Assembly (NCBI GenBank): GCA_026026165.1
Contig: JAPEUD010000003.1
Location: 248,001-312,000, forward strand
Source of the DNA: Sarea resinae
Taxonomy: Eukaryota
DNA length: 64,000 bases
Direction of reading: 5' to 3'
The first letter of the stretch is position 1. Each line of letters begins with the position of its first letter. Shown here piece by piece: positions 1 through 64,000 of the stretch. The translations under genes were made by a program, and so were the position numbers. The notes below the pieces were generated by a model. That model ran no database searches. It worked only from the letters and a program-made list of their open reading frames with translations, and was not told the DNA's origin.

Positions 1-264
1 ATCGATCGACCTCGGGCTAGGGACTGCGCGTAAGCGACAGAAGAACAAAACGAAACCAAAAATTAAGGCGTGCGCTCAATGGGCATCGGAAAGGGTTGTA
101 GGGCCGTTTTTTTTTTTCACGTTCGCGTGGCCGTGGCCACGGTCTCGAGTAGAGTCTCTGTAATCCTCTTCTTACCTTAGCTAGCTCCCCTGGTAGCTCC
201 TTGTCTACCTGTCCGCCTATCTGCCTATCCTATCCGGCTCACTTGGCGCATTGGGGAGAAGGGA

Positions 265-298
<34 letters not shown>

Positions 299-1372
299 AG
301 GGAGGAACGCACGGAGGGGTGGTCATCCGGTCCGCTATCCACATGCACCCCCATCAGGTGGGCAGGCGGGCGGGCGGGCATGAGTCTCGGTGCATGATCT
401 TGGCGTTGGTGGATCTTTCTCTCTTTCTCTCTCTATATACTGTACAGACATACACTATACGCACACATACATACGCACACACATACGCACACATACACAT
501 ACACACGTACACATAAGAAACAGTAATCCACATTGCAAAACAAAACCCAAGGTCTCGAAATCTAGCATTGTGCACGCAGAGTTTGAGAAGTTCTATATGT
601 CTGCTTGGCTCAAACCCTTTATGACCTCGAAATCTTTTCCATCTTTTTCCTGGTTCTCTACCTGTTCTGAACCTAAGAAAGATAGCAGCGCAAAAGGGAG
701 GGGGGGGGGGGGGGGGGGGGGGGAAGGGGAAGGCGCAATGAGAGACAAAGAAAAGGAAAAAAAGGCCTGGACGGAAACGCTTTTAGCTGAGAAGAACGAA
801 GGAAAGAATAATGGCAGCCAGCTACGTGAAGGACGATACTGGTCGGCTGGTCGGTCGGTTGATCTAGCACGGGATTTTATTTTTAGAAAAAAACAAGGTT
901 CCTGCAAACTTTTCTTCCTTCCTGCCTGCTCGTATTGCTTTCTCTTTTCCGTATGTCCCGAAGTCGTTTCATCATCTTTCTTCCCCCTCTCGACTCCGAG
1001 GGTGTTTTTTGCTGCTTATTTCTTTGATCAGGGGAGAACTTTCCATCATCTTTGCTCGATATGGCTTAAAATGAAGAACACTGTGCGGAGAGAGAGAGAG
1101 AGAAAAAGGAAGCGCCAAGGCCAAAGATGCAAGGTTAGAACAAGGAGACCTTGGCTCGCAGGTCATTGTATCTTTGTTGAAATAATGGCAGATGAGGTGA
1201 AGTTGAAAATGACGTAGATGGCGCCGATGACGCCGAGTGACACCGCTGACGCCACGAAAAGAAGACATCATTGATAAGAAGGATGATAATGGTAGTGAAT
1301 GGATAGGGAGGTGAGTGGTTGCTATTCGGACTAGTCCGGTGGAGGTGAAAGCGGTAGAAGTGGCTATCCTGC

Positions 1373-2870
1373 TTATGATCCAACAACAGCTTGGGCGGGG
1401 TCCTGGGTGGAATGGTGGGCGTGGAAACCATCGAGAGTGACATTGACGGCTCCGGCTTGGACAAGCTGGGAAAGAATCAGTATTGTCCAATGACGAAAGA
1501 ATGGCAGACAGTGGAAGAATTGGGGAAACCTACCGCGCGTCTCAAATCATCGATCAAGTCCTCGACATCCTCGATCCCGACGCACAGCCGGATGATATCC
1601 TCAGGCATGTTCCTCTCGGCCCGAGTCTTGGCATCGATGCTGGCGTGGCTCATGCGGCACGGCATGCTGATGAGACTGTTGACACAGCCAAATGAAACAC
1701 TAATCGCCCACAACCGCGCCGCTTCGACGATACGCTCGCTGATCTGCACGTCGCCCGTCTCAAACGAGAGCACGGCGCCCGCTCCACGTGCCATGCTCCA
1801 GTGCAGGTCGTATTGAGGGTGCGACTTGAGGCCCGGGTACCGGACGCGGAAGCCATGGGATTCAAGGAATTCGGCAATTCGCTGGGCGTTAGATTGCTGT
1901 TTTTCCATACGCACGCCCAGAGTCTTGATGCCGCGAAGGAGAAGCCAGGAGTCAAAGGGTGAGAGGCCGCAGCCTGAGGCATTGATCGTGAAGAAGAGCC
2001 GGTCGCCAATTGCAGAGTCGTTGAAGGCGAGGACGCCGGCCATGAGGTCATGATGGCCCGAGAGGTATTTGGTCCCGCTTTCGTAGACAATGTCGGCGCC
2101 GAGATCGAGCGGGTTCTGGAGGAGGGGTGAGAGCATGGTGTTATCGACCGCAACTAGGGCTTTGGGGTTCGCCGCATGAGCGTATGAGGTGATGGTAGGA
2201 ATGTCGACGATCTTGATGAGAGGATTGGTGGGTGACTCAAGAAGCACCATAGCTGTTTTAGGGCCAAGGACTCCTCGAACCTTTTCTGGGTCCGTGGTAT
2301 CGACATGATGAACGATTATTTCGCCGTTGGTGGCAAGGTACTTCAGGAGACGATTGGTTCCGCCGTAGAGGTCGTCTCCCGTTACCACCTCGTCGCCCGG
2401 CCGAAGAAGCCGCGTAATGACATCGAGTGCACCCATTCCGGACGAAACAACAAGCGCCCTCTGTGCCGACATGATCTTTGCAAGATGCCGCTCCAAGTGT
2501 GACCGTGTAGGGTTTCCGGAGCGTGTATAGTCATACTCTCCTGCTCCACCTCCGGGTGGTTGCTTGAACGTAGCCGACTGCACGAACCAAGTCAGCATCT
2601 GTGTCCTGGGGTAGACGGTCCACACAATGGGATTACCTGGTATATCGGTACGCTGCTCGCGTTGTATTGATCATTGGTTTCCGTATAGACCAATTCCGTT
2701 GCTAGAGCGTATCTCCTGCCATTGCGCGGGCTGGATGGCGCGGGTGATGGCGGCAGGTCATGACCATCAAGGTCGATGTGTGCAAAAGCCTTGCTGAGGA
2801 CGCTGGTCTTCCCGGTCGAGGCTCGAGAGCTCTCTGGGGCGGATGAGGAGGATGACGATGGCGAAGACAT
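1373..2870 (-). CDS. STR3: Cystathionine beta-lyase (Cys/Met metabolism PLP enzyme), 3 exons
   Basis: Motifs ASSVPIYQ|SATFKQ, YDYTRSGNPTR, LESPTNP, VDNT and ESGTKYLSGHHD (PLP lysine). GT-AG introns at about 2637-2578 and 1533-1467. Last exon reads LVQAGAVNVTLDGF...VVGS* with the stop at 1373-1375. Confidence 0.92.
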
Positions 2871-3312
2871 GACGGCGGGGCGAGAATAGCCTGCTCACAG
2901 GCTCTGGGAGAAACTGGGCCGGGTGACGATTCGGAAGATGGCTTCTACGAATTGGTGTTCTGTGATCGTAAGATGGATGTGGCGGTGAGAGATGGAGGAA
3001 GATGAAGACGGAAGTGGAAATGGTGAGATTCGTGTGCGTGATGGAGTCAATGAGTCGAAAGTTCCAGGGTGATGGCGATTTCGGAGCTCCAGCGGCCACG
3101 ATCGCTAATCGTGGGGTATTACGTCTTCAGCGGCCAATCAGACATTTCACGGCCATGATTTCTCGAGGGTGGCTACTTCAGTAGATCGGGCAATCTGGGG
3201 TACATGAGCGCAGGCGACGAGTATGCAGCGTGCCAGGTACCGCGGTACCTTATTGGCGTACCCCGTACTCTTGTTTACTCGGATACATCTCACTGTGAAT
3301 GGCATCTCCAAT

Positions 3313-3370
3313 CGATATATCAGATACACGATATATCAGATACACGATATATCAGATACACGATATATCA
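3313..3370. repeat. 16-bp tandem repeat CGATATATCAGATACA x3.6
   Basis: Read directly; units start at 3313, 3329, 3345 and 3361 (partial). Confidence 0.95.
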
Positions 3371-3478
3371 TAGCGTCCGTCTCTCTATGAACAAGGAAGA
3401 TGACTTGGAGATGCAGTCAAGCATGAGAGTAGAGTAGCAACATGAAGCGGATTCGTCGTGTGGCAGCCTCGTTCACTA

Positions 3479-3485
3479 TGACTCA
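3479..3485 (+). promoter_or_regulatory. Gcn4/CpcA-type element TGACTCA
   Basis: Exact TGACTCA about 120 bp upstream of the GluRS ATG, in the divergent promoter shared with cystathionine beta-lyase. Confidence 0.55.
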
Positions 3486-3602
3486 CCTTGGATCATCTTC
3501 ACTCTCTCGTGGACTGGCAATACTGACCTGTATCAGTGTGTATAACCCTCGAAACAACGAGCTAGGCAGGTAATCAGCACGGTATGGAGCTTCATCATAC
3601 CG

Positions 3603-5786
3603 ATGGCTCTTGTCCTTACTGTTGCTGCCAAGGTAAACGCGGCAGCCTTGATTCCGACACTGCTAGCAGCCACCCTCGTCAACCAAAATGGGACCGGACG
3701 AGATATCGCCATTGTGTTCGAGGACGCCGATTCTGTTGGGTCTGGAGAGAATTACCTTCAGCTGACTCTTGAAAGCGGCAGTCTCGTCTATGATCAAGCC
3801 ACATTCGAGCATCTGCGAGAAATCCTTTCCCAGTTCCAGGCAGGCAACACGCAGCAGGTAGATCATATTCAGCTCTCCCTTAGAGCGCTTTTACTGATTG
3901 ATTCAGGTCACAGAATGGATCACCCGTTCTCACGATCTGAGTGCGCTTGACTTCAAGGCTCTGGAGAGGCCATTTGCTGAATTAGATGCACATCTCGTAC
4001 TTCGCTCCTACATTGTTGGATACTCTCTTACCCTCGCTGATCTAGCCGCTTGGGGAGTCATTCGTGGAAACAAGGTTCTTATGGCCACCATCAGAAAGAA
4101 AACTGGTAATGTACGTCGATGGTTTGAGTTGATAGAGGCTACGAACCCCTGGATCAGCGAAGTGGTCAATGATCTTAATGCGCCAGCCCAACGAAGACGC
4201 GCCGCAGACAGTGCCACCGGTGCAAGCTACAACATCGGGCTGGAAAACCTTGAAAACGGTATTGTCACTCGATTTCCTCCCGAACCTTCTGGATTTCTTC
4301 ATATTGGCCACGCCAAAGCCGCGTTACTCAACGATTACTTCGCACACGACCACGCTACCGGAACCTTGATCTGTCGTTTCGATGACACCAATCCTTCAAA
4401 GGAGGCAGTGGAATTTCAAGACGCCATCAAAGATGATTTGAGCTTGCTTGGAATCATCCCGGACAAGACGACCTTCTCCAGTGATTACTTCCAGCTGATG
4501 TACGAGCTCTGCCAGAAACTTATCTCTAGTGGCCATGCGTACGCCGATGACACGGATAAAGCGACGATGAACGATGAGAGAGGCGACGGCATTGCCAGCA
4601 AACACCGGAGTATGGGCCTGGAGGAAACCCTGGCCCGTCTCGAAGAGATGAAGTCGGGTTCCGCAGAGGGATTCAGATGGTGCATTCGAGCGAGAATCTC
4701 TGTTGACGATCCGAACAAAGCGATGCGCGATCCGGTCATGTACCGCTGCAACCTCAAGCCACATCATAGGACAGGAAGTACCTGGAAGATATACCCGACG
4801 TACGATTTCTGCGCTCCTGTCCTTGATTCCGTCGAAGGAGTGACTCATGCGCTTCGGACAAATGAATATCGAGATCGGAATGCTCAATATGCTTGGGTCC
4901 AGAATGCACTTGGCCTTAGGCAAGTCACAATTTGGGATTTTGCACGCATGAACTTCATTCGTACCGTTCTCTCGAAGAGAAAGCTCACAATGCTGGTGAG
5001 AAAGGCGCGGTCTGGGGCTGGGACGATCCCAGGATGCCGACGATTCGCGGTATCAGACGACGGGGGATGACCATTCCTGCTCTGCGCGAGTTCATACTCA
5101 AACAAGGCCCTAGTAGATACATCGTCAATCTAGATTGGACTCTATTTTGGGCGACCAATAAGAAGTACATTGATCCCATTGCTCCTCGTTTTACTGCGGT
5201 CAACAAAGAAGACATGGTCTCGGCTACTGTTCATGGCGCCGGCGGTGTGCAAGTAGCGACCAAGCTAAGACATAGCAAGAATCCTTCTCTGGGCTCAAAG
5301 AAGGTGGCGTACAGCGAAAAGGTCATCCTGGACCAGCAGGACGCGCGAGCTTTCAAGCTTGACGAGGAAATCACTCTCATGAACTGGGGCAACGCATTCG
5401 TCCGTCAAATCGCTCAGGATCCGCAGACAAAGCGAGTCTCTAGCCTAGAATTGGAGCTTCATCTGGCGGGCGATGTAAAGAAAACAGAAAAGAAGATCAC
5501 CTGGCTGTCAAAAGAAGGCCAAGATCTTGTCTCTGTAGACCTGGTGGATTTCGATTATTTGATTACCAAGGACAAGATTGAAAAAGGAGAGGACCTGCTG
5601 GCATTTCTGACTTCGAAGACCGAATTTCACACTCAGGCCTGGGCTGACTGCAACCTTGCTTCCCTTGCAGAGAATGAAATCATTCAGTTTGAACGCAAAG
5701 GATATTTCCGCGTCGATCGGCCTTTCGGCAAGGACGAGGGAGAATCAGCAGTTCTATTCTGTATTCCAACGGGGAAGAAAGTTTGA
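3603..5786 (+). CDS. GUS1: Cytosolic glutamyl-tRNA synthetase; one intron (3858-3906) and an apparent 1-nt frameshift at about 4997
   Basis: TRFPPEPSGFLHIGHAKA (HIGH), RFDDTNP, IYPTYDF, LSKRKL; then in another frame WGWDDPRMPTIRG and QFERKGYF. GST-like N-terminal region. Confidence 0.93.
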
Positions 5787-7224
5787 GCGTCGACATTACG
5801 TCTTAATTCAGACTCAGCTGCCAGTTGTTTATATGATCTCTTGTCCTTCTCCGAGGAAAATTTTGCACTCCCATCGAATATATCTCGGACGACCTCCTTT
5901 TTCATTACATGCACGAGCCTGAAAATGGATGCAAATGGTGGCATGCAAAGCTTGATACTTGATCTACTGAGCATCTCGGTCTTCGATCTTATAAGCCTCG
6001 TTGCCGTCCTTTGCGTCTTCAAGCCTTTCTTTCATCGTCTTGTCATAGCGTACGCGAGAATGCATTCCATGTGAGCGGTACATCTTCTTAGGACCTTTCT
6101 GCACCAAACAGCTTCTCATGCACATTGATTTGTGAGAGGCAATGAAACTCAGAGCTACTGCAATGAAACGGCTATTTCTTGTTATAAGACACGAAGCTCA
6201 GTCTTTCCTACGACCGCCAATCACGGGGTCCCCACCCAACTGCCATTCTCTTCTAGAAAAAGCCATCTCCAGCCGGCGGTGTCATTGCAGCTACCGAGCT
6301 ATTAAAACACGACCATAGCCGTTCCTGCATGCAATCTCTGCCGGTTTTCTCTTCGCTTCATACCACGCGGTGCTGATATCATCCCAGCACTAACGCCTCC
6401 CGACTCGCAAAGCCATGGCACATCGAGTCTTCTCGACACCTGCCCATCCTTCAAAGCCCACGCAAATATCCCAAAATATGACCCCCTTTCTTGGCAGTCG
6501 AGTAGACCACAGCTTGCTTGCTTGCAAAACACCACCACCACCTCCCACAATACCCTCCCCCCAGACTGTCCTCAGAGGTCGTCGTCGGCCAGAGCACAGC
6601 GAGACGGGCCTTGCCGTACGCCATAAAAGCTTTTGAAAATCGCTGAGCCGCCGAGCTGATTGATCGCTGGGGGGTCTTGATAGCGCTTTTTTTTCTTCTC
6701 TCCGTACTGGGAGCTTGTAGGATAGGGTCTTTATGGTGTGGAGATTGAGGGAGGGAGGGAGGGAGAGAGAGAGGTCGTCGATGGGACGGAGGGGTAAGTA
6801 TAGTCGCTAGAGAAATTAATACAAGCTCATGGAAGAGACTATGGCTGGTTCATGTTGTGGTTAGTGTAAAGGGAAGAAAAGGAAAGGAGAAGAAGAAAAA
6901 AAAAACAGCAAGGGAAAGGACAGCAAAGGAAAAGGGAAAGGCATGGTTCTAGAGAATTGAATGAATAAATGAATGAATGAGTAAACTACTGTTTTACGTG
7001 TGATTCCGACCTCTGATCATCTTCATTGTCATCATCATCACTATCATCGTCACTATCATCGTCATTCCTCTCCGCATCCCTAGTCCAGTTTTCGTACTAT
7101 TCCCTTGCCTACGACCTACTATATACGCACATCCAGGAGCAGAGCACACACACACACAACGTGAAAGGTCAGACCAAAAGAAGGGACTTAGATCTAGGAA
7201 ACCAAGAGGCCCCTCGCCCGCCTC

Positions 7225-7225
<1 letters not shown>

Positions 7226-7265
<40 letters not shown>
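7226..7265. repeat. Poly-C tract (40 nt)
   Basis: Read directly. A 24-nt poly-G tract also lies at 700-723. Confidence 0.9.
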
Positions 7266-7267
<2 letters not shown>

Positions 7268-7315
7268 AAAGGGGAAAAAAAACAAAAAACGCAAGACCCA
7301 TCTAAACCGCCTGGG

Positions 7316-7395
7316 TTACCCTATGCCCTATACCCTTTACCCTATGCCCTATACCCTTTACCCTTTAACCCTTAGCCTTTAGCCTTTAGCCTTTA
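7316..7395. repeat. Degenerate 7-bp telomere-like array (TTACCCT/ATGCCCT/ATACCCT/TTAGCCT)
   Basis: About 11 heptamers, with a 21-bp higher-order unit present twice. Confidence 0.85.
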
Positions 7396-7730
7396 TCGGG
7401 GGGCATGCATGAGTTTGATTGGCTCCTTTCACCCCGTCTTTTCGTAATCCGCGTGTTGTGAGATTGGTAGGTAGGGGATGGATTGTAATGTAATGTAACG
7501 TAATGACTAGAGTCCGGGACGCCGAGGGTTTTGTATGATCTGCAGAAGAGGGTTTGGTGCTCGAGGGAGGGGCCGAGGGGGGGGGGGGGAGCGGGGAATA
7601 AGAGAGATAGGTGCAGATCAGAGGTAGGTAGGAGAGAGGTGGGGAGGGAAGGAGAGTGGATAGGATCTAGATGACGAAAGCAAGGTTAGCAGAGAAGAGA
7701 AGAGCGGCAAAGGCAAGCAAGCTGAAGCCA

Positions 7731-9264
7731 TCACTCGACGGCCTCTCCATAGCTTTCCGCCCGACTGTCCAGCTCCTCGTCTTCGTCGTCATCGTCGTCC
7801 TCGCCCGCAGCCGCGCGCTCGGCAATCCGGTCCCGGACGTTGTCGTTCAGAACCTGCAAGCCGCCCTTCCGGCCGAAGAAATCCTCCGTCCTGACACCGC
7901 GCACGTCGAGCTCGTAGTCGACGCCGTCGATGCCCTCGCCCGCGTCCCGCTTGCTCCGGATGAACTCCCGCACCGGCGCCATGGCGGCGTCGCGACAGGC
8001 CTCCTTGATGTCTGACCCGCTCATGCCCGCCATCACCGAAACCAGGAAGTGCATGTCCAGGTGCTCCGTGTCCAGCTTAGTGTCTTTGAGGACCAGCGAC
8101 AGGATGCGCTGCCGTTGCTGCGACGTCGGTAGCGACACGGGGAACTTTTTCGGCATCCGTCGCAGGATCGCGTCGTCGATGTCCTGGATCCGGTTGGTGG
8201 CGCCTAGGATTAGGATGCGTGAGGGGCTGCCCGAGGCTGAGGCCGACGTGAGCCCGTCCCAGTGCGTCATGAATCTAGGTGGAGGGGTGGGTGCGTTAGT
8301 GGGAGTGTGGATAAGGCCAAGAAAGAAAAGGGGCAACCTACTCGGCCTTGACCATGCCGCTTGCTTCGTGGTCGCTGGTTCTCCTGGTGCCGAGCACGGC
8401 GTCGATCTCGTCGATGAAGACAATCGTCGGTTGGAGTTTGCGCGCGAGCGAGAAGACGGCGTTGACGAGCTTGTTCGAGTCGCCGTACCATTTCTCTGTT
8501 AGCGTTGAGATGTGCAAATTGATGAAGCAGGCACCGCTCTCGTGAGCGAGAGCTTTGGCCAGCATCGTCTTGCCACATCCGGGGGGCCCGTAGAGGAGCA
8601 CGCCTGAGGGGGCGGAGAGGAGCGACGACGTTTGCGAGTAGAGGTGGGGAAGGGTGAGGGGGTAGATGACGGATTCTTTGAGCTCTTCGATGATGTCTTC
8701 GAGGCCGCCGATGTCTGCACAGAGGATCTTTGTTAATGACAAGCACCATTGACGGGGAATGCTTGAAAGAGGGTGTTTGAGTGGGCAGGGCAGACGTGCC
8801 TTCAAATGTTACTGGAATGTCCTCGGGCGCAACAAGCTCCATTGCAATCGACTGCTCGTACTGCGAGAGGACCAAGTCCTCCTTTCGTGGCCGGGTTGGC
8901 TCCCTGCGCTCCAGATGCTGTTCGCCATTCCGTCGCCCGTCTAATCTTCGCAGAGCGGCGGTTGAGGCGGCCGCTTTCTGTTTCGCCTCTTCCTTCTGGT
9001 CGGAGTCGGGATCGAAGCGGGCGAGGATATAGCGGACGAGGTAGTAAGTTGAGACTTGCTGCATATAGGGTGCCAATCAGTAAACACGAAGCCAAGCTCC
9101 GGGGATGACTTTGGGGTTGGGGCAGACGATGCTAATGGACACCGAGGCACAGATGGACGACGGCGATCTAGTGTAGTAGATGCTGGACTTACAGCAGCGG
9201 CGATCAGTAGTATATCTTGGAAGAATTGGAATTTGCGCATTCCCGGACCGGACCCCGAAGACAT
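7731..9264 (-). CDS. MSP1: Msp1/ATAD1 membrane-anchored AAA ATPase, 4 exons
   Basis: N-terminal hydrophobic anchor, DIGGLEDII, Walker [14 protein letters not shown], pore loop KWYGDS, Walker [38 protein letters not shown]. Confidence 0.92.
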
Positions 9265-9942
9265 CTTGGTCTAGGGGTAGAAGATGATCAGAGCAGCAAG
9301 ACAAAGTGAAAGAGATGTCGTCGGTGATGGCAAAGGTAGACACAGATAGTTGAGATGGATGAGGACTGATAACTGCCAATTGCTCCGTAGGCGCTCTAGC
9401 TCGAATGGCTACGTCGTTGCGGTTCACTGGCGGTACAAGCGAGGCGCATACTCCGAGTAGAGTCAGGCAGCCATTCCTCGTACCGCCGCGGCTCCGGGCA
9501 ATTGCGGATGAAGAAGGAGAGAAGAAGAGAAAGATGGTGACGATGTTGGTTCTTGAAGGCAGTGAAGATGATCTACTCGAATTGATTTCGACCGAAATCA
9601 TCACTCGTACAGCGCACTGTATTGCTCCATTGCATTGATGCTTCTGCTCCACACAAGGTAGACAGCTCGTGGAGTGCAGGCAGCTTACGTAATGGGCATA
9701 CTGCATGCTAGTCCCGAAACGCGCGGGTCGGGTATCTCTGTACCGCGTAAACAAAGCAGCGCCCACCACCCACCACCCACTCTCTCAATCTCATCGCATC
9801 CCTCATTCCAGCTTCAGCATTCGACACGATTGGCACCAAATTGCTTCACCGAAGAGCAGAAGAACGGGTATAGCTCTCTGCTCGCTTGAAGCTCCTCGCG
9901 TATTTCCGCGAACATTGGCGTCATCCGGCTCCTCGCGTTGCG

Positions 9943-11629
9943 ATGCCGAAGAACAAGGTGGGGACGTCATTCTCCCATCTGATCGATTCCGCGTCCGAAG
10001 ACGACTTCAATCGCAGTCAAAGCGAAGCACCAATGACGCCCGACTCGGCCGCTGAAAACAAAGCCCCAACCAAGAAAGCTCGCGGTAGGCCCAAAGGAAC
10101 CACCAACAAGGCGCCCGCGTCAAAAGCATCGACACGAAGAACCAGCGGCGCGTCAGTGCGAGCAGGCAAGAAGAAAGGAGCGGCAAAGAAGCCGGCGAGT
10201 AAACGTGGCGCCCTCAAGGAAATGGCCAATGAGCAACAAGCAAGCGACACCGAGGAGGTGGATGAATTCGACGGTCAGGAAGATGAAGAGCCGCGGGACG
10301 ATGCTTCGATGGACGAATTGGACGTGTCAGCGATCGCTTCCAAAGCACCAGCAAAGAAAGGAAGACCTCCAAAGTCGAAACAAGGATTAGACCCTGTCAA
10401 GGGTAGCAGCGCGGGTGAATCGCCAGGCTCTTTCAGCCAGACGAAATCGGCACCTAAGGCATCATCTGTCAATAAGAAGCCCGCGGCCACTAAGAGAAAG
10501 GTGGGCGCACAGCCTGTGAAAGAAGAGAAAATCATTCCCGAGACGCAGCCAATGGCAATGGATGTCGATGATACAGCTGGCATTGAAGAGGATACAATCG
10601 TGCCTATAGCTCGCCCCGTGGAGCGATCGAATCGTCCGCCACGCGCTGAATCGAAACAACGTCAGCCTGCGGCAGCTCGGCGAAGAGCAGGGAGCGCATC
10701 GGATACCGAGAGAGGGAGTGACCCGGCCCTCAGAAGAAGGTTGGGCGAGATGACCAAGAAATTTGAGAGCCTTGATCTGAAATACCGTAATTTACGTGAT
10801 GTCGGAGTCAAAGAAGCAGAAGCCAACTTCGATAAGCTCAAAAAGCGAAGCGAAGAGAATGCCAAAGGTAGATCATCAATTTGGTTGCGTTGCAAGGTTG
10901 CTGACTCTCTACAGCTGCGAATGAGATCATCGCGTCCTTGAAGAAGGAGCTGGCTGCTCAGACCACCGTAGCTCAGGAGACAAAGTCTCTGCGGAAACAG
11001 CTTCAGGACAGAGACACCGAAATGGAGAATTTGAAGTCACAGGTTTCACAACTGAGTTCGGACCTTTCTGAAGCTCAAAACGAGAACAAATCATTATCTA
11101 CGAAGTTGTCTGCAAACAGAGCAGCCGCGTCGTCCGTCCAAAGTTCAAACGTCAGGACACCAGGAAGCGCAGTGAAGTCGAACGGAGCAGGCCGAACGAT
11201 CATGGTGGGAAGTGCGGAGGCAGCCAACGCAGCACAGATTGCGCAATTGAAAGAAGACCTTTACAGCGACCTGACAAATCTTATCATTCGCGACGTGCAG
11301 CGGGGCGAGGACGCTGATGTTTACGACTGTATCCAAACCGGGCGCAATGGAAGTAAGCGCTTTATGTCTACGGCACCCTTTGAAGAAGCGCATAAGCTAA
11401 TCCGATGTCACCAGCAATCCATTTCAAGCTTGCCGTCTCCAATGAGGGTGAGAGCTACAAAGAAACCAAGTTTCAATATATGCCGAAATTCGACAGCAAT
11501 CGCGACCGAGATCTTCTTGAACTGTTGCCCGATTACTTGACCGAGGAAATCGAATTCGCCCGGATGCATGCTGACCGATTCTACTCCCGGGTCGTGGACA
11601 CGATGACGAAGAAGTTCGTGGAGGAGTAG
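9943..11629 (+). CDS. Monopolin subunit Csm1/Pcs1-like kinetochore protein, 3 exons
   Basis: Basic low-complexity N-terminus with AT-hook-like RGRP/KGRP, then coiled coil. C-terminal Csm1-type domain LKEDLYSDLTNLIIRDV..VYDCIQTGRNG|IHFKL..LPDYLTEEIEF. GT-AG introns at about 10868-10913 and 11353-11414. Confidence 0.8.
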
Positions 11630-12548
11630 ATTCGCTTTCTCTATGTCTGTCTCTTCTAGGTCCGTCGAGTGAAAGGGGTGCTGGAGCACGGAGTCGGGCG
11701 TATCGATTGAACGGGAGAGAATAGCTTGACCACGTACGGTGTATGGTTTGGGTGCCGGCGTTCGTATGCTGTATTATTTAGGAGGCCATGTTCGCGTATC
11801 TCATGAACCTGCCATGCGAGTCTCGACGATCCACTTGAATTTACTCGCTATCACAGCCGCCGGGCATTCATCTCCATCTCTGATCTATCACAAGCGCTAT
11901 TTTGGCCATGCCTGCAATCATCAATCAGGATCGTATTCGATAACTAGAGGCAGGAGACAGTGATGATCTGATGATGTTGTTCGTATTGAGTGGTGGGGAC
12001 ACGGAAGTCGGGGGGGGAGGCTCGCCAAAAATAGCATGGCTGGTCGACTACTGTCTCACCGCCTACGGAGTACTAGGACACGGTCGTATCGCGTAAATCA
12101 CCTCACTTGTCTGTTCCTGTCCCGTATCTCAGATGCGAGTCTCCAGCCTACCTACCTATTCGATTCTTCCCCCTTTTCAGGTCATTGCATCCCTTTCCCT
12201 CATTTCGTCAATCCAGTGTCCCCTCATGGATTGAATATCTGCGATTGATCGCTATCCTCACACTCGCTCATCGTCAGGTTTCGGAGATTGGCTGACCTGC
12301 CACGTCATCTCGCTTTCGCCCGTCCAGTCGAGTCTGGAACGTCGATTTCCCAGGGTCCATCCGGGGTCTTTGGGGATCTCTCGCTTCCCACTCGCCCAGC
12401 CACCTCCCATCCACCCAATTTAGAGGAGGCCCCCCCTCGACCCTACCAGCCATTCATTCGCGGCCCAGCCTCACCAGAGCCTAGAAAACAAAGCTATTCA
12501 GCCGTCGTCGCATTCCTCATATCTTCCACTCTTTGCCTCCCAACAACC

Positions 12549-13567
12549 ATGTGGCTTCGTCGTTTATCCAAGGCCCCCAAAGCCGACGCTGAAGAGTACG
12601 ATTCACCTCCACCTGCCCACAACAACGCCAACAGCAAGATGGTCAACGCTCATCGCATCGACAACAAGAAGACGACCCAGTTCTCACCGCAAAGCCCACA
12701 TGACGTGCCGGCTTACTCGGTCCAACCGCCGGGACGAGATTCCTTTTCGCAGCGCCCGACTGACTCGGGCTACGGAGCCATGGAGAAGCCATTGCCTGTC
12801 GGCAAAGGAGCGGTCGCTGATTTTGCCCCACCCGAACCTCTCGCGCGAGCTTTCAGTGAAGCGATAAGGCCATATACCGAGAAGATCGATCAATTGGAAA
12901 GCCAGCTCGGTGATCTACATATGTGGATTGAGCAATTGGAGACGCAGAGAGCAGAAGTCCACCAATGGATCGACAAACGCGGACTGCGACCAGGTAATTG
13001 ATGTTGTACTCCCCTCACCATCTCATAAAGCTGACATCATCCACAGACGTTCCACCGAGCATTGCCAAATTAATGGACTCTCAGCCTGATGCCGCGCAAT
13101 CGCTCAATTACCAACTCGATCGCAAAGTCTCAATGGTCGATCTTGACCTCCACCGTCTCCAAGATGATCTGAATGATTCCTCCGGGTCTTCCTACATTGC
13201 TGCCCAAGCCATGACCAAATTTCTTCCCGACATCGAGCGTCTTTCTCTGCTCCAGTCTGGCCCTCGTTTCGCCTTTGATTTACTCATCAAGCTAGCCGGG
13301 AACCTCAATTCGCACGGCGGACTCGAGATGTCTGAAGGCACTCAGGAGACCCGGAGAAGCTTCTATGAGAAGCTAGATATCGCTATGGTGGATGTTGTAA
13401 GGAGACGAGTGCAGGATCCCGAGGATTGGCCGATCATGCGCGACGTCAAACGCATCGAGAAGACGGCCGCCTACCTCAGGAACTACGGAATCCAGCCATA
13501 TTTCCCCAGAAGCATGGATGCCATGAGGAGAGAGCTAGATGGCAGGAACGGTGGTGGGTCGTTGTAG
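12549..13567 (+). CDS. Hypothetical protein with coiled-coil segment, 2 exons
   Basis: ATG in ACAACCATG context. Canonical intron at about 12994-13046 (GTAATT..GCTGAC..CAG) joins two long ORFs. No family recognised. Confidence 0.7.
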
Positions 13568-14320
13568 ATGTGCCAAGTCGACCTGTCTGCAATGCATTTG
13601 GCCCAGTACGAAAACCGCGCCCGACAGACATTTGCAACACCACTCCCCTATGCGAACATTTCACGAGGACACGAAATTTATGATCGTTTTTACAATATCC
13701 CCTGCTTCGCTTTTCCGCCAGCAACAAAGAGCAAGCGTCGCAATCTTCTTTCCCGACAGTCATCAACCTCACTGCACCATATCTCTCTTCTCTCTCTGAT
13801 ATCCGAGGATTTCCGGTTCACAGTCATGGAGTTACTGGGATGGATGGATAGCTGGACTTGGGTAGTGATAGTGATATTCCTCTTAGCATGATGAATCTCT
13901 TTTCCTATCAGAAAACGTGTTCATTTTTTGCCTGGCTCTGGCGCTATAATGGGGTGCAAGAGCACAAGAGCTGATACGTAGACTATAGAGGATCAATGAG
14001 AACATTCAACTTCATTTGGGTCTTTGTCTCCGATGTGATCGTGAATTTGGTGTCTCCAGCTGCTTCCGTGCCTGCTTGCTTTCAGGGGTTGAGCGCGAGT
14101 GGTGTTTCTCAAGTCGACCGTAGGGACCAAGTTAGTCGATGGCCCATGCGCCTATTAGAATGTCTGGGTCGCGCACCCGGACGGCTTCATCCGTCGCCAT
14201 AGCGAAAGTGAGAAAGCTGGGGAAGAAGTGGTAAAGTAGGGTTTCAACTCGACGTCGAATTGGCCTCTCCTTCTTTGTGTCTCCTTTCGAGAGACGTGCC
14301 ATTCCTTTGAATAATTCGCC

Positions 14321-17300
14321 ATGGCTCGACTCAGTCGCACTGGCTTCTTAGCCATTGCGGTGGTCTTCCATCTCATCTACATCTATTCCATCTTCGACAT
14401 CTACTTCGTCAGTCCCATTGTCAGTGGCATGCGCGAGTTCGGCGTAGAGAGGCCGGAGGGAGTCGAGGCACCTGCGAAACGACTTGTCCTATTCGTTGGT
14501 AAGTCCATGAATGCTGAGAGCCTGGCCAATTTCTAACAGGCGCATTGTTGATCTGGACGCACGGAATTGATTCTATTATTCTACAGGAGACGGCCTACGC
14601 GCGGATAAAGCTTTCCAATCCTTCCCCGATCCCTCGCCTTCAGACCCCGACGACCCTGCTGCGAAGGAGCCTCGCCCTCTTATGCCCTTCTTGCGTTCGC
14701 GCGTCTTCTCGCACGGCACCTTTGGTGTCTCCCATACACGCGTACCGACGGAGTCTCGCCCAGGCCATGTCGCACTCATTGCCGGGCTCTATGAGGATGT
14801 GTCGGCGGTGACGACGGGCTGGAAGCTCAATCCTGTCAACTTTGACAGTGTTTTCAACCGGAGCAGACATACTTGGAGTTGGGGCAGTCCGGATATCTTG
14901 CCCATGTTCAAGGAGGGTGCTGTCCCCGGCCGGGTGGATGCCGAGACGTATGGGGAAGAGGCTGAAGACTTTAGTAAAGGTGAGTGTCAACACATGGGTT
15001 GTTGAAAATCTCTTGGGGCTAGACAGGCGTGCTATCGTCAATTGGCTCAAGGCGCACTCGCGCAGGCCCTTGTGGTTTCCCTTGAAGAGCGTGCCGCCGG
15101 ATTATCGAGCTAGCATACTGACGGCCTTTAGATGCGACACACTTAGATACCTGGGTTTTTGACAAAGTCAAGGACTTATTCGCATCCGCCGCAACTGATC
15201 CCGAGCTGGATGCCGCCCTTCGAGAAGATAAATTGGTTTTCTTCCTCCACCTTCTGGGCCTGGACACGACCGGTCATTCCTACCGTCCTTATTCGCGAGA
15301 GTACTTGCACAATATTAAAGTGGTCGACCAAGGGGTTCAAGAGATTACTAATCTAATTGAAGACTTCTACGATGACGAAAAGACGGCTTTTGTGTTCACC
15401 GCAGATCACGGTATGAGCGACTGGGGCAGCCATGGAGACGGCCATCCCGACAACACCCGAACACCTCTTGTCGCATGGGGCTCTGGAGTTGCCACGCCTG
15501 TCATCTCTGATGGGAAAGCCGCTGGACATGAAGATGGATTCTCCTCCGACTGGGCCTTTGATCAGGTCCAAAGGAACGACGTTGCGCAGGCTGACGTTGC
15601 AGCGCTCATGGCTTATCTGCCTGGCCTGGACTTCCCTGTCAACTCTGAGGGCCAGCTCCCACTTGCATACCTTTCTGGAGATTCCAGGGAAAAGGCAGAG
15701 GCCGCCCTGGTCAATGCACGAGGTGTGCTTGAAATGTATAGAGTCAAAGAGAGCCAGAAGAAGGCTACTGCACTTCGCTATCGCCCATTCCCTCCATTGG
15801 GCGATGAAACTCATTCCGTAGAGCATCGAACTACGGAAATTAGGAGTCTGATTGAGGACGAAGATTACGATGCCGCAATACAGAAGAGTCACGAGCTTAC
15901 AAAGCTTGGACTCGAGGGGTTGAGATATCTACAGACATACGACTGGGTGTTCTTGCGCGCTCTTGTCACGCTGGGATATCTCGGATGGATTGCTTTCGCT
16001 TTGACAACCGTCATTGATCTGCATGTTCTTCACGGCCAGACAGAGCCTGCGAGAACAGCTGCGAGTACAATTGCGTTTTCGTCCGCACTTGTGGCGCTGT
16101 ATTCTTTTCTATGGATGCAACATTCTCGGTGGACATACTACGCATACGCCATCTTCCCCGTCGTTTTCTGGGAAGAGGTGATCGCGCGGAGACCGTCTCT
16201 GAAGCAAGGAAGCAAGGCTTTGTTTGGCCACATCAATTCGGCCGGGGGATTTTTCAAACTGTTCTTGAATCTCCTAGCTTCGCTAGCACTCTTAGAAGCC
16301 CTTGTGAGTGAAGGGTCCATGCTGCTGGCAAAATCAATACTGATATCCTGCATAGGTTCTCGGCTACTCCTACCGGGAGGTCTTCACAGTCCTCTATCTC
16401 CTCGCCCCGCTGTGGCCGGCATTTTACGGCATTGATTTCCTTCGTCAGAACAAGGTTCTCGTAACCACTTGGGCAGTATCATGTGTGCTGATGAGCACAT
16501 TTACATTGCTGCCTGCGGTGAAGGTTGAGGACATCAAATTAATGTGAGTCCAGCATGCCTAGATGCTAGAAAAGCTCTCTCTCTGATCAGATACTAGAAT
16601 TCTCGGTGGCTTTTTGATGTTTGCGGTAGGTGCTTTGTATCTTCTCTTCGAAAAAAATATCTTGTTTCAATCAAAGGCCGCCAAAGGGGCGCTGGCGTCT
16701 CCTCGGGCAGACGGACTGTCGCGCACGATATTAGGTGTACAGGTATGCGAACATCGTTACGCTTCTCGATTATATTCTCTAAGAACAAGCAGGTCGGCTT
16801 GATTGCTCTGGCTATGATCGTCACAAAATCCAGCGTCACTTCATTACAAGCCAAACAAGGTCTCCCCTTTGGCACGCAAGTGGTGGGCTGGTTGGTCCTA
16901 GGTGCGTTTGTCTTTACCCGGCCTCTCGGGACCGCTACTAATACGGTCTCCAGTCACTTCATTCATCGTACCATTCCTCCACGGTCTGCAGCCAAATAAC
17001 CACTATTTGCATCGCCTGGTCGTCATCTTCCTGACCTTTTCGCCGACCTTTATCATCCTCACTATCTCATACGAGGGGCTCTTCTACTTTGCCTTCTGCA
17101 TGACGTTAGTCACTTGGGTGCGCCTCGAACATCGCATCTATGTCTACACAACGAATCCTACTATCAACGAGAAGACGCTCTCAAGCAAATCAACCCCTAC
17201 CCACCTTCCTCCATTCCCTGGAGCAGCCCAGAAGTCAACTTCGGCAGCGGCCCCCGCAACCGGTACCCCTCAATACCGGCCTCTGACCCTTCCCGACTTC

Positions 17301-17900
17301 CGACTTACTCTCTACACCCTTGCCTTGCTCCAATCCGCCTTCTTCAGTACGGGTAACATTGCCTCGATTTCCTCATTCTCCCTCGACCCCGTCTACCGCC
17401 TCCTTCCGATCTTCAACCCGTTCAGCCAAGGCGCACTCCTGCTCTTGAAGCTGCTCGTCCCCTTTGCGCTCATCTCGGCCAATCTGGGCGTCCTCTGCCG
17501 GCGATTGCACGTGGCTCCCTCTTCGTTGTTCATGGGGGTGACGGCCATCAGCGATGTGCTGACGTTGAATTTCTTCTGGATGGTCAGGGATGAGGGCAGC
17601 TGGTTGGACATTGGCAGTTCGATCTCGCGGTTCGTCATTGTCGGCGTACTCTGTGTCTTTGTCGCCGGACTGGAGGCAGTCGGGGGCATTTTTGTCGCCG
17701 GGGTGGAGATGGGGGGAGGAGAGGTGATTGGGGGAGGCATGGATGCGGAGGTGGTGGAAAAGGAAAAGGAAAAGGATGAAGCGGGGGAAGAGAGGGACCA
17801 GGTCGAAGCCGAGAACGGAGTCGTCGGTGCTGCTAATGGCACTGGCAATGGCAATGGCAACGGCAACGCCGAGAAATCGCTCACCGGCCGGGCAGCATAG
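14321..17900 (+). CDS. MCD4: GPI ethanolamine phosphate transferase 1 (PIG-N), multi-exon
   Basis: [101 protein letters not shown]; multiple transmembrane segments. Confidence 0.95.
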
Positions 17901-18153
17901 TCTCGTTCTCCTCTTCGCCCATTGTAGCCATGCTCTTTTCTCGTTCTCCAGATCTCCCTCTGCACTGTAACATTACCAAAACCAAAGAATTCACATCGAT
18001 CAACAATAGTCATATGAGCTTATGAATCATGGCCGTATTAGCCGGCAATGCGTCGTTGGATAAATTCCAGTTGCGTGACAGCGTGACCGAGCCGGCCCTG
18101 ACGCGCTAGAAGACTCGCCAAGGGAGGCCGAGGACGAGGACGAGGATGCTTGG

Positions 18154-18167
18154 ACGCGAACACGCGT
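18154..18167. promoter_or_regulatory. MCB (MluI cell-cycle box) elements ACGCGA + ACGCGT
   Basis: Tandem ACGCG cores about 215 bp upstream of the thymidylate synthase ATG. MCB control of TMP1/CDC21 is established in budding yeast. Confidence 0.55.
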
Positions 18168-18381
18168 GCGCGACGATGAGTCAATCTCGACCTTCGACCT
18201 TCATGCAGGCCGATAGCGACGCTCTGATAGCGATACAAAAGCATCCAGGTCCCACCACCACCATCACTACTGTCACCACCATCACCACCACCACCACCAC
18301 CACCACCAAACACGTCTTCATCTTCTCTTTTCCCCTCCCCTCTCGCAATTGCAACCACCACACGGCGGCAATCGTCTCCCC

Positions 18382-19733
<1,352 letters not shown>

Positions 19734-19737
19734 TCCA

Positions 19738-19822
19738 CCGTGCCATGCCATGCCGTGCCGTGCCGTGCCGTGCCGTGCCGTGCCGTGCCGTGCTGCGCTG
19801 TGCTGCGCTGTGCTCTGTGCCA
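19738..19822. repeat. (GCCGT)n/(GCTGT)n pentamer microsatellite; (GA)n at about 20026-20062 and (AAAC)n at about 20214-20243 nearby
   Basis: Read directly in the convergent 3' region between thymidylate synthase and the LysM gene. Confidence 0.9.
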
Positions 19823-20024
19823 TGCTTGTCTCTTCCGTGCGTTATGCTTGTAGTATTAAAAATGCATGCCTAGTAGCTAGCTACCCTTGGGGAGTGCATT
19901 TCTATTTTGCTATGATTCTAGGATCCTTCTATTGGCCTGCTAGTGTAACAATAATGGGATTTGAGTAATTAGATATTACACAGTGACACACACAGAGAGA
20001 GAGGTATAGAGAGACACACACACC

Positions 20025-20064
<40 letters not shown>

Positions 20065-20249
20065 CATAGAGAGGTAGACACAGACACAGAGAGAGATACA
20101 GGGGCAGAAGACGGGCAGACAGGCAGGCGACAAGACCAGCTCCAAGGCCCCCCTCCCCTCTTCAAAAAAAAAAAACAAAAAAAACAAAAAAACGGCCCCA
20201 GTCTACCATAACCAAACAAACAAACAAACAAACAAACAAACAAGCCTGC

Positions 20250-22496
20250 CTAGTCCGCTTTCTTGCTGGAACCCAAACCAGAACCAAACGCCTGCTGCTG
20301 ACCATGATGCTGACCATGATGATGGGTATTCGGACCAAAGACACTGCTACTACCAGCTGCGGCTGCGATCCCATTCCCAGCAGCCCCAGCAGCGGTAACA
20401 GTAGTAGCAGCAGCACCAGCAGGAGTCGTCCGCCGTCCCATTGATGAAGAAAGGCGCTCTCTCACGTTACCACTGCCACCGCCACCGCCATCGCCCACAT
20501 CCACATCCAGCTCACCCGACCGCCTCGCCCTCCTTCCCACCCTGTCTCTCTCCCTCTCGTCGTCACTCGTAGAAGCGCCCACGTCAAAGGCATCGCTCAG
20601 CTCGATGAGATCGCCCCCTCCGCCGCCGGCAACCTCGCCGACCACGACGACGCCATCGCCGGCGCCCTCGGAACCCCCAACGGATTTGGACCCAGGCCCA
20701 GACACGGACGTCGAAATCCCAGGAACGCCGACAGCACCGGCGCCGGCTCCGGCTCGAGACCTCAGCGCTCGCGACTTGGCTTTGGCCTTGACCGCGGACT
20801 CGGCGGCGGTCGCACTCGGCTCGACCATCTCGGCCGCTTTGGTCGCCAGTCTGCGCATCCAGCCCTCGATGGCCGAGCCCATGTTCTCGAGACCCGAGAC
20901 GCCTCCACCATTATTGTTATTAGCTGCTCCAGGTGGCACGGCAGACGAGGCACTCGTGTCCACCGACGCGGCCACAGGGCTGTCCAAGGAGTCACGTGGG
21001 TTAAACGTAAACGCACTCGGATAGGGATGGGAGTGCGAGATGGAGATCGACGACGACGACGGGAGATGCGAGGCGAAGAGCTTGCTGAGGCCGTCTTGGG
21101 CCGGGCCGGGTGACGTGACGTCTTTCTCGAGTGTGCCGACGCCGCCGGGACCCTGGAGGTGGGCGGCGAAGTAGGAGGCGCTGGAACTGCGGGACTTGTG
21201 GCGGTGGTGTTGCTGGGAGAAAGACGAGGTGCGATGGTGGGCGTGCGAGGAGGGTGATCGAGAGCCGGTTGTGTTATCGACCGGAGGAGGCGGAGGTGGA
21301 GGGGAGGGAACTTCCATGTCCGAGAACGAAGTCGACTTCCGTCGGCTCCGCGGGAAGAAGCCGAGGGCTCGACGGGGTATTCGGGCAATTTCCACAATGT
21401 TGGGGTGGCCGTCTATGAGGACCCAGGAGTCGTGTTTCCAGGGGAGTTGTTCTTCATATTGCGAAGGATTCGATCTATCGGTCGAAAAGCTGGTCGTGCT
21501 GCATGTTCGGGGGTGAAAGCTTCTCGGTTTGTTGCTCTCGCTGGGGTCCTCGTTCGTCTGGCCTTCGAAAAGATGCAGATCGTCGCCGAGAAGATCAGTC
21601 TGCTCTGGAGGCTGACGTGTAGGGCGGCCTTTGACCGCGCAAGCGTCTACCGGCAGAACGACATGTTTCCGTATCTGGATGCTATCGTTCGGCCATAGAC
21701 CGTTTGCTTTTCGGAAAACCGCCGGTTGGCAATTGTACTTGATCATGACTCCAGCCAGCGTATCCGTAGGTGTGACAGGATGTACATAGACGAGGGCGTC
21801 ACGGTCTTCATGATCACCAGGTGGGGCAGAAGCCGATCCCCTATCGTCCGAGACCCTACGCTTATGCCTTCCTGCCGCTGCATGCCCGTTCGCCGCCAGC
21901 AGACCTTCGCGCTGCTTGGCCCGCAGTAAAGATTCTCGAGGCTCACGCGATCCAACTCCTATTTGATTCTCCTCCAAACCCGTCGGCCCCCATTGCGCAG
22001 GCGGGGCACTACTTGTAGTCCGTCGATGGTGCGTGGATTCAAGTGGACGCCTCCGCCGTGGAGCTCTGGGCACTCCGAGCTTATCTTTGGTGTCCTCGGT
22101 ATCATTCCCTAGGACGCTCGATGCGAGACCCTGCAAAGTGGACCATGAATTCTCCCACAATCCGGATCCAAACGTCGTCGGTACCGCCTGAGCGCCGCCC
22201 AAGCTGAAGCCGCCAAGGGGGCTCGGACGGCTGTTCGAGGTGGCCTGCCGAGCGGCGTTGGACGAGAGCGATCTCGACGGGTGCTTGCTCGGGATTGGCG
22301 AGACGGCACGGGAAGGACTGGGCGAGGCGAGGGGGGAGATAAGCTGAGAGCTAGAGCCGCTGGTTTGGCTTGCGTCGACGGGAAAGTCTGCGCCTTGGCT
22401 GGAATTGACCTTTCGATTTCGAGGACGTATGGCTGCCGATGTGATGGTTGAAGTCGATGAGGAGGCGAGGTTGGTGGATGAGGAGGAGGGGTTCAT
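20250..22496 (-). CDS. LysM (CBM50) domain protein, intracellular type, single exon
   Basis: 748-aa ORF containing YVHPVTPTDTLAGVMIKYNCQPAVFRKANGLWPNDSIQIRKHVVLP. No signal peptide; the rest is Ser/Gly/Ala-rich low complexity. Confidence 0.85.
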   Translation of the reverse strand: MNPSSSSTNLASSSTSTITSAAIRPRNRKVNSSQGADFPVDASQTSGSSSQLISPLASPSPSRAVSPIPSKHPSRSLSSNAARQATSNSRPSPLGGFSLGGAQAVPTTFGSGLWENSWSTLQGLASSVLGNDTEDTKDKLGVPRAPRRRRPLESTHHRRTTSSAPPAQWGPTGLEENQIGVGSREPRESLLRAKQREGLLAANGHAAAGRHKRRVSDDRGSASAPPGDHEDRDALVYVHPVTPTDTLAGVMIKYNCQPAVFRKANGLWPNDSIQIRKHVVLPVDACAVKGRPTRQPPEQTDLLGDDLHLFEGQTNEDPSESNKPRSFHPRTCSTTSFSTDRSNPSQYEEQLPWKHDSWVLIDGHPNIVEIARIPRRALGFFPRSRRKSTSFSDMEVPSPPPPPPPVDNTTGSRSPSSHAHHRTSSFSQQHHRHKSRSSSASYFAAHLQGPGGVGTLEKDVTSPGPAQDGLSKLFASHLPSSSSISISHSHPYPSAFTFNPRDSLDSPVAASVDTSASSAVPPGAANNNNGGGVSGLENMGSAIEGWMRRLATKAAEMVEPSATAAESAVKAKAKSRALRSRAGAGAGAVGVPGISTSVSGPGSKSVGGSEGAGDGVVVVGEVAGGGGGDLIELSDAFDVGASTSDDERERDRVGRRARRSGELDVDVGDGGGGGSGNVRERLSSSMGRRTTPAGAAATTVTAAGAAGNGIAAAAGSSSVFGPNTHHHGQHHGQQQAFGSGLGSSKKAD

Positions 22497-23231
22497 GGTC
22501 GGAGGAGCCGACAGCGCGAGGGTGGTGGAGATAACATGTAGAGAGCGTCACGATAGCCAGTTCGGATAGGAGTCCAGATGTCCAGTTCCTTGGATAGAGA
22601 GAGAGGGAGATCAGAAGATGCGTCCGTTGTCAGAGAAGGACGATGCGGATGAAGACGGCAATCTTGAGGGCTCGACGACCAGACAAGCAGTTGTGTGGAG
22701 TGGTCAAGATGAATTTATGTGCAGTGGAATGGATTGATTTGGTTGATGTGAGGATGGGGAAGCTCGAGTTCAACTTGCCCATCGAGGTAGTGACGGCTGC
22801 GCTAAGATAGTCGAGCGACTTCGAGCCGCGCAAGCTAAACCGTCACGTCGTGCTAGTGGGCAGAGTACCTGGACGGCCGCGGTAGATTGCGTGCAACCCC
22901 AAGTACCCGTTTCACGTGTAGCAACCATGGCACCCCCAATTCACCATCATCCCTGATTTCCGTCTTACTATGAGTATTGAGGATACATCCAGGCTCACGA
23001 CGTGATGCCCAGGCCAATGTTAACACATCTCCTACATCAATTCGTACATCTCTCGACCTGCTAAGAACCTGCGCATGAGCCCTATTCACCGTTCCAAACG
23101 CCTTTTTCTTTTTCTTTTCAAGAAAGCTGAGCCCCTGCCATCGTAGAGTTACACTTGAATCCACTGCGCATCGCTCCCAAATCAAGCCAGGTGCAGAAAC
23201 CACTCGAGCGCCATTTCGACTACTATTGGTC

Positions 23232-26200
23232 CTATAATGAGTGAAGGGCGCTAGCCGAGAGATCTCCATCGAGACCGAAAAATTGAAACCTGCAACAGAC
23301 GTGTTAGCGCACAGAGCATTGAGGGAGAAAGGCTCTTCACGAACCAGTCATCAACGTTCAGCGTTGCGGGCACAATCGGACCTTGGCCCCAAGAACTGTT
23401 ACTCCAGCTGTCATCCGGGCTTCCTGCCACGTTCTCACCCAACCCTCCTTCGTATTGATTAGGCCACCCATGCTGCGCTTGTGTTGGAGGCATCAGACCG
23501 GCAGTGATGTTCTGCATATTAGACACTGGGGAGCCATCCTGATGCCTCATCGAACGCTGCGGCAGCTGCGAAGTGCCTCCTTGTCCTGGTATGGGCGTTG
23601 AGGATGGCTGTGGCTGTTGTTGTGATAGGCTCGCATGATGCATTTGTGGAACCTGCTGCATTTGCGGGTCAAGCACGGGCTGGGCAACGGGCGAGAACTG
23701 AGGAAAAGACATGTTGACATCAGCGGGGAAGAGCTGGTTGGGCTGAAAGTTTTCCATCAGGTTCTGAGAAATCGGAGGCGAATTCCTAGTCACCAGATAG
23801 AACTCTGGAGGTGTTGGAGGAACAGAATAAGACGGATTGAAAGGCGTGGGAGGACGAGTGTTGTTGTGAGAATTACTTCCACCCATGAAGGTGTCGCCTG
23901 GATGGCGAGGGAGAGGTGAAGTCCCCGAAGTTGCCGGCATAGATGTGGTGGTGGTGGTGGATCGCGCATTAGAGGTTTCGTGAGAAGGTGTCACAGCCGG
24001 GGTTTGCGGGCGGGACCGCTCATAGGACACTTGTGGAGCGGGAGGCCCATTCGAGAGGCCGAGCTCCATGTCATCATACTTTCGTTTCAAGAGCTCATCT
24101 CTTCTCACCGCGGGTACTGGGCCAGTATTTGAGGGGAAACCAGCGTCTTGCCTCATCCGATTATGCCGTTTCCCGGCCCCTTTCTGTAGCTTCTCCTCCA
24201 GGGTCTTGTTTCCCAGGATCGACTCGAAAAGGGTGAGAACCATCTTGGCAACGATCCAGACCTTGGACACTTCTTTGAGCGCGCTCATGCACGCGTTGAT
24301 GCGTTCCTGAGTCGTGGCGACGATACTTGGGTTGGGAGACCGCATTTGATAGACGTGCATGATCAAGGCCGAGAACAAGCTGTAGACGCTGCAGAGATAT
24401 ATTAGTTTCGTAAAGGGAGTCTCTTTGGGCGGTACCTACATGAAGGCAGGAGCAAATCGCAGCTCGCCATGCGCTTCCAGATTTTCGATGATGGACGTGA
24501 TCATTCCAGCAGCCTGGAAAGCAATATTTCGAGACGGGTAGCCTCCAGCATCTAGGGAACCGCGGCCTTGAGAAGTCGCTGGAGGCGTATGCGCTCGATG
24601 AAGCAAGCAAAGTGTCGTGCTGGGAGTAAATCAGTTCGCTGCCGACATAACAGTCGTGGCAATACTCACTAGTAATTCGAATGCAAAAGAGCGGACCAAA
24701 AGTGGTGCCGAGGTCGCTCCCAGTACACTTCTTTGGGACAGTTGTGCAACCAGTCCGCCAGAGCCATGTCACTCTGTGTGAGGTCAAAGGCGTTCTGACG
24801 TCGCACTTTAGAGGCGACCGAGTATTGTTGAGCGAGCACGAGGCCCATGATTTCGCAGAGCTTGACGTATTGCAGAAAGAATTGCACATGCACTTGATCG
24901 GGAGGATACAGGCCCGGCTGATTTTGCTCATCTTCGATAAAATCGTCTTCACAGATCATCTCAATATCGAGGTCGTCCGTATTGATGTTGACTGGTCGGC
25001 CAAAAGCCACAGCAACCGAACGGTCTCGCGTGAAGAGCGTCCACCAGATACGCTTCCATAGGCGTTTATCCGCTCTGCTGAGCTGAGAGCCTTCCACGCT
25101 TTCCAGGGCTCAGCAAACGTTCATCCAAGGGAACAGAAGTTCTTACCTTCGGTGCATGCCCGAGCCTTGGGCAATAATGACGGCGACGCCGCTCCAGTAG
25201 AAGACGTTTTTCGTGACATCTAGAGTATTGTCAGACCATGAGATAAGATAAGGATCGGATGCAATTCCTACCCTCGGGTCCTTCCCAGTACCAGCCCATC
25301 AGGATCAGAGCCTGGACGATCGTGACTCGATCATCCTCGTAATTAGCATCGTAGAGAGCCTTCGCCCGCTTGTAGAATGTCAAGGCCGCTGGCGTCGACG
25401 AGCCATTCATATCCAGCAACTGCGGATTCGAACAGACTCTTGAGCCCGCGAGAAGGACGGCTTGGAGTAGCAGAAGAGATGGGGGATCTTGCGGATCCTG
25501 ATATTGCCGCATAAACCGACTTTTATTGATGACCGGGACGACGGGGGCCACCCATTTGAAATACTCTTCCACCAACTCATCACATAGGCTCCGGGGCGGC
25601 AGCAGGAATGCCCCTCGCTGGTGCAAGATGTCGATCTCGATGTTGTCTAGTCCGGTCAACCTCGACTTCGTGCCTCGGGCACCATCAGGCAGAGGATAGT
25701 GAACAACATCGGAGGTTCCATGTCGGTCGTGCACCAGCAGAGACAGATTTGACGATTCGCCAAGATAGGCCACCCTTCCAGCCTCTTTGATGGGAGCGCG
25801 GGCGAACTTGGGTTTCATGAACTGCGCGTACGAGGTTTTCTTCGCGGCGAGATCGGCCAACTTGTCCGCCGACAAGGTGGTCCCAGGAGTGCCATCCGTG
25901 GTGTTGTAAGCCTCGACGAGTTCGGAGATGAAAGCGTGCCCCGGTTCGGTCACTGGAGGCGTCTCTTGAGAAGTCGAAGTCTCGGGAGCGGAATCTTGGC
26001 CGCGATCGCTATCCACGGGTCTTCCAATCAGCATCTCCTTGACGAGATAAAGCGCTCTGAAAAGAGTGGTACCTATCGGAATCTCTCGCCTTTGCTTGTT
26101 GGCTATTCTTCTTCCTCTTCGGCGTCGGGATCTTGCATTCGATCGAGAACGCGACGCAATTGGTGCACGGCACGCCCAAGCTGGCAGCGTCGCATCGTAC

Positions 26201-26620
26201 CTGCGCTCATTGCATTAATCTCCCAACGATTCTTTGATGGTGGCGTGTAGCTGGGCAAAGGATGGCTCACTTTTCGCGCATGGCACGTCTGTTGGGGCGG
26301 AAGTACATGAAGCATATATCAGCCAAATTCGGATGTGCCGAGGCAAAAGTGTTCCAGATCCGGGGGCGGGAGCTTGGGCATACCTCACAGGCTCTCGATG
26401 CACGTCGCCTGAAGATCGCAAGATACGTCAGCATCCGATATTTTATTTCCTCATGAGACTCGCGATGCGCGCCATGAGAAGGAGAAGTTTGCGAAAGCCA
26501 GCACGCCTCCTACCTTCGGAAACTTGGATGGCCAGGCGTCTGATTGTTGGGCGCAGCATTGGATTGGGGCGTCGGGGACTCGCCGTTCGAGACGGTCTTT
26601 GGCAGGGCCGGAGCAGCCAT
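23232..26620 (-). CDS. farA: Cutinase transcription factor 1-alpha / FarA-type Zn2Cys6 regulator, multi-exon
   Basis: Spliced zinc cluster RRASRACE|TCHARK|VRCDAASLGVPCTNCVAFSIECKIP. Also FARAPIKEAGRVAYLGESSNL and fungal TF domain KRLWKRIWWTLFTRDRSVAVA. C-terminus TLNVDDW|FQFFG. Confidence 0.9.
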
Positions 26621-27722
26621 GGTTCCAGTCTCTGCGGCCATCTCGTCGCAGCAAAGACCGAGGGCTATATACACATATCAGAGCCGTATCTCGATCTGCC
26701 TCTCGCGCTCTTTCTCTCTCTCGGCGGCGCTCTTCGTCTTTCGCTCTGGGTGTGCTGTTTCAGTGTACGGCGAAACAAAGGTCGGGGGACGGAATCGATG
26801 ATCTATGCCACGATCGATCGTCCCTTGGGGGGTGGTGGCAGGCGAGGACTCGACAGAACCTGCGATGCAAGTACCGTGTACTTGGGGTCCTGGTCGACCG
26901 TGTCGGTGTCTGTGAGACAGACGGTTTACAGTTTGATTGACAGGGAGAGGCCGCCGGCCTGGATTGGACCATTGCCATCACGAGGATGGCCTGGACGCAC
27001 TGCATTCTCCCTGCAGCCGGGCGGGAATGCCCTGGTTCCAGTGTGGGGAAAAAGTGGCCACATGCACGCAGACATGCAGACAGAACGGAGGCTCGGTGAA
27101 GGGGGAGGACTCGGGGAGGTCCCGAGTACCCACGACAGAGGTCCATCGTAGACGGCAGTACTCCGGGCGAGAGTGCTAGGGCTCGAGCAACTTGCTGGCC
27201 TGTGATGATTGCTTCTACAGTACTGAAGTACTCCGTCCTGCGTACCTGAGGTAGTATGTAGTACTACGTAGTACAACCGAGTCCCCCAGTCCAAGCCGTC
27301 CAAGCCAAGCCGTCCAAGCTGGTGCTAACAACGCCCTGCTACTATGTACCTACCTAGCTACAGGCCTTGCAATACTCTACCATGTACATAGTACTACGTA
27401 TTTCGTGCCGTAAGGTTGGCCCTGCTATGATGCCCTGCTCGGCCCTGCTCTGCCCGCTCACTGCCCTACCGATCATCTCCTATCCTGGCCTGATCTCCGC
27501 CAATCTCCGCCCTCACAACAACCCTCCTGCTTTCCGAGTCCTCCTCGATCCCACTGCCGCAGACGAGAGAATCCATGATATACTGGTACGGACTGAGCAT
27601 CTCCTACGGACCATTTACAAAATGCTTCATTCCCTTCTCCACCAACATCATCTCGGCAGAGGTCTCCATCGTAGCCAAGGTAGTCTCTCTGTCGCGGCCT
27701 CCAGTTCTGGTCGAGCGGACAC

Positions 27723-27757
27723 GGTGCACGTGGTGCACGTGGTGCACGTGGTGCACG
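27723..27757. repeat. 9-bp tandem repeat GGTGCACGT x3.9, containing three CACGTG E-boxes
   Basis: Read directly, in the 5' flank of the farA-like gene. Confidence 0.9.
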
Positions 27758-28516
27758 CACCGTCGCGACCTCGACGACCCTGGACCCCTCCCCCCCCTCC
27801 ACGGCAGTCCCACCTCCCATCTCCGTGCCCGTTCCCACGCCATCGATCCATGGATGGCTCGTCCGTGCCCCCCGTCCCTATTCCCCTTTGACATGAGACG
27901 AGACGCTCGGGTGCCAGAGGGACGATCATCCCAAATCGGTGGGTTGGGCAGCAGGGACTTCCCCGCCTCCCACCGGGCCACGACCCAGCAACGAACACAC
28001 GAGCCGATGCAGGCGCCCCCATCCATCCATCGCTCCAAGTCAAAACAACTGCAACGGCCATCGGTCCCGAACGCGAGCGACGGCTTCACTCTATCGTAGA
28101 TGCATGCGTAGCGCCCTGTCCACATTCAGGATTCGAGTCAGGTACCATGGAGATGAATCCTGAAGCGGACGACGATACCCTGACGCATATGGTGTTTGAT
28201 ATACCTGTCCGAGCGTTGGGGCCATCCTTCCGATCCCGAAAAGTCTCAAAGGCATGGAGACGCCTCTGACGCGCTCGCGGAAAGGGACATGATCAGACTT
28301 GGTCCCTTGTTGTCTGCCTGGTCTATGCCCTTGTAATCCATCGCTCAATACCCTACCGCAATATCGCTCATCCCTGAAGAGCCCGTGCATTTTCCACGTC
28401 TGACCAGAGAAGGCTATAGATCGCAGCATCAGAGTAGTTGGCATTGAAATAGCATCACTAGAATGTTGGTTCGGGTACCACATACACGGCAACACAGAAG
28501 ACCATCCCACGCCAAT

Positions 28517-31500
28517 TCACTTCTTTCTAGCTCGAGCCTTCCTGCCAACGGCAACAGGTTTCGCATGCCGTGTAGTGCGTTTGATACTCTTCACGTCCTG
28601 CACGCCATCCTTCTGATCGTCGCTGTTCTCAGCAAAATAGTGACTCCGGACTGCCATCTCACTCTTTCTCGCCGCTCTGCGCTTCGGGGCCGCTCTCGGT
28701 CTTTGTGTAGCGCCGCGTTCTCCGACTAGTCGTTCGCCTTTAGCGCCTTCGGAAGCGGACTCCATATGTTTGTCCTCGCCTTCAAACGGAAAAGGCTCAG
28801 GCGATGAGTCGAGGTCTGATAGCGAAGATGAGTTCACCGTTTCATCTGTTGACGTTGAGATAGTTTTAGCTTTGCGGCTTCTTTTGGGCTGGGCCCGCTT
28901 ATTGTTGGATATCGACCCTTTGACCTGAGGTTGCTTGGACCACCGCCTTCCTTCGCTCCGTGTCTGGGATCTCGAGACCTCTGCTTCATTGAGAACACTG
29001 TCCGAACAGCTTTTCCCGCCAGCACCAGGCTCGCTATCATCGCTATCATCACTACCTATTCTAGCGTCCACGAGACGCTCCTTACGATGCATGGACTGTA
29101 ATGACATAGGAGTATGAGGTTGAACACGAGATGAGCGGGGTTTTTTCTTGGCGGGAGACTCCTCATCTTCTTCGATCAAGAACCCACCCGCCTGTTCCTC
29201 GTCGTGTTCAGAGGTCAGGCCATCAGCATTACTCCATATGTCATCTTCGTTTTCCGGAACGAAACCGCCTTCCATTAGATAATCATCTCGATCCTGTGCG
29301 GTGCCAGGCTCAGCAATGACATCTTCGCCGTCGGGCAAAAACCCGCCAGCCATGTCTTCGTCCATGGGATCGTGTTCTCGCGCCTTTGCAGAATGACGAG
29401 GACCATCTTCGCCCTTTGAGTGCCCTTTGCTCTTATCCGTGAGCTTATTCTTATTGGTGAAAGGATTCAACTCGTCCATCATATGCGCATCAGCATCGCC
29501 GCCGTACTCTTCTTTCACTCGTTCAACAATTCTCAATCCCATCAAAAACTTTCTCCACATGGCCAAAGCCGCCTTTTCTCTCTTCGTATCCTCTTTCCTT
29601 TTCCGTTCGACTTCAGCAACCTCCCAAGCATCAATGACCAGGTTCTCGTTCTCTGCTGCCACCACGACGCCAGTTACGACGGGCACTGCGCGCTGCTTGC
29701 CGAATTCGAATCCAGTGACAGCCTCTGCGAAGTCAATCGCTAGTCTCTTGCATATTTTGGCAGTTCCTTTCAACGGTATATGCACAGCGCCTTTGGGAAT
29801 CATCGTAGGAACATAGCAATCCATGTTTCCAAATGCGTTTTTGGGAATGACTCCATCTTTGATTGGTGGGGGAATGATCCAGTCGGTTTGTTCTCGAGAA
29901 TATAGACCTTGCTTTAGCTTCTCCCCGCCCTGTTTCTCAAATTCCTCGATCTCTCTTTTCCTTGTAAGCGTCACAGCACGCACAGGGACCATCTTGAGGG
30001 GCTGCTCTCTGAGCTTAGCTTGGCGTCCTTCCTTATGCCAACTTTCGATAGTCTTGCACACCACAACGTCCTCTCTCCTGTAAACCTTCTCCTCGGTTGC
30101 CTTGTCCCCCTTTCCGGTGACGAAGGTCTTGACATGCTTGCTGCCCCTCTTCAAAGCTTCTTCCCTCCTCAGATGCCTTTCTAGGACAAACTCCGCCGAG
30201 TTCTTGTATCCCTGTAGAGTTTCCTCTCGACCTGCTTTTGCATCCTTCACAGCCTTTACAGGTTTCAGATCCTTCTCTTCCTCTAGGTCATCAACTGCTG
30301 TCCTCTTCGATGCGTCCCTTGAATACGCGCTCATAGCAGTCTTAAACCAATCTAATTCCTCATACTTCTTGACCTTCCCCCTGTGATTATAGACAGGAAC
30401 CTTTTCAATTGGAATTCGCACGCTTTTAGTCTTGCCTGGCCACACATGGCGTTTGAGGTAGCGCACGGTGACATCCTTGGCCGTTCCATCAGCAGAATAA
30501 GCGACGACATACGCAAGCACCTGTTTTGCCTTCTCTGCCTTGGTTCCACGAGGCTCGAACGAAGCCAGTGTATCAGGATGGGCCGTAACTATCGAGCGAA
30601 CGACGGGATCCACTGGAATGAAAGAATTCGTGAGGGGTGAAAGAACTTCCGTCCAGTAGATTGGAAACTCAAGATCTTTGTCGTAAGATTTGTTGATAGC
30701 CTTTTGTGGCGTCAAGGGGGTGACATCAATGACTGAATCGTCATCATCCTCCTCCTCAGAGAGGCTACTCAGCTCACTTGAATCCGTAGAGATCTCAATG
30801 GGATCTGATGCCTTTGCTTTCTGCCCTGGCTTCTTGGCGGATCTGGGATTGATCTTCCTTTGCTTACTGGGATTGTCTCGGTCTTTAGCAGGTGGCTCTT
30901 TACTCTTCGGCTCGTCATCGTCGGCATCGTCGTCAGTCTCCCTTTTTCCCGGCGAAGCAGACTGACTCTTGAGTTTGAGCTTCTTCGCTGCTGCATCCTC
31001 GTTCTTACTCCAACCATAACCCACCGGTTGTAGGCTAGCTACCATTCTAGCGTCAAAGCCCAGTCCTCGAAGTAATGCAGTAAAGAGCTGAGCGCCGGCA
31101 TCACGACTACCTTCGCATCTTTTAGCAAGTTCACGGAACTCTTCGAGACTCTCTATCCTCTCTCCATGTTCCTCGGGATCATATTCTGCGCTTTGAAAGG
31201 ATGAGACTTCCTTCTCCAGCACGTCGAGCGTTTTGTATCCCTGCTTCCTGAGACCAGGAGCGGTGGTCCTGAATCTCTTCTTCCAATATGCCGACAATAG
31301 TTTGAGAAATCGTATTGTAGGATCGCCACGGCTCATATCGGGCACTCCCTGCTCTTGTCGTTCTGCCTCTTGCCCCCAATCCCTTTGCTCCCGGCCCCTC
31401 AGACTACTTACACGCCCACTACTCTTGCTTTTACCCTTCCGTTTTTGATTCTTCATAGTCCTGATTTCTTCATCCTTACCAGAAAGACCAGCGGCCACTT

Positions 31501-32110
31501 TCCACTTGTCGAAAGCCTCTTGAACGCCGGGTGGTAGTTGCCGAACCAAATTATTCTGAACTTCCTTGTCACATACCCATGCGTTTCGAACAAGGTTGTG
31601 GAAGAGTAAGAACTGGACATGCATGCAATGGGTCTGGATCCGAATTTGTCTCTCAATCTTGCTAGGGCCTTTTTTCTTGCCATTAGAGCTTGCCAGAGGT
31701 GCGATGTGCTCGTCTTTATCTAGCCGTAATTCAAGGTCACGAGGCGGCCCAGCAGCGGGTATGATAGGAGCCGAAGTGTCCGCCTCGAAAGCATCTTCCC
31801 AATCGACGTCCTCTTCGGCGCTTTCTGACTTATCCACCACCTTGCGACGTTTCGATGGAGGTACATCCTCAAATACTTCTTCGTCCTCGGAACTGCTGAT
31901 ATCACTCAGGGAAGAATCGCTCTCGTCGTCAAGTGTCTCCAGAAACGCCTTATTATCCTCTACAGTCCTACCGTTGGTAGGTCTGGCTTCAAGCGTGTCA
32001 AATATCGTGGGTTTCCTGCCACCCGATCCAGGAGTGGCAGAGCCTCCGGTGCCCCTCGATGGCGGTGGCGAAGGCGAGTAATGTCGCTTTCGGGGAAAGA
32101 ATGGGGGCAT
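28517..32110 (-). CDS. RAD4: Rad4/XPC nucleotide-excision-repair damage sensor, intronless
   Basis: Transglutaminase-like region GSRDAGAQLFTALLRGLG..ARMVASLQP, FPIYWTEV, AKDVTVRY. BHD motifs FVLERHLRREEAL, LYSREQT, IPKNAFGNMD, AEAVTGFEF. Probable ATG at 32110 (MPPFFPRKR). Confidence 0.92.
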   Translation of the reverse strand: MPPFFPRKRHYSPSPPPSRGTGGSATPGSGGRKPTIFDTLEARPTNGRTVEDNKAFLETLDDESDSSLSDISSSEDEEVFEDVPPSKRRKVVDKSESAEEDVDWEDAFEADTSAPIIPAAGPPRDLELRLDKDEHIAPLASSNGKKKGPSKIERQIRIQTHCMHVQFLLFHNLVRNAWVCDKEVQNNLVRQLPPGVQEAFDKWKVAAGLSGKDEEIRTMKNQKRKGKSKSSGRVSSLRGREQRDWGQEAERQEQGVPDMSRGDPTIRFLKLLSAYWKKRFRTTAPGLRKQGYKTLDVLEKEVSSFQSAEYDPEEHGERIESLEEFRELAKRCEGSRDAGAQLFTALLRGLGFDARMVASLQPVGYGWSKNEDAAAKKLKLKSQSASPGKRETDDDADDDEPKSKEPPAKDRDNPSKQRKINPRSAKKPGQKAKASDPIEISTDSSELSSLSEEEDDDDSVIDVTPLTPQKAINKSYDKDLEFPIYWTEVLSPLTNSFIPVDPVVRSIVTAHPDTLASFEPRGTKAEKAKQVLAYVVAYSADGTAKDVTVRYLKRHVWPGKTKSVRIPIEKVPVYNHRGKVKKYEELDWFKTAMSAYSRDASKRTAVDDLEEEKDLKPVKAVKDAKAGREETLQGYKNSAEFVLERHLRREEALKRGSKHVKTFVTGKGDKATEEKVYRREDVVVCKTIESWHKEGRQAKLREQPLKMVPVRAVTLTRKREIEEFEKQGGEKLKQGLYSREQTDWIIPPPIKDGVIPKNAFGNMDCYVPTMIPKGAVHIPLKGTAKICKRLAIDFAEAVTGFEFGKQRAVPVVTGVVVAAENENLVIDAWEVAEVERKRKEDTKREKAALAMWRKFLMGLRIVERVKEEYGGDADAHMMDELNPFTNKNKLTDKSKGHSKGEDGPRHSAKAREHDPMDEDMAGGFLPDGEDVIAEPGTAQDRDDYLMEGGFVPENEDDIWSNADGLTSEHDEEQAGGFLIEEDEESPAKKKPRSSRVQPHTPMSLQSMHRKERLVDARIGSDDSDDSEPGAGGKSCSDSVLNEAEVSRSQTRSEGRRWSKQPQVKGSISNNKRAQPKRSRKAKTISTSTDETVNSSSLSDLDSSPEPFPFEGEDKHMESASEGAKGERLVGERGATQRPRAAPKRRAARKSEMAVRSHYFAENSDDQKDGVQDVKSIKRTTRHAKPVAVGRKARARKK

Positions 32111-32500
32111 CCTGTTCCACCAAAAGATTATAGGCACTCTAGACGACAGTGAGGAAAATCCCGGGCTAACATTGCTGAAAGTCCTTCGTGGCAGAGGATG
32201 GATTGTAGTAGGAGTAAGGAAGTGCCTGGCATGTTCTGCGTCATGATACGATTGGCGACCTGAACGAGATCTCGGCAGTAGCCGAACGAGATTCTAGCGT
32301 CGTGCGGTGATCACTTTACTTCCAGCCCGCCTCAATCACGTACAATTTAATCCCTGATTTCTCTGCAATAGTTCCTTCTAATTTTGTTTCACTGTCACGG
32401 TAAATTGAACAATGGTTGTTGCTAGATATAGCTTGCAGATATTGTTGCATATACTGAACAGGAATATGTCCGAATCATCGCTGCACCCCTCATAATCAGA

Positions 32501-34886
32501 TCACCTGCCTCGAGGAACGGGGGAATCGCCCCAAGCCTCCAATTCGGCTTCCTCATCCAGAGCCGACATCCCTTCCAGAGCAGAGAAGTCTTCACCAGCC
32601 ACAGGTGATGCCATCGGACTAAGTGCAATCTTGGGTCTGCTTTTGAAGACACTCGCGTATTCTGCTTCCACGCTGAACAACTCCTCCTTCGGCGTTGAGG
32701 AATTAGAGTCGTCTGCATGTGAAGCCTGTTGCTTCCTGGGCGTCTCAAACTGGTTGACTGGAAAGGAGGGCCGAGGCGGCTTGTACACAGACTTTCGGGT
32801 ATAAGAGGCCGCTGAAAAGGCGGACATCGATTGCCTTGTTCTCTCCAGAAGCGTCGCACGCCGGTTCAGACTATCTACTGTATCTGGCACCAGCTTTGTT
32901 CTATCCTCCGTAAGTGGCGGCATTTCTTCTTCCTCTATGGCGTCGTGAAGGTCTTCATGGCTTGAAAACGCCATAGACATTCGTGTGCGTTCCAAGAGGG
33001 AAGGACGAGATTTGGCCGGAGAAGGATTTGAATTCATTACAGAACTTACAATTTCCTCTGCAAGAAGTTCTTGGCCCTCGGTGTCGAGTAGAGAAACGCG
33101 CATATTTTTTGGCCGCTTCGCTGGTAATGCCGGAGGTGGCATCTCATTTCTGAGGGGCATATCATGATTTACTGGATGCTCCCAAGCCTTTGCAAACTCA
33201 GTGTCGTCCGAGACTTGGGTTTTATTGGCAAGCTGAGTATCTGGTTCTGGAACTTCTGTAGTTGCCGCGTTATTTCTTGTTGGGGACCTGATAGGAAATT
33301 GCACAGCATATGCCTTCGGTGGATTATCTCCTTCTGAAAGCGCTTGAGACTCCCCATCCAATTCGTCCTCGGAACCTGGAAATGAAGTTTTCGATTTAAG
33401 TGAAGGAGAGTCCCCCAACGACCTCGGGAGAGCAAGATCCATGTCGCTGATATCCGGAGCCAATCTTCCGTTGGTGTCTCTTCTACTTTTCTCTTTTCGC
33501 CAGCTACTTCCTCCTTGTGCCTTTGATTTACCCACCTTGGCAAGATCCCTTTGTAAATCAGATATCTTACGCCAATAATCCTGCCCAGATGAAGGCATAG
33601 TAGACTCATGTTCTGGAGGCAGAGGCAGACTTGACGACTGAGCTTTGGAAGGAATCGTCTTTGAATGGTTGAATTTGTTCGGCATCAATTCCTTGTGAGC
33701 TTCGAACTTCAGGCTGATTTTCGGATTAGACCGGGCGGTGGCTGGCTCCTCATCACTGGCCAATCGAGCCATTCTAGGCTCGATTATCTCCTCGCGAAAC
33801 GCTTTCCAATGCTGAAGTCGTGTTCGTTGCTCATTGACCCTCATTTCTAGATCCTCGAGGAGACCTTTTGTGGCTTTTTGCGCTATACCACCAACATCTC
33901 CGAGTTCCACATGTTTCCAGATGTCTGAAAATCGAGACGTGAGAAGTACGTCATCCGCCCCTTGGCGATCACCACAGAGTACGACTTCCAACCATTTTGG
34001 ATCGCCGAGCCAGTTATCCTGTAGATGTTGCCTTATGATATCTGCATCTTTATCTCCAATATTTTGTGACTGCGGCTTGTCGTTTCCCACCAGCTTGAGC
34101 TGTTCTTGGCGTCGAGTGATCTGCCGCTGCTTCAAATCAATCAATCCAGCAAAACTGGCATATCGTGTTCTAGAGTCCTGCTTCTTTCGCAATAGTACGG
34201 ACAAGGAGGCTTTGTGAGCTATTGACAATCGCAATATAGATTCCTCCAGGTTCTGTGATGATCGTGTGGCCGTGGCCACCTGAAGGGCCACGCTCTCATC
34301 ACCAGAATTGTGTACCTTCATGACCTTTCTCAGGACTTCGGCGGAAAATACCGCTAGAACCTCCTCGAACCTGTCGCCTTTGCATTCATCCAGCATGGTC
34401 TTCCTGAGCACAGTATCTCTCCCTAACACGCCGTCCTTCTTCAACTCATTTAAACATCGGAAGAGAGCAGCGCGTAGGTTGAGCGACTGGAGAGGCTCCA
34501 GCGGAGGAAAAAACGGTTTCAGTTTCTGTCGCCATCATTTAGCTTCTGCACGCATGAGTCGTAGCACAACCCGGTGGCCAACGTACATTTCTAGTTCCCT
34601 CGGCATCCCAGAGATCAAACAGGTAGAACAAAGCCCATTCCACACAGCGGATCCGATTCTTTTGATTCTGCTGCGCGTCTTTTGTAGAGAATGTTTGTAG
34701 GGTAATGGCAGGCCAATCTGGACGCAGGTCAAGGTCCAAAAGCCGCAGGTTGGTCAAGAAGAGCCGTATGTGCGGAGGGGGAGCGTTGGAAGAAGGCGGT
34801 TGGGTGGCCGCAGGTTTGCTTGACTGCGGCGGTTTGCTCGCTGGCTTTTTCGATTGTGCCGTTGAGGCTGACCTTAGCACTGGCAT
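32501..34886 (-). CDS. Augmin/HAUS subunit 6-like protein (HAUS6_N), 2 exons
   Basis: FLTNLRLLDLDLRPDWP..RIRCVEWALFYLF..W, KLKPFFPPLEPLQSLNLRAALFRCL, LRKTMLDECKGDRFEEVLAVFS; coiled coils; C-terminal SVFKSRPKIALSP. Confidence 0.8.
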
Positions 34887-35417
34887 GATGAAGGCATGAA
34901 AGAGTCACGAATCACTAAGCTGCTGGGACTGCCAGTTTGACACGAGCGTTATTCGTCGGAAGGGGCAAATCTGGTGGTCGTTGGTATAGGCTCGGATGTG
35001 TCGTGGGTCGTGAAGGTACTCCGGAGTAAACACTGAAGTGTCAGGGACCAACTGGCCGTGATCGGCTGGGTCCACTACCGCAGGCCCGCGGCACAGCACG
35101 AAGGACGTACCTGATTTCCATCGATAAGATAGATTTCGCGCCAAATGGTCGACCTTCCTCCGAGCAACCTCAAGCAGACTGCCTCCCAGCATACCTTATT
35201 CACCACTCTCCACTCCACTCCACCCCACTCTGCTCTGTTCTGCTCTGCTCTGCTCTATCTTTCTATAGATATCACCTCTCTCTTGCAATTTCTCGATCCT
35301 TCAATTACCGCCTTCTGACCTCTCTTCACCATCCTTGCGCCTGGCAAAACCACCGTGACAACAGCGGCGCATCAACACCAACCTCACTTTCAATCCCCTA
35401 TTGCTCTAACACTCAGC

Positions 35418-36340
35418 ATGTTCGACAGCAATAAGTCAAGCTCCAATGGAGCCTCAGGTAAGTCCAGTTCGTCATATCCAGAGACACCATCTCTGACTTT
35501 GCTATCAAGCTCCGAAAGACACCGTCCTGACCTCCGCTTCCGCCCAAAAGCCTTGGTCCGTCCAATCCAGTAAGCAAACAACGCCCTCACACTGCTCATC
35601 CAGCAGTATTCGCACTATGACCCAGCCACAGTCCTGACCCTCATGCAGTCCTCTCTACCCTCCCCTCCCAACCCGAAACCAACACCACCTCTCCCGTCCC
35701 CTTCTTCCACCTCCTCGAGCGCCTAAAAACAACCAAGCGCGAAGGCTGGCGACGGTTCTCCATCAGCACGGGCGAATCAATCTCGGACCACATGTACCGC
35801 ATGTCGATCCTCACAATGTTCGCGCCGGCATCTCTCGCCGCAAGGATCAACGTCCAACACTGCACGCGCATGGCGCTAATCCATGACATGGCCGAGGCAT
35901 TGGTCGGGGATATCACTCCAGTAGACGGTATCGCAAAGGCCGAGAAATCCCGCCGCGAGGCAGAAACCATGGACTACATATGCACGTCTCTGTTGGGCAA
36001 AGTGGGCGGCGGCATAACGGGTAAGGAAATCCGCGCTATCTGGCAGGAATACGAGGACAGCGAGACGCTGGACGCGAAATACGTGCATGATATCGACAAG
36101 GTGGAGCTCGTGCTGCAGATGGTCGAGTACGAGCGTGCGCATGGCGGAGGGCTCAATCTCGAGGAGTTCTCGAGGGTCGCGAAGAGAGTTGAGTTGCCGG
36201 AGGTACAGGCTTGGTGTGTGGAGATTCTGAAGGAGCGGGAGGCGTTCTGGAAGGGCGTGAGCAACGGCAAGAGTGCGGACATACCCAGTGATGCTCTTAA
36301 GGCTCAACAGGATCAGTACTACGGCAACGGTACGGCGTGA
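35418..36340 (+). CDS. HD-domain 5'-deoxynucleotidase (HDDC2/YGK1-like), 3 exons
   Basis: LKTTKREGW, ESISDHMYRM, MALIHDMAEALVGDITP, WQEYE, VHDIDK. Two short GT-AG introns in the 5' part. Confidence 0.88.
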
Positions 36341-36578
36341 AGGGCGTTGGCTTGACTTCGAGAGGTTTCGTTAGATGGGTTCTCCTAGTGCGCATTTTTT
36401 TTTTCAGCATAGACACTCGTCGCGGCTCCAAGCCGACGGCAGTTCCCAGTCTGCATAGAGAAGACGGAAGCAATTCAGACGAATATACCAGCTATGTGAT
36501 GGCAATGACTAGATATCCCCATGCCGTCGACATGAATCTCATATCGAACCACAGGTTAAAAAACGCCTACTGCACTCG

Positions 36579-37106
36579 TCATAGCTTCTGCCTCTTCCAC
36601 TCCTTCCCAGCCTCATGCAGACTCTGCTCTCCATCAACCAGAACGCACCAGCCCTCGGAGCCCCGCCCTCCATCGCCCCCAACGGCGGCCTTGAACTCTT
36701 TCTGAGCATACTCAAGGCCCGCGTCATTGAAGCTACCGGGCTGCAGCCAGACGGCCGGGATGCCAGCCGCCTTTGCCTCTTGGAGGATCTTCAGCGTCGC
36801 CGCGGGCGGCGTGATGATGGACAGGGAAGTCTCGTGGGGAAAAGGGAGGGCGGATGGCGATGCAACTGTCTCGTGCGAGTGGCTGCCGATGGTGATGGAG
36901 GGCGTGCGGGGATTGATCGGTGTGGCGGGCAATGAGTGCGATAGGTACCATGCGAATACTGCAATCATACGGTTAATATGACACTTGATGGAGGGAATGT
37001 TTGATTGAGAGGGTTTACTTCTGTTGCCAAATTTGCTTGGATCCTGACTTGCGCCCGCCACGGCGAAGCGCGGAGAGGAGAAGAAGGTCTTGGCTGCTGT
37101 CTCCAT
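36579..37106 (-). CDS. CoA-binding protein (YccU/CoA_binding_2 family), 2 exons
   Basis: FAVAGASQDPSKFG, PINP, SLSIITPP, VWLQPG, WCVLV. In-frame intron at about 37018-36960. Confidence 0.85.
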   Translation of the reverse strand: METAAKTFFSSPRFAVAGASQDPSKFGNRSKPSQSNIPSIKCHINRMIAVFAWYLSHSLPATPINPRTPSITIGSHSHETVASPSALPFPHETSLSIITPPAATLKILQEAKAAGIPAVWLQPGSFNDAGLEYAQKEFKAAVGGDGGRGSEGWCVLVDGEQSLHEAGKEWKRQKL

Positions 37107-37449
37107 GTCGATTACTGGAAGACTCTGTGAGTACTGATGAGATGAGATGATTTGAAGATGGGGGATCTACACCAGAGCCGTTAGGGTTTCTGTTCTTATC
37201 CATTACCCCGGACTTTGAATTATGGCGACATCGGCTTATCGATAAGGCCGACCGGCAAAAGCTGACAGAGACGGCAGACCGATGTTTTGATTACGAAAAT
37301 GACTCACAACAACAGTATTTCTCCTTCTCGAGATTCATCTTCGCGCATTACATATTTGAAGCATTGGGCAAGTGGATTGAACGAGCATTGAGCCAGTCGC
37401 ATGCCATTGGAAGCTTCATCAACTGAGATTCTCTGAATATTGGTCAGCC

Positions 37450-38458
37450 ATGGCCACCTTTGCGTAAGCAGACTTTACATGACAGACCTCCCCACTCTCC
37501 CCCAATCCTCAGCAAGACCCTGCCCCCAAGAGATGCAACAGGAACGGATCTGTTGATACCATCAACCCCTCACGCTAGAAAGAGCACATTCTCGCACTCC
37601 TCCTACGCCGCCTTCCGCCCTTCATACCCGCCCTCCCTTTACAATGCCGTGCTCTCCTACCACCGTGGCCCCCGCACGCTCCTCGTTGACCTCGGCACCG
37701 GCCACGGCCTTGTCGCCCGCGAATTCTCCAAGCATTTCGACCACGTCCTCGGCACGGATCCGTCCAAGGGCATGATCGCGACTGCCAAGTCGCTGACGCC
37801 CGCCGGCGAATTCCCCAATGTCGAATTTCGCGAAGCGGTAGCCGAAGACCTGCCCTTCCTGCAGGACGGCAGCGTCGACATGATCGTGGCGGGCCAAGCG
37901 GCGCACTGGTTCAACTACGCGCGCCTGTTCCCGGAGCTGAAGCGCGTCGTGCGCAAGGGCGGCAGTATCACCTTCTGGGGCTACAAAGACCCCGCTTTTG
38001 TCGATTATCCCAAGGCTACGAAGGTCCTGGACGACTATGCCTATGGAAAGGGCAGAGACCGCATGGGCGATTACTGGTCTCAGCCCGGCAGGAGCATCGT
38101 GCAGAATAAACTGCGCGATATCAAGCCTCCACCCGCGGACTGGGAAGATATTCAGCGCATAGAATACGAGCCTGGCAGTCAGGGGCCGAGGTCAGGCGAG
38201 GGCACGCTGTTTATGCATCGGGCGACGAAGCTGGGGGCGCTGAAGGACTACGTGAGGACATGGAGCGCCTTCCATTCGTGGCAGGAAGCCAACCCGGATC
38301 GTAAGAGGCGAAGTGAGGGTGGCCCGGGCGATCTGACCGATGATCTGCTGGACGACATTGTGGCATCGGAAAAGGAGTTCCGCGAGGCGGAGAATTGGGA
38401 AGAGAAGGAAGTGGAGATGGAATGGGGCAGTGGGATCCTGTTGGCGCGGAAGAAGTGA
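37450..38458 (+). CDS. SAM-dependent methyltransferase, Tmt1/Crg1 (trans-aconitate methyltransferase)-like, 2 exons
   Basis: MATFA|KSTF..YAAFRPSYP, motif I LVDLGTGHG, GTDPSKGM, AEDL, AGQAAHWF, YVRTWSAF. Intron 37464-37578. Confidence 0.85.
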
Positions 38459-39001
38459 AGCTCAGGTATATAGTCAGGTAGATACGGTGGTGATGGAGAG
38501 GATGGGCTCTGTGAAGTCTAGACGGGAGACGGCTCATGTCACGTCTTCCCTCGTTTCGGCACAGATATATATATGATCCCCCAAAGCAATTGTTCGTCCA
38601 GCAATGGTTATATCGTACAGTAGAGCTGAGAAAACCGTGGGCGCGGCTCGAGGGCCCCGACGCAGCAGCTCATGTCATGTGGACGGGACGGGAATTAGAG
38701 AAGTCGGAATATCATCCCGCCGCCCCGGCCGCCTCTCCCACCGCCTAAGGTACATTCCATTCTGTTACTGCATAGCGCATCCACGAATCCATCGGATTGC
38801 TCTACGAGTGCTCAATAGAGATTCAATTCGTTTTCATCCAGCGACTCTCTTTTCCACAAGCACCCTTCCCCTCACTGTCCCTCACGCTCCCATCCTGCAC
38901 ACGTCCTCCTCTCTCCCTCCTCTCTCCCTCCTCTCTCCCTCCTCTCTTAACCCTTCCCCGAGCCCAAACCCCACAGACGCACGACACACCCACACCCCGC
39001 A

Positions 39002-39766
39002 ATGGCCAATCCAAAAATATCAACATACCACTGCGCGCAATGCACGCAGCTGCTACTAGCAACGACGTACCTCCTCCCCAGTCCCAGCCCCAGCCGCGGC
39101 GCCGACGACTCCGACTCAGCCACTAGACAAGAGGGCGGTAAACAGCTACAACAGCAGCAGGAGGAGGAGGAACAGCAGGGCGCAAAGGTCCCGAGCCGCA
39201 GGCCGCCAGGGCTAGACGGCGCATTCATCCTGCCACTGCTAGCGCCGCCCCGTGCATCTACGTCCGTTTCTGGGGATCCAGACGACGCCGGGGACGAGGA
39301 CGACGGGTCCGAGAACGAGGACAACGACGGGTCCGAGAACGAAAGCATGGCCGCCCCGCCTCCTCCTGCCCCAACCACAACAACAACAGAAAAAGCAGCA
39401 GCAAAACCCTCCGCCAACAAAAACGCCCAAAGCCAAGCCTTCACGCTCCCGCTCGCGCACCTCGTGGCCCCGCGCGCCGCCCGCGCCACCATCGTCCAGC
39501 GCCCCGACGGCTTCGAGAAACGCCATCTCTGGCGTTGTGGCCGGTGTCGGTGCGTCGTGGCCTACACGCTCGACGGCGTGCATTATGCCAGTGCCGGTGC
39601 TGGTGCTGGCGATACACAGAGCGGGAGTCGCGGCGGGGATGTCGGTGTGGTCGGGGAAGAGGGCGAAGGAAGAGAGAGGGAGAGGGAGAAGAGAATGCTC
39701 TATGTACTACGAGACGCCCTGGTGAGCACGGAGGAGCTGAAGGCGATCGCGGGGCGGAGTCAATAA
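39002..39766 (+). CDS. STEEP1/CXorf56-like zinc-ribbon protein with low-complexity inserts
   Basis: TYHCAQCTQLLL..., LDGAFILP, IVQRPDGFEKRHLWRCGRCRCVVAY, LYVLRDALVST. The two Cys pairs and the RxxGxExx..C..C..Y pattern resemble the STEEP1 family. Confidence 0.6.
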   Translation: MANPKISTYHCAQCTQLLLATTYLLPSPSPSRGADDSDSATRQEGGKQLQQQQEEEEQQGAKVPSRRPPGLDGAFILPLLAPPRASTSVSGDPDDAGDEDDGSENEDNDGSENESMAAPPPPAPTTTTTEKAAAKPSANKNAQSQAFTLPLAHLVAPRAARATIVQRPDGFEKRHLWRCGRCRCVVAYTLDGVHYASAGAGAGDTQSGSRGGDVGVVGEEGEGREREREKRMLYVLRDALVSTEELKAIAGRSQ

Positions 39767-40574
39767 GTGAGGGAGGGAGGAAGGGACGGATGCAGGGTGC
39801 GATGGGAGCAAGTGGCTTTTGCAGGACCAAGATTGATAAACGGTGCATCATGACGTTTATACCGCGCGCGGCGTTTCACGGCGGGGGAGAGTAGTAGTGA
39901 GAGTATTGGATATCGGGTCTCTTGCCTTTCACAGCATATTTATTTCTATCGGGATAGACTTCCGGCGTATCAGCGAAAAGCGAAACTCTTCTTTTCAACT
40001 TAAGAGTTGTATTTCTCATGCAATCAATGCCCGACCTGCGCTATCTATGAATGAATAAAAAAAATGCCAATGCCAATACACCACCGCCGCCCAACGTAGG
40101 GGAGACTCCCGTCGATTCGTTCATTGATCCGGCCCTATCCGTGATTGAAATTCCCTTGAGCACCACCCGCGAAAGAAGACATGGAAATCGAAGAATAGAG
40201 ATGTCGGGATGTGCGAACAATGTCCATCTTCCCTTAGAAGCACCACATGAATCTGTTTTCTACTCGCTCCAAGGAGTCACGTATGTCGGAGCCGATAGCT
40301 GAGTGGAGCAGCTGATCGTGAATCATTTGCAGTGAGGCGTAGAACTTTCGGGACTTTCGCAGTTCGAGCTACACGCTGCGGGCTGGATGGAGACGCAAAA
40401 AGTGAGTAGGTATGGGATATGGGCGAGAAACTGGTGGAATGGCCTCGAAGATAGAAAGATGCGTTATGCGGAGGATGTGTAGGCGTTATGCGGGGATGAT
40501 AAACATGTTGCCCATATCGAACGGATTTCTTCTCAACTCGACAAGCAAGAGAAGCGGGAGAGTAAAGCGACTGT

Positions 40575-41566
40575 TTAGTTTGCGAGAATCGTGCGGACAA
40601 GGTCTGATAGGTAAGGTGATTAGCTAGGATTTGGATGACAATATGACAGTACAAATGAAAGATATGCGGACCTGTGTAGTTGATCTCTCCGCTGCTAGTG
40701 TCAACAGCTTTCAGTAGCTCATCCACTTCGTCATCGCTCATCTTTTCACCGAGGTTCGTGAGGACTGTCAAAAGCGTATCGCGTTAGCTTCTGGCCCTTG
40801 TGCAGTCCGCATTGAGCCGTGCTTTTGTCTCTCTAGTTGTAATCGATCGAGACGTTGAGGAGGATACATACTATATCGCAACTGTCCTACGCCTATAAAT
40901 CCCGTCATGTCTTTATCGAAGACTTGGAATCCGCGGCAATATTCTTCTGGTTCACCCGGATCGCGGAATCCGCCTGGACGGTTGAGCACCTTTGAGAAGG
41001 AATCGAAGTCGACTGCAGGAACGCGTTAGCCGTGTCTCGGCGATTCAACTCGCACAAGCGATCTTCGTCCGAAGAAAAGGCAAACGAGAAGCTTACAATC
41101 ACCGCCAATGCTCTGCTCCAAGTCTTTCACTTCAGAGAGGGTCGGATTCTGGCCGCAAGCGCGGAGCAGATCGCCCAGGGACTCGAGCGCGACGCGACCG
41201 TTGCCGCGCTTGTCGAACAGCGCAAAGGCTTCTTTGTAATTTGTGGAAGTCTGATGATTCCCGTTAGAAGGAGAATGCTCCATTGTGGATGGAATGAATG
41301 AATGCGGGGCTTGCGAAAATATAGAGGGTGATTGTTTGTGGGCAGAGAGGATGAGTGCGCGAGGTCTGGATGATGACTATGATGACGATGATGGATGGAG
41401 AGGGAATGGAAGGACAGCGGTGGTGGTGGTGGTGGTGTTCGAGCCAAGGAAAACAGTCGCGGGCGGGATTTTGTTTGGGTGCGTGCGTCCGAGAGCGTGC
41501 TGCTGTCCTCTCGTTCCGCTGTCCTGAAGGGCAAGGATGGCGAGAAGTGTAGAAAAAACTCACCAT
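40575..41566 (-). CDS. cdc4: Myosin light chain (Cdc4/Mlc1 EF-hand), 5 exons, first coding exon ATG only
   Basis: TSTNYKEAFALFDKRG..LGDLLRACGQNPT, GFQVFDKDMTGFIGVGQLRY, LTNLGEKMSDDEVDELLK, DLVRTILAN*. ATG at 41566 is immediately followed by GTGAGT. Confidence 0.9.
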
Positions 41567-42070
41567 GATTGACGAATTGGACTTGACGAGGTAATTCGGG
41601 TATCTTGGGATCAGAGACGTGTGAAATTCGGTCAGTAGACGTGATAGATGGTATTGGAGAAGAGAGGAATGTGAGTTGGGGAGAATGGCTGAAAGACTGA
41701 GACTGAGAGACTGAGAGTTGAAGAATTCAAGGAGGGTCGCCCTTCTGTGTGACCGTCTTGGTGTGGTCTTCCCAGTGTGTTTTGTGCCCACAGCCGATCG
41801 GCCGTTGCGCAGCAACCACCTCCCATCTAGGCACTAGCACCCCCCTAATCCCCCACTCGCCGATAAACAATCAAGATCTCCCTTCGGAACAACACAACAC
41901 CATCACAACGGGATCATATATCTCAGATAGTTCGTGTTATGAACTTGGTCACCGAGGTCTTTATAAATGCATCGATCAACCTCAGTTTCTGGCAAATATC
42001 TAAATTCTCTAACAATTGAACAAGAGATGGAAGGAGCTCAGAAGAAAGGGAAATCGGGCAGAAATATATA

Positions 42071-43571
42071 TTAGGCGTCCCACACCATCTCAATAGTAGC
42101 TGTCGCCGTACCCTCTGCGACCTGGATTTGGCGGAATTCAAATCTCTTATCCGCTTCCTTGAATAGGCCGATGAACTCATCCAGTTCACGCTCGCGCGAG
42201 TTTTGCATGGTTAGCATGAGCAGATCCATGCCACTACAATGTTCAGCATTCATTCGATTACCATTGCCAGCAAGAGAGCGTTGTCGTACCGTATGTTTCT
42301 CTCAGCCATGAGCGGCAGAGTATTAGGTTCGGGAAGTACGTGGTCACTTATCAATACCTTGGCACCTGACTTAAGAGCAGGAATCAAATTCTTGATAATC
42401 TTCAGGGCGTACGGGTCGGAATGATTGTGGAAGATATATCGGAAGAGGTAGACGTCGGCCTTGACGGGCTGTTCCGTGAAGAAGTCGTGCGACATAAGAG
42501 TGATGCGGTCAGTAAAATCAGATGGTATGCTGCCCTTGGCTTGCGCGTCTTCAATCACCTCGGGTCGATCCTGTACGACGAAGCTGAGCGAGGGATACTT
42601 TTTGGCCAACTCGACGGTTATATGGCCCTCTGAACCCCCCACATCTACTACCGTTGCATCGCCCAGTTTGCCCCAAGGGTATTTCTCTACGAGGAAGATG
42701 GGCGGGTGGGCGACGTGGGTTTGCATGGACCTCATGGCACCTGCAAAACGTCTGGCCAATTCCGGTTTCTCAGCAAGATACTCATATACGGGCTTGTTGG
42801 TGTTATTGGCAAGGTTGAACGCCTATGGACATTAGTAACGGCATTACTAGAGAAGACTGAAAATGGCTGACAGATTCATTTGGCTCCTGGCTATTGTCAA
42901 ACTGAATCAATGCGTCGACAGTCTGCACTCAAGTCAGTGCTGAAGGGTTTATTGTACCAGAATCGAGACGATGATCAACCTACACGGGCAAACATTCTCC
43001 AATTCCCATCAAAATTGACCCCGAGTCCATCCCGGACATCCGAATTCTCAGCTAGCAAACGCGACGCCGCTGTATGAGCAACGAATCCTTTCCGAGGTTC
43101 GCAAAAGGCATGGTGGTAAGCCATTCCATGGCGTAAGATCCGGCGCAAATTGGGTTCGTAGAGACCACAAAGCTCAGCCAAACGGGGATACGAAATCTCT
43201 TCACCAATCGGAAATTTCGAGGGAATATCAAGGCGGTAGATTAATTCGAGCGCAGTGAGATTATACTATTAAGCCCAGCCCGTGTCAGAACGACACTGAA
43301 CAGGAAAAGGGATGCTTATTGATTGGGCACGTACCGTCGTAGGGCACACAAGGGAGAGAGGCCCCTGGAGGAGATCTTGGAGTTCCACCGAGGCTTGGAT
43401 AGCATCGAGACGAGTCTGATCGATCTCTGATTCTACTGGCAGCCCTAAATCGACGGGTATATCGATATCAAAAGATGGCGAAGGCTTGCCCTGAGAACGC
43501 AAATACTCGTCAATCTTTTTGGTGTTCGTTGAGATGAGATTGGCAAGCTCAACGATTCTAGACGAAGCCAT
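42071..43571 (-). CDS. Class II O-methyltransferase (fungal OmtA/Methyltransf_2 family), 5 exons
   Basis: N-terminus MASSRIVELANLISTNT..PSFD, LRRILR, VAHTAASRLL, VVDVGGSEG, VVQD, HDFFTEQP, YLFRYIFHN, NSRERE. The spliced frame appears intact. Confidence 0.88.
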
Positions 43572-44638
43572 GGTTGATCTTGATATAGTACCAACTGTTG
43601 ATGTATTTCAAGGAGAACGAGAGGGGGCAGGTTCCAGGGTGAGATTCTTTTCCATTTTGGTAAGCGGTATACGCAAGACAAAGTCCCATTTAGATATATC
43701 TGAGGCTCCCGAGTCATTGCGCTGGGCCCTTGATGGTGCAATTGCAGCATCCAAAACCCCTGCCCACATCTGTTTACCTTCCTGCCATTCACGGTAATCA
43801 GCTCACGGACCAAGCCCTTGAGGTCAGCAGCTGGGCGATCGTCGTGCTATATTGATCCCGCGTTAGCAGTGCATCCTGTTATCGATGAGTCATAAGGCCT
43901 CGTAGTGACTTCCGCTGTAGAAAGGCAAGGATGTCAGCTTCAAGCCGCCAACCCCACCTCCGTCGCCTTGTGACCTTTGCTCGCTATCATTGATGTTGCG
44001 CCCCCAAGTCGATGCGACCACCGAAATCGGGAGAAAGTATCAACACCAAGCACAACGACTTTAGATATCATACGGAGAACGTGACCGTTTAGTTTGCTAG
44101 AAGGGCGGTACACAACGGCTTGAAATCGCTTTTGAGGGCCTTGGTCTTCTTGTTTGCTTTTACTCGGACGAGTGCACACAGATGGTCCCTCGGTATCACT
44201 TGGATGGCTTGGGCTGGGGCTGGAGGCTGGAGGCTGGAGGCTGGAACTAGCTACCTACTTAACTACCTAGTATACCTTAGGTAAGGTGCTACGTTACAGC
44301 TTCACTCCAGCTATCCCCATCCTCTATAGCATCATCACTATTCTCATCCTCATCCTCATCATCGTCAGGAACGACAGTACGAATACTATTGTCGTGACGA
44401 GTAGTGCACCCCACCAACATCTAGATATTCATAATTGCCCATCAACGACAATCTGGCGCTTCACTCCCGCATCAAGCTCCTCCTTGCTTCGATCATCCTC
44501 TTCACCACCATATCTCTCATCCTGGCTTACCCGTCGCGGGTTGCATCCCGCATCTCCTCGATCGTTAACCAGATCAGGCCAGCGAACATCAAGCCGCACA
44601 ATTGGTCTTCTTACACGAGCTTCAGACCCATTACGAAC

Positions 44639-46871
44639 ATGAGCATGGCGCCCCAATCTTTCAAGAAGCCCCCTCAGCTCCCGCCAGTCTTCACGGCAAC
44701 GCCTTCATCGCTGATAGAAGATACGAACCGCCTGATTGAGAAGTCGCGAAAAATCCAGGATGATATCGTTGCTGGCGTCAAGCCGGAAGATGCGTCGTTC
44801 CACAAGGTTCTACTGCCGATGGCTTATGATGAAAATACAATGGGACTCGAGACGCACATTATAGGCTTCTACCAAGCGGTCTCCACTGACCAGGCTCTTC
44901 GAGATGCTTCGACCGAAGCCGAGAAGTTGATGAATGACTTCTCTATCGAATCGGCCATGCGAGACGACGTCTTCAATCTTGTGGATGCTGCCTTGAAAAA
45001 GGAAGAGAAGCTAGACCCCGAATCGCAACGCTTGTTGGAAAAGGAGCACAAGGGATACATCAGATATGGGCTTGGGCTGCCTCCGGGCCCACAGCGGGAT
45101 CGGTTCAAGGAGATCAAAAAGAGATTGGGGCAGATTGCCATCGTCTTCTTGAAGAACTTGAATGAGGAGACGAGTGGGCTCTGGTTCACACCAGAAGAGC
45201 TGGATGGTGTGCCAGAGGACGTGATTGCAGGCTTAAAAAAGGGTGAAGGCGAAAATGCTGGAAAGTTATGGCTCACCTTCAAGTACCCAGATCTCTTTCC
45301 AACTTTGAAATACGCCAAAAATGCCGAGGTGCGCAAGAAGGTCTTCGTGCAAAACGAGAACAAGTGCAATCAGAATGTACCCCTCTTCCGAGAAGCAATT
45401 GTTTTGCGGGATGAAGCCGCTAGATTGCTAGGGTACCCCAATCATGCCGCCTTCAAACTGGAAGACACGATGGCGAAGTCGCCAGAAACCGTGGAGACAT
45501 TCTTGGGGGACCTCCGCTCACGTTTGACGGAAGGAGGCAAAGCCGAGATTGAGAAATTGAAGGCCTTGAAAAAGCAAGACCTGGATGCCCGTGAGCAAGG
45601 AAAGGAATTCGATGGAAATTACTATCTCTGGGACAATCGATACTACGATCGTTTGATGCTAGAGCAGGACTATTCTCTTGACCAGCAGAAGGTCGCTGAG
45701 TATTTCCCTCTTCAGACTACGATAAGGGGTATGCTGCAGATCTTTGAGAAGCTCTTCGGTCTTGTCTTCGTCGAAGTTACGGGTGAAGACCGCGACCACC
45801 TTTCGGAAACGGGCAAGGGTTCTGACATCGTCTGGCACGAGGATGTCCAGGTCTTTAGTGTGTGGGATGATGAGGGTGAAGGCAATGGCTTTGTAGGATA
45901 TCTCTACCTTGACCTCTTCCCTCGCGAGGGCAAGTACGGCCACGCGGCGAATTTCAACATGCAATCAGTAAGTGGAAGTCTTCGGTAATTTCGGTGCCAT
46001 AGATACTAATGCTACAAAGGGCTTCATCGACGAGAATGGAAATCGTAGATATCCCGCCACCGCACTCGTGTGCAACTTCTCCAAACCCTCACCGAAGAAG
46101 CCGAGTCTCCTCAAACACGAGGAGGTCGTGACGCTCTTCCACGAACTAGGCCACGGCATCCATGATCTCGTCTCCAAAACGATTTACTCCCGCTTCCACG
46201 GTACCTCAACGGTGCGCGACTTTGTCGAGGCCCCAAGCCAAATGCTGGAGAACTGGTGCTGGACGCCCTCGCAGCTGAAATCGCTAAGCAGGCACTACTC
46301 GACCCTATCTCCGGAATACCTTGGGTCGTACGAGGAGGCCGTGGCTAGAGAAAACAAAGCCGGAGCCGAAAAGCCAGAGGAGCAGATCCCGGACAAGCTG
46401 ATCGCGAACCTGATCTCCACCAAACACGTCAACGACGCCATCTTCAACCTGCGCCAGCTGCACTTCGGCATCTTCGACATGACCGTGCACACGCCGTCGT
46501 CGCACGCCGACGCGCAAGCCCTGCAGATCTCAGCCCTCTACAACTCCCTCCGCAAATCCATCTGCCAGCTCGACGGGCCAGAAGTGCTCGGTGCGGCCCC
46601 GGACTGGGGCAACGGCCAAGCCACGTTCGGCCATCTGATCGGCGGCTACGACGCCGGCTATTACGGGTACCTGAGCAGTCAGGTCTACTCGGCTGACATG
46701 TTCTACTCGGTCTTCAAGAAGGACCCGATGAACCCTGCCGAGGGCCGCCGGTACCGACATACGGTCCTCGAACGTGGCGGGTCCCAGGACGAGATGCAGA
46801 CGCTTGAGGACTTCTTGGGCCGGAAACCGAGCCCCGAGGCTTTCTATCGCGAATTGGGACTTGAGGCGTAG
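44639..46871 (+). CDS. mepB: M3-family metallopeptidase MepB / saccharolysin (thimet oligopeptidase-like), 2 exons
   Basis: YLDLFPREGKYGHAA, zinc motif TLFHELGHGIH, DFVEAPSQMLENW, GYDAGYYGYL. Intron 45968-46019. First ATG at 44639. Confidence 0.93.
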
Positions 46872-48163
46872 CTTAAAAATGAGAAGAGATGAGAAGATGG
46901 ATGGATGGATGGCTGGCTGGCATAGAAAGGAGCTTTAAGGATATCCCAAAAAGTGTCTAGTTCTGCTTTTCCGGCTTTCCCAAGTCTGGGGTCAAGATCG
47001 CAGAGGCCCGAGTCGCAGAGATCGAACTATTGCCTACTTTGGGTAGATCTCTGTTTTCCAAATCACCTAGCCATTTCCAACGTCATCAATCAATCAATCA
47101 ATCGCGTGAGTGCCGACAGTGCTAATCACCGATCGTCACCCATCAGCCATCACCCGTGAGGCCCCACCCACCCGACGTCAAACCCAACATGACGCTCATC
47201 CTGACCCAAAGTACCAATACCAACGCATCAATACATCACGAAAATCCAAAGACCAAAAACAAAAACCTTCTTCCCACCCACCCCCCCCCCTCCCATCCCC
47301 TCCCATCCCCGCAACTACACTGCCCCTCCCTCATACCCCAGCTCCCACCATCTTCACTAGATAGTCAACCCACGACAGACCCGCCACCCCCGTCTTTCAA
47401 GATGTATTCTTAGGGAACTTCTAGAGTAGGAGATAGATGGTGAAGGTAAGGGATGGCGGAATTGGATATCAGTGTGATGAGATTGGTGCTCTGCCTGTCT
47501 ATCTATGCGTCTATCCATCTATCTATCCATCTACCTACATAACAGCTATTACCACTAAACCAAACCGAACCGTCATATCTTACCTCGCCTTACCATCCCT
47601 TACTGCCTAATGCTCTGCTCTGCTCTCCTCTACTCTATCAACCCAGAGTGTTGCCTTTATCAAAACAGCGGTTTTCTCTTATAGTAACACTAGTACTACT
47701 ACCACAACTATTACCACGACTATTACCATTACCAGAAGCGAGGATTCTCTAAAATCCAACTACTACCACTCTGACCCCTCCTGCAAACCAGTCACCCAAA
47801 AAAATATTTTTTTCCTCTAGCTTGCAAAACCAGTAGTGAAGAGTTATTCAAGAGTTATTAAGTTAGCTTTGTTTGATCTATTGCTTCTTTTAGAATGAAT
47901 TGCCTTTGAATTTAAAAACAAGGTCACTAGAGGGTTCTTCTAGTAATAAGTGACAGATGATAATTGCAGACGATAGAATCTGCAGATATAGAAACGATGG
48001 ATTCATGTAGACAAGAGAACAAGACTAGCAAGAGAGGAAAAAAAAAAGAAAAGAAGGAATATCACATGTAAAACAAATGGAAGATATGACATGCGCATGA
48101 TTGGAGCGAGCATCGAACACACAATGGATTGGATTCAAAGCCATGTCATGTTTACATCCAACA

Positions 48164-48235
48164 CCTGACCATACCATACTATACCATACCATACCATATC
48201 ATATCATATCATATCATATCATATCATATCATACC
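48164..48235. repeat. (ACCAT)n/(ATCAT)n pentamer microsatellite
   Basis: Read directly. Confidence 0.9.
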
Positions 48236-48448
48236 AAGGCATGGTGATGATAGCATGACAGAACGTGCAAATAAAAGTGGCCTACTCTACTCTACTCTCC
48301 GCTCTCCACCATGCATACGTACGACAGGGACCAAGGCAAGGTAAGAAGGACCGGTGCCGTTCTTTACAGGGGCTCGCCTCTCTGGGGCAAACGAACCTGC
48401 CCAATTGATGCCAATCGAGAGTGGATCGGCGATCCCGGATCATACTTC

Positions 48449-49395
48449 CGGAGATGCGTCCGTGTAGGTAAATCTGTAGCTCTCCAAGACCCCTTCAGGG
48501 ATGCGGAGATAGCTCCGACGGCGCGGAGGGCCCTGCAGTTGCAGTGGCGCTTTGGCACCGAGAGAGGAGCTGCATTGCAGCCAAGAGATGTTTCTTTTGT
48601 ATTTGTGCCAGTGATGAGGACAGGGAGGTCCTTCGTTCTATGTAAGTCGAAGGACGAGAATGGCGAAATATCTCCAACAACTTTGTCCTTGCCGCAGTAT
48701 TTGCTGCAGCCAGGTTCGACACCTTATTTTCTAAATCTACTAGCTGGCCCATGTCGCCTGACCCCATATCTTGCCATAAGTCGGGACATGATTATGGAGA
48801 AGAGCATTTGCCCCCTCTGCTGTGTGGAGCAGAAAGAAATAGTTGTTGAGGTGAGATCGAATGGCTCGACGGAAGCTTCTTCCGGGCCTGAGAGAGCAGG
48901 GAACACACCTACTGGTATGTATGTCCGGTGAGCTCCGTCCGGTCCATAGTCGCAAGAGCCTGCACATTGCAGACGATCGATAGAGTTGTTGAAGCTAAAC
49001 GCCAACTACCGACACAACATTAGTGCTCCCGTGCGTCAGGACTGAAACGGTCGAACCCGAACGACCTAGGGGTGGAGAATCGATAGGTCTCGGAGATGGC
49101 TCCGCTGTCCCCGCAACATCGCCAACGGATACCTCTGGGTGTTTCTTGCATTTTTGGCTCGTACATACCTCGTAGACAGCCGCAAGGATGAATTGCGACG
49201 CATCAGATCTCTCTTGGTCTCCTGCCATCACTACTGATTTGTTCGCCAGACTTGAGATTTGACACGCCGCGCGGGAACGGAGATGGCTCCGATGTATAGT
49301 TTGGAGATTTGCCGGCGGCGGAGGTAGCTCCGATGGAAATATACCGGGGGCGGAGGTGGCTCCGAAAGAAATTGCTGGGGGCGGAAGTAGCTCCG
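48449..49395. promoter_or_regulatory. Cluster of CGG-N8-CCG quasi-palindromes (consensus CGGARRTRGCTCCG), putative Zn2Cys6 binding sites
   Basis: Copies at 48504, 49091, 49278, 49319, 49351 and 49382, plus a variant at 48449; all in the same orientation. Confidence 0.65.
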
Positions 49396-51250
49396 ACGTA
49401 GAGTTCTTCGTACATCTTAGCCGGGACGGGTGGTCGCTTGCATTGCGCAGACACTTAATTCAAGGTACGCAGCATAGCAAAGATGTGACTGTCATGCGGG
49501 TTGACAAAGGTCGCGAGTGGGTGTTCCTCCGGCCGAAAGTGATCGTTCTCTATCAGAAAAGGAAGTCCGGAGATGGGAAGATGGCGCCCTGGTAGAAGTG
49601 TATCCGTCTGCCTACCTACGTGATAATCCAATGGCCATCGAGAGTAGCGTGGTGCTAAGGTGGATGGTGGCCACGGATGGAGATGGCTTCAATGCCCAGC
49701 ACTCACATCGATGATGCGAGAGGAATGCGCTGTACGAGAAACAGCAGCAGCCTCCTGAGAGAGGCGGAACAGCAGGATTGCAACTGTGAAGCAGCAGATA
49801 TGGAACGGATTAGCATCCGCCGTGTCGACGAGTTGTGCACAAGCAAGAAGCAAAGGGCGCCCGACGATCTCAATGCGGTTGTGGCTGCTGATCTCTATCG
49901 TGGAAGGTCACCACGAGAGGAGCGGACCTGTCATCCTGCCCTCTTACAATTGGAATGGAGAGAGCAAGCGAGGGGCATAGCATATCATGAAGGGAGAAGG
50001 ACAGGATCGGATCGACGGAAGCAATTGAACGGCCTGGTTGGGGAAAAGAGGCTGCAGACCGAACCCCACCTTATCTTCCGAGCGGATCGGGGATCGGGGA
50101 TCGGTGATCGATGATGGCCATGTTGGAGAAAATAGAAGCTCAAGAAGAAATAAAAGTCGAGGATGGGATTAGAGGCATAGGCATGGGATTGTAGAGAATG
50201 CCATCCATGCCGTGGCTTCTCCTTGCTCGAGCGGAAGGTTCGTTGATTGCTTAATAATACGAGAGGGTGGAAAGGGCCCGGGGGAGACTCCGAGATGCCC
50301 AGCCCGGCTCGAGGCTCCGCTCTCATTCCTGTCCACTGCAGACAAGCCAATTCCTCTTCAGCTCTCCTTTCCACTTGCCCCTCCGCTACGTCCGTAGGTA
50401 GATCAGTAGGGAGTAAATGTAGTATCCTTGCCATGGGACCGGAGCGACCGACCGGAAGCACTCCCGTGGGTGCATCCTCTAGGGCAGGATATGACTCTCA
50501 GGATACCTTGTGATTCTCAGTCGTCTTTCCGATCTGACCTATTCGATCTGCAGTCTTTCCTACGTAGTACAATGATGCTAATCATGGATGTATCCATCGG
50601 GTACCGATCGGGTTGGGGTCCAATTACGAAGTACCTCCAGGCCTCCCAGGCCTACCAGGCCTACGAGGGGTACGAGGGGTACCCCTCGTACCCAAGGTAG
50701 CTACCTGCTGTCAAGCTTTTTATATTCGCGAGACGTGGAACGAGGTGCTATTATCTTGGGCCCGAGCCCCTGTGAAATATACTCCGATCGATTCTACGGT
50801 GTTCGAGCGCGGTGGTATCCTGTCTGCTAAACGGAGCACGAAGAAGATTCCAGTCTCTGTCTCTGTCTCTGTCTTGGCCTTGGCATGGTGCCTGGCGAAG
50901 CGGGGGGCGGGCCATGCCTTTAGGTTCATCGGGCTTAGGTCTTAGTTTCAGTCGTCCCAATCGCCACCTTGTTTTCACCATTGTTGAAGTCACTCGTCTG
51001 GAGCGGAGTCCGCCTCCGCGGCCCTTTGCTGGAGGATTGTGAATGCACGCTCGCTCTCACAGCCGTCGCCGCGGTGGCTATGGGCAACATCTCGATTGTA
51101 ATTGTCAATGACCTTAAGAAAACAGCCTTCCAGCCTGTCTGTGCCCCGGCCCATAGCATTCTCCAACACCCAATTTGTGACGAGCGATCGCTGTTGATAC
51201 ACCCTTCCGCATAATACCGTTGTTCCACCTCTGACTGGCGATATGCAGTC

Positions 51251-53583
51251 ATGTCCACCTTTCGCTCTATTCGACCCGCATCGAGCGCGCCGTCTGGTTA
51301 TAGTTCATCGGATCCTTCACAAAGCACACCCCCAGAGTCGAGCGGCAGTGCGTCGAGTAACAAAAAGAGAAAAAGTCCGAGCCATGTGACCGCGAATGCT
51401 TGTATCAATTGCAAGAAGGCGAGAGCAAAGGTACGCCGTCTGCCGCCGTTTTCCCGCCCCTCCCACGCCTCGTTTGTTCCGTTTGCCTGCATTCGATGAC
51501 GGCCCTGCCAAGATATCTTGGAACAGCAAGCTGACTCAATCAATTATGCTCAGTGCGATGGCCAAGAGCCCGAGCCTTGTAGTAGGTGCCAGACGCGAGA
51601 CATCGCATCAACATGCCATTACGAAGTCCATGTGAAGACGGCCAAGGAGGAGATGCTTCGGAGAATACGAGGACTCGAGGCAACGAACTTTGACCTTCGC
51701 GAGTTGAATGAAGATCTCGAGGAAGAGAACCAGGATCTGCGTGGGAGGAACGAGTTGTATCGTTTGAAGGATGACCGGGTCGAATTTATTTTTAATGCGT
51801 TTCGCTCGCACGCGGATGGCGAAGAAATCTTAAATCGACTTAAAAGCGGTCATAGTTATGACGAGATCGCTCAATGGTTGGGGGGTCCTCCCGTTCCCCA
51901 GATAAGTAGACTATCTCCCATATCAGACCAGAAGCTCGCAGAGGTTGTCAGACGATTCCATGAAGCGTCAGACATCGATCCTCGACAAGGAGATCGCGAT
52001 ATCCACCGTTGGACATCCGTCACGAGCGAGGGTCCTCTCGTACGCCACCTACTAGCTCTCTATTTCAGCTGGGTGCATCCAGCACACATGCTCTTTGATG
52101 AGGCGATGTTTATGACCAATTTTGACCATGGCAGAGCGACGCTGTGCTCGCCGGGACTCGTGAATGCTATCTGTGCGACGGCATGCCAGTTGTTCGACGG
52201 GAACAGTGACATGACAGCCAAGACTCTTGGTGACCTGTTTCTAGAAGAGACTCTCCAACACCTCAATACCGAGAGCACGAACCTCCTAACAACCATACAA
52301 GCCTTTGCTGTGCTGTTCTTATGTGGTTGGGGTGCTGGAGAAGGTGCTAAAGCGTCACCATACCTCAGACTTGCGGTGGAGTCACTGAACACGGTCGCGG
52401 CCGAAGGCCTCCCAAACGGCGCTGTAGAAATTTCAGTGTGGGGTATACAAACGTTAAACACGTAAGATTTCCCTTCACCATCGCCTTTCAGATGCGTGAG
52501 CTGATTGTAATAGTGCGTGGGCGGGACTTACCTATCAAAAACCTTTCGCTCCTGCATCCCCACATGCCATTGTGTTCAGAAACATTGATTTGGACAGATC
52601 CGATGCTGACTGGAGAGACTACCGACAACCCGAAGATCTCGGAAGGAAAACAGGCCAGCCCAGCTTTGCCCTTCGCACAGCCTTCGAGCGCGCAAAATTA
52701 TATCGCATCGTGCATGAGACGATCAATATCTGCTGCGGGAGTCGAGGGCGCATTACTGCTAGCTCGGTGCTCCAAGTGTATCGGCGGTTCTTGGAATGGG
52801 AAAAAGAATTGCCGCCAGCCTTAGCAAACGTTGGCCAAGGCGGCGGCTCAGCAATGCCGCACGTTTCCCTACTTCAGTAAGTCCGCAAAGCAAAAAAACA
52901 TAACCAACGTCTATTTCGGGCAAGCGTTGACAGTGAGTAGCATGGAATACTCCACCGCTGTCATCAATCTCTTCCGTCCACTCATAGAATACCCTGAGTT
53001 TTCAGAACCGACGCATACGGATCTAAGATCTCTCTGCCTACATGCTGCTCAATCGGGGTTTGAGAGAGCAGGAAAAACTCACGCGCTGTATGGAAGTCGG
53101 CATCAGCCACCGATTCACTCCCTTTGTCTTCTCCACCTCTCCGACCTCATGCTTCGCCTTAAGCCTCCACAGCAGAATCCTTTTGAGATCATGCACTTCT
53201 GCACGGCGAGTCTGCAGGAAGCCAGCGCCGGTTTCACAGTATGCGCAATCTTCTTACAGATGTTTCGGCAAGCCGTCCATGAATACGGATTAACACCACC
53301 TCAGGAGACCGAGGAGAGGGGTGGGCCGAGAAAGACTTTCGCTCCGTACGACTTACTGAATGCTTGTACACGTTTAACGTATGCTCAGCCTGCCGAGATG
53401 ATCGCGAGCAGGATAGATCCCGCGATGGGTCATGATTTTGCCAGAGAGTGGCAGCAACTCATTGGCGACGTGCATAGGGATAAACCTGACCGGCATGGTC
53501 AAGGTGACAGTGGTGGTGGTAGTAGTAGTAGTAGTAGTGGCGACCTCAAGTACATGCAGATCAATGCTCTTCTCAACGAGTAA
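51251..53583 (+). CDS. Zn2Cys6 transcription factor, NirA-like, with fungal TF middle domain, 4 exons
   Basis: ANACINCKKARAK|CDGQEPEPCSRCQTRDIASTCHY, coiled-coil dimerisation segment, WTSVT..LVRHLLALYFSWVHP, CSPGLVNAICA, C-terminal MQINALLNE. GT-AG introns at about 51431, 52462 and 52877. Confidence 0.88.
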
Positions 53584-55623
53584 GAGTAAAGCCCCTTGAT
53601 GATTTTTCCAATTCTGTTTTCTTGTGCAAAGTATCCATGTTAGCACTAGCATTGTTTGGCGTTGTTATCATCTTGCGACTGCGCTCTATAGCTTATGAGC
53701 GATTCTTTGAAACAAAGTGGACGGGAAGAGCACGAGGAAGGAAGAAGAGGGGGAGAGGAGGAAGAGAAAGAGGGAAAAGAACGAGGAAGAGGAAGAGGAA
53801 GAGAAACGGCAAGGGAGGAGGGTAGATAGATCGATCGATGGCAAATGGTAGATGGTGGCAGTAGTGCCTGCATTTGGACCCCGGGCTTCCATTCATTTCA
53901 AGTCCCCACGATGTGTACGTCAGAGGGATTGATCCACAACACTCGTCGGCATCTGGGTCCCCCTGCTTTCTCTATGGATATCACGCAAATAGCATTGATG
54001 AAGACATGACTATCAGATGACTACCTAGGTACGGATCCAGCTGCTACAGTACTTCACGATCGGAATGAGTTGACAGATCGGAGATCTCTCTCTCTAGAAC
54101 GAGAGGGATTCAGCTGGAGGGGGGCAGGACATCCAATGTCAGTCACGAATGGAAGTTACATGCTATCATAGTACGGAGTACTGCGCAGTAAATCCGTCGA
54201 ACTTTGTTCCTTGATCGACGAAGGGGCGTTAGGCACCGTACTTCAGAGTACCTACAAGAGACATCTCTCAAGGTACCTTCAACCCAACCGCGAGTCTGGC
54301 AATGACCTACCCAGCCATCAGTGCTCGAGTCTCTTCTCGTACCTGCTTGAATGGAGCCTTGGAATTGGCTTTGCGGTGCCGACCCTGACGAGGTGGACCC
54401 ACCCGATCCCGTCGCAATAGATCATTACTGCGGAAAAGCCTCCGGACCAATGATATCCATACAATTTCATCAGTCCGTCCTCGTCCATCGCGCCAGCTTG
54501 GAGAAGGAGCATCGGGGAGCTTTCGTTGCAGGGAGCTTCCGGTGATATAAGGGACACCAGAAGCACAAATTGAACGCGAGTCTGATCTCCCCTTCTCCCT
54601 CTACTGACCATGATGTGATCAACCTGGATGGATATGTCGCCCAACAAGAGTCCATCAAGGGCGGAGCCAGCTCGAAGACTTTTGAGTCAGGCGAGCGCTG
54701 GCACCTCAACGTCTCATGGACAAACAGCTGCTACAGGAGGAATGCGATGCTGCACACCCCATCAATGTGGTAGCATCTGTCCGCTCCCTCTATTGACTCT
54801 CTCGCGAAGCTTCAATCAAGTTCAGGATCTCGAGGTGATCCGTTGCCAGATCATGCGCGTAATTTCCGTGTATGACCGCGCTCGGAAGGATTATTTCTTA
54901 CTCACCGGCAGTATAGATGAGCTTCTTCATTGACAGTTTCTGTCCTTTGCTGCCATAGTCTCATTTCAAGCTACTTACTAGGTAACTACACAACCACTTT
55001 TTTCCTATCTGATCTTTCCAGGTCCCCACCTTGCCTTTCCTTCTCCGGAGTCTTTTGGACCGTACAGAAGCCTACTAGGTTCCTCGCTCTTTCTCGAAAA
55101 CTACCAGGATGGTGTGTGCTTCCAGAGATAGTCAGGACGTGAAAGTCACACTCTCGCCCCCCACAGTGTACCAGCCTCTAGCCTTGGTCTATATTGCAAT
55201 ACCTCATGACTGGTCTGCCTACGACTCTGATCGCTGTCACAGCTAGGAACAGGTAACAGGTCTCCTCCCCATACTCGACGAAGACTGACATCTTGTAAAG
55301 TGGACTACCCCTTGCGGGCCCGAAGAGGAAGCCGAGACGTTCGTCCCCACTCTTTCCTGTCAAAACAAGTTAAGACCTTCGCTTTTTGAAATTTCGATAT
55401 AGAGCATGCTATAGCCTTTGATTAAATTCAAAGTGATCGATATGCCTTCAAGATCCCTCGACGCTTTGCCCATCCCTGAAAAGTTTTTTCTCCCTTCAGT
55501 CCACTGGAAAAGTCAAGAAGGGCAGGAAGATCAGGGTTATACGCTGCCTGACTACACTATCTGTTTTTCAGCAACTTACGAAATCTAATATCATTCTCCG
55601 ATACTCTACCTTTCGGTCGACAG

Positions 55624-56878
55624 ATTACCTGTGGGAAAGTCTGTCCTGATGGCGCCTGTCGTGCTTCCTCCTGGGTATGCTGCTTCAAAAGATCTGCCAA
55701 AAAATCCAGCTTGTGTCACAGCATTTCCGGACCTTTTACCCACGGAATCGACAGGAGAAACAGATCCTTCAACAGAGCACAACGTCGTGGAACCGAGTGT
55801 CGGTCACTCACCGGGCAATCATCCATTCACAGCCACCGGTGTACCTGATCATTATCTAGAAGAAGCCGTCGCAGAACCAGACGTCATAAATAAACATGAG
55901 TCACCTCCGTTCTCAGCGGTCCCGCTCAGCCCTCAGGGCGTACCAGAAATATTGTGCCTGAGAGGGGCAGATGCAAAACACCCAATTCATCAATTGTCAA
56001 AGACGCGACCAAGACCGCTCAACTCTCGCGATTTCATTTCAAAATCCTACCCAAACACACACAGCTTTGCTTCCTCAGAGGAACAGACTTCTCACAGCGA
56101 AACGACATGGAGACCCTCAGTCTCGGATTCAAACCCTGCATTCGCTTTTCCGCGACGGGCTCTTCGGTCATTCTTGTCAAAACGTTCAGATTTATACACG
56201 GAGCATAATGCTTTTGACAGTGTTTTTAGTACAGTGGCTGCATCGGAAACTGAGACAAGCCATGATGACCACCAGCTTCTTAGACCTGCTCTTGGAATCA
56301 ACCTAGGATGCTTTGGCGGCCTTATTCTCGTCTGCATTCTGGGCTATTACTCCCATAAATTGAAGAGAAGGTCGAGAAGAAAGCAAAGTGAGCCCTCCCG
56401 GACAAGGCAGCGCGATGTCAACCTGATGACGCTGAGCGAATCCGTCGCGGCAACTCAGAGCGAGGCTTCCACGCCATTGCAAAGCGAGTCCACCTCGAGG
56501 ACGCATAGTGCATCCGCCCCGACATCGCGGAGGACTCCTTCGCATGCAACAACTCGTGGTGGGTTTCCACATTTGGTAGATCGAGAAGGGAGGAGTAAGC
56601 TTCCTCCAGCCTACAGCGAATCCAAAGCAGGAAATAGCGCGAATCAATTGGCAATCAACAGCAGAACGCCTCCATCTCTACGTTTACTTCAACCCGCTAC
56701 GGCACATCTGAGCCCCGACAGACCCACTCAGGATGAGATCAGGGGGAGGTGTACTCCGCCTCCTGAGTATACAGCGGCGTCCGATCTTCGAATCGATCGC
56801 TACACTTGGACTAGCCGTGCTTCTGATCACTATGAGATGGGATTTATGCCAGACCCTCTCGTGCGGAGGCAGAGATGA
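55624..56878 (+). CDS. Hypothetical single-pass membrane protein (probably the last exon; 5' exons unresolved)
   Basis: Long ORF with one TM helix (ALGINLGCFGGLILVCILGYY), a following basic stop-transfer (HKLKRRSRRK) and two PPxY motifs. Candidate acceptor TCTAAT..CAG at 55623; first in-frame ATG at 55649. Confidence 0.55.
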
Positions 56879-57553
56879 CAGTTTTGAAAGAGTATAAGAT
56901 CATGCGAGATGAAGCATACGATGCATGTCTGACGGACTTAGAAATTATGAGCTTTAGGGCAGAATCTAGGGGTGCATTAAATTGAACAACTCAAGTTGCG
57001 CACATAGCTGGCGTAGTACTCTATCAACAGATGCGGTCGGATCGCAATCATTGGATGCACACCGCACTTAGCATACCATGTGTTACGACTGAAATGAAAT
57101 ATGAACAGCGGTGACAAAGAGACCGATGACCTCCGGGGCCCCAGCTTGGTAAATTGCTGAGTGCTAAGTAGGTAAGGTAGAGGGAGGTATTGCCATGTGG
57201 CCTTTCCGATGAGCGGATTGAATGGATTCGCAATGCCCTTGTACCTGCGTTACCCTGCGCACCTTCTCGCTAAGCGAGACATCGTCAAGCTACGCACCCA
57301 GGGCAGCGACCAAGTACCGGCCAGAGATGGCCGAGGGGAGCTCATCATGAATGCTTGAAGAGAGTTGTAGTCACCACCTGCCTATTATAACAGCAACACA
57401 TCCTCCATCTCTTCCTTCTTCACCTCCCTCACGTTCCGATCATCTCCCCACATTGCGATCAGAACCAGTCGTTCTGCTCTGGCCGAGCTGGGCCTGAACG
57501 GATACAAAACACTTGGCACTTCGGCCCCCTGCGTCAGAGCAAAGCTATAGAAG

Positions 57554-60500
57554 ATGCGGTTGGACGTCAAGGTGTGTTAGATGCCAGTGATGAATGGCCC
57601 CTCTTCTCCCTTTAAATTGGAGACTGGGCGAGGTCGAGCGCTGCCCTTTTGTAGATGAGCCTTGCTGACATGCGCCTGCATCTGCAGAGGCAATTGTTCG
57701 CGCGGTCCGAGAGGGTCAAGGGGATCGATTTTCACTCCACAGAGCCATGGGTAAGGCAGTCATCCGCAGTCCTGGATTCGGCATTACTGACAGCCTGTAG
57801 ATCCTCACGACTCTCTACAGTGGTATGTTTGGATATTGCGAAACGGGATGTTGCGAAGTTCTAGGATGCTAAGGAGATACAAATAGGCCATGTCTACATC
57901 TGGTCCTACGAAACACAGGTATTACAGAAACCTCTGCGTTGGGCTTCTTTCGCTGACGCTTACCAGGCTATTGTCAAGACCTTTGAGCTGACAGACGTGC
58001 CGGTACGAGCTGGTCGATTTATTGCACGAAAGAATTGGATAGTGTGCGGATCCGATGACTTCCAACTACGAGTTTACAACTACAACACTTCGGAGAAGAT
58101 CACCTCTTTCGAAGCTCATCCGGATTATATTCGCGCAATAGTCGTTCATCCATCACAGCCTTTCGTGCTCACCGCCTCCGATGATATGACGATAAAGTTA
58201 TGGGACTGGGAAAGGGGCTGGAAATGCGTGCAGGTATTCGAGGGTCACAGCCACTATGTTATGGGATTGGCCATCAACCCCAAAGACACAAATACATTCG
58301 CCTCGGCATGTCTCGATAGGACTGTGAAAATATGGAACTTAGGCTCTGGAACCCCGAACTTTACCTTGGAAGCACACGAGACAAAGGGTGTGAACCATGT
58401 GGACTACTATCCTCAATCAGACAAGCCGTACCTTCTTACGACCTCCGACGATCGGACAGTGAAAATCTGGGACTATACTACGAAATCACTGATCGCAACT
58501 CTGGAGGGACACACGAGCAATGTTTCTTTCGCCTGCTACCACCCAGAATTGCCGATCATCATCTCTGGTTCCGAAGATGGCACTGTCAAAATATGGCACG
58601 CAAATACATATCGACTGGAACAGTCTTTGAACTATGGGCTGGAGCGAGCGTGGTGTGTCAGCTACCAACGAGGAAAGCAGGGCATAGCTATGGGTTTCGA
58701 CGATGGGGCAGTGGTAGTCAAGATGGGCCGTGAAGAACCGGCCGTGTCCATGGACAATTCTGGCAAATTAATATGGGCGAGGCATAGCGAAGTTCTCTCT
58801 GCTGTTATCAAGGGAGGAGGTGTGTATAGAACTCATGATTTGACGTATACACCCTTTGCTAATGATTGACTGAAGATCTTACTCTGACAGACGGCTCGCC
58901 TCTAACTCTTCCTACGAAGGACCTCGGTAATTGTGAGATCTACCCCCAAACTCTTGTTCATTCGCCGAATGGCCGTTTCGTATCCGTCTGTGGGGATGGC
59001 GAGTATATCATTTACACGGCTCTTGCGTGGCGAAATAAGGCCTTTGGCTCAGCACTTGACTTTGTCTGGGGCTCAAAGGACAACAGTAATGATTACGCGA
59101 TTCTCGAGTCGGCTACGAGCGTTAAGATATTCCGCAACTTCAAGGAGAAGGCCGGCGGACTTGACGTTGGATTTCCAGCCGAAGGACTAAGTGGCGGTGC
59201 TCTTCTGGGTGTCAAGGGCCAAGGAGGCGTAGGGCTTTTTGATTGGGAGACTGGTGGCTTGGTACGAAAGATCGAGGTCGACCCGAAAACAGTACGTCCG
59301 AATCTATCTGTGTGGACATTACATCATTTTCCTGACCATTCTTGATAGGTTTATTGGTCAGAAGCTGGGGATCTGGTTGTACTTGCTTGCGAGGAGACCT
59401 TCTATGTCCTTCGGTACACCAGAGACAACTACGTGGAGGCATTGAATGCTGGACAAGTGGAGGCGGATGGCGTTGAAGCTGCATTTGAACTTATTACTGA
59501 CATCAACGAGACGTGAGTCAATATCTCCCCCAGAGGTCGAGTTCTTCGCTGAATATATTAGGGTCCGAACCGGAGAGTGGGTTGGAGACTGCTTCATCTA
59601 CACCAATTCCACAAACCGCCTGAACTACCTCGTGGGAGACCAGACGTATACTGTCTCGCACTTCGACCAGCCAATGTACGTTCTAGGGTATCTTCCTCGA
59701 GATGGACGAGTCTACATCGCAGACAAGGACGTCAATGTTATCTCTTTCGCTCTCTCGCTCTCTGTCGTCGAGTACCAGACTCTCGTTCTCAGAGGAGACA
59801 TGGATGCCGCGGCCGAGACCCTCAAAGAGATCCCAGCCGATCAGAAAAATAAAATATCGCGTTTCCTCGAAGGTCAAGGCTACAAGGAACTCGCCCTTGA
59901 AGTCGCCACCGATCCTGAGCACAGATTCGACCTCGCTCTCAGCCTCAGCCAACTCAATGTCGCTCTCGAGATCGCCCGCCAGGTCGACTCGGAGCACAAA
60001 TGGAAGACCGTTGGCGACGCCGCCCTTTCCTCTTGGGACGTTGCTCTTGCTGAAGACTGTTTCTCCCATGCGAAGGACCTCGGCTCCCTGCTCCTCCTCT
60101 ACTCCTCTACCGCCGATGCTGCCGGCCTGCGCCGCCTGGCTGACCAAGCCCGCACAGCTGGCGCAAATAATATCGCTTTCTCGGCGCTCTGGCAGCTCGC
60201 TGATCTGGACGCCTGTATCGATCTACTCCTCAGCACTGGCCGCGTCGCAGAGGCCGTCCTTTTCGCCCAGACATACAAACCTAGTCGTGCCGCTGGCGTC
60301 GCCGGGCGCTGGAAGGAGACCCTCGAGAAGGATGGCAAGGGCAAGGTCGCAAGGACGATTGGTATGCCCCCTGGTGCTGATGGCGCCGATGACGATCTCT
60401 TCCCTGAGTGGGATGAATACTTGCGATTGGAGAGTGAGAGGCCGACGGAGCAGTTGATCGACATTGGCGTTGATGGCGAGGCCGAGAAGGACGCGGTTGT

Positions 60501-60606
60501 CAATGGGAGCAATGGGCATGTTCACGAGGAGCCTGAATCGACGGAAAATAAGGGTGAGGCGGAAGAAGTCATCGCTGAGGCTGAGGTTGAGGCTGAGGCC
60601 GAGTAG
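57554..60606 (+). CDS. SEC27: Coatomer beta' subunit, multi-exon
   Basis: [24 protein letters not shown]40 repeats [58 protein letters not shown]. Confidence 0.96.
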
Positions 60607-61499
60607 ACTGGCGATGCTAGGTAAGGGGGCGGGTTTGGCGGGCTGCTAGGCAGCGTGACGAAAAATTTTCACGATAGATTCTGTTGCAATAGTAACTCAG
60701 CTTTCCAGATCCCTCTTTGATTGTTTTGCTCCTAGAAAGAAAAAAACATTACAATCAAAGCTTTCATCCAGCTGTGTGCTTGTGAGACCTTCCTCGGTAA
60801 TGACAACAAATACTGATACAGGGCTCTTTTGGGTCTTGTAATTCGAATTCCCCGAAGCTTTCCTTTTTGTTGCATAGGTTCGAACTCAACTTCATCCGGG
60901 TTTCAAACTTGGAAGAGACAATCATATGGTGCATTCATATGGATATAATTGTTATTATGTTTTATACATGTCGTCTGGGCTTGTCCTAGGGCATTGGCTG
61001 CATCTTGGTTTTGACTAAGACCTCTTTTGAGATGTTTTGAGAGATGGATAGCTTCTGTTCCGAATGCCAATTACGTTTCCGGATGATACGATACAGCCTT
61101 CATCTACGACGGGACGAGTCATGAGGCTTTGAGTTGAGGAACTCGAGGCGTCTAGAAAGGGAATATGGAAGATTATATCTCCACGCTGTGTCGCGGCGCA
61201 GTAGTAGTGGCAGACCAAGCGATCTGGGGTTTCGCGGACACAATTTATCCGTCAATCAGCGATCACCAGCCCGGACCCTTTGGGGAAAGGCATCCCACCT
61301 CGGTGACTTCACTTTCGCATCCCACTTGCATTTATTCCGGATGCGCATTCGTATGTATGAGCATGTATGGACAAGAATTCTCTCATGATACGTAGATTTC
61401 TTTTGGATATATCATCCCAATGCTCCCTTGAGTACTCTGAATGAGCTAATAATCATCACTTCCCACATATCATTCAATTGACGTATTATAATACCCACA

Positions 61500-63026
61500 A
61501 TGGTGACCATCACTAGCTATGTCTCGAGAGACGTCCGGTTCCCGGTATGTGCTGCTCCAGAGTGGTCATGACGTTCGTTTGCAATGCAGCGCAATATTGA
61601 CATAGACCCCTCAGACGTCTCTCGACAAGACCGGCTCCGATGCCATGAACACAGCCGGCGACTATTCAGCTGCCTACTGCATCCTCCAAACGGATAGCCC
61701 GCACTCCGGGCATGGAATGACTTTCACCATCGGTCGAGGTAACGAGATCGTGTGCCAGGCGATAAACTACCTCGCAGAGCGTGTCAAAGGCAAGACGCTG
61801 CAATCGCTGGTCGCCGACTGGGGCAAAACATGGCGCTACCTAGTCTCGGACTCGCAGTTGCGCTGGATCGGCCCAGAAAAGGGCGTCATCCACCTAGCAC
61901 TCGGGGCCGTGGTGAATGCTATCTGGGATTTGTGGGCCAAGACGCTCGGAAAGCCCGTGTGGCGTATTGTGGCTGAGATGACGCCCGAGGAGTTTGTGCG
62001 CTGTATCGATTTCAGATATATCACCGATGCGATTACGCCCGAGGAGGCGCTTGAAATGCTACGGAAGGGGCAGGAGGGCAAGGCGGACAGAATCAGGGAC
62101 GCCGAGAATAATCGCGCTGTGCCCGCTTATACGACAAGTGCCGGGTGGTTGGGCTACGGAGAGGACAAGATGAAGGCCTTGCTCGAAGAGACGCAGAGGA
62201 ATGGCTACAAGTTCTTCAAGTTGAAGGTTGGAGGCAGTGTCGAGGCAGACCGGCGCCGATTAAAGATCGCGCGAGACGTCATTGGCTACGATAAGGGCAA
62301 TAAGCTGATGGTCGACGCCAACCAGGTCAGTAGAAACCTCCCTGTTAGACTAGGAATGCTTCGTTCTAGGACCATCGATGCGCTTCAACTACCTCTCAAA
62401 GCGAATCCTGACTAACTTCTAAATCTGCATTCTTCTAGATCTGGTCTGTGCCTGAAGCTATCGACTACATGAAACAGCTGGCGGAATTCAAGCCATGGTT
62501 CATCGAAGAGCCCACGTCTCCCGACGACATCCTGGGCCATAAAGCGATCCGCGAAGCCTTAAAGCCGTACGACATCAGCGTGGCGACAGGAGAAATGTGT
62601 CAGAACAGGGTGATCTTCAAGCAGATGCTTGCCGGGGGTGCCATTGACGTCTGCCAGATCGACGCCTGTCGCATGGGCGGCGTCAACGAGGTCCTTGCCG
62701 TACTATTAATGGCGAAGAAATTCGGCGTGCCCATTGTCCCTCACAGCGGTGGCGTTGGTCTGCCGGAATATACGCAACACCTGTCGACCATAAATTACAT
62801 CCTGCTCTCGCACGTCCCGAGCGTACTGGAATATGTCGACCATCTCCATGAGCATTTTTTCCACCCGGCCGTCATCACAGACGGATATTACGTGACGCCC
62901 ACACAACCAGGGTATAGTGTTGAAATGCGACCAGAAAGCATGGAACGATTTGAATTTCCTGGTGGGGAGAAGAGCTGGTGGAGGAGTGAAGAGGCCAGGA
63001 GCATTCTAGAGGGTGTCAGAGTTTGA
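61500..63026 (+). CDS. lgd1: L-galactonate dehydratase (mandelate racemase/enolase superfamily; GaaB/LGD1, L-fuconate dehydratase-like), 3 exons
   Basis: DVRFP|TSLDKTGSDAMN, TFTIGRGNE, QLRWIGPEKGVIHLA, PAYTTSAGWLGY, FKLKVG, MVDANQ, FIEEPTSPDDILGH, VATGE, PHSGGVGL, EYVDHLHEHF. Confidence 0.88.
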
Positions 63027-63252
63027 TAGGGAGAAGATATTCTCATACGAACACGAATGCGAAAACATATATATAGAGGCGTCTTGAAGGGCGACAATAG
63101 ATAGATGCATATACATGTTTAAGAGCCTATGATACAAATCCAATACAATCTTGCTACTACGACACCAATTTCCTGCAAAATTCCCGACAGCCTACTCAAC
63201 CATCAAGAGGAACTCAGGCTCTCGTTGTCTCCATGACTAAAAGGTAGCAAAT

Positions 63253-64000
63253 CTACCACCCTTTCCTTCTCATCTCCTCCACCTTGGAAACCATGGCCTG
63301 GAAGCCAAGCTTGAACTTCTTCCGCCAACGCTGAGACTTTAGTCTCTTTCTCCTTAGACCCGGCCGTTCGTGAAATCTCTGCGCACTGGCATCCGTCCTG
63401 ACGCTGTTCTTGTTGCAATTGATGTCCAAGACCCTCAACGATCGCCCAAGATCCATGCCCTTGCCGGGGTTGACCTGGACGGTTCGGCCGAGGCTGGGCC
63501 CGAGACGCATGGGCGGTGCTGCCGGCGGCTTGGGAGGTTCGGACGCGAAGATATTTCTGGACACCTGGGAGCTAGCATTGGGGTCGAGCATGCGGGAGGT
63601 GTCGAAGCGGCTGCGTTGCGAGAGGTAGGAGCGGTCCAAGTCGGAATTGAGGTTCGCGGCCGAGTTGCCGGGTCGATTTCCGGCTTGAGCATAGCGGGAG
63701 GAGAAGCGGCTCGTACGGCCAGTGTTTGATGCAGGGCGTTTGATGTCGGAGAGGAGACTGTCGAGCGTCTCGTCCATGGACTTGGCAGAGGAGGATGAAG
63801 AAGCGTTGCCGGATGGGTCAGGGGCCGTGGACGACGACCCTTGCTCTTGCTCTTGCTTGAGCGGTCGACTTGTCATGAATGTTCTACGGGCGGTGATTGT
63901 CGAAGAGCAAGAGGACGTCCCGGCCATCATTGATGTGGCTAGGAGACAGGGACGCCATGGTCTCGAGCAGGCTGATGGTGCGATGATGGCGGACCAAGGC
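63253..64000 (-). CDS. Mitochondrial ribosomal protein bS21m (5' end probably outside the window)
   Basis: C-terminal S21 domain GRTVQV..DLGRSLRVL..QRFHERPGLRRKRLKSQRWRKKF..RRKGW. The frame stays open to the window edge. Confidence 0.8.
   Translation of the reverse strand, partial: PWSAIIAPSACSRPWRPCLLATSMMAGTSSCSSTITARRTFMTSRPLKQEQEQGSSSTAPDPSGNASSSSSAKSMDETLDSLLSDIKRPASNTGRTSRFSSRYAQAGNRPGNSAANLNSDLDRSYLSQRSRFDTSRMLDPNASSQVSRNIFASEPPKPPAAPPMRLGPSLGRTVQVNPGKGMDLGRSLRVLDINCNKNSVRTDASAQRFHERPGLRRKRLKSQRWRKKFKLGFQAMVSKVEEMRRKGW

What the first reader, a model, noticed from the sequence alone, without database searches (positions are those of the whole stretch)
48449..49395. Phased array of near-identical CGG-N8-CCG sites in a 4.4-kb gene-free region upstream of a Zn2Cys6 factor (candidate autoregulatory switch)
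Seen: CGGAGATAGCTCCG (48504), CGGAGATGGCTCCG (49091 and 49278), CGGAGGTAGCTCCG (49319), CGGAGGTGGCTCCG (49351), CGGAAGTAGCTCCG (49382) and a variant CGGAGATGCGTCCG (48449). Looser CGG-N8-CCG sites lie at 50279 and 50453. The DNA between copies is largely unrelated, so this is not a simple tandem duplication. The last four are spaced 41, 32 and 31 bp: not multiples of 3, which argues against a coding repeat, and close to 4, 3 and 3 helical turns. Established: Zn2Cys6 dimers bind inverted CGG triplets with fixed spacers (Gal4 N11, Ppr1 N6, Put3 N10). Inference: the only recognisable gene with its 5' end facing this region is the NirA-like Zn2Cys6 factor at 51251, so this may be a cooperative, possibly autoregulatory enhancer. 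It could instead drive an unannotated transcript.
Basis: partly seen in the sequence, partly recalled or inferred. Interest (0 to 1): 0.7.

Follow-up and report, generated by a model that had tools for sequence, protein, structure and literature searches.

The report
Conserved self-control sites of fungal regulator
Seven copies of a short palindromic DNA site sit upstream of an unstudied fungal transcription-factor gene, and the same site recurs upstream of that gene's counterparts in distantly related fungi, which suggests the factor binds its own control region.

Summary
All seven sites are present at the stated coordinates. The conserved core is CGGA-N6-TCCG (= CGG-N8-CCG). The genome has 391 such sites, about 1 per 65 kb; seven lie here within 947 bp, and all 4 pairs within 60 bp are here. 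The region is single-copy with no coding evidence. In relatives, with the window left out, CGGA-N6-TCCG ranked first of 4352 palindromic dyads in the 2 kb upstream of the 51251 gene's homologues: 9 of 19 independent loci against 0.61 expected, Bonferroni 5.6e-6, with nothing significant downstream. One lineage carries its own cluster of 7. So this is a real, conserved cis-element tied to this gene family. Self-binding is the best reading but is inferred, not shown. Corrections: the last three or four copies are a degenerate 32-bp tandem repeat, helical phasing is not kept in relatives, the factor is not NirA, and no genome-wide regulon is visible. Verdict: a new member of a known kind, with a testable binding motif for an uncharacterised Zn2Cys6 group.

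The parts
48449..48462 (.). CGGA-N6-TCCG site 1 (variant spacer)
48504..48517 (.). CGGA-N6-TCCG site 2
49091..49104 (.). CGGA-N6-TCCG site 3
49278..49291 (.). CGGA-N6-TCCG site 4
49302..49396 (.). Degenerate tandem repeat of three 31-32 bp units, carrying sites 5, 6 and 7 (49319, 49351, 49382); each spacer holds a decayed half-site-like word (TGGAGAT, TGGAAAT, AGAAAT)
   Evidence: family D4 (84%, 72%)
49806..49819 (.).
48870..48884 (.). CGGA-N7-TCCG (CGG-N9-CCG) site; others at 48436 and 51004; role uncertain
50754..51250 (+). Probable long 5' leader of the factor's mRNA with six upstream ATGs (uORFs of 12-48 codons)
   Evidence: RNA-library contigs cover 50754-50978 and 51019-51342 (strand and continuity not shown)
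51251..53583 (+). Zn2Cys6 transcription factor gene, 697 aa, exons 51251-51430, 51554-52461, 52514-52876, 52941-53583; cluster CX2CX6CX7CX2CX8C split by intron 1; Fungal_trans domain
   Evidence: gene model; PF04082 E 8.6e-7; intron 3 seen as a GT..AG joint in an RNA run; introns 1 and 2 inferred from splice signals and likeness to full-length relatives
44435..46871 (+). Upstream neighbour: peptidase M3 gene (its 3' end faces the sites); syntenic in L017, L030/L032 and L037/L041/L061

Best explanation
The sites are a homotypic cluster of binding sites for a Zn2Cys6 homodimer, core CGGA-N6-TCCG, in the upstream control region of the 51251 gene, and the protein that binds them is most likely that gene's own product (autoregulation). 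Shown: the sites are real, non-coding, unique as a cluster in the genome, and the same dyad is enriched upstream of homologues in several fungal lineages. From established knowledge (recalled): inverted CGG triplets at fixed spacing are bound by Zn2Cys6 dimers. Inferred: the binder is the downstream factor; occupancy 1.9-2.8 kb upstream of the ATG feeds back on its transcription, more likely positively; and this genome raised its site number from the usual one or two to eight, partly by local tandem duplication, which would strengthen or sharpen the feedback.
For: Unbiased scan with the window excluded: CGGA-N6-TCCG first of 4352 dyads; 9 of 19 loci against 0.61 expected; p 1.3e-9, Bonferroni 5.6e-6; with stricter collapsing 6 of 15, Bonferroni 0.025; no dyad significant downstream. 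Spacer-specific: N6 has 10 sites in 9 of 19 loci, all other spacers 0-16 have at most 3. Control 2-kb tiles: 5 of 66 exact, 14 of 66 relaxed, against 9 of 19 and 14 of 19 upstream. A matrix built only from the seven window sites scores upstream regions above control tiles (p 0.0015). The site aligns 14/14 between L036 and L044 and 12/14 between L037 and L042 (changes in the spacer only) against about 60% background identity. It occurs in three separate branches of the family tree and in different gene neighbourhoods, so it follows this gene rather than a neighbour. L021/L063 carry 7 sites each. The NirA-type relative and the other C6 gene checked in this genome have none in 13 and 20 kb.
Against: No binding data; conservation cannot tell self-binding from a conserved upstream regulator. 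8 of 19 clusters have no exact site in any member and 2 of 19 not even a relaxed one. The site is broken in L066 and L057 while near-identical cluster mates keep it. Loci are related, so they are not fully independent, and the significance falls with stricter collapsing. In the branch holding L018-L029/L033/L063 a second C6 gene shares the upstream region head-to-head, and five of the seven L021 sites lie beyond that gene's 3' end. A. nidulans ClrB and B. cinerea BcSpd1 are reported to bind CGGN8CCG-containing DNA. The motif is not enriched genome-wide (391 against 434). Part of the copy number here may be neutral duplication.
Confidence: 0.6

Rival explanations
1. The sites are functional but are read by a different, conserved Zn2Cys6 regulator (ClrB/CLR-2 type, BcSpd1 type, or the small C6 factor that is the head-to-head neighbour in one branch), making the 51251 gene a downstream node of a cascade.
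For: ClrB binds CGGN8CCG in A. nidulans (passages of PMC13267753); BcSpd1 binds a fragment with CGGN8CCG (passages of PMC9280406). A second C6 gene lies head-to-head in 16 of 53 loci.
Against: Sites are also present in loci where no such neighbour was found (L016, L017, L036, L037, L042, L048 and the window), although some of these contigs are short. The one AA9 gene of this genome has no CGG-N8-CCG in its 3.6-kb locus. The neighbour's copy in this genome has no CGGA-N6-TCCG in 20 kb. No other dense cluster exists in the genome.
Confidence: 0.25
2. One or two ancestral sites are functional, but the large array in this genome is neutral: a decaying minisatellite or local duplication with no added regulatory effect.
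For: The last three units are a tandem repeat; the region is rich in simple repeats; most relatives have only one or two sites.
Against: Within the repeat the site is kept better than the spacer, and sites 1-3 have unrelated flanks. A second lineage built a cluster of seven with different spacers and flanks.
Confidence: 0.12
3. The array drives an unannotated transcript, or is a transposon or coding remnant, unrelated to the 51251 gene.
For: One short, low-depth contig of an RNA library lies at about 49100-49250 (depth 2.1). The sites are far from the ATG.
Against: Single copy; 0 of 9 frames tested in or bordering the intergenic region have a Pfam match; no intergenic frame of 90 aa or more matches any of 53 related loci; no Rfam match; the motif follows the factor gene across lineages.
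Confidence: 0.03

Closest known systems
A. nidulans ClrB site CGGN8CCG (PMC13267753, passages read)
   Same: Same triplet geometry: inverted CGG with an 8-nt spacer, bound by a Zn2Cys6 protein; both triplets are needed.
   Different: ClrB sites are reported in cellulase/mannosidase promoters; here the core is longer (CGGA..TCCG), clustered, and upstream of a transcription-factor gene. The N. crassa and M. thermophila CLR-2 motif is N11.
A. nidulans SclB autoregulation (PMC13059802: abstract, passages, sections 6 and 9; PMC6078315: passages)
   Same: A filamentous-fungal C6 factor that binds and controls its own gene in vivo; some relatives of the 51251 protein have SclB's CX2CX6CX5CX2CX8C spacing.
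   Different: SclB is 556 aa with one intron and its motif is AATTCCCCG, which is absent here; this protein is 697 aa, with three introns and CX7 spacing. No sequence comparison was possible.
NirA/NIT-4 and Fluffy (FL) family of Zn2Cys6 factors
   Same: Database labels of homologues are 'nit-4', 'nirA-related' and 'fluffy'; the NirA site CTCCGHGG contains the same CTCCG half-site (motif recalled; term found in 4 papers, listing only). FL binding CGG-N9-CCG is recalled and was not confirmed.
   Different: A separate NirA-type gene exists at G000:C98 (identified from recalled sequence likeness) and has no such site. None of the seven sites matches CTCCGHGG (read).
Autoregulated Zn2Cys6 factors in general, e.g. 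AlcR, Pdr3, Upc2 (recalled, no call)
   Same: Binding sites for the factor in its own promoter giving feedback.
   Different: Those are induced by known ligands and have known regulons; here neither is known, and the site is traced across several fungal classes.

Membership tests
Zn2Cys6 homodimer binding site (inverted CGG, fixed spacer) | Two inverted CGG triplets with one fixed spacer | tested here: met
   All seven are CGG-N8-CCG; only this spacer is enriched in relatives
Zn2Cys6 homodimer binding site (inverted CGG, fixed spacer) | Non-coding position upstream of a gene, conserved in relatives | tested here: met
   9 of 19 loci, Bonferroni 5.6e-6; no coding evidence
Zn2Cys6 homodimer binding site (inverted CGG, fixed spacer) | Bound by a Zn2Cys6 protein | not testable with these tools
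   needs EMSA, DAP-seq or ChIP
Autoregulatory element | Site follows the factor's gene through duplication and change of neighbourhood | tested here: met
   present in three branches of the tree and in different neighbourhoods; absent in exact form from 8 of 19 clusters
Autoregulatory element | The factor binds the site and changes its own transcription | not testable with these tools
   no binding or expression data
Helically phased cooperative array | Spacings are whole helical turns and are conserved | tested here: not met
   Last four sites are in phase (p about 0.005 at 10.5 bp) but the spacing is a repeat unit; all seven give p 0.03-0.13; L021/L063 spacings 4.6, 4.7, 6.3 turns with an 18-bp indel
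Zn2Cys6 transcription factor (gene at 51251) | C6 cluster and Fungal_trans domain | tested here: met
   cluster read in the gene model; PF04082; PF00172 on full-length relatives
NirA/NIT-4 orthologue | Is the genome's NirA orthologue; sites match CTCCGHGG | tested here: not met
   a different gene at C98 has the NirA-type cluster (identification rests on recall); none of the seven sites matches
SclB orthologue | 556 aa, one intron, CX2CX6CX5CX2CX8C, motif AATTCCCCG | tested here: not met
   697 aa, three introns, CX7 spacing; motif absent from 46872-51250; sequence orthology itself could not be tested
ClrB target promoter | CGGN8CCG shared with cellulase promoters of the same genome | tested here: inconclusive
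   1 AA9 gene, no site in its 3.6-kb locus; GH7 search found nothing and is uninformative
Transposon subterminal repeats | Other copies in the genome, terminal inverted repeats | tested here: not met
   single copy (whose search skips common words); no long inverted repeat bounding the array

The most novel reading that the evidence does not exclude
An undescribed, ancient positive-feedback module: a Zn2Cys6 group found in Dothideomycetes, lichen-forming fungi, Leotiomycetes and Sarea binds CGGA-N6-TCCG upstream of its own gene, and lineages tune the loop by gaining sites independently (eight here, seven in L021/L063), making a bistable developmental or lifestyle switch whose main high-affinity target is the factor itself.
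Probability: 0.15. Interest if true: 0.72.

Novelty: new member of a known kind. Interest (0 to 1): 0.48.

Why it matters
Most Zn2Cys6 factors of filamentous fungi have no known binding site (general knowledge). This gives a specific, testable motif for an uncharacterised group that spans several ascomycete classes, including resin and lichen fungi that are hard to study genetically. A cis-element that stays detectable where the proteins are only 30-45% identical points to a long-kept regulatory link. Independent gains of site clusters give a natural test of how site number shapes feedback. The mechanism class itself, an autoregulated zinc-cluster factor, is well known.

Tried and rejected
Regulon search: CGGA-N6-TCCG 391 against control 434, CGGAR-N4-YTCCG 132 against 168, CGGA-N4-GCTCCG 62 against 81: no enrichment. 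I fetched 20 of the 56 CGGA-N4-GCTCCG sites outside the array (chosen by likeness to the array); by eye about eight fall inside long reading frames and no common function showed. The only other exact consensus match (G000:C13) is a lone site with no long frame nearby. Three looser pairs at 61-400 bp exist elsewhere, equal to the control count of 3. The window's upstream region has no alignable likeness to relatives beyond simple repeats and one 20-mer, so conservation is of the motif only. Rfam: nothing. PDB: only generic Hap1/Gal4/Put3/Cep3 matches. Atlas: generic Zn-cluster clusters. RNA: only contigs of one metatranscriptome; gaps in cover and the one piece at about 49100-49250 decide nothing. 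No characterised member of the group could be named: cluster names were not available, and the BcSpd1 supplements held as text gave no primers or probes (6 files searched; the sheet with primers was not among the hits). Literature searches for the motif and for a described conserved autoregulatory site found none (open-licence library only). Earlier findings of this scan: nothing. The tree is the quick one; the careful search did not finish.

Full report
Observation. All seven 14-mers are at the stated positions, with spacings 55, 587, 187, 41, 32 and 31. CGG-N8-CCG alone is not unusual in the window (25 against 18.3 expected; 7 of 100 shuffles reach it), but 10 of the 25 lie in 46872-51250, and 8 of the window's 9 CGGA-N6-TCCG sites do. 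The genome has 391 CGGA-N6-TCCG sites in 25.5 Mb (control 434), about one per 65 kb, against seven in 947 bp here. All 4 pairs within 60 bp of each other are in this array (control 1). The narrow consensus has 7 matches genome-wide, 6 here. One part of the description is wrong: the last three units are a degenerate 31-32 bp tandem repeat (84% and 72%), so their spacing is a repeat length. The flanks of the first three sites are unrelated.

Setting. Upstream lies a peptidase M3 gene ending at 46871. Downstream, a four-exon gene at 51251-53583 encodes a 697-aa Zn2Cys6 protein with a Fungal_trans domain. The identical database protein is labelled Sarea resinae and starts after the zinc cluster, probably a mis-annotation. 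Contigs of one RNA library from a strain about 97% alike cover the gene in pieces, show intron 3 spliced, and reach back to 50754; contigs do not give strand or start. The intergenic DNA is single-copy, has no Rfam match, no Pfam match in 9 of 9 frames tested and no translated match in 53 related loci.

The factor's family. Homologues at about 33-47% identity are named from Dothideomycetes, lichen-forming fungi, Pycnora, Candelina and Leotiomycetes. In a quick tree of 51 rows, 43 form one group with support 100, apart from Sordariomycete relatives (2 of those 51 are short partial rows, and the careful tree did not finish). Shared neighbours (peptidase M3 and two other window genes) confirm orthology for L017, L030/L032, the L037 cluster and others. 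The factor is not NirA: a different gene at G000:C98 has the NirA-type zinc cluster (recognised from recall) and no CGGA-N6-TCCG in 13 kb. I could not name any characterised member.

The decisive test: conservation. A metagenome scan gave 53 loci, which collapse to 23 clusters at 85% DNA identity. Four clusters had under 400 bp upstream and were dropped, leaving 19; one representative of each was chosen by upstream length, blind to the motif. With the window excluded, all 4352 dyads X-Nk-rc(X) (4-mers, k 0-16) were scored in the 2 kb upstream, given each locus's own half-site counts. CGGA-N6-TCCG came first: 9 of 19 loci against 0.61 expected, p 1.3e-9, Bonferroni 5.6e-6; the next dyad was not significant, and none was in the 2 kb downstream. 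At 75% collapsing it was still first: 6 of 15, Bonferroni 0.025. Other spacers reach at most 3 loci, and everted and direct arrangements at most 3 and 4. CGG-N9-CCG is also frequent upstream (17 sites in 8 of 19 loci, against 49 in 215 kb of control), so N9 may be tolerated. Control tiles carry the exact site in 5 of 66 and a relaxed form in 14 of 66, against 9 of 19 and 14 of 19 upstream; counting any cluster member gives 11 and 17 of 19. A matrix from the seven window sites alone also separates upstream from control (p 0.0015). The site stands out as a footprint: 14/14 in L036 against L044 and 12/14 in L037 against L042, in about 60% background identity. L021/L063 have seven sites each within 4 kb, with unrelated flanks.

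Against. 8 of 19 clusters lack an exact site and 2 lack even a relaxed one. L066 and L057 have broken sites where near-identical mates keep them; this may be real loss or assembly error. The loci are related, so the p-values overstate independence. In 16 of 53 loci, all in one branch, a small second C6 gene lies head-to-head, and five of the L021 sites are beyond its 3' end. Phasing is not kept: L021/L063 spacings are 4.6-6.3 turns for the close pairs and differ by an 18-bp indel. In the window the last four sites are in phase (p about 0.005) but all seven only weakly (p 0.03-0.13). No regulon is visible by motif count or among 20 inspected sites.

How it most likely works. Inverted CGG triplets at fixed spacing are the standard site of Zn2Cys6 dimers (recalled). 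A site of that kind that follows one Zn2Cys6 gene through speciation, duplication and change of neighbours, and that forms its only dense cluster in the genome upstream of that gene, is most simply explained by the gene's product binding it. I put autoregulation at 0.6, a different conserved regulator at 0.25, a mostly neutral expansion around one functional site at 0.12, and an unrelated transcript or remnant at 0.03. The sign of the feedback, any inducer and any bistability are not shown.

Comparison with what is known. A. nidulans ClrB binds CGGN8CCG (PMC13267753, passages) and BcSpd1 binds a fragment containing it (PMC9280406, passages; six supplementary files searched without finding primers or probes), so the geometry is known, and these are the main rival binders. 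The one AA9 gene here has no site in its 3.6-kb locus, which is weak evidence. SclB is a precedent for C6 autoregulation in a filamentous fungus, but it differs in length, introns and motif (PMC13059802: abstract, passages, sections 6 and 9; PMC6078315: passages; motif absent here). PMC13609398 and PMC3991626 (passages) added nothing on this motif. Searches for the motif and for a described conserved autoregulatory site of this kind found none in the open-licence library; most subscription papers and motif databases were not searched.

Verdict. A real, conserved cis-regulatory element with a testable motif for an uncharacterised Zn2Cys6 group, probably autoregulatory; a new member of a known kind. 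The 'phased switch' reading is not supported as stated, but a feedback loop tuned by site number remains possible. Interest 0.48.

Noticed in passing
window 51251-51620; protein P0001: The public protein model (621 aa) starts in another frame and lacks the zinc cluster; a 123-nt GT-AG intron at 51431-51553 gives a full cluster like the relatives'. Probably a mis-annotation.
   Followed up: partly
L019:7005-8034, L021:7129-8183 and 14 other loci: In one branch of the family a small second Zn2Cys6 gene lies head-to-head 1.7-2.7 kb upstream, forming a pair of transcription factors on one shared region. Its copy in this genome is unlinked (G000:C66:144010-145118).
   Followed up: partly
window 50754-51250: Probable 5' leader of at least 500 nt with six upstream ATGs, one overlapping the main start out of frame (51243): possible translational control.
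   Followed up: partly
window about 49100-49250: One low-depth contig of an RNA library lies between sites 3 and 4, with 1-nt and 8-nt insertions relative to the window; could be DNA carry-over or an upstream transcript.
   Followed up: no
window 54431-54444: The window's only other CGGA-N6-TCCG site lies about 850 bp downstream of the factor's stop codon.
   Followed up: no
L078:3017 (G000:C22:18916): A close match to the site lies about 1 kb upstream of a glycosyltransferase family 20 (trehalose-6-phosphate synthase type) gene: a candidate target, not validated.
   Followed up: partly
L098:1501 and 1585 (G000:C63:252155-252252): A pair of CGGA-N6-TCCG sites 84 bp apart, not assigned to a gene.
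   Followed up: no
window 50796-50815; L030/L032 upstream: A 20-mer about 450 bp upstream of the ATG matches 19/20 in the syntenic loci L030/L032 (E 0.17 each): perhaps a second conserved element, perhaps chance.
   Followed up: no
window 50652-50700: A 22-bp inverted repeat and GTAC-rich palindromes; the dyad TACC-N4-GGTA was second in the scan of relatives (4 of 19) but not significant after correction.
   Followed up: no
window 51014-51021: One match to the recalled NirA site CTCCGHGG, overlapping a CGGA-N7-TCCG site, in the probable leader.
   Followed up: no
window 42250-43607, minus strand: An O-methyltransferase gene (PF00891), head-to-head with the peptidase M3 gene.
   Followed up: no
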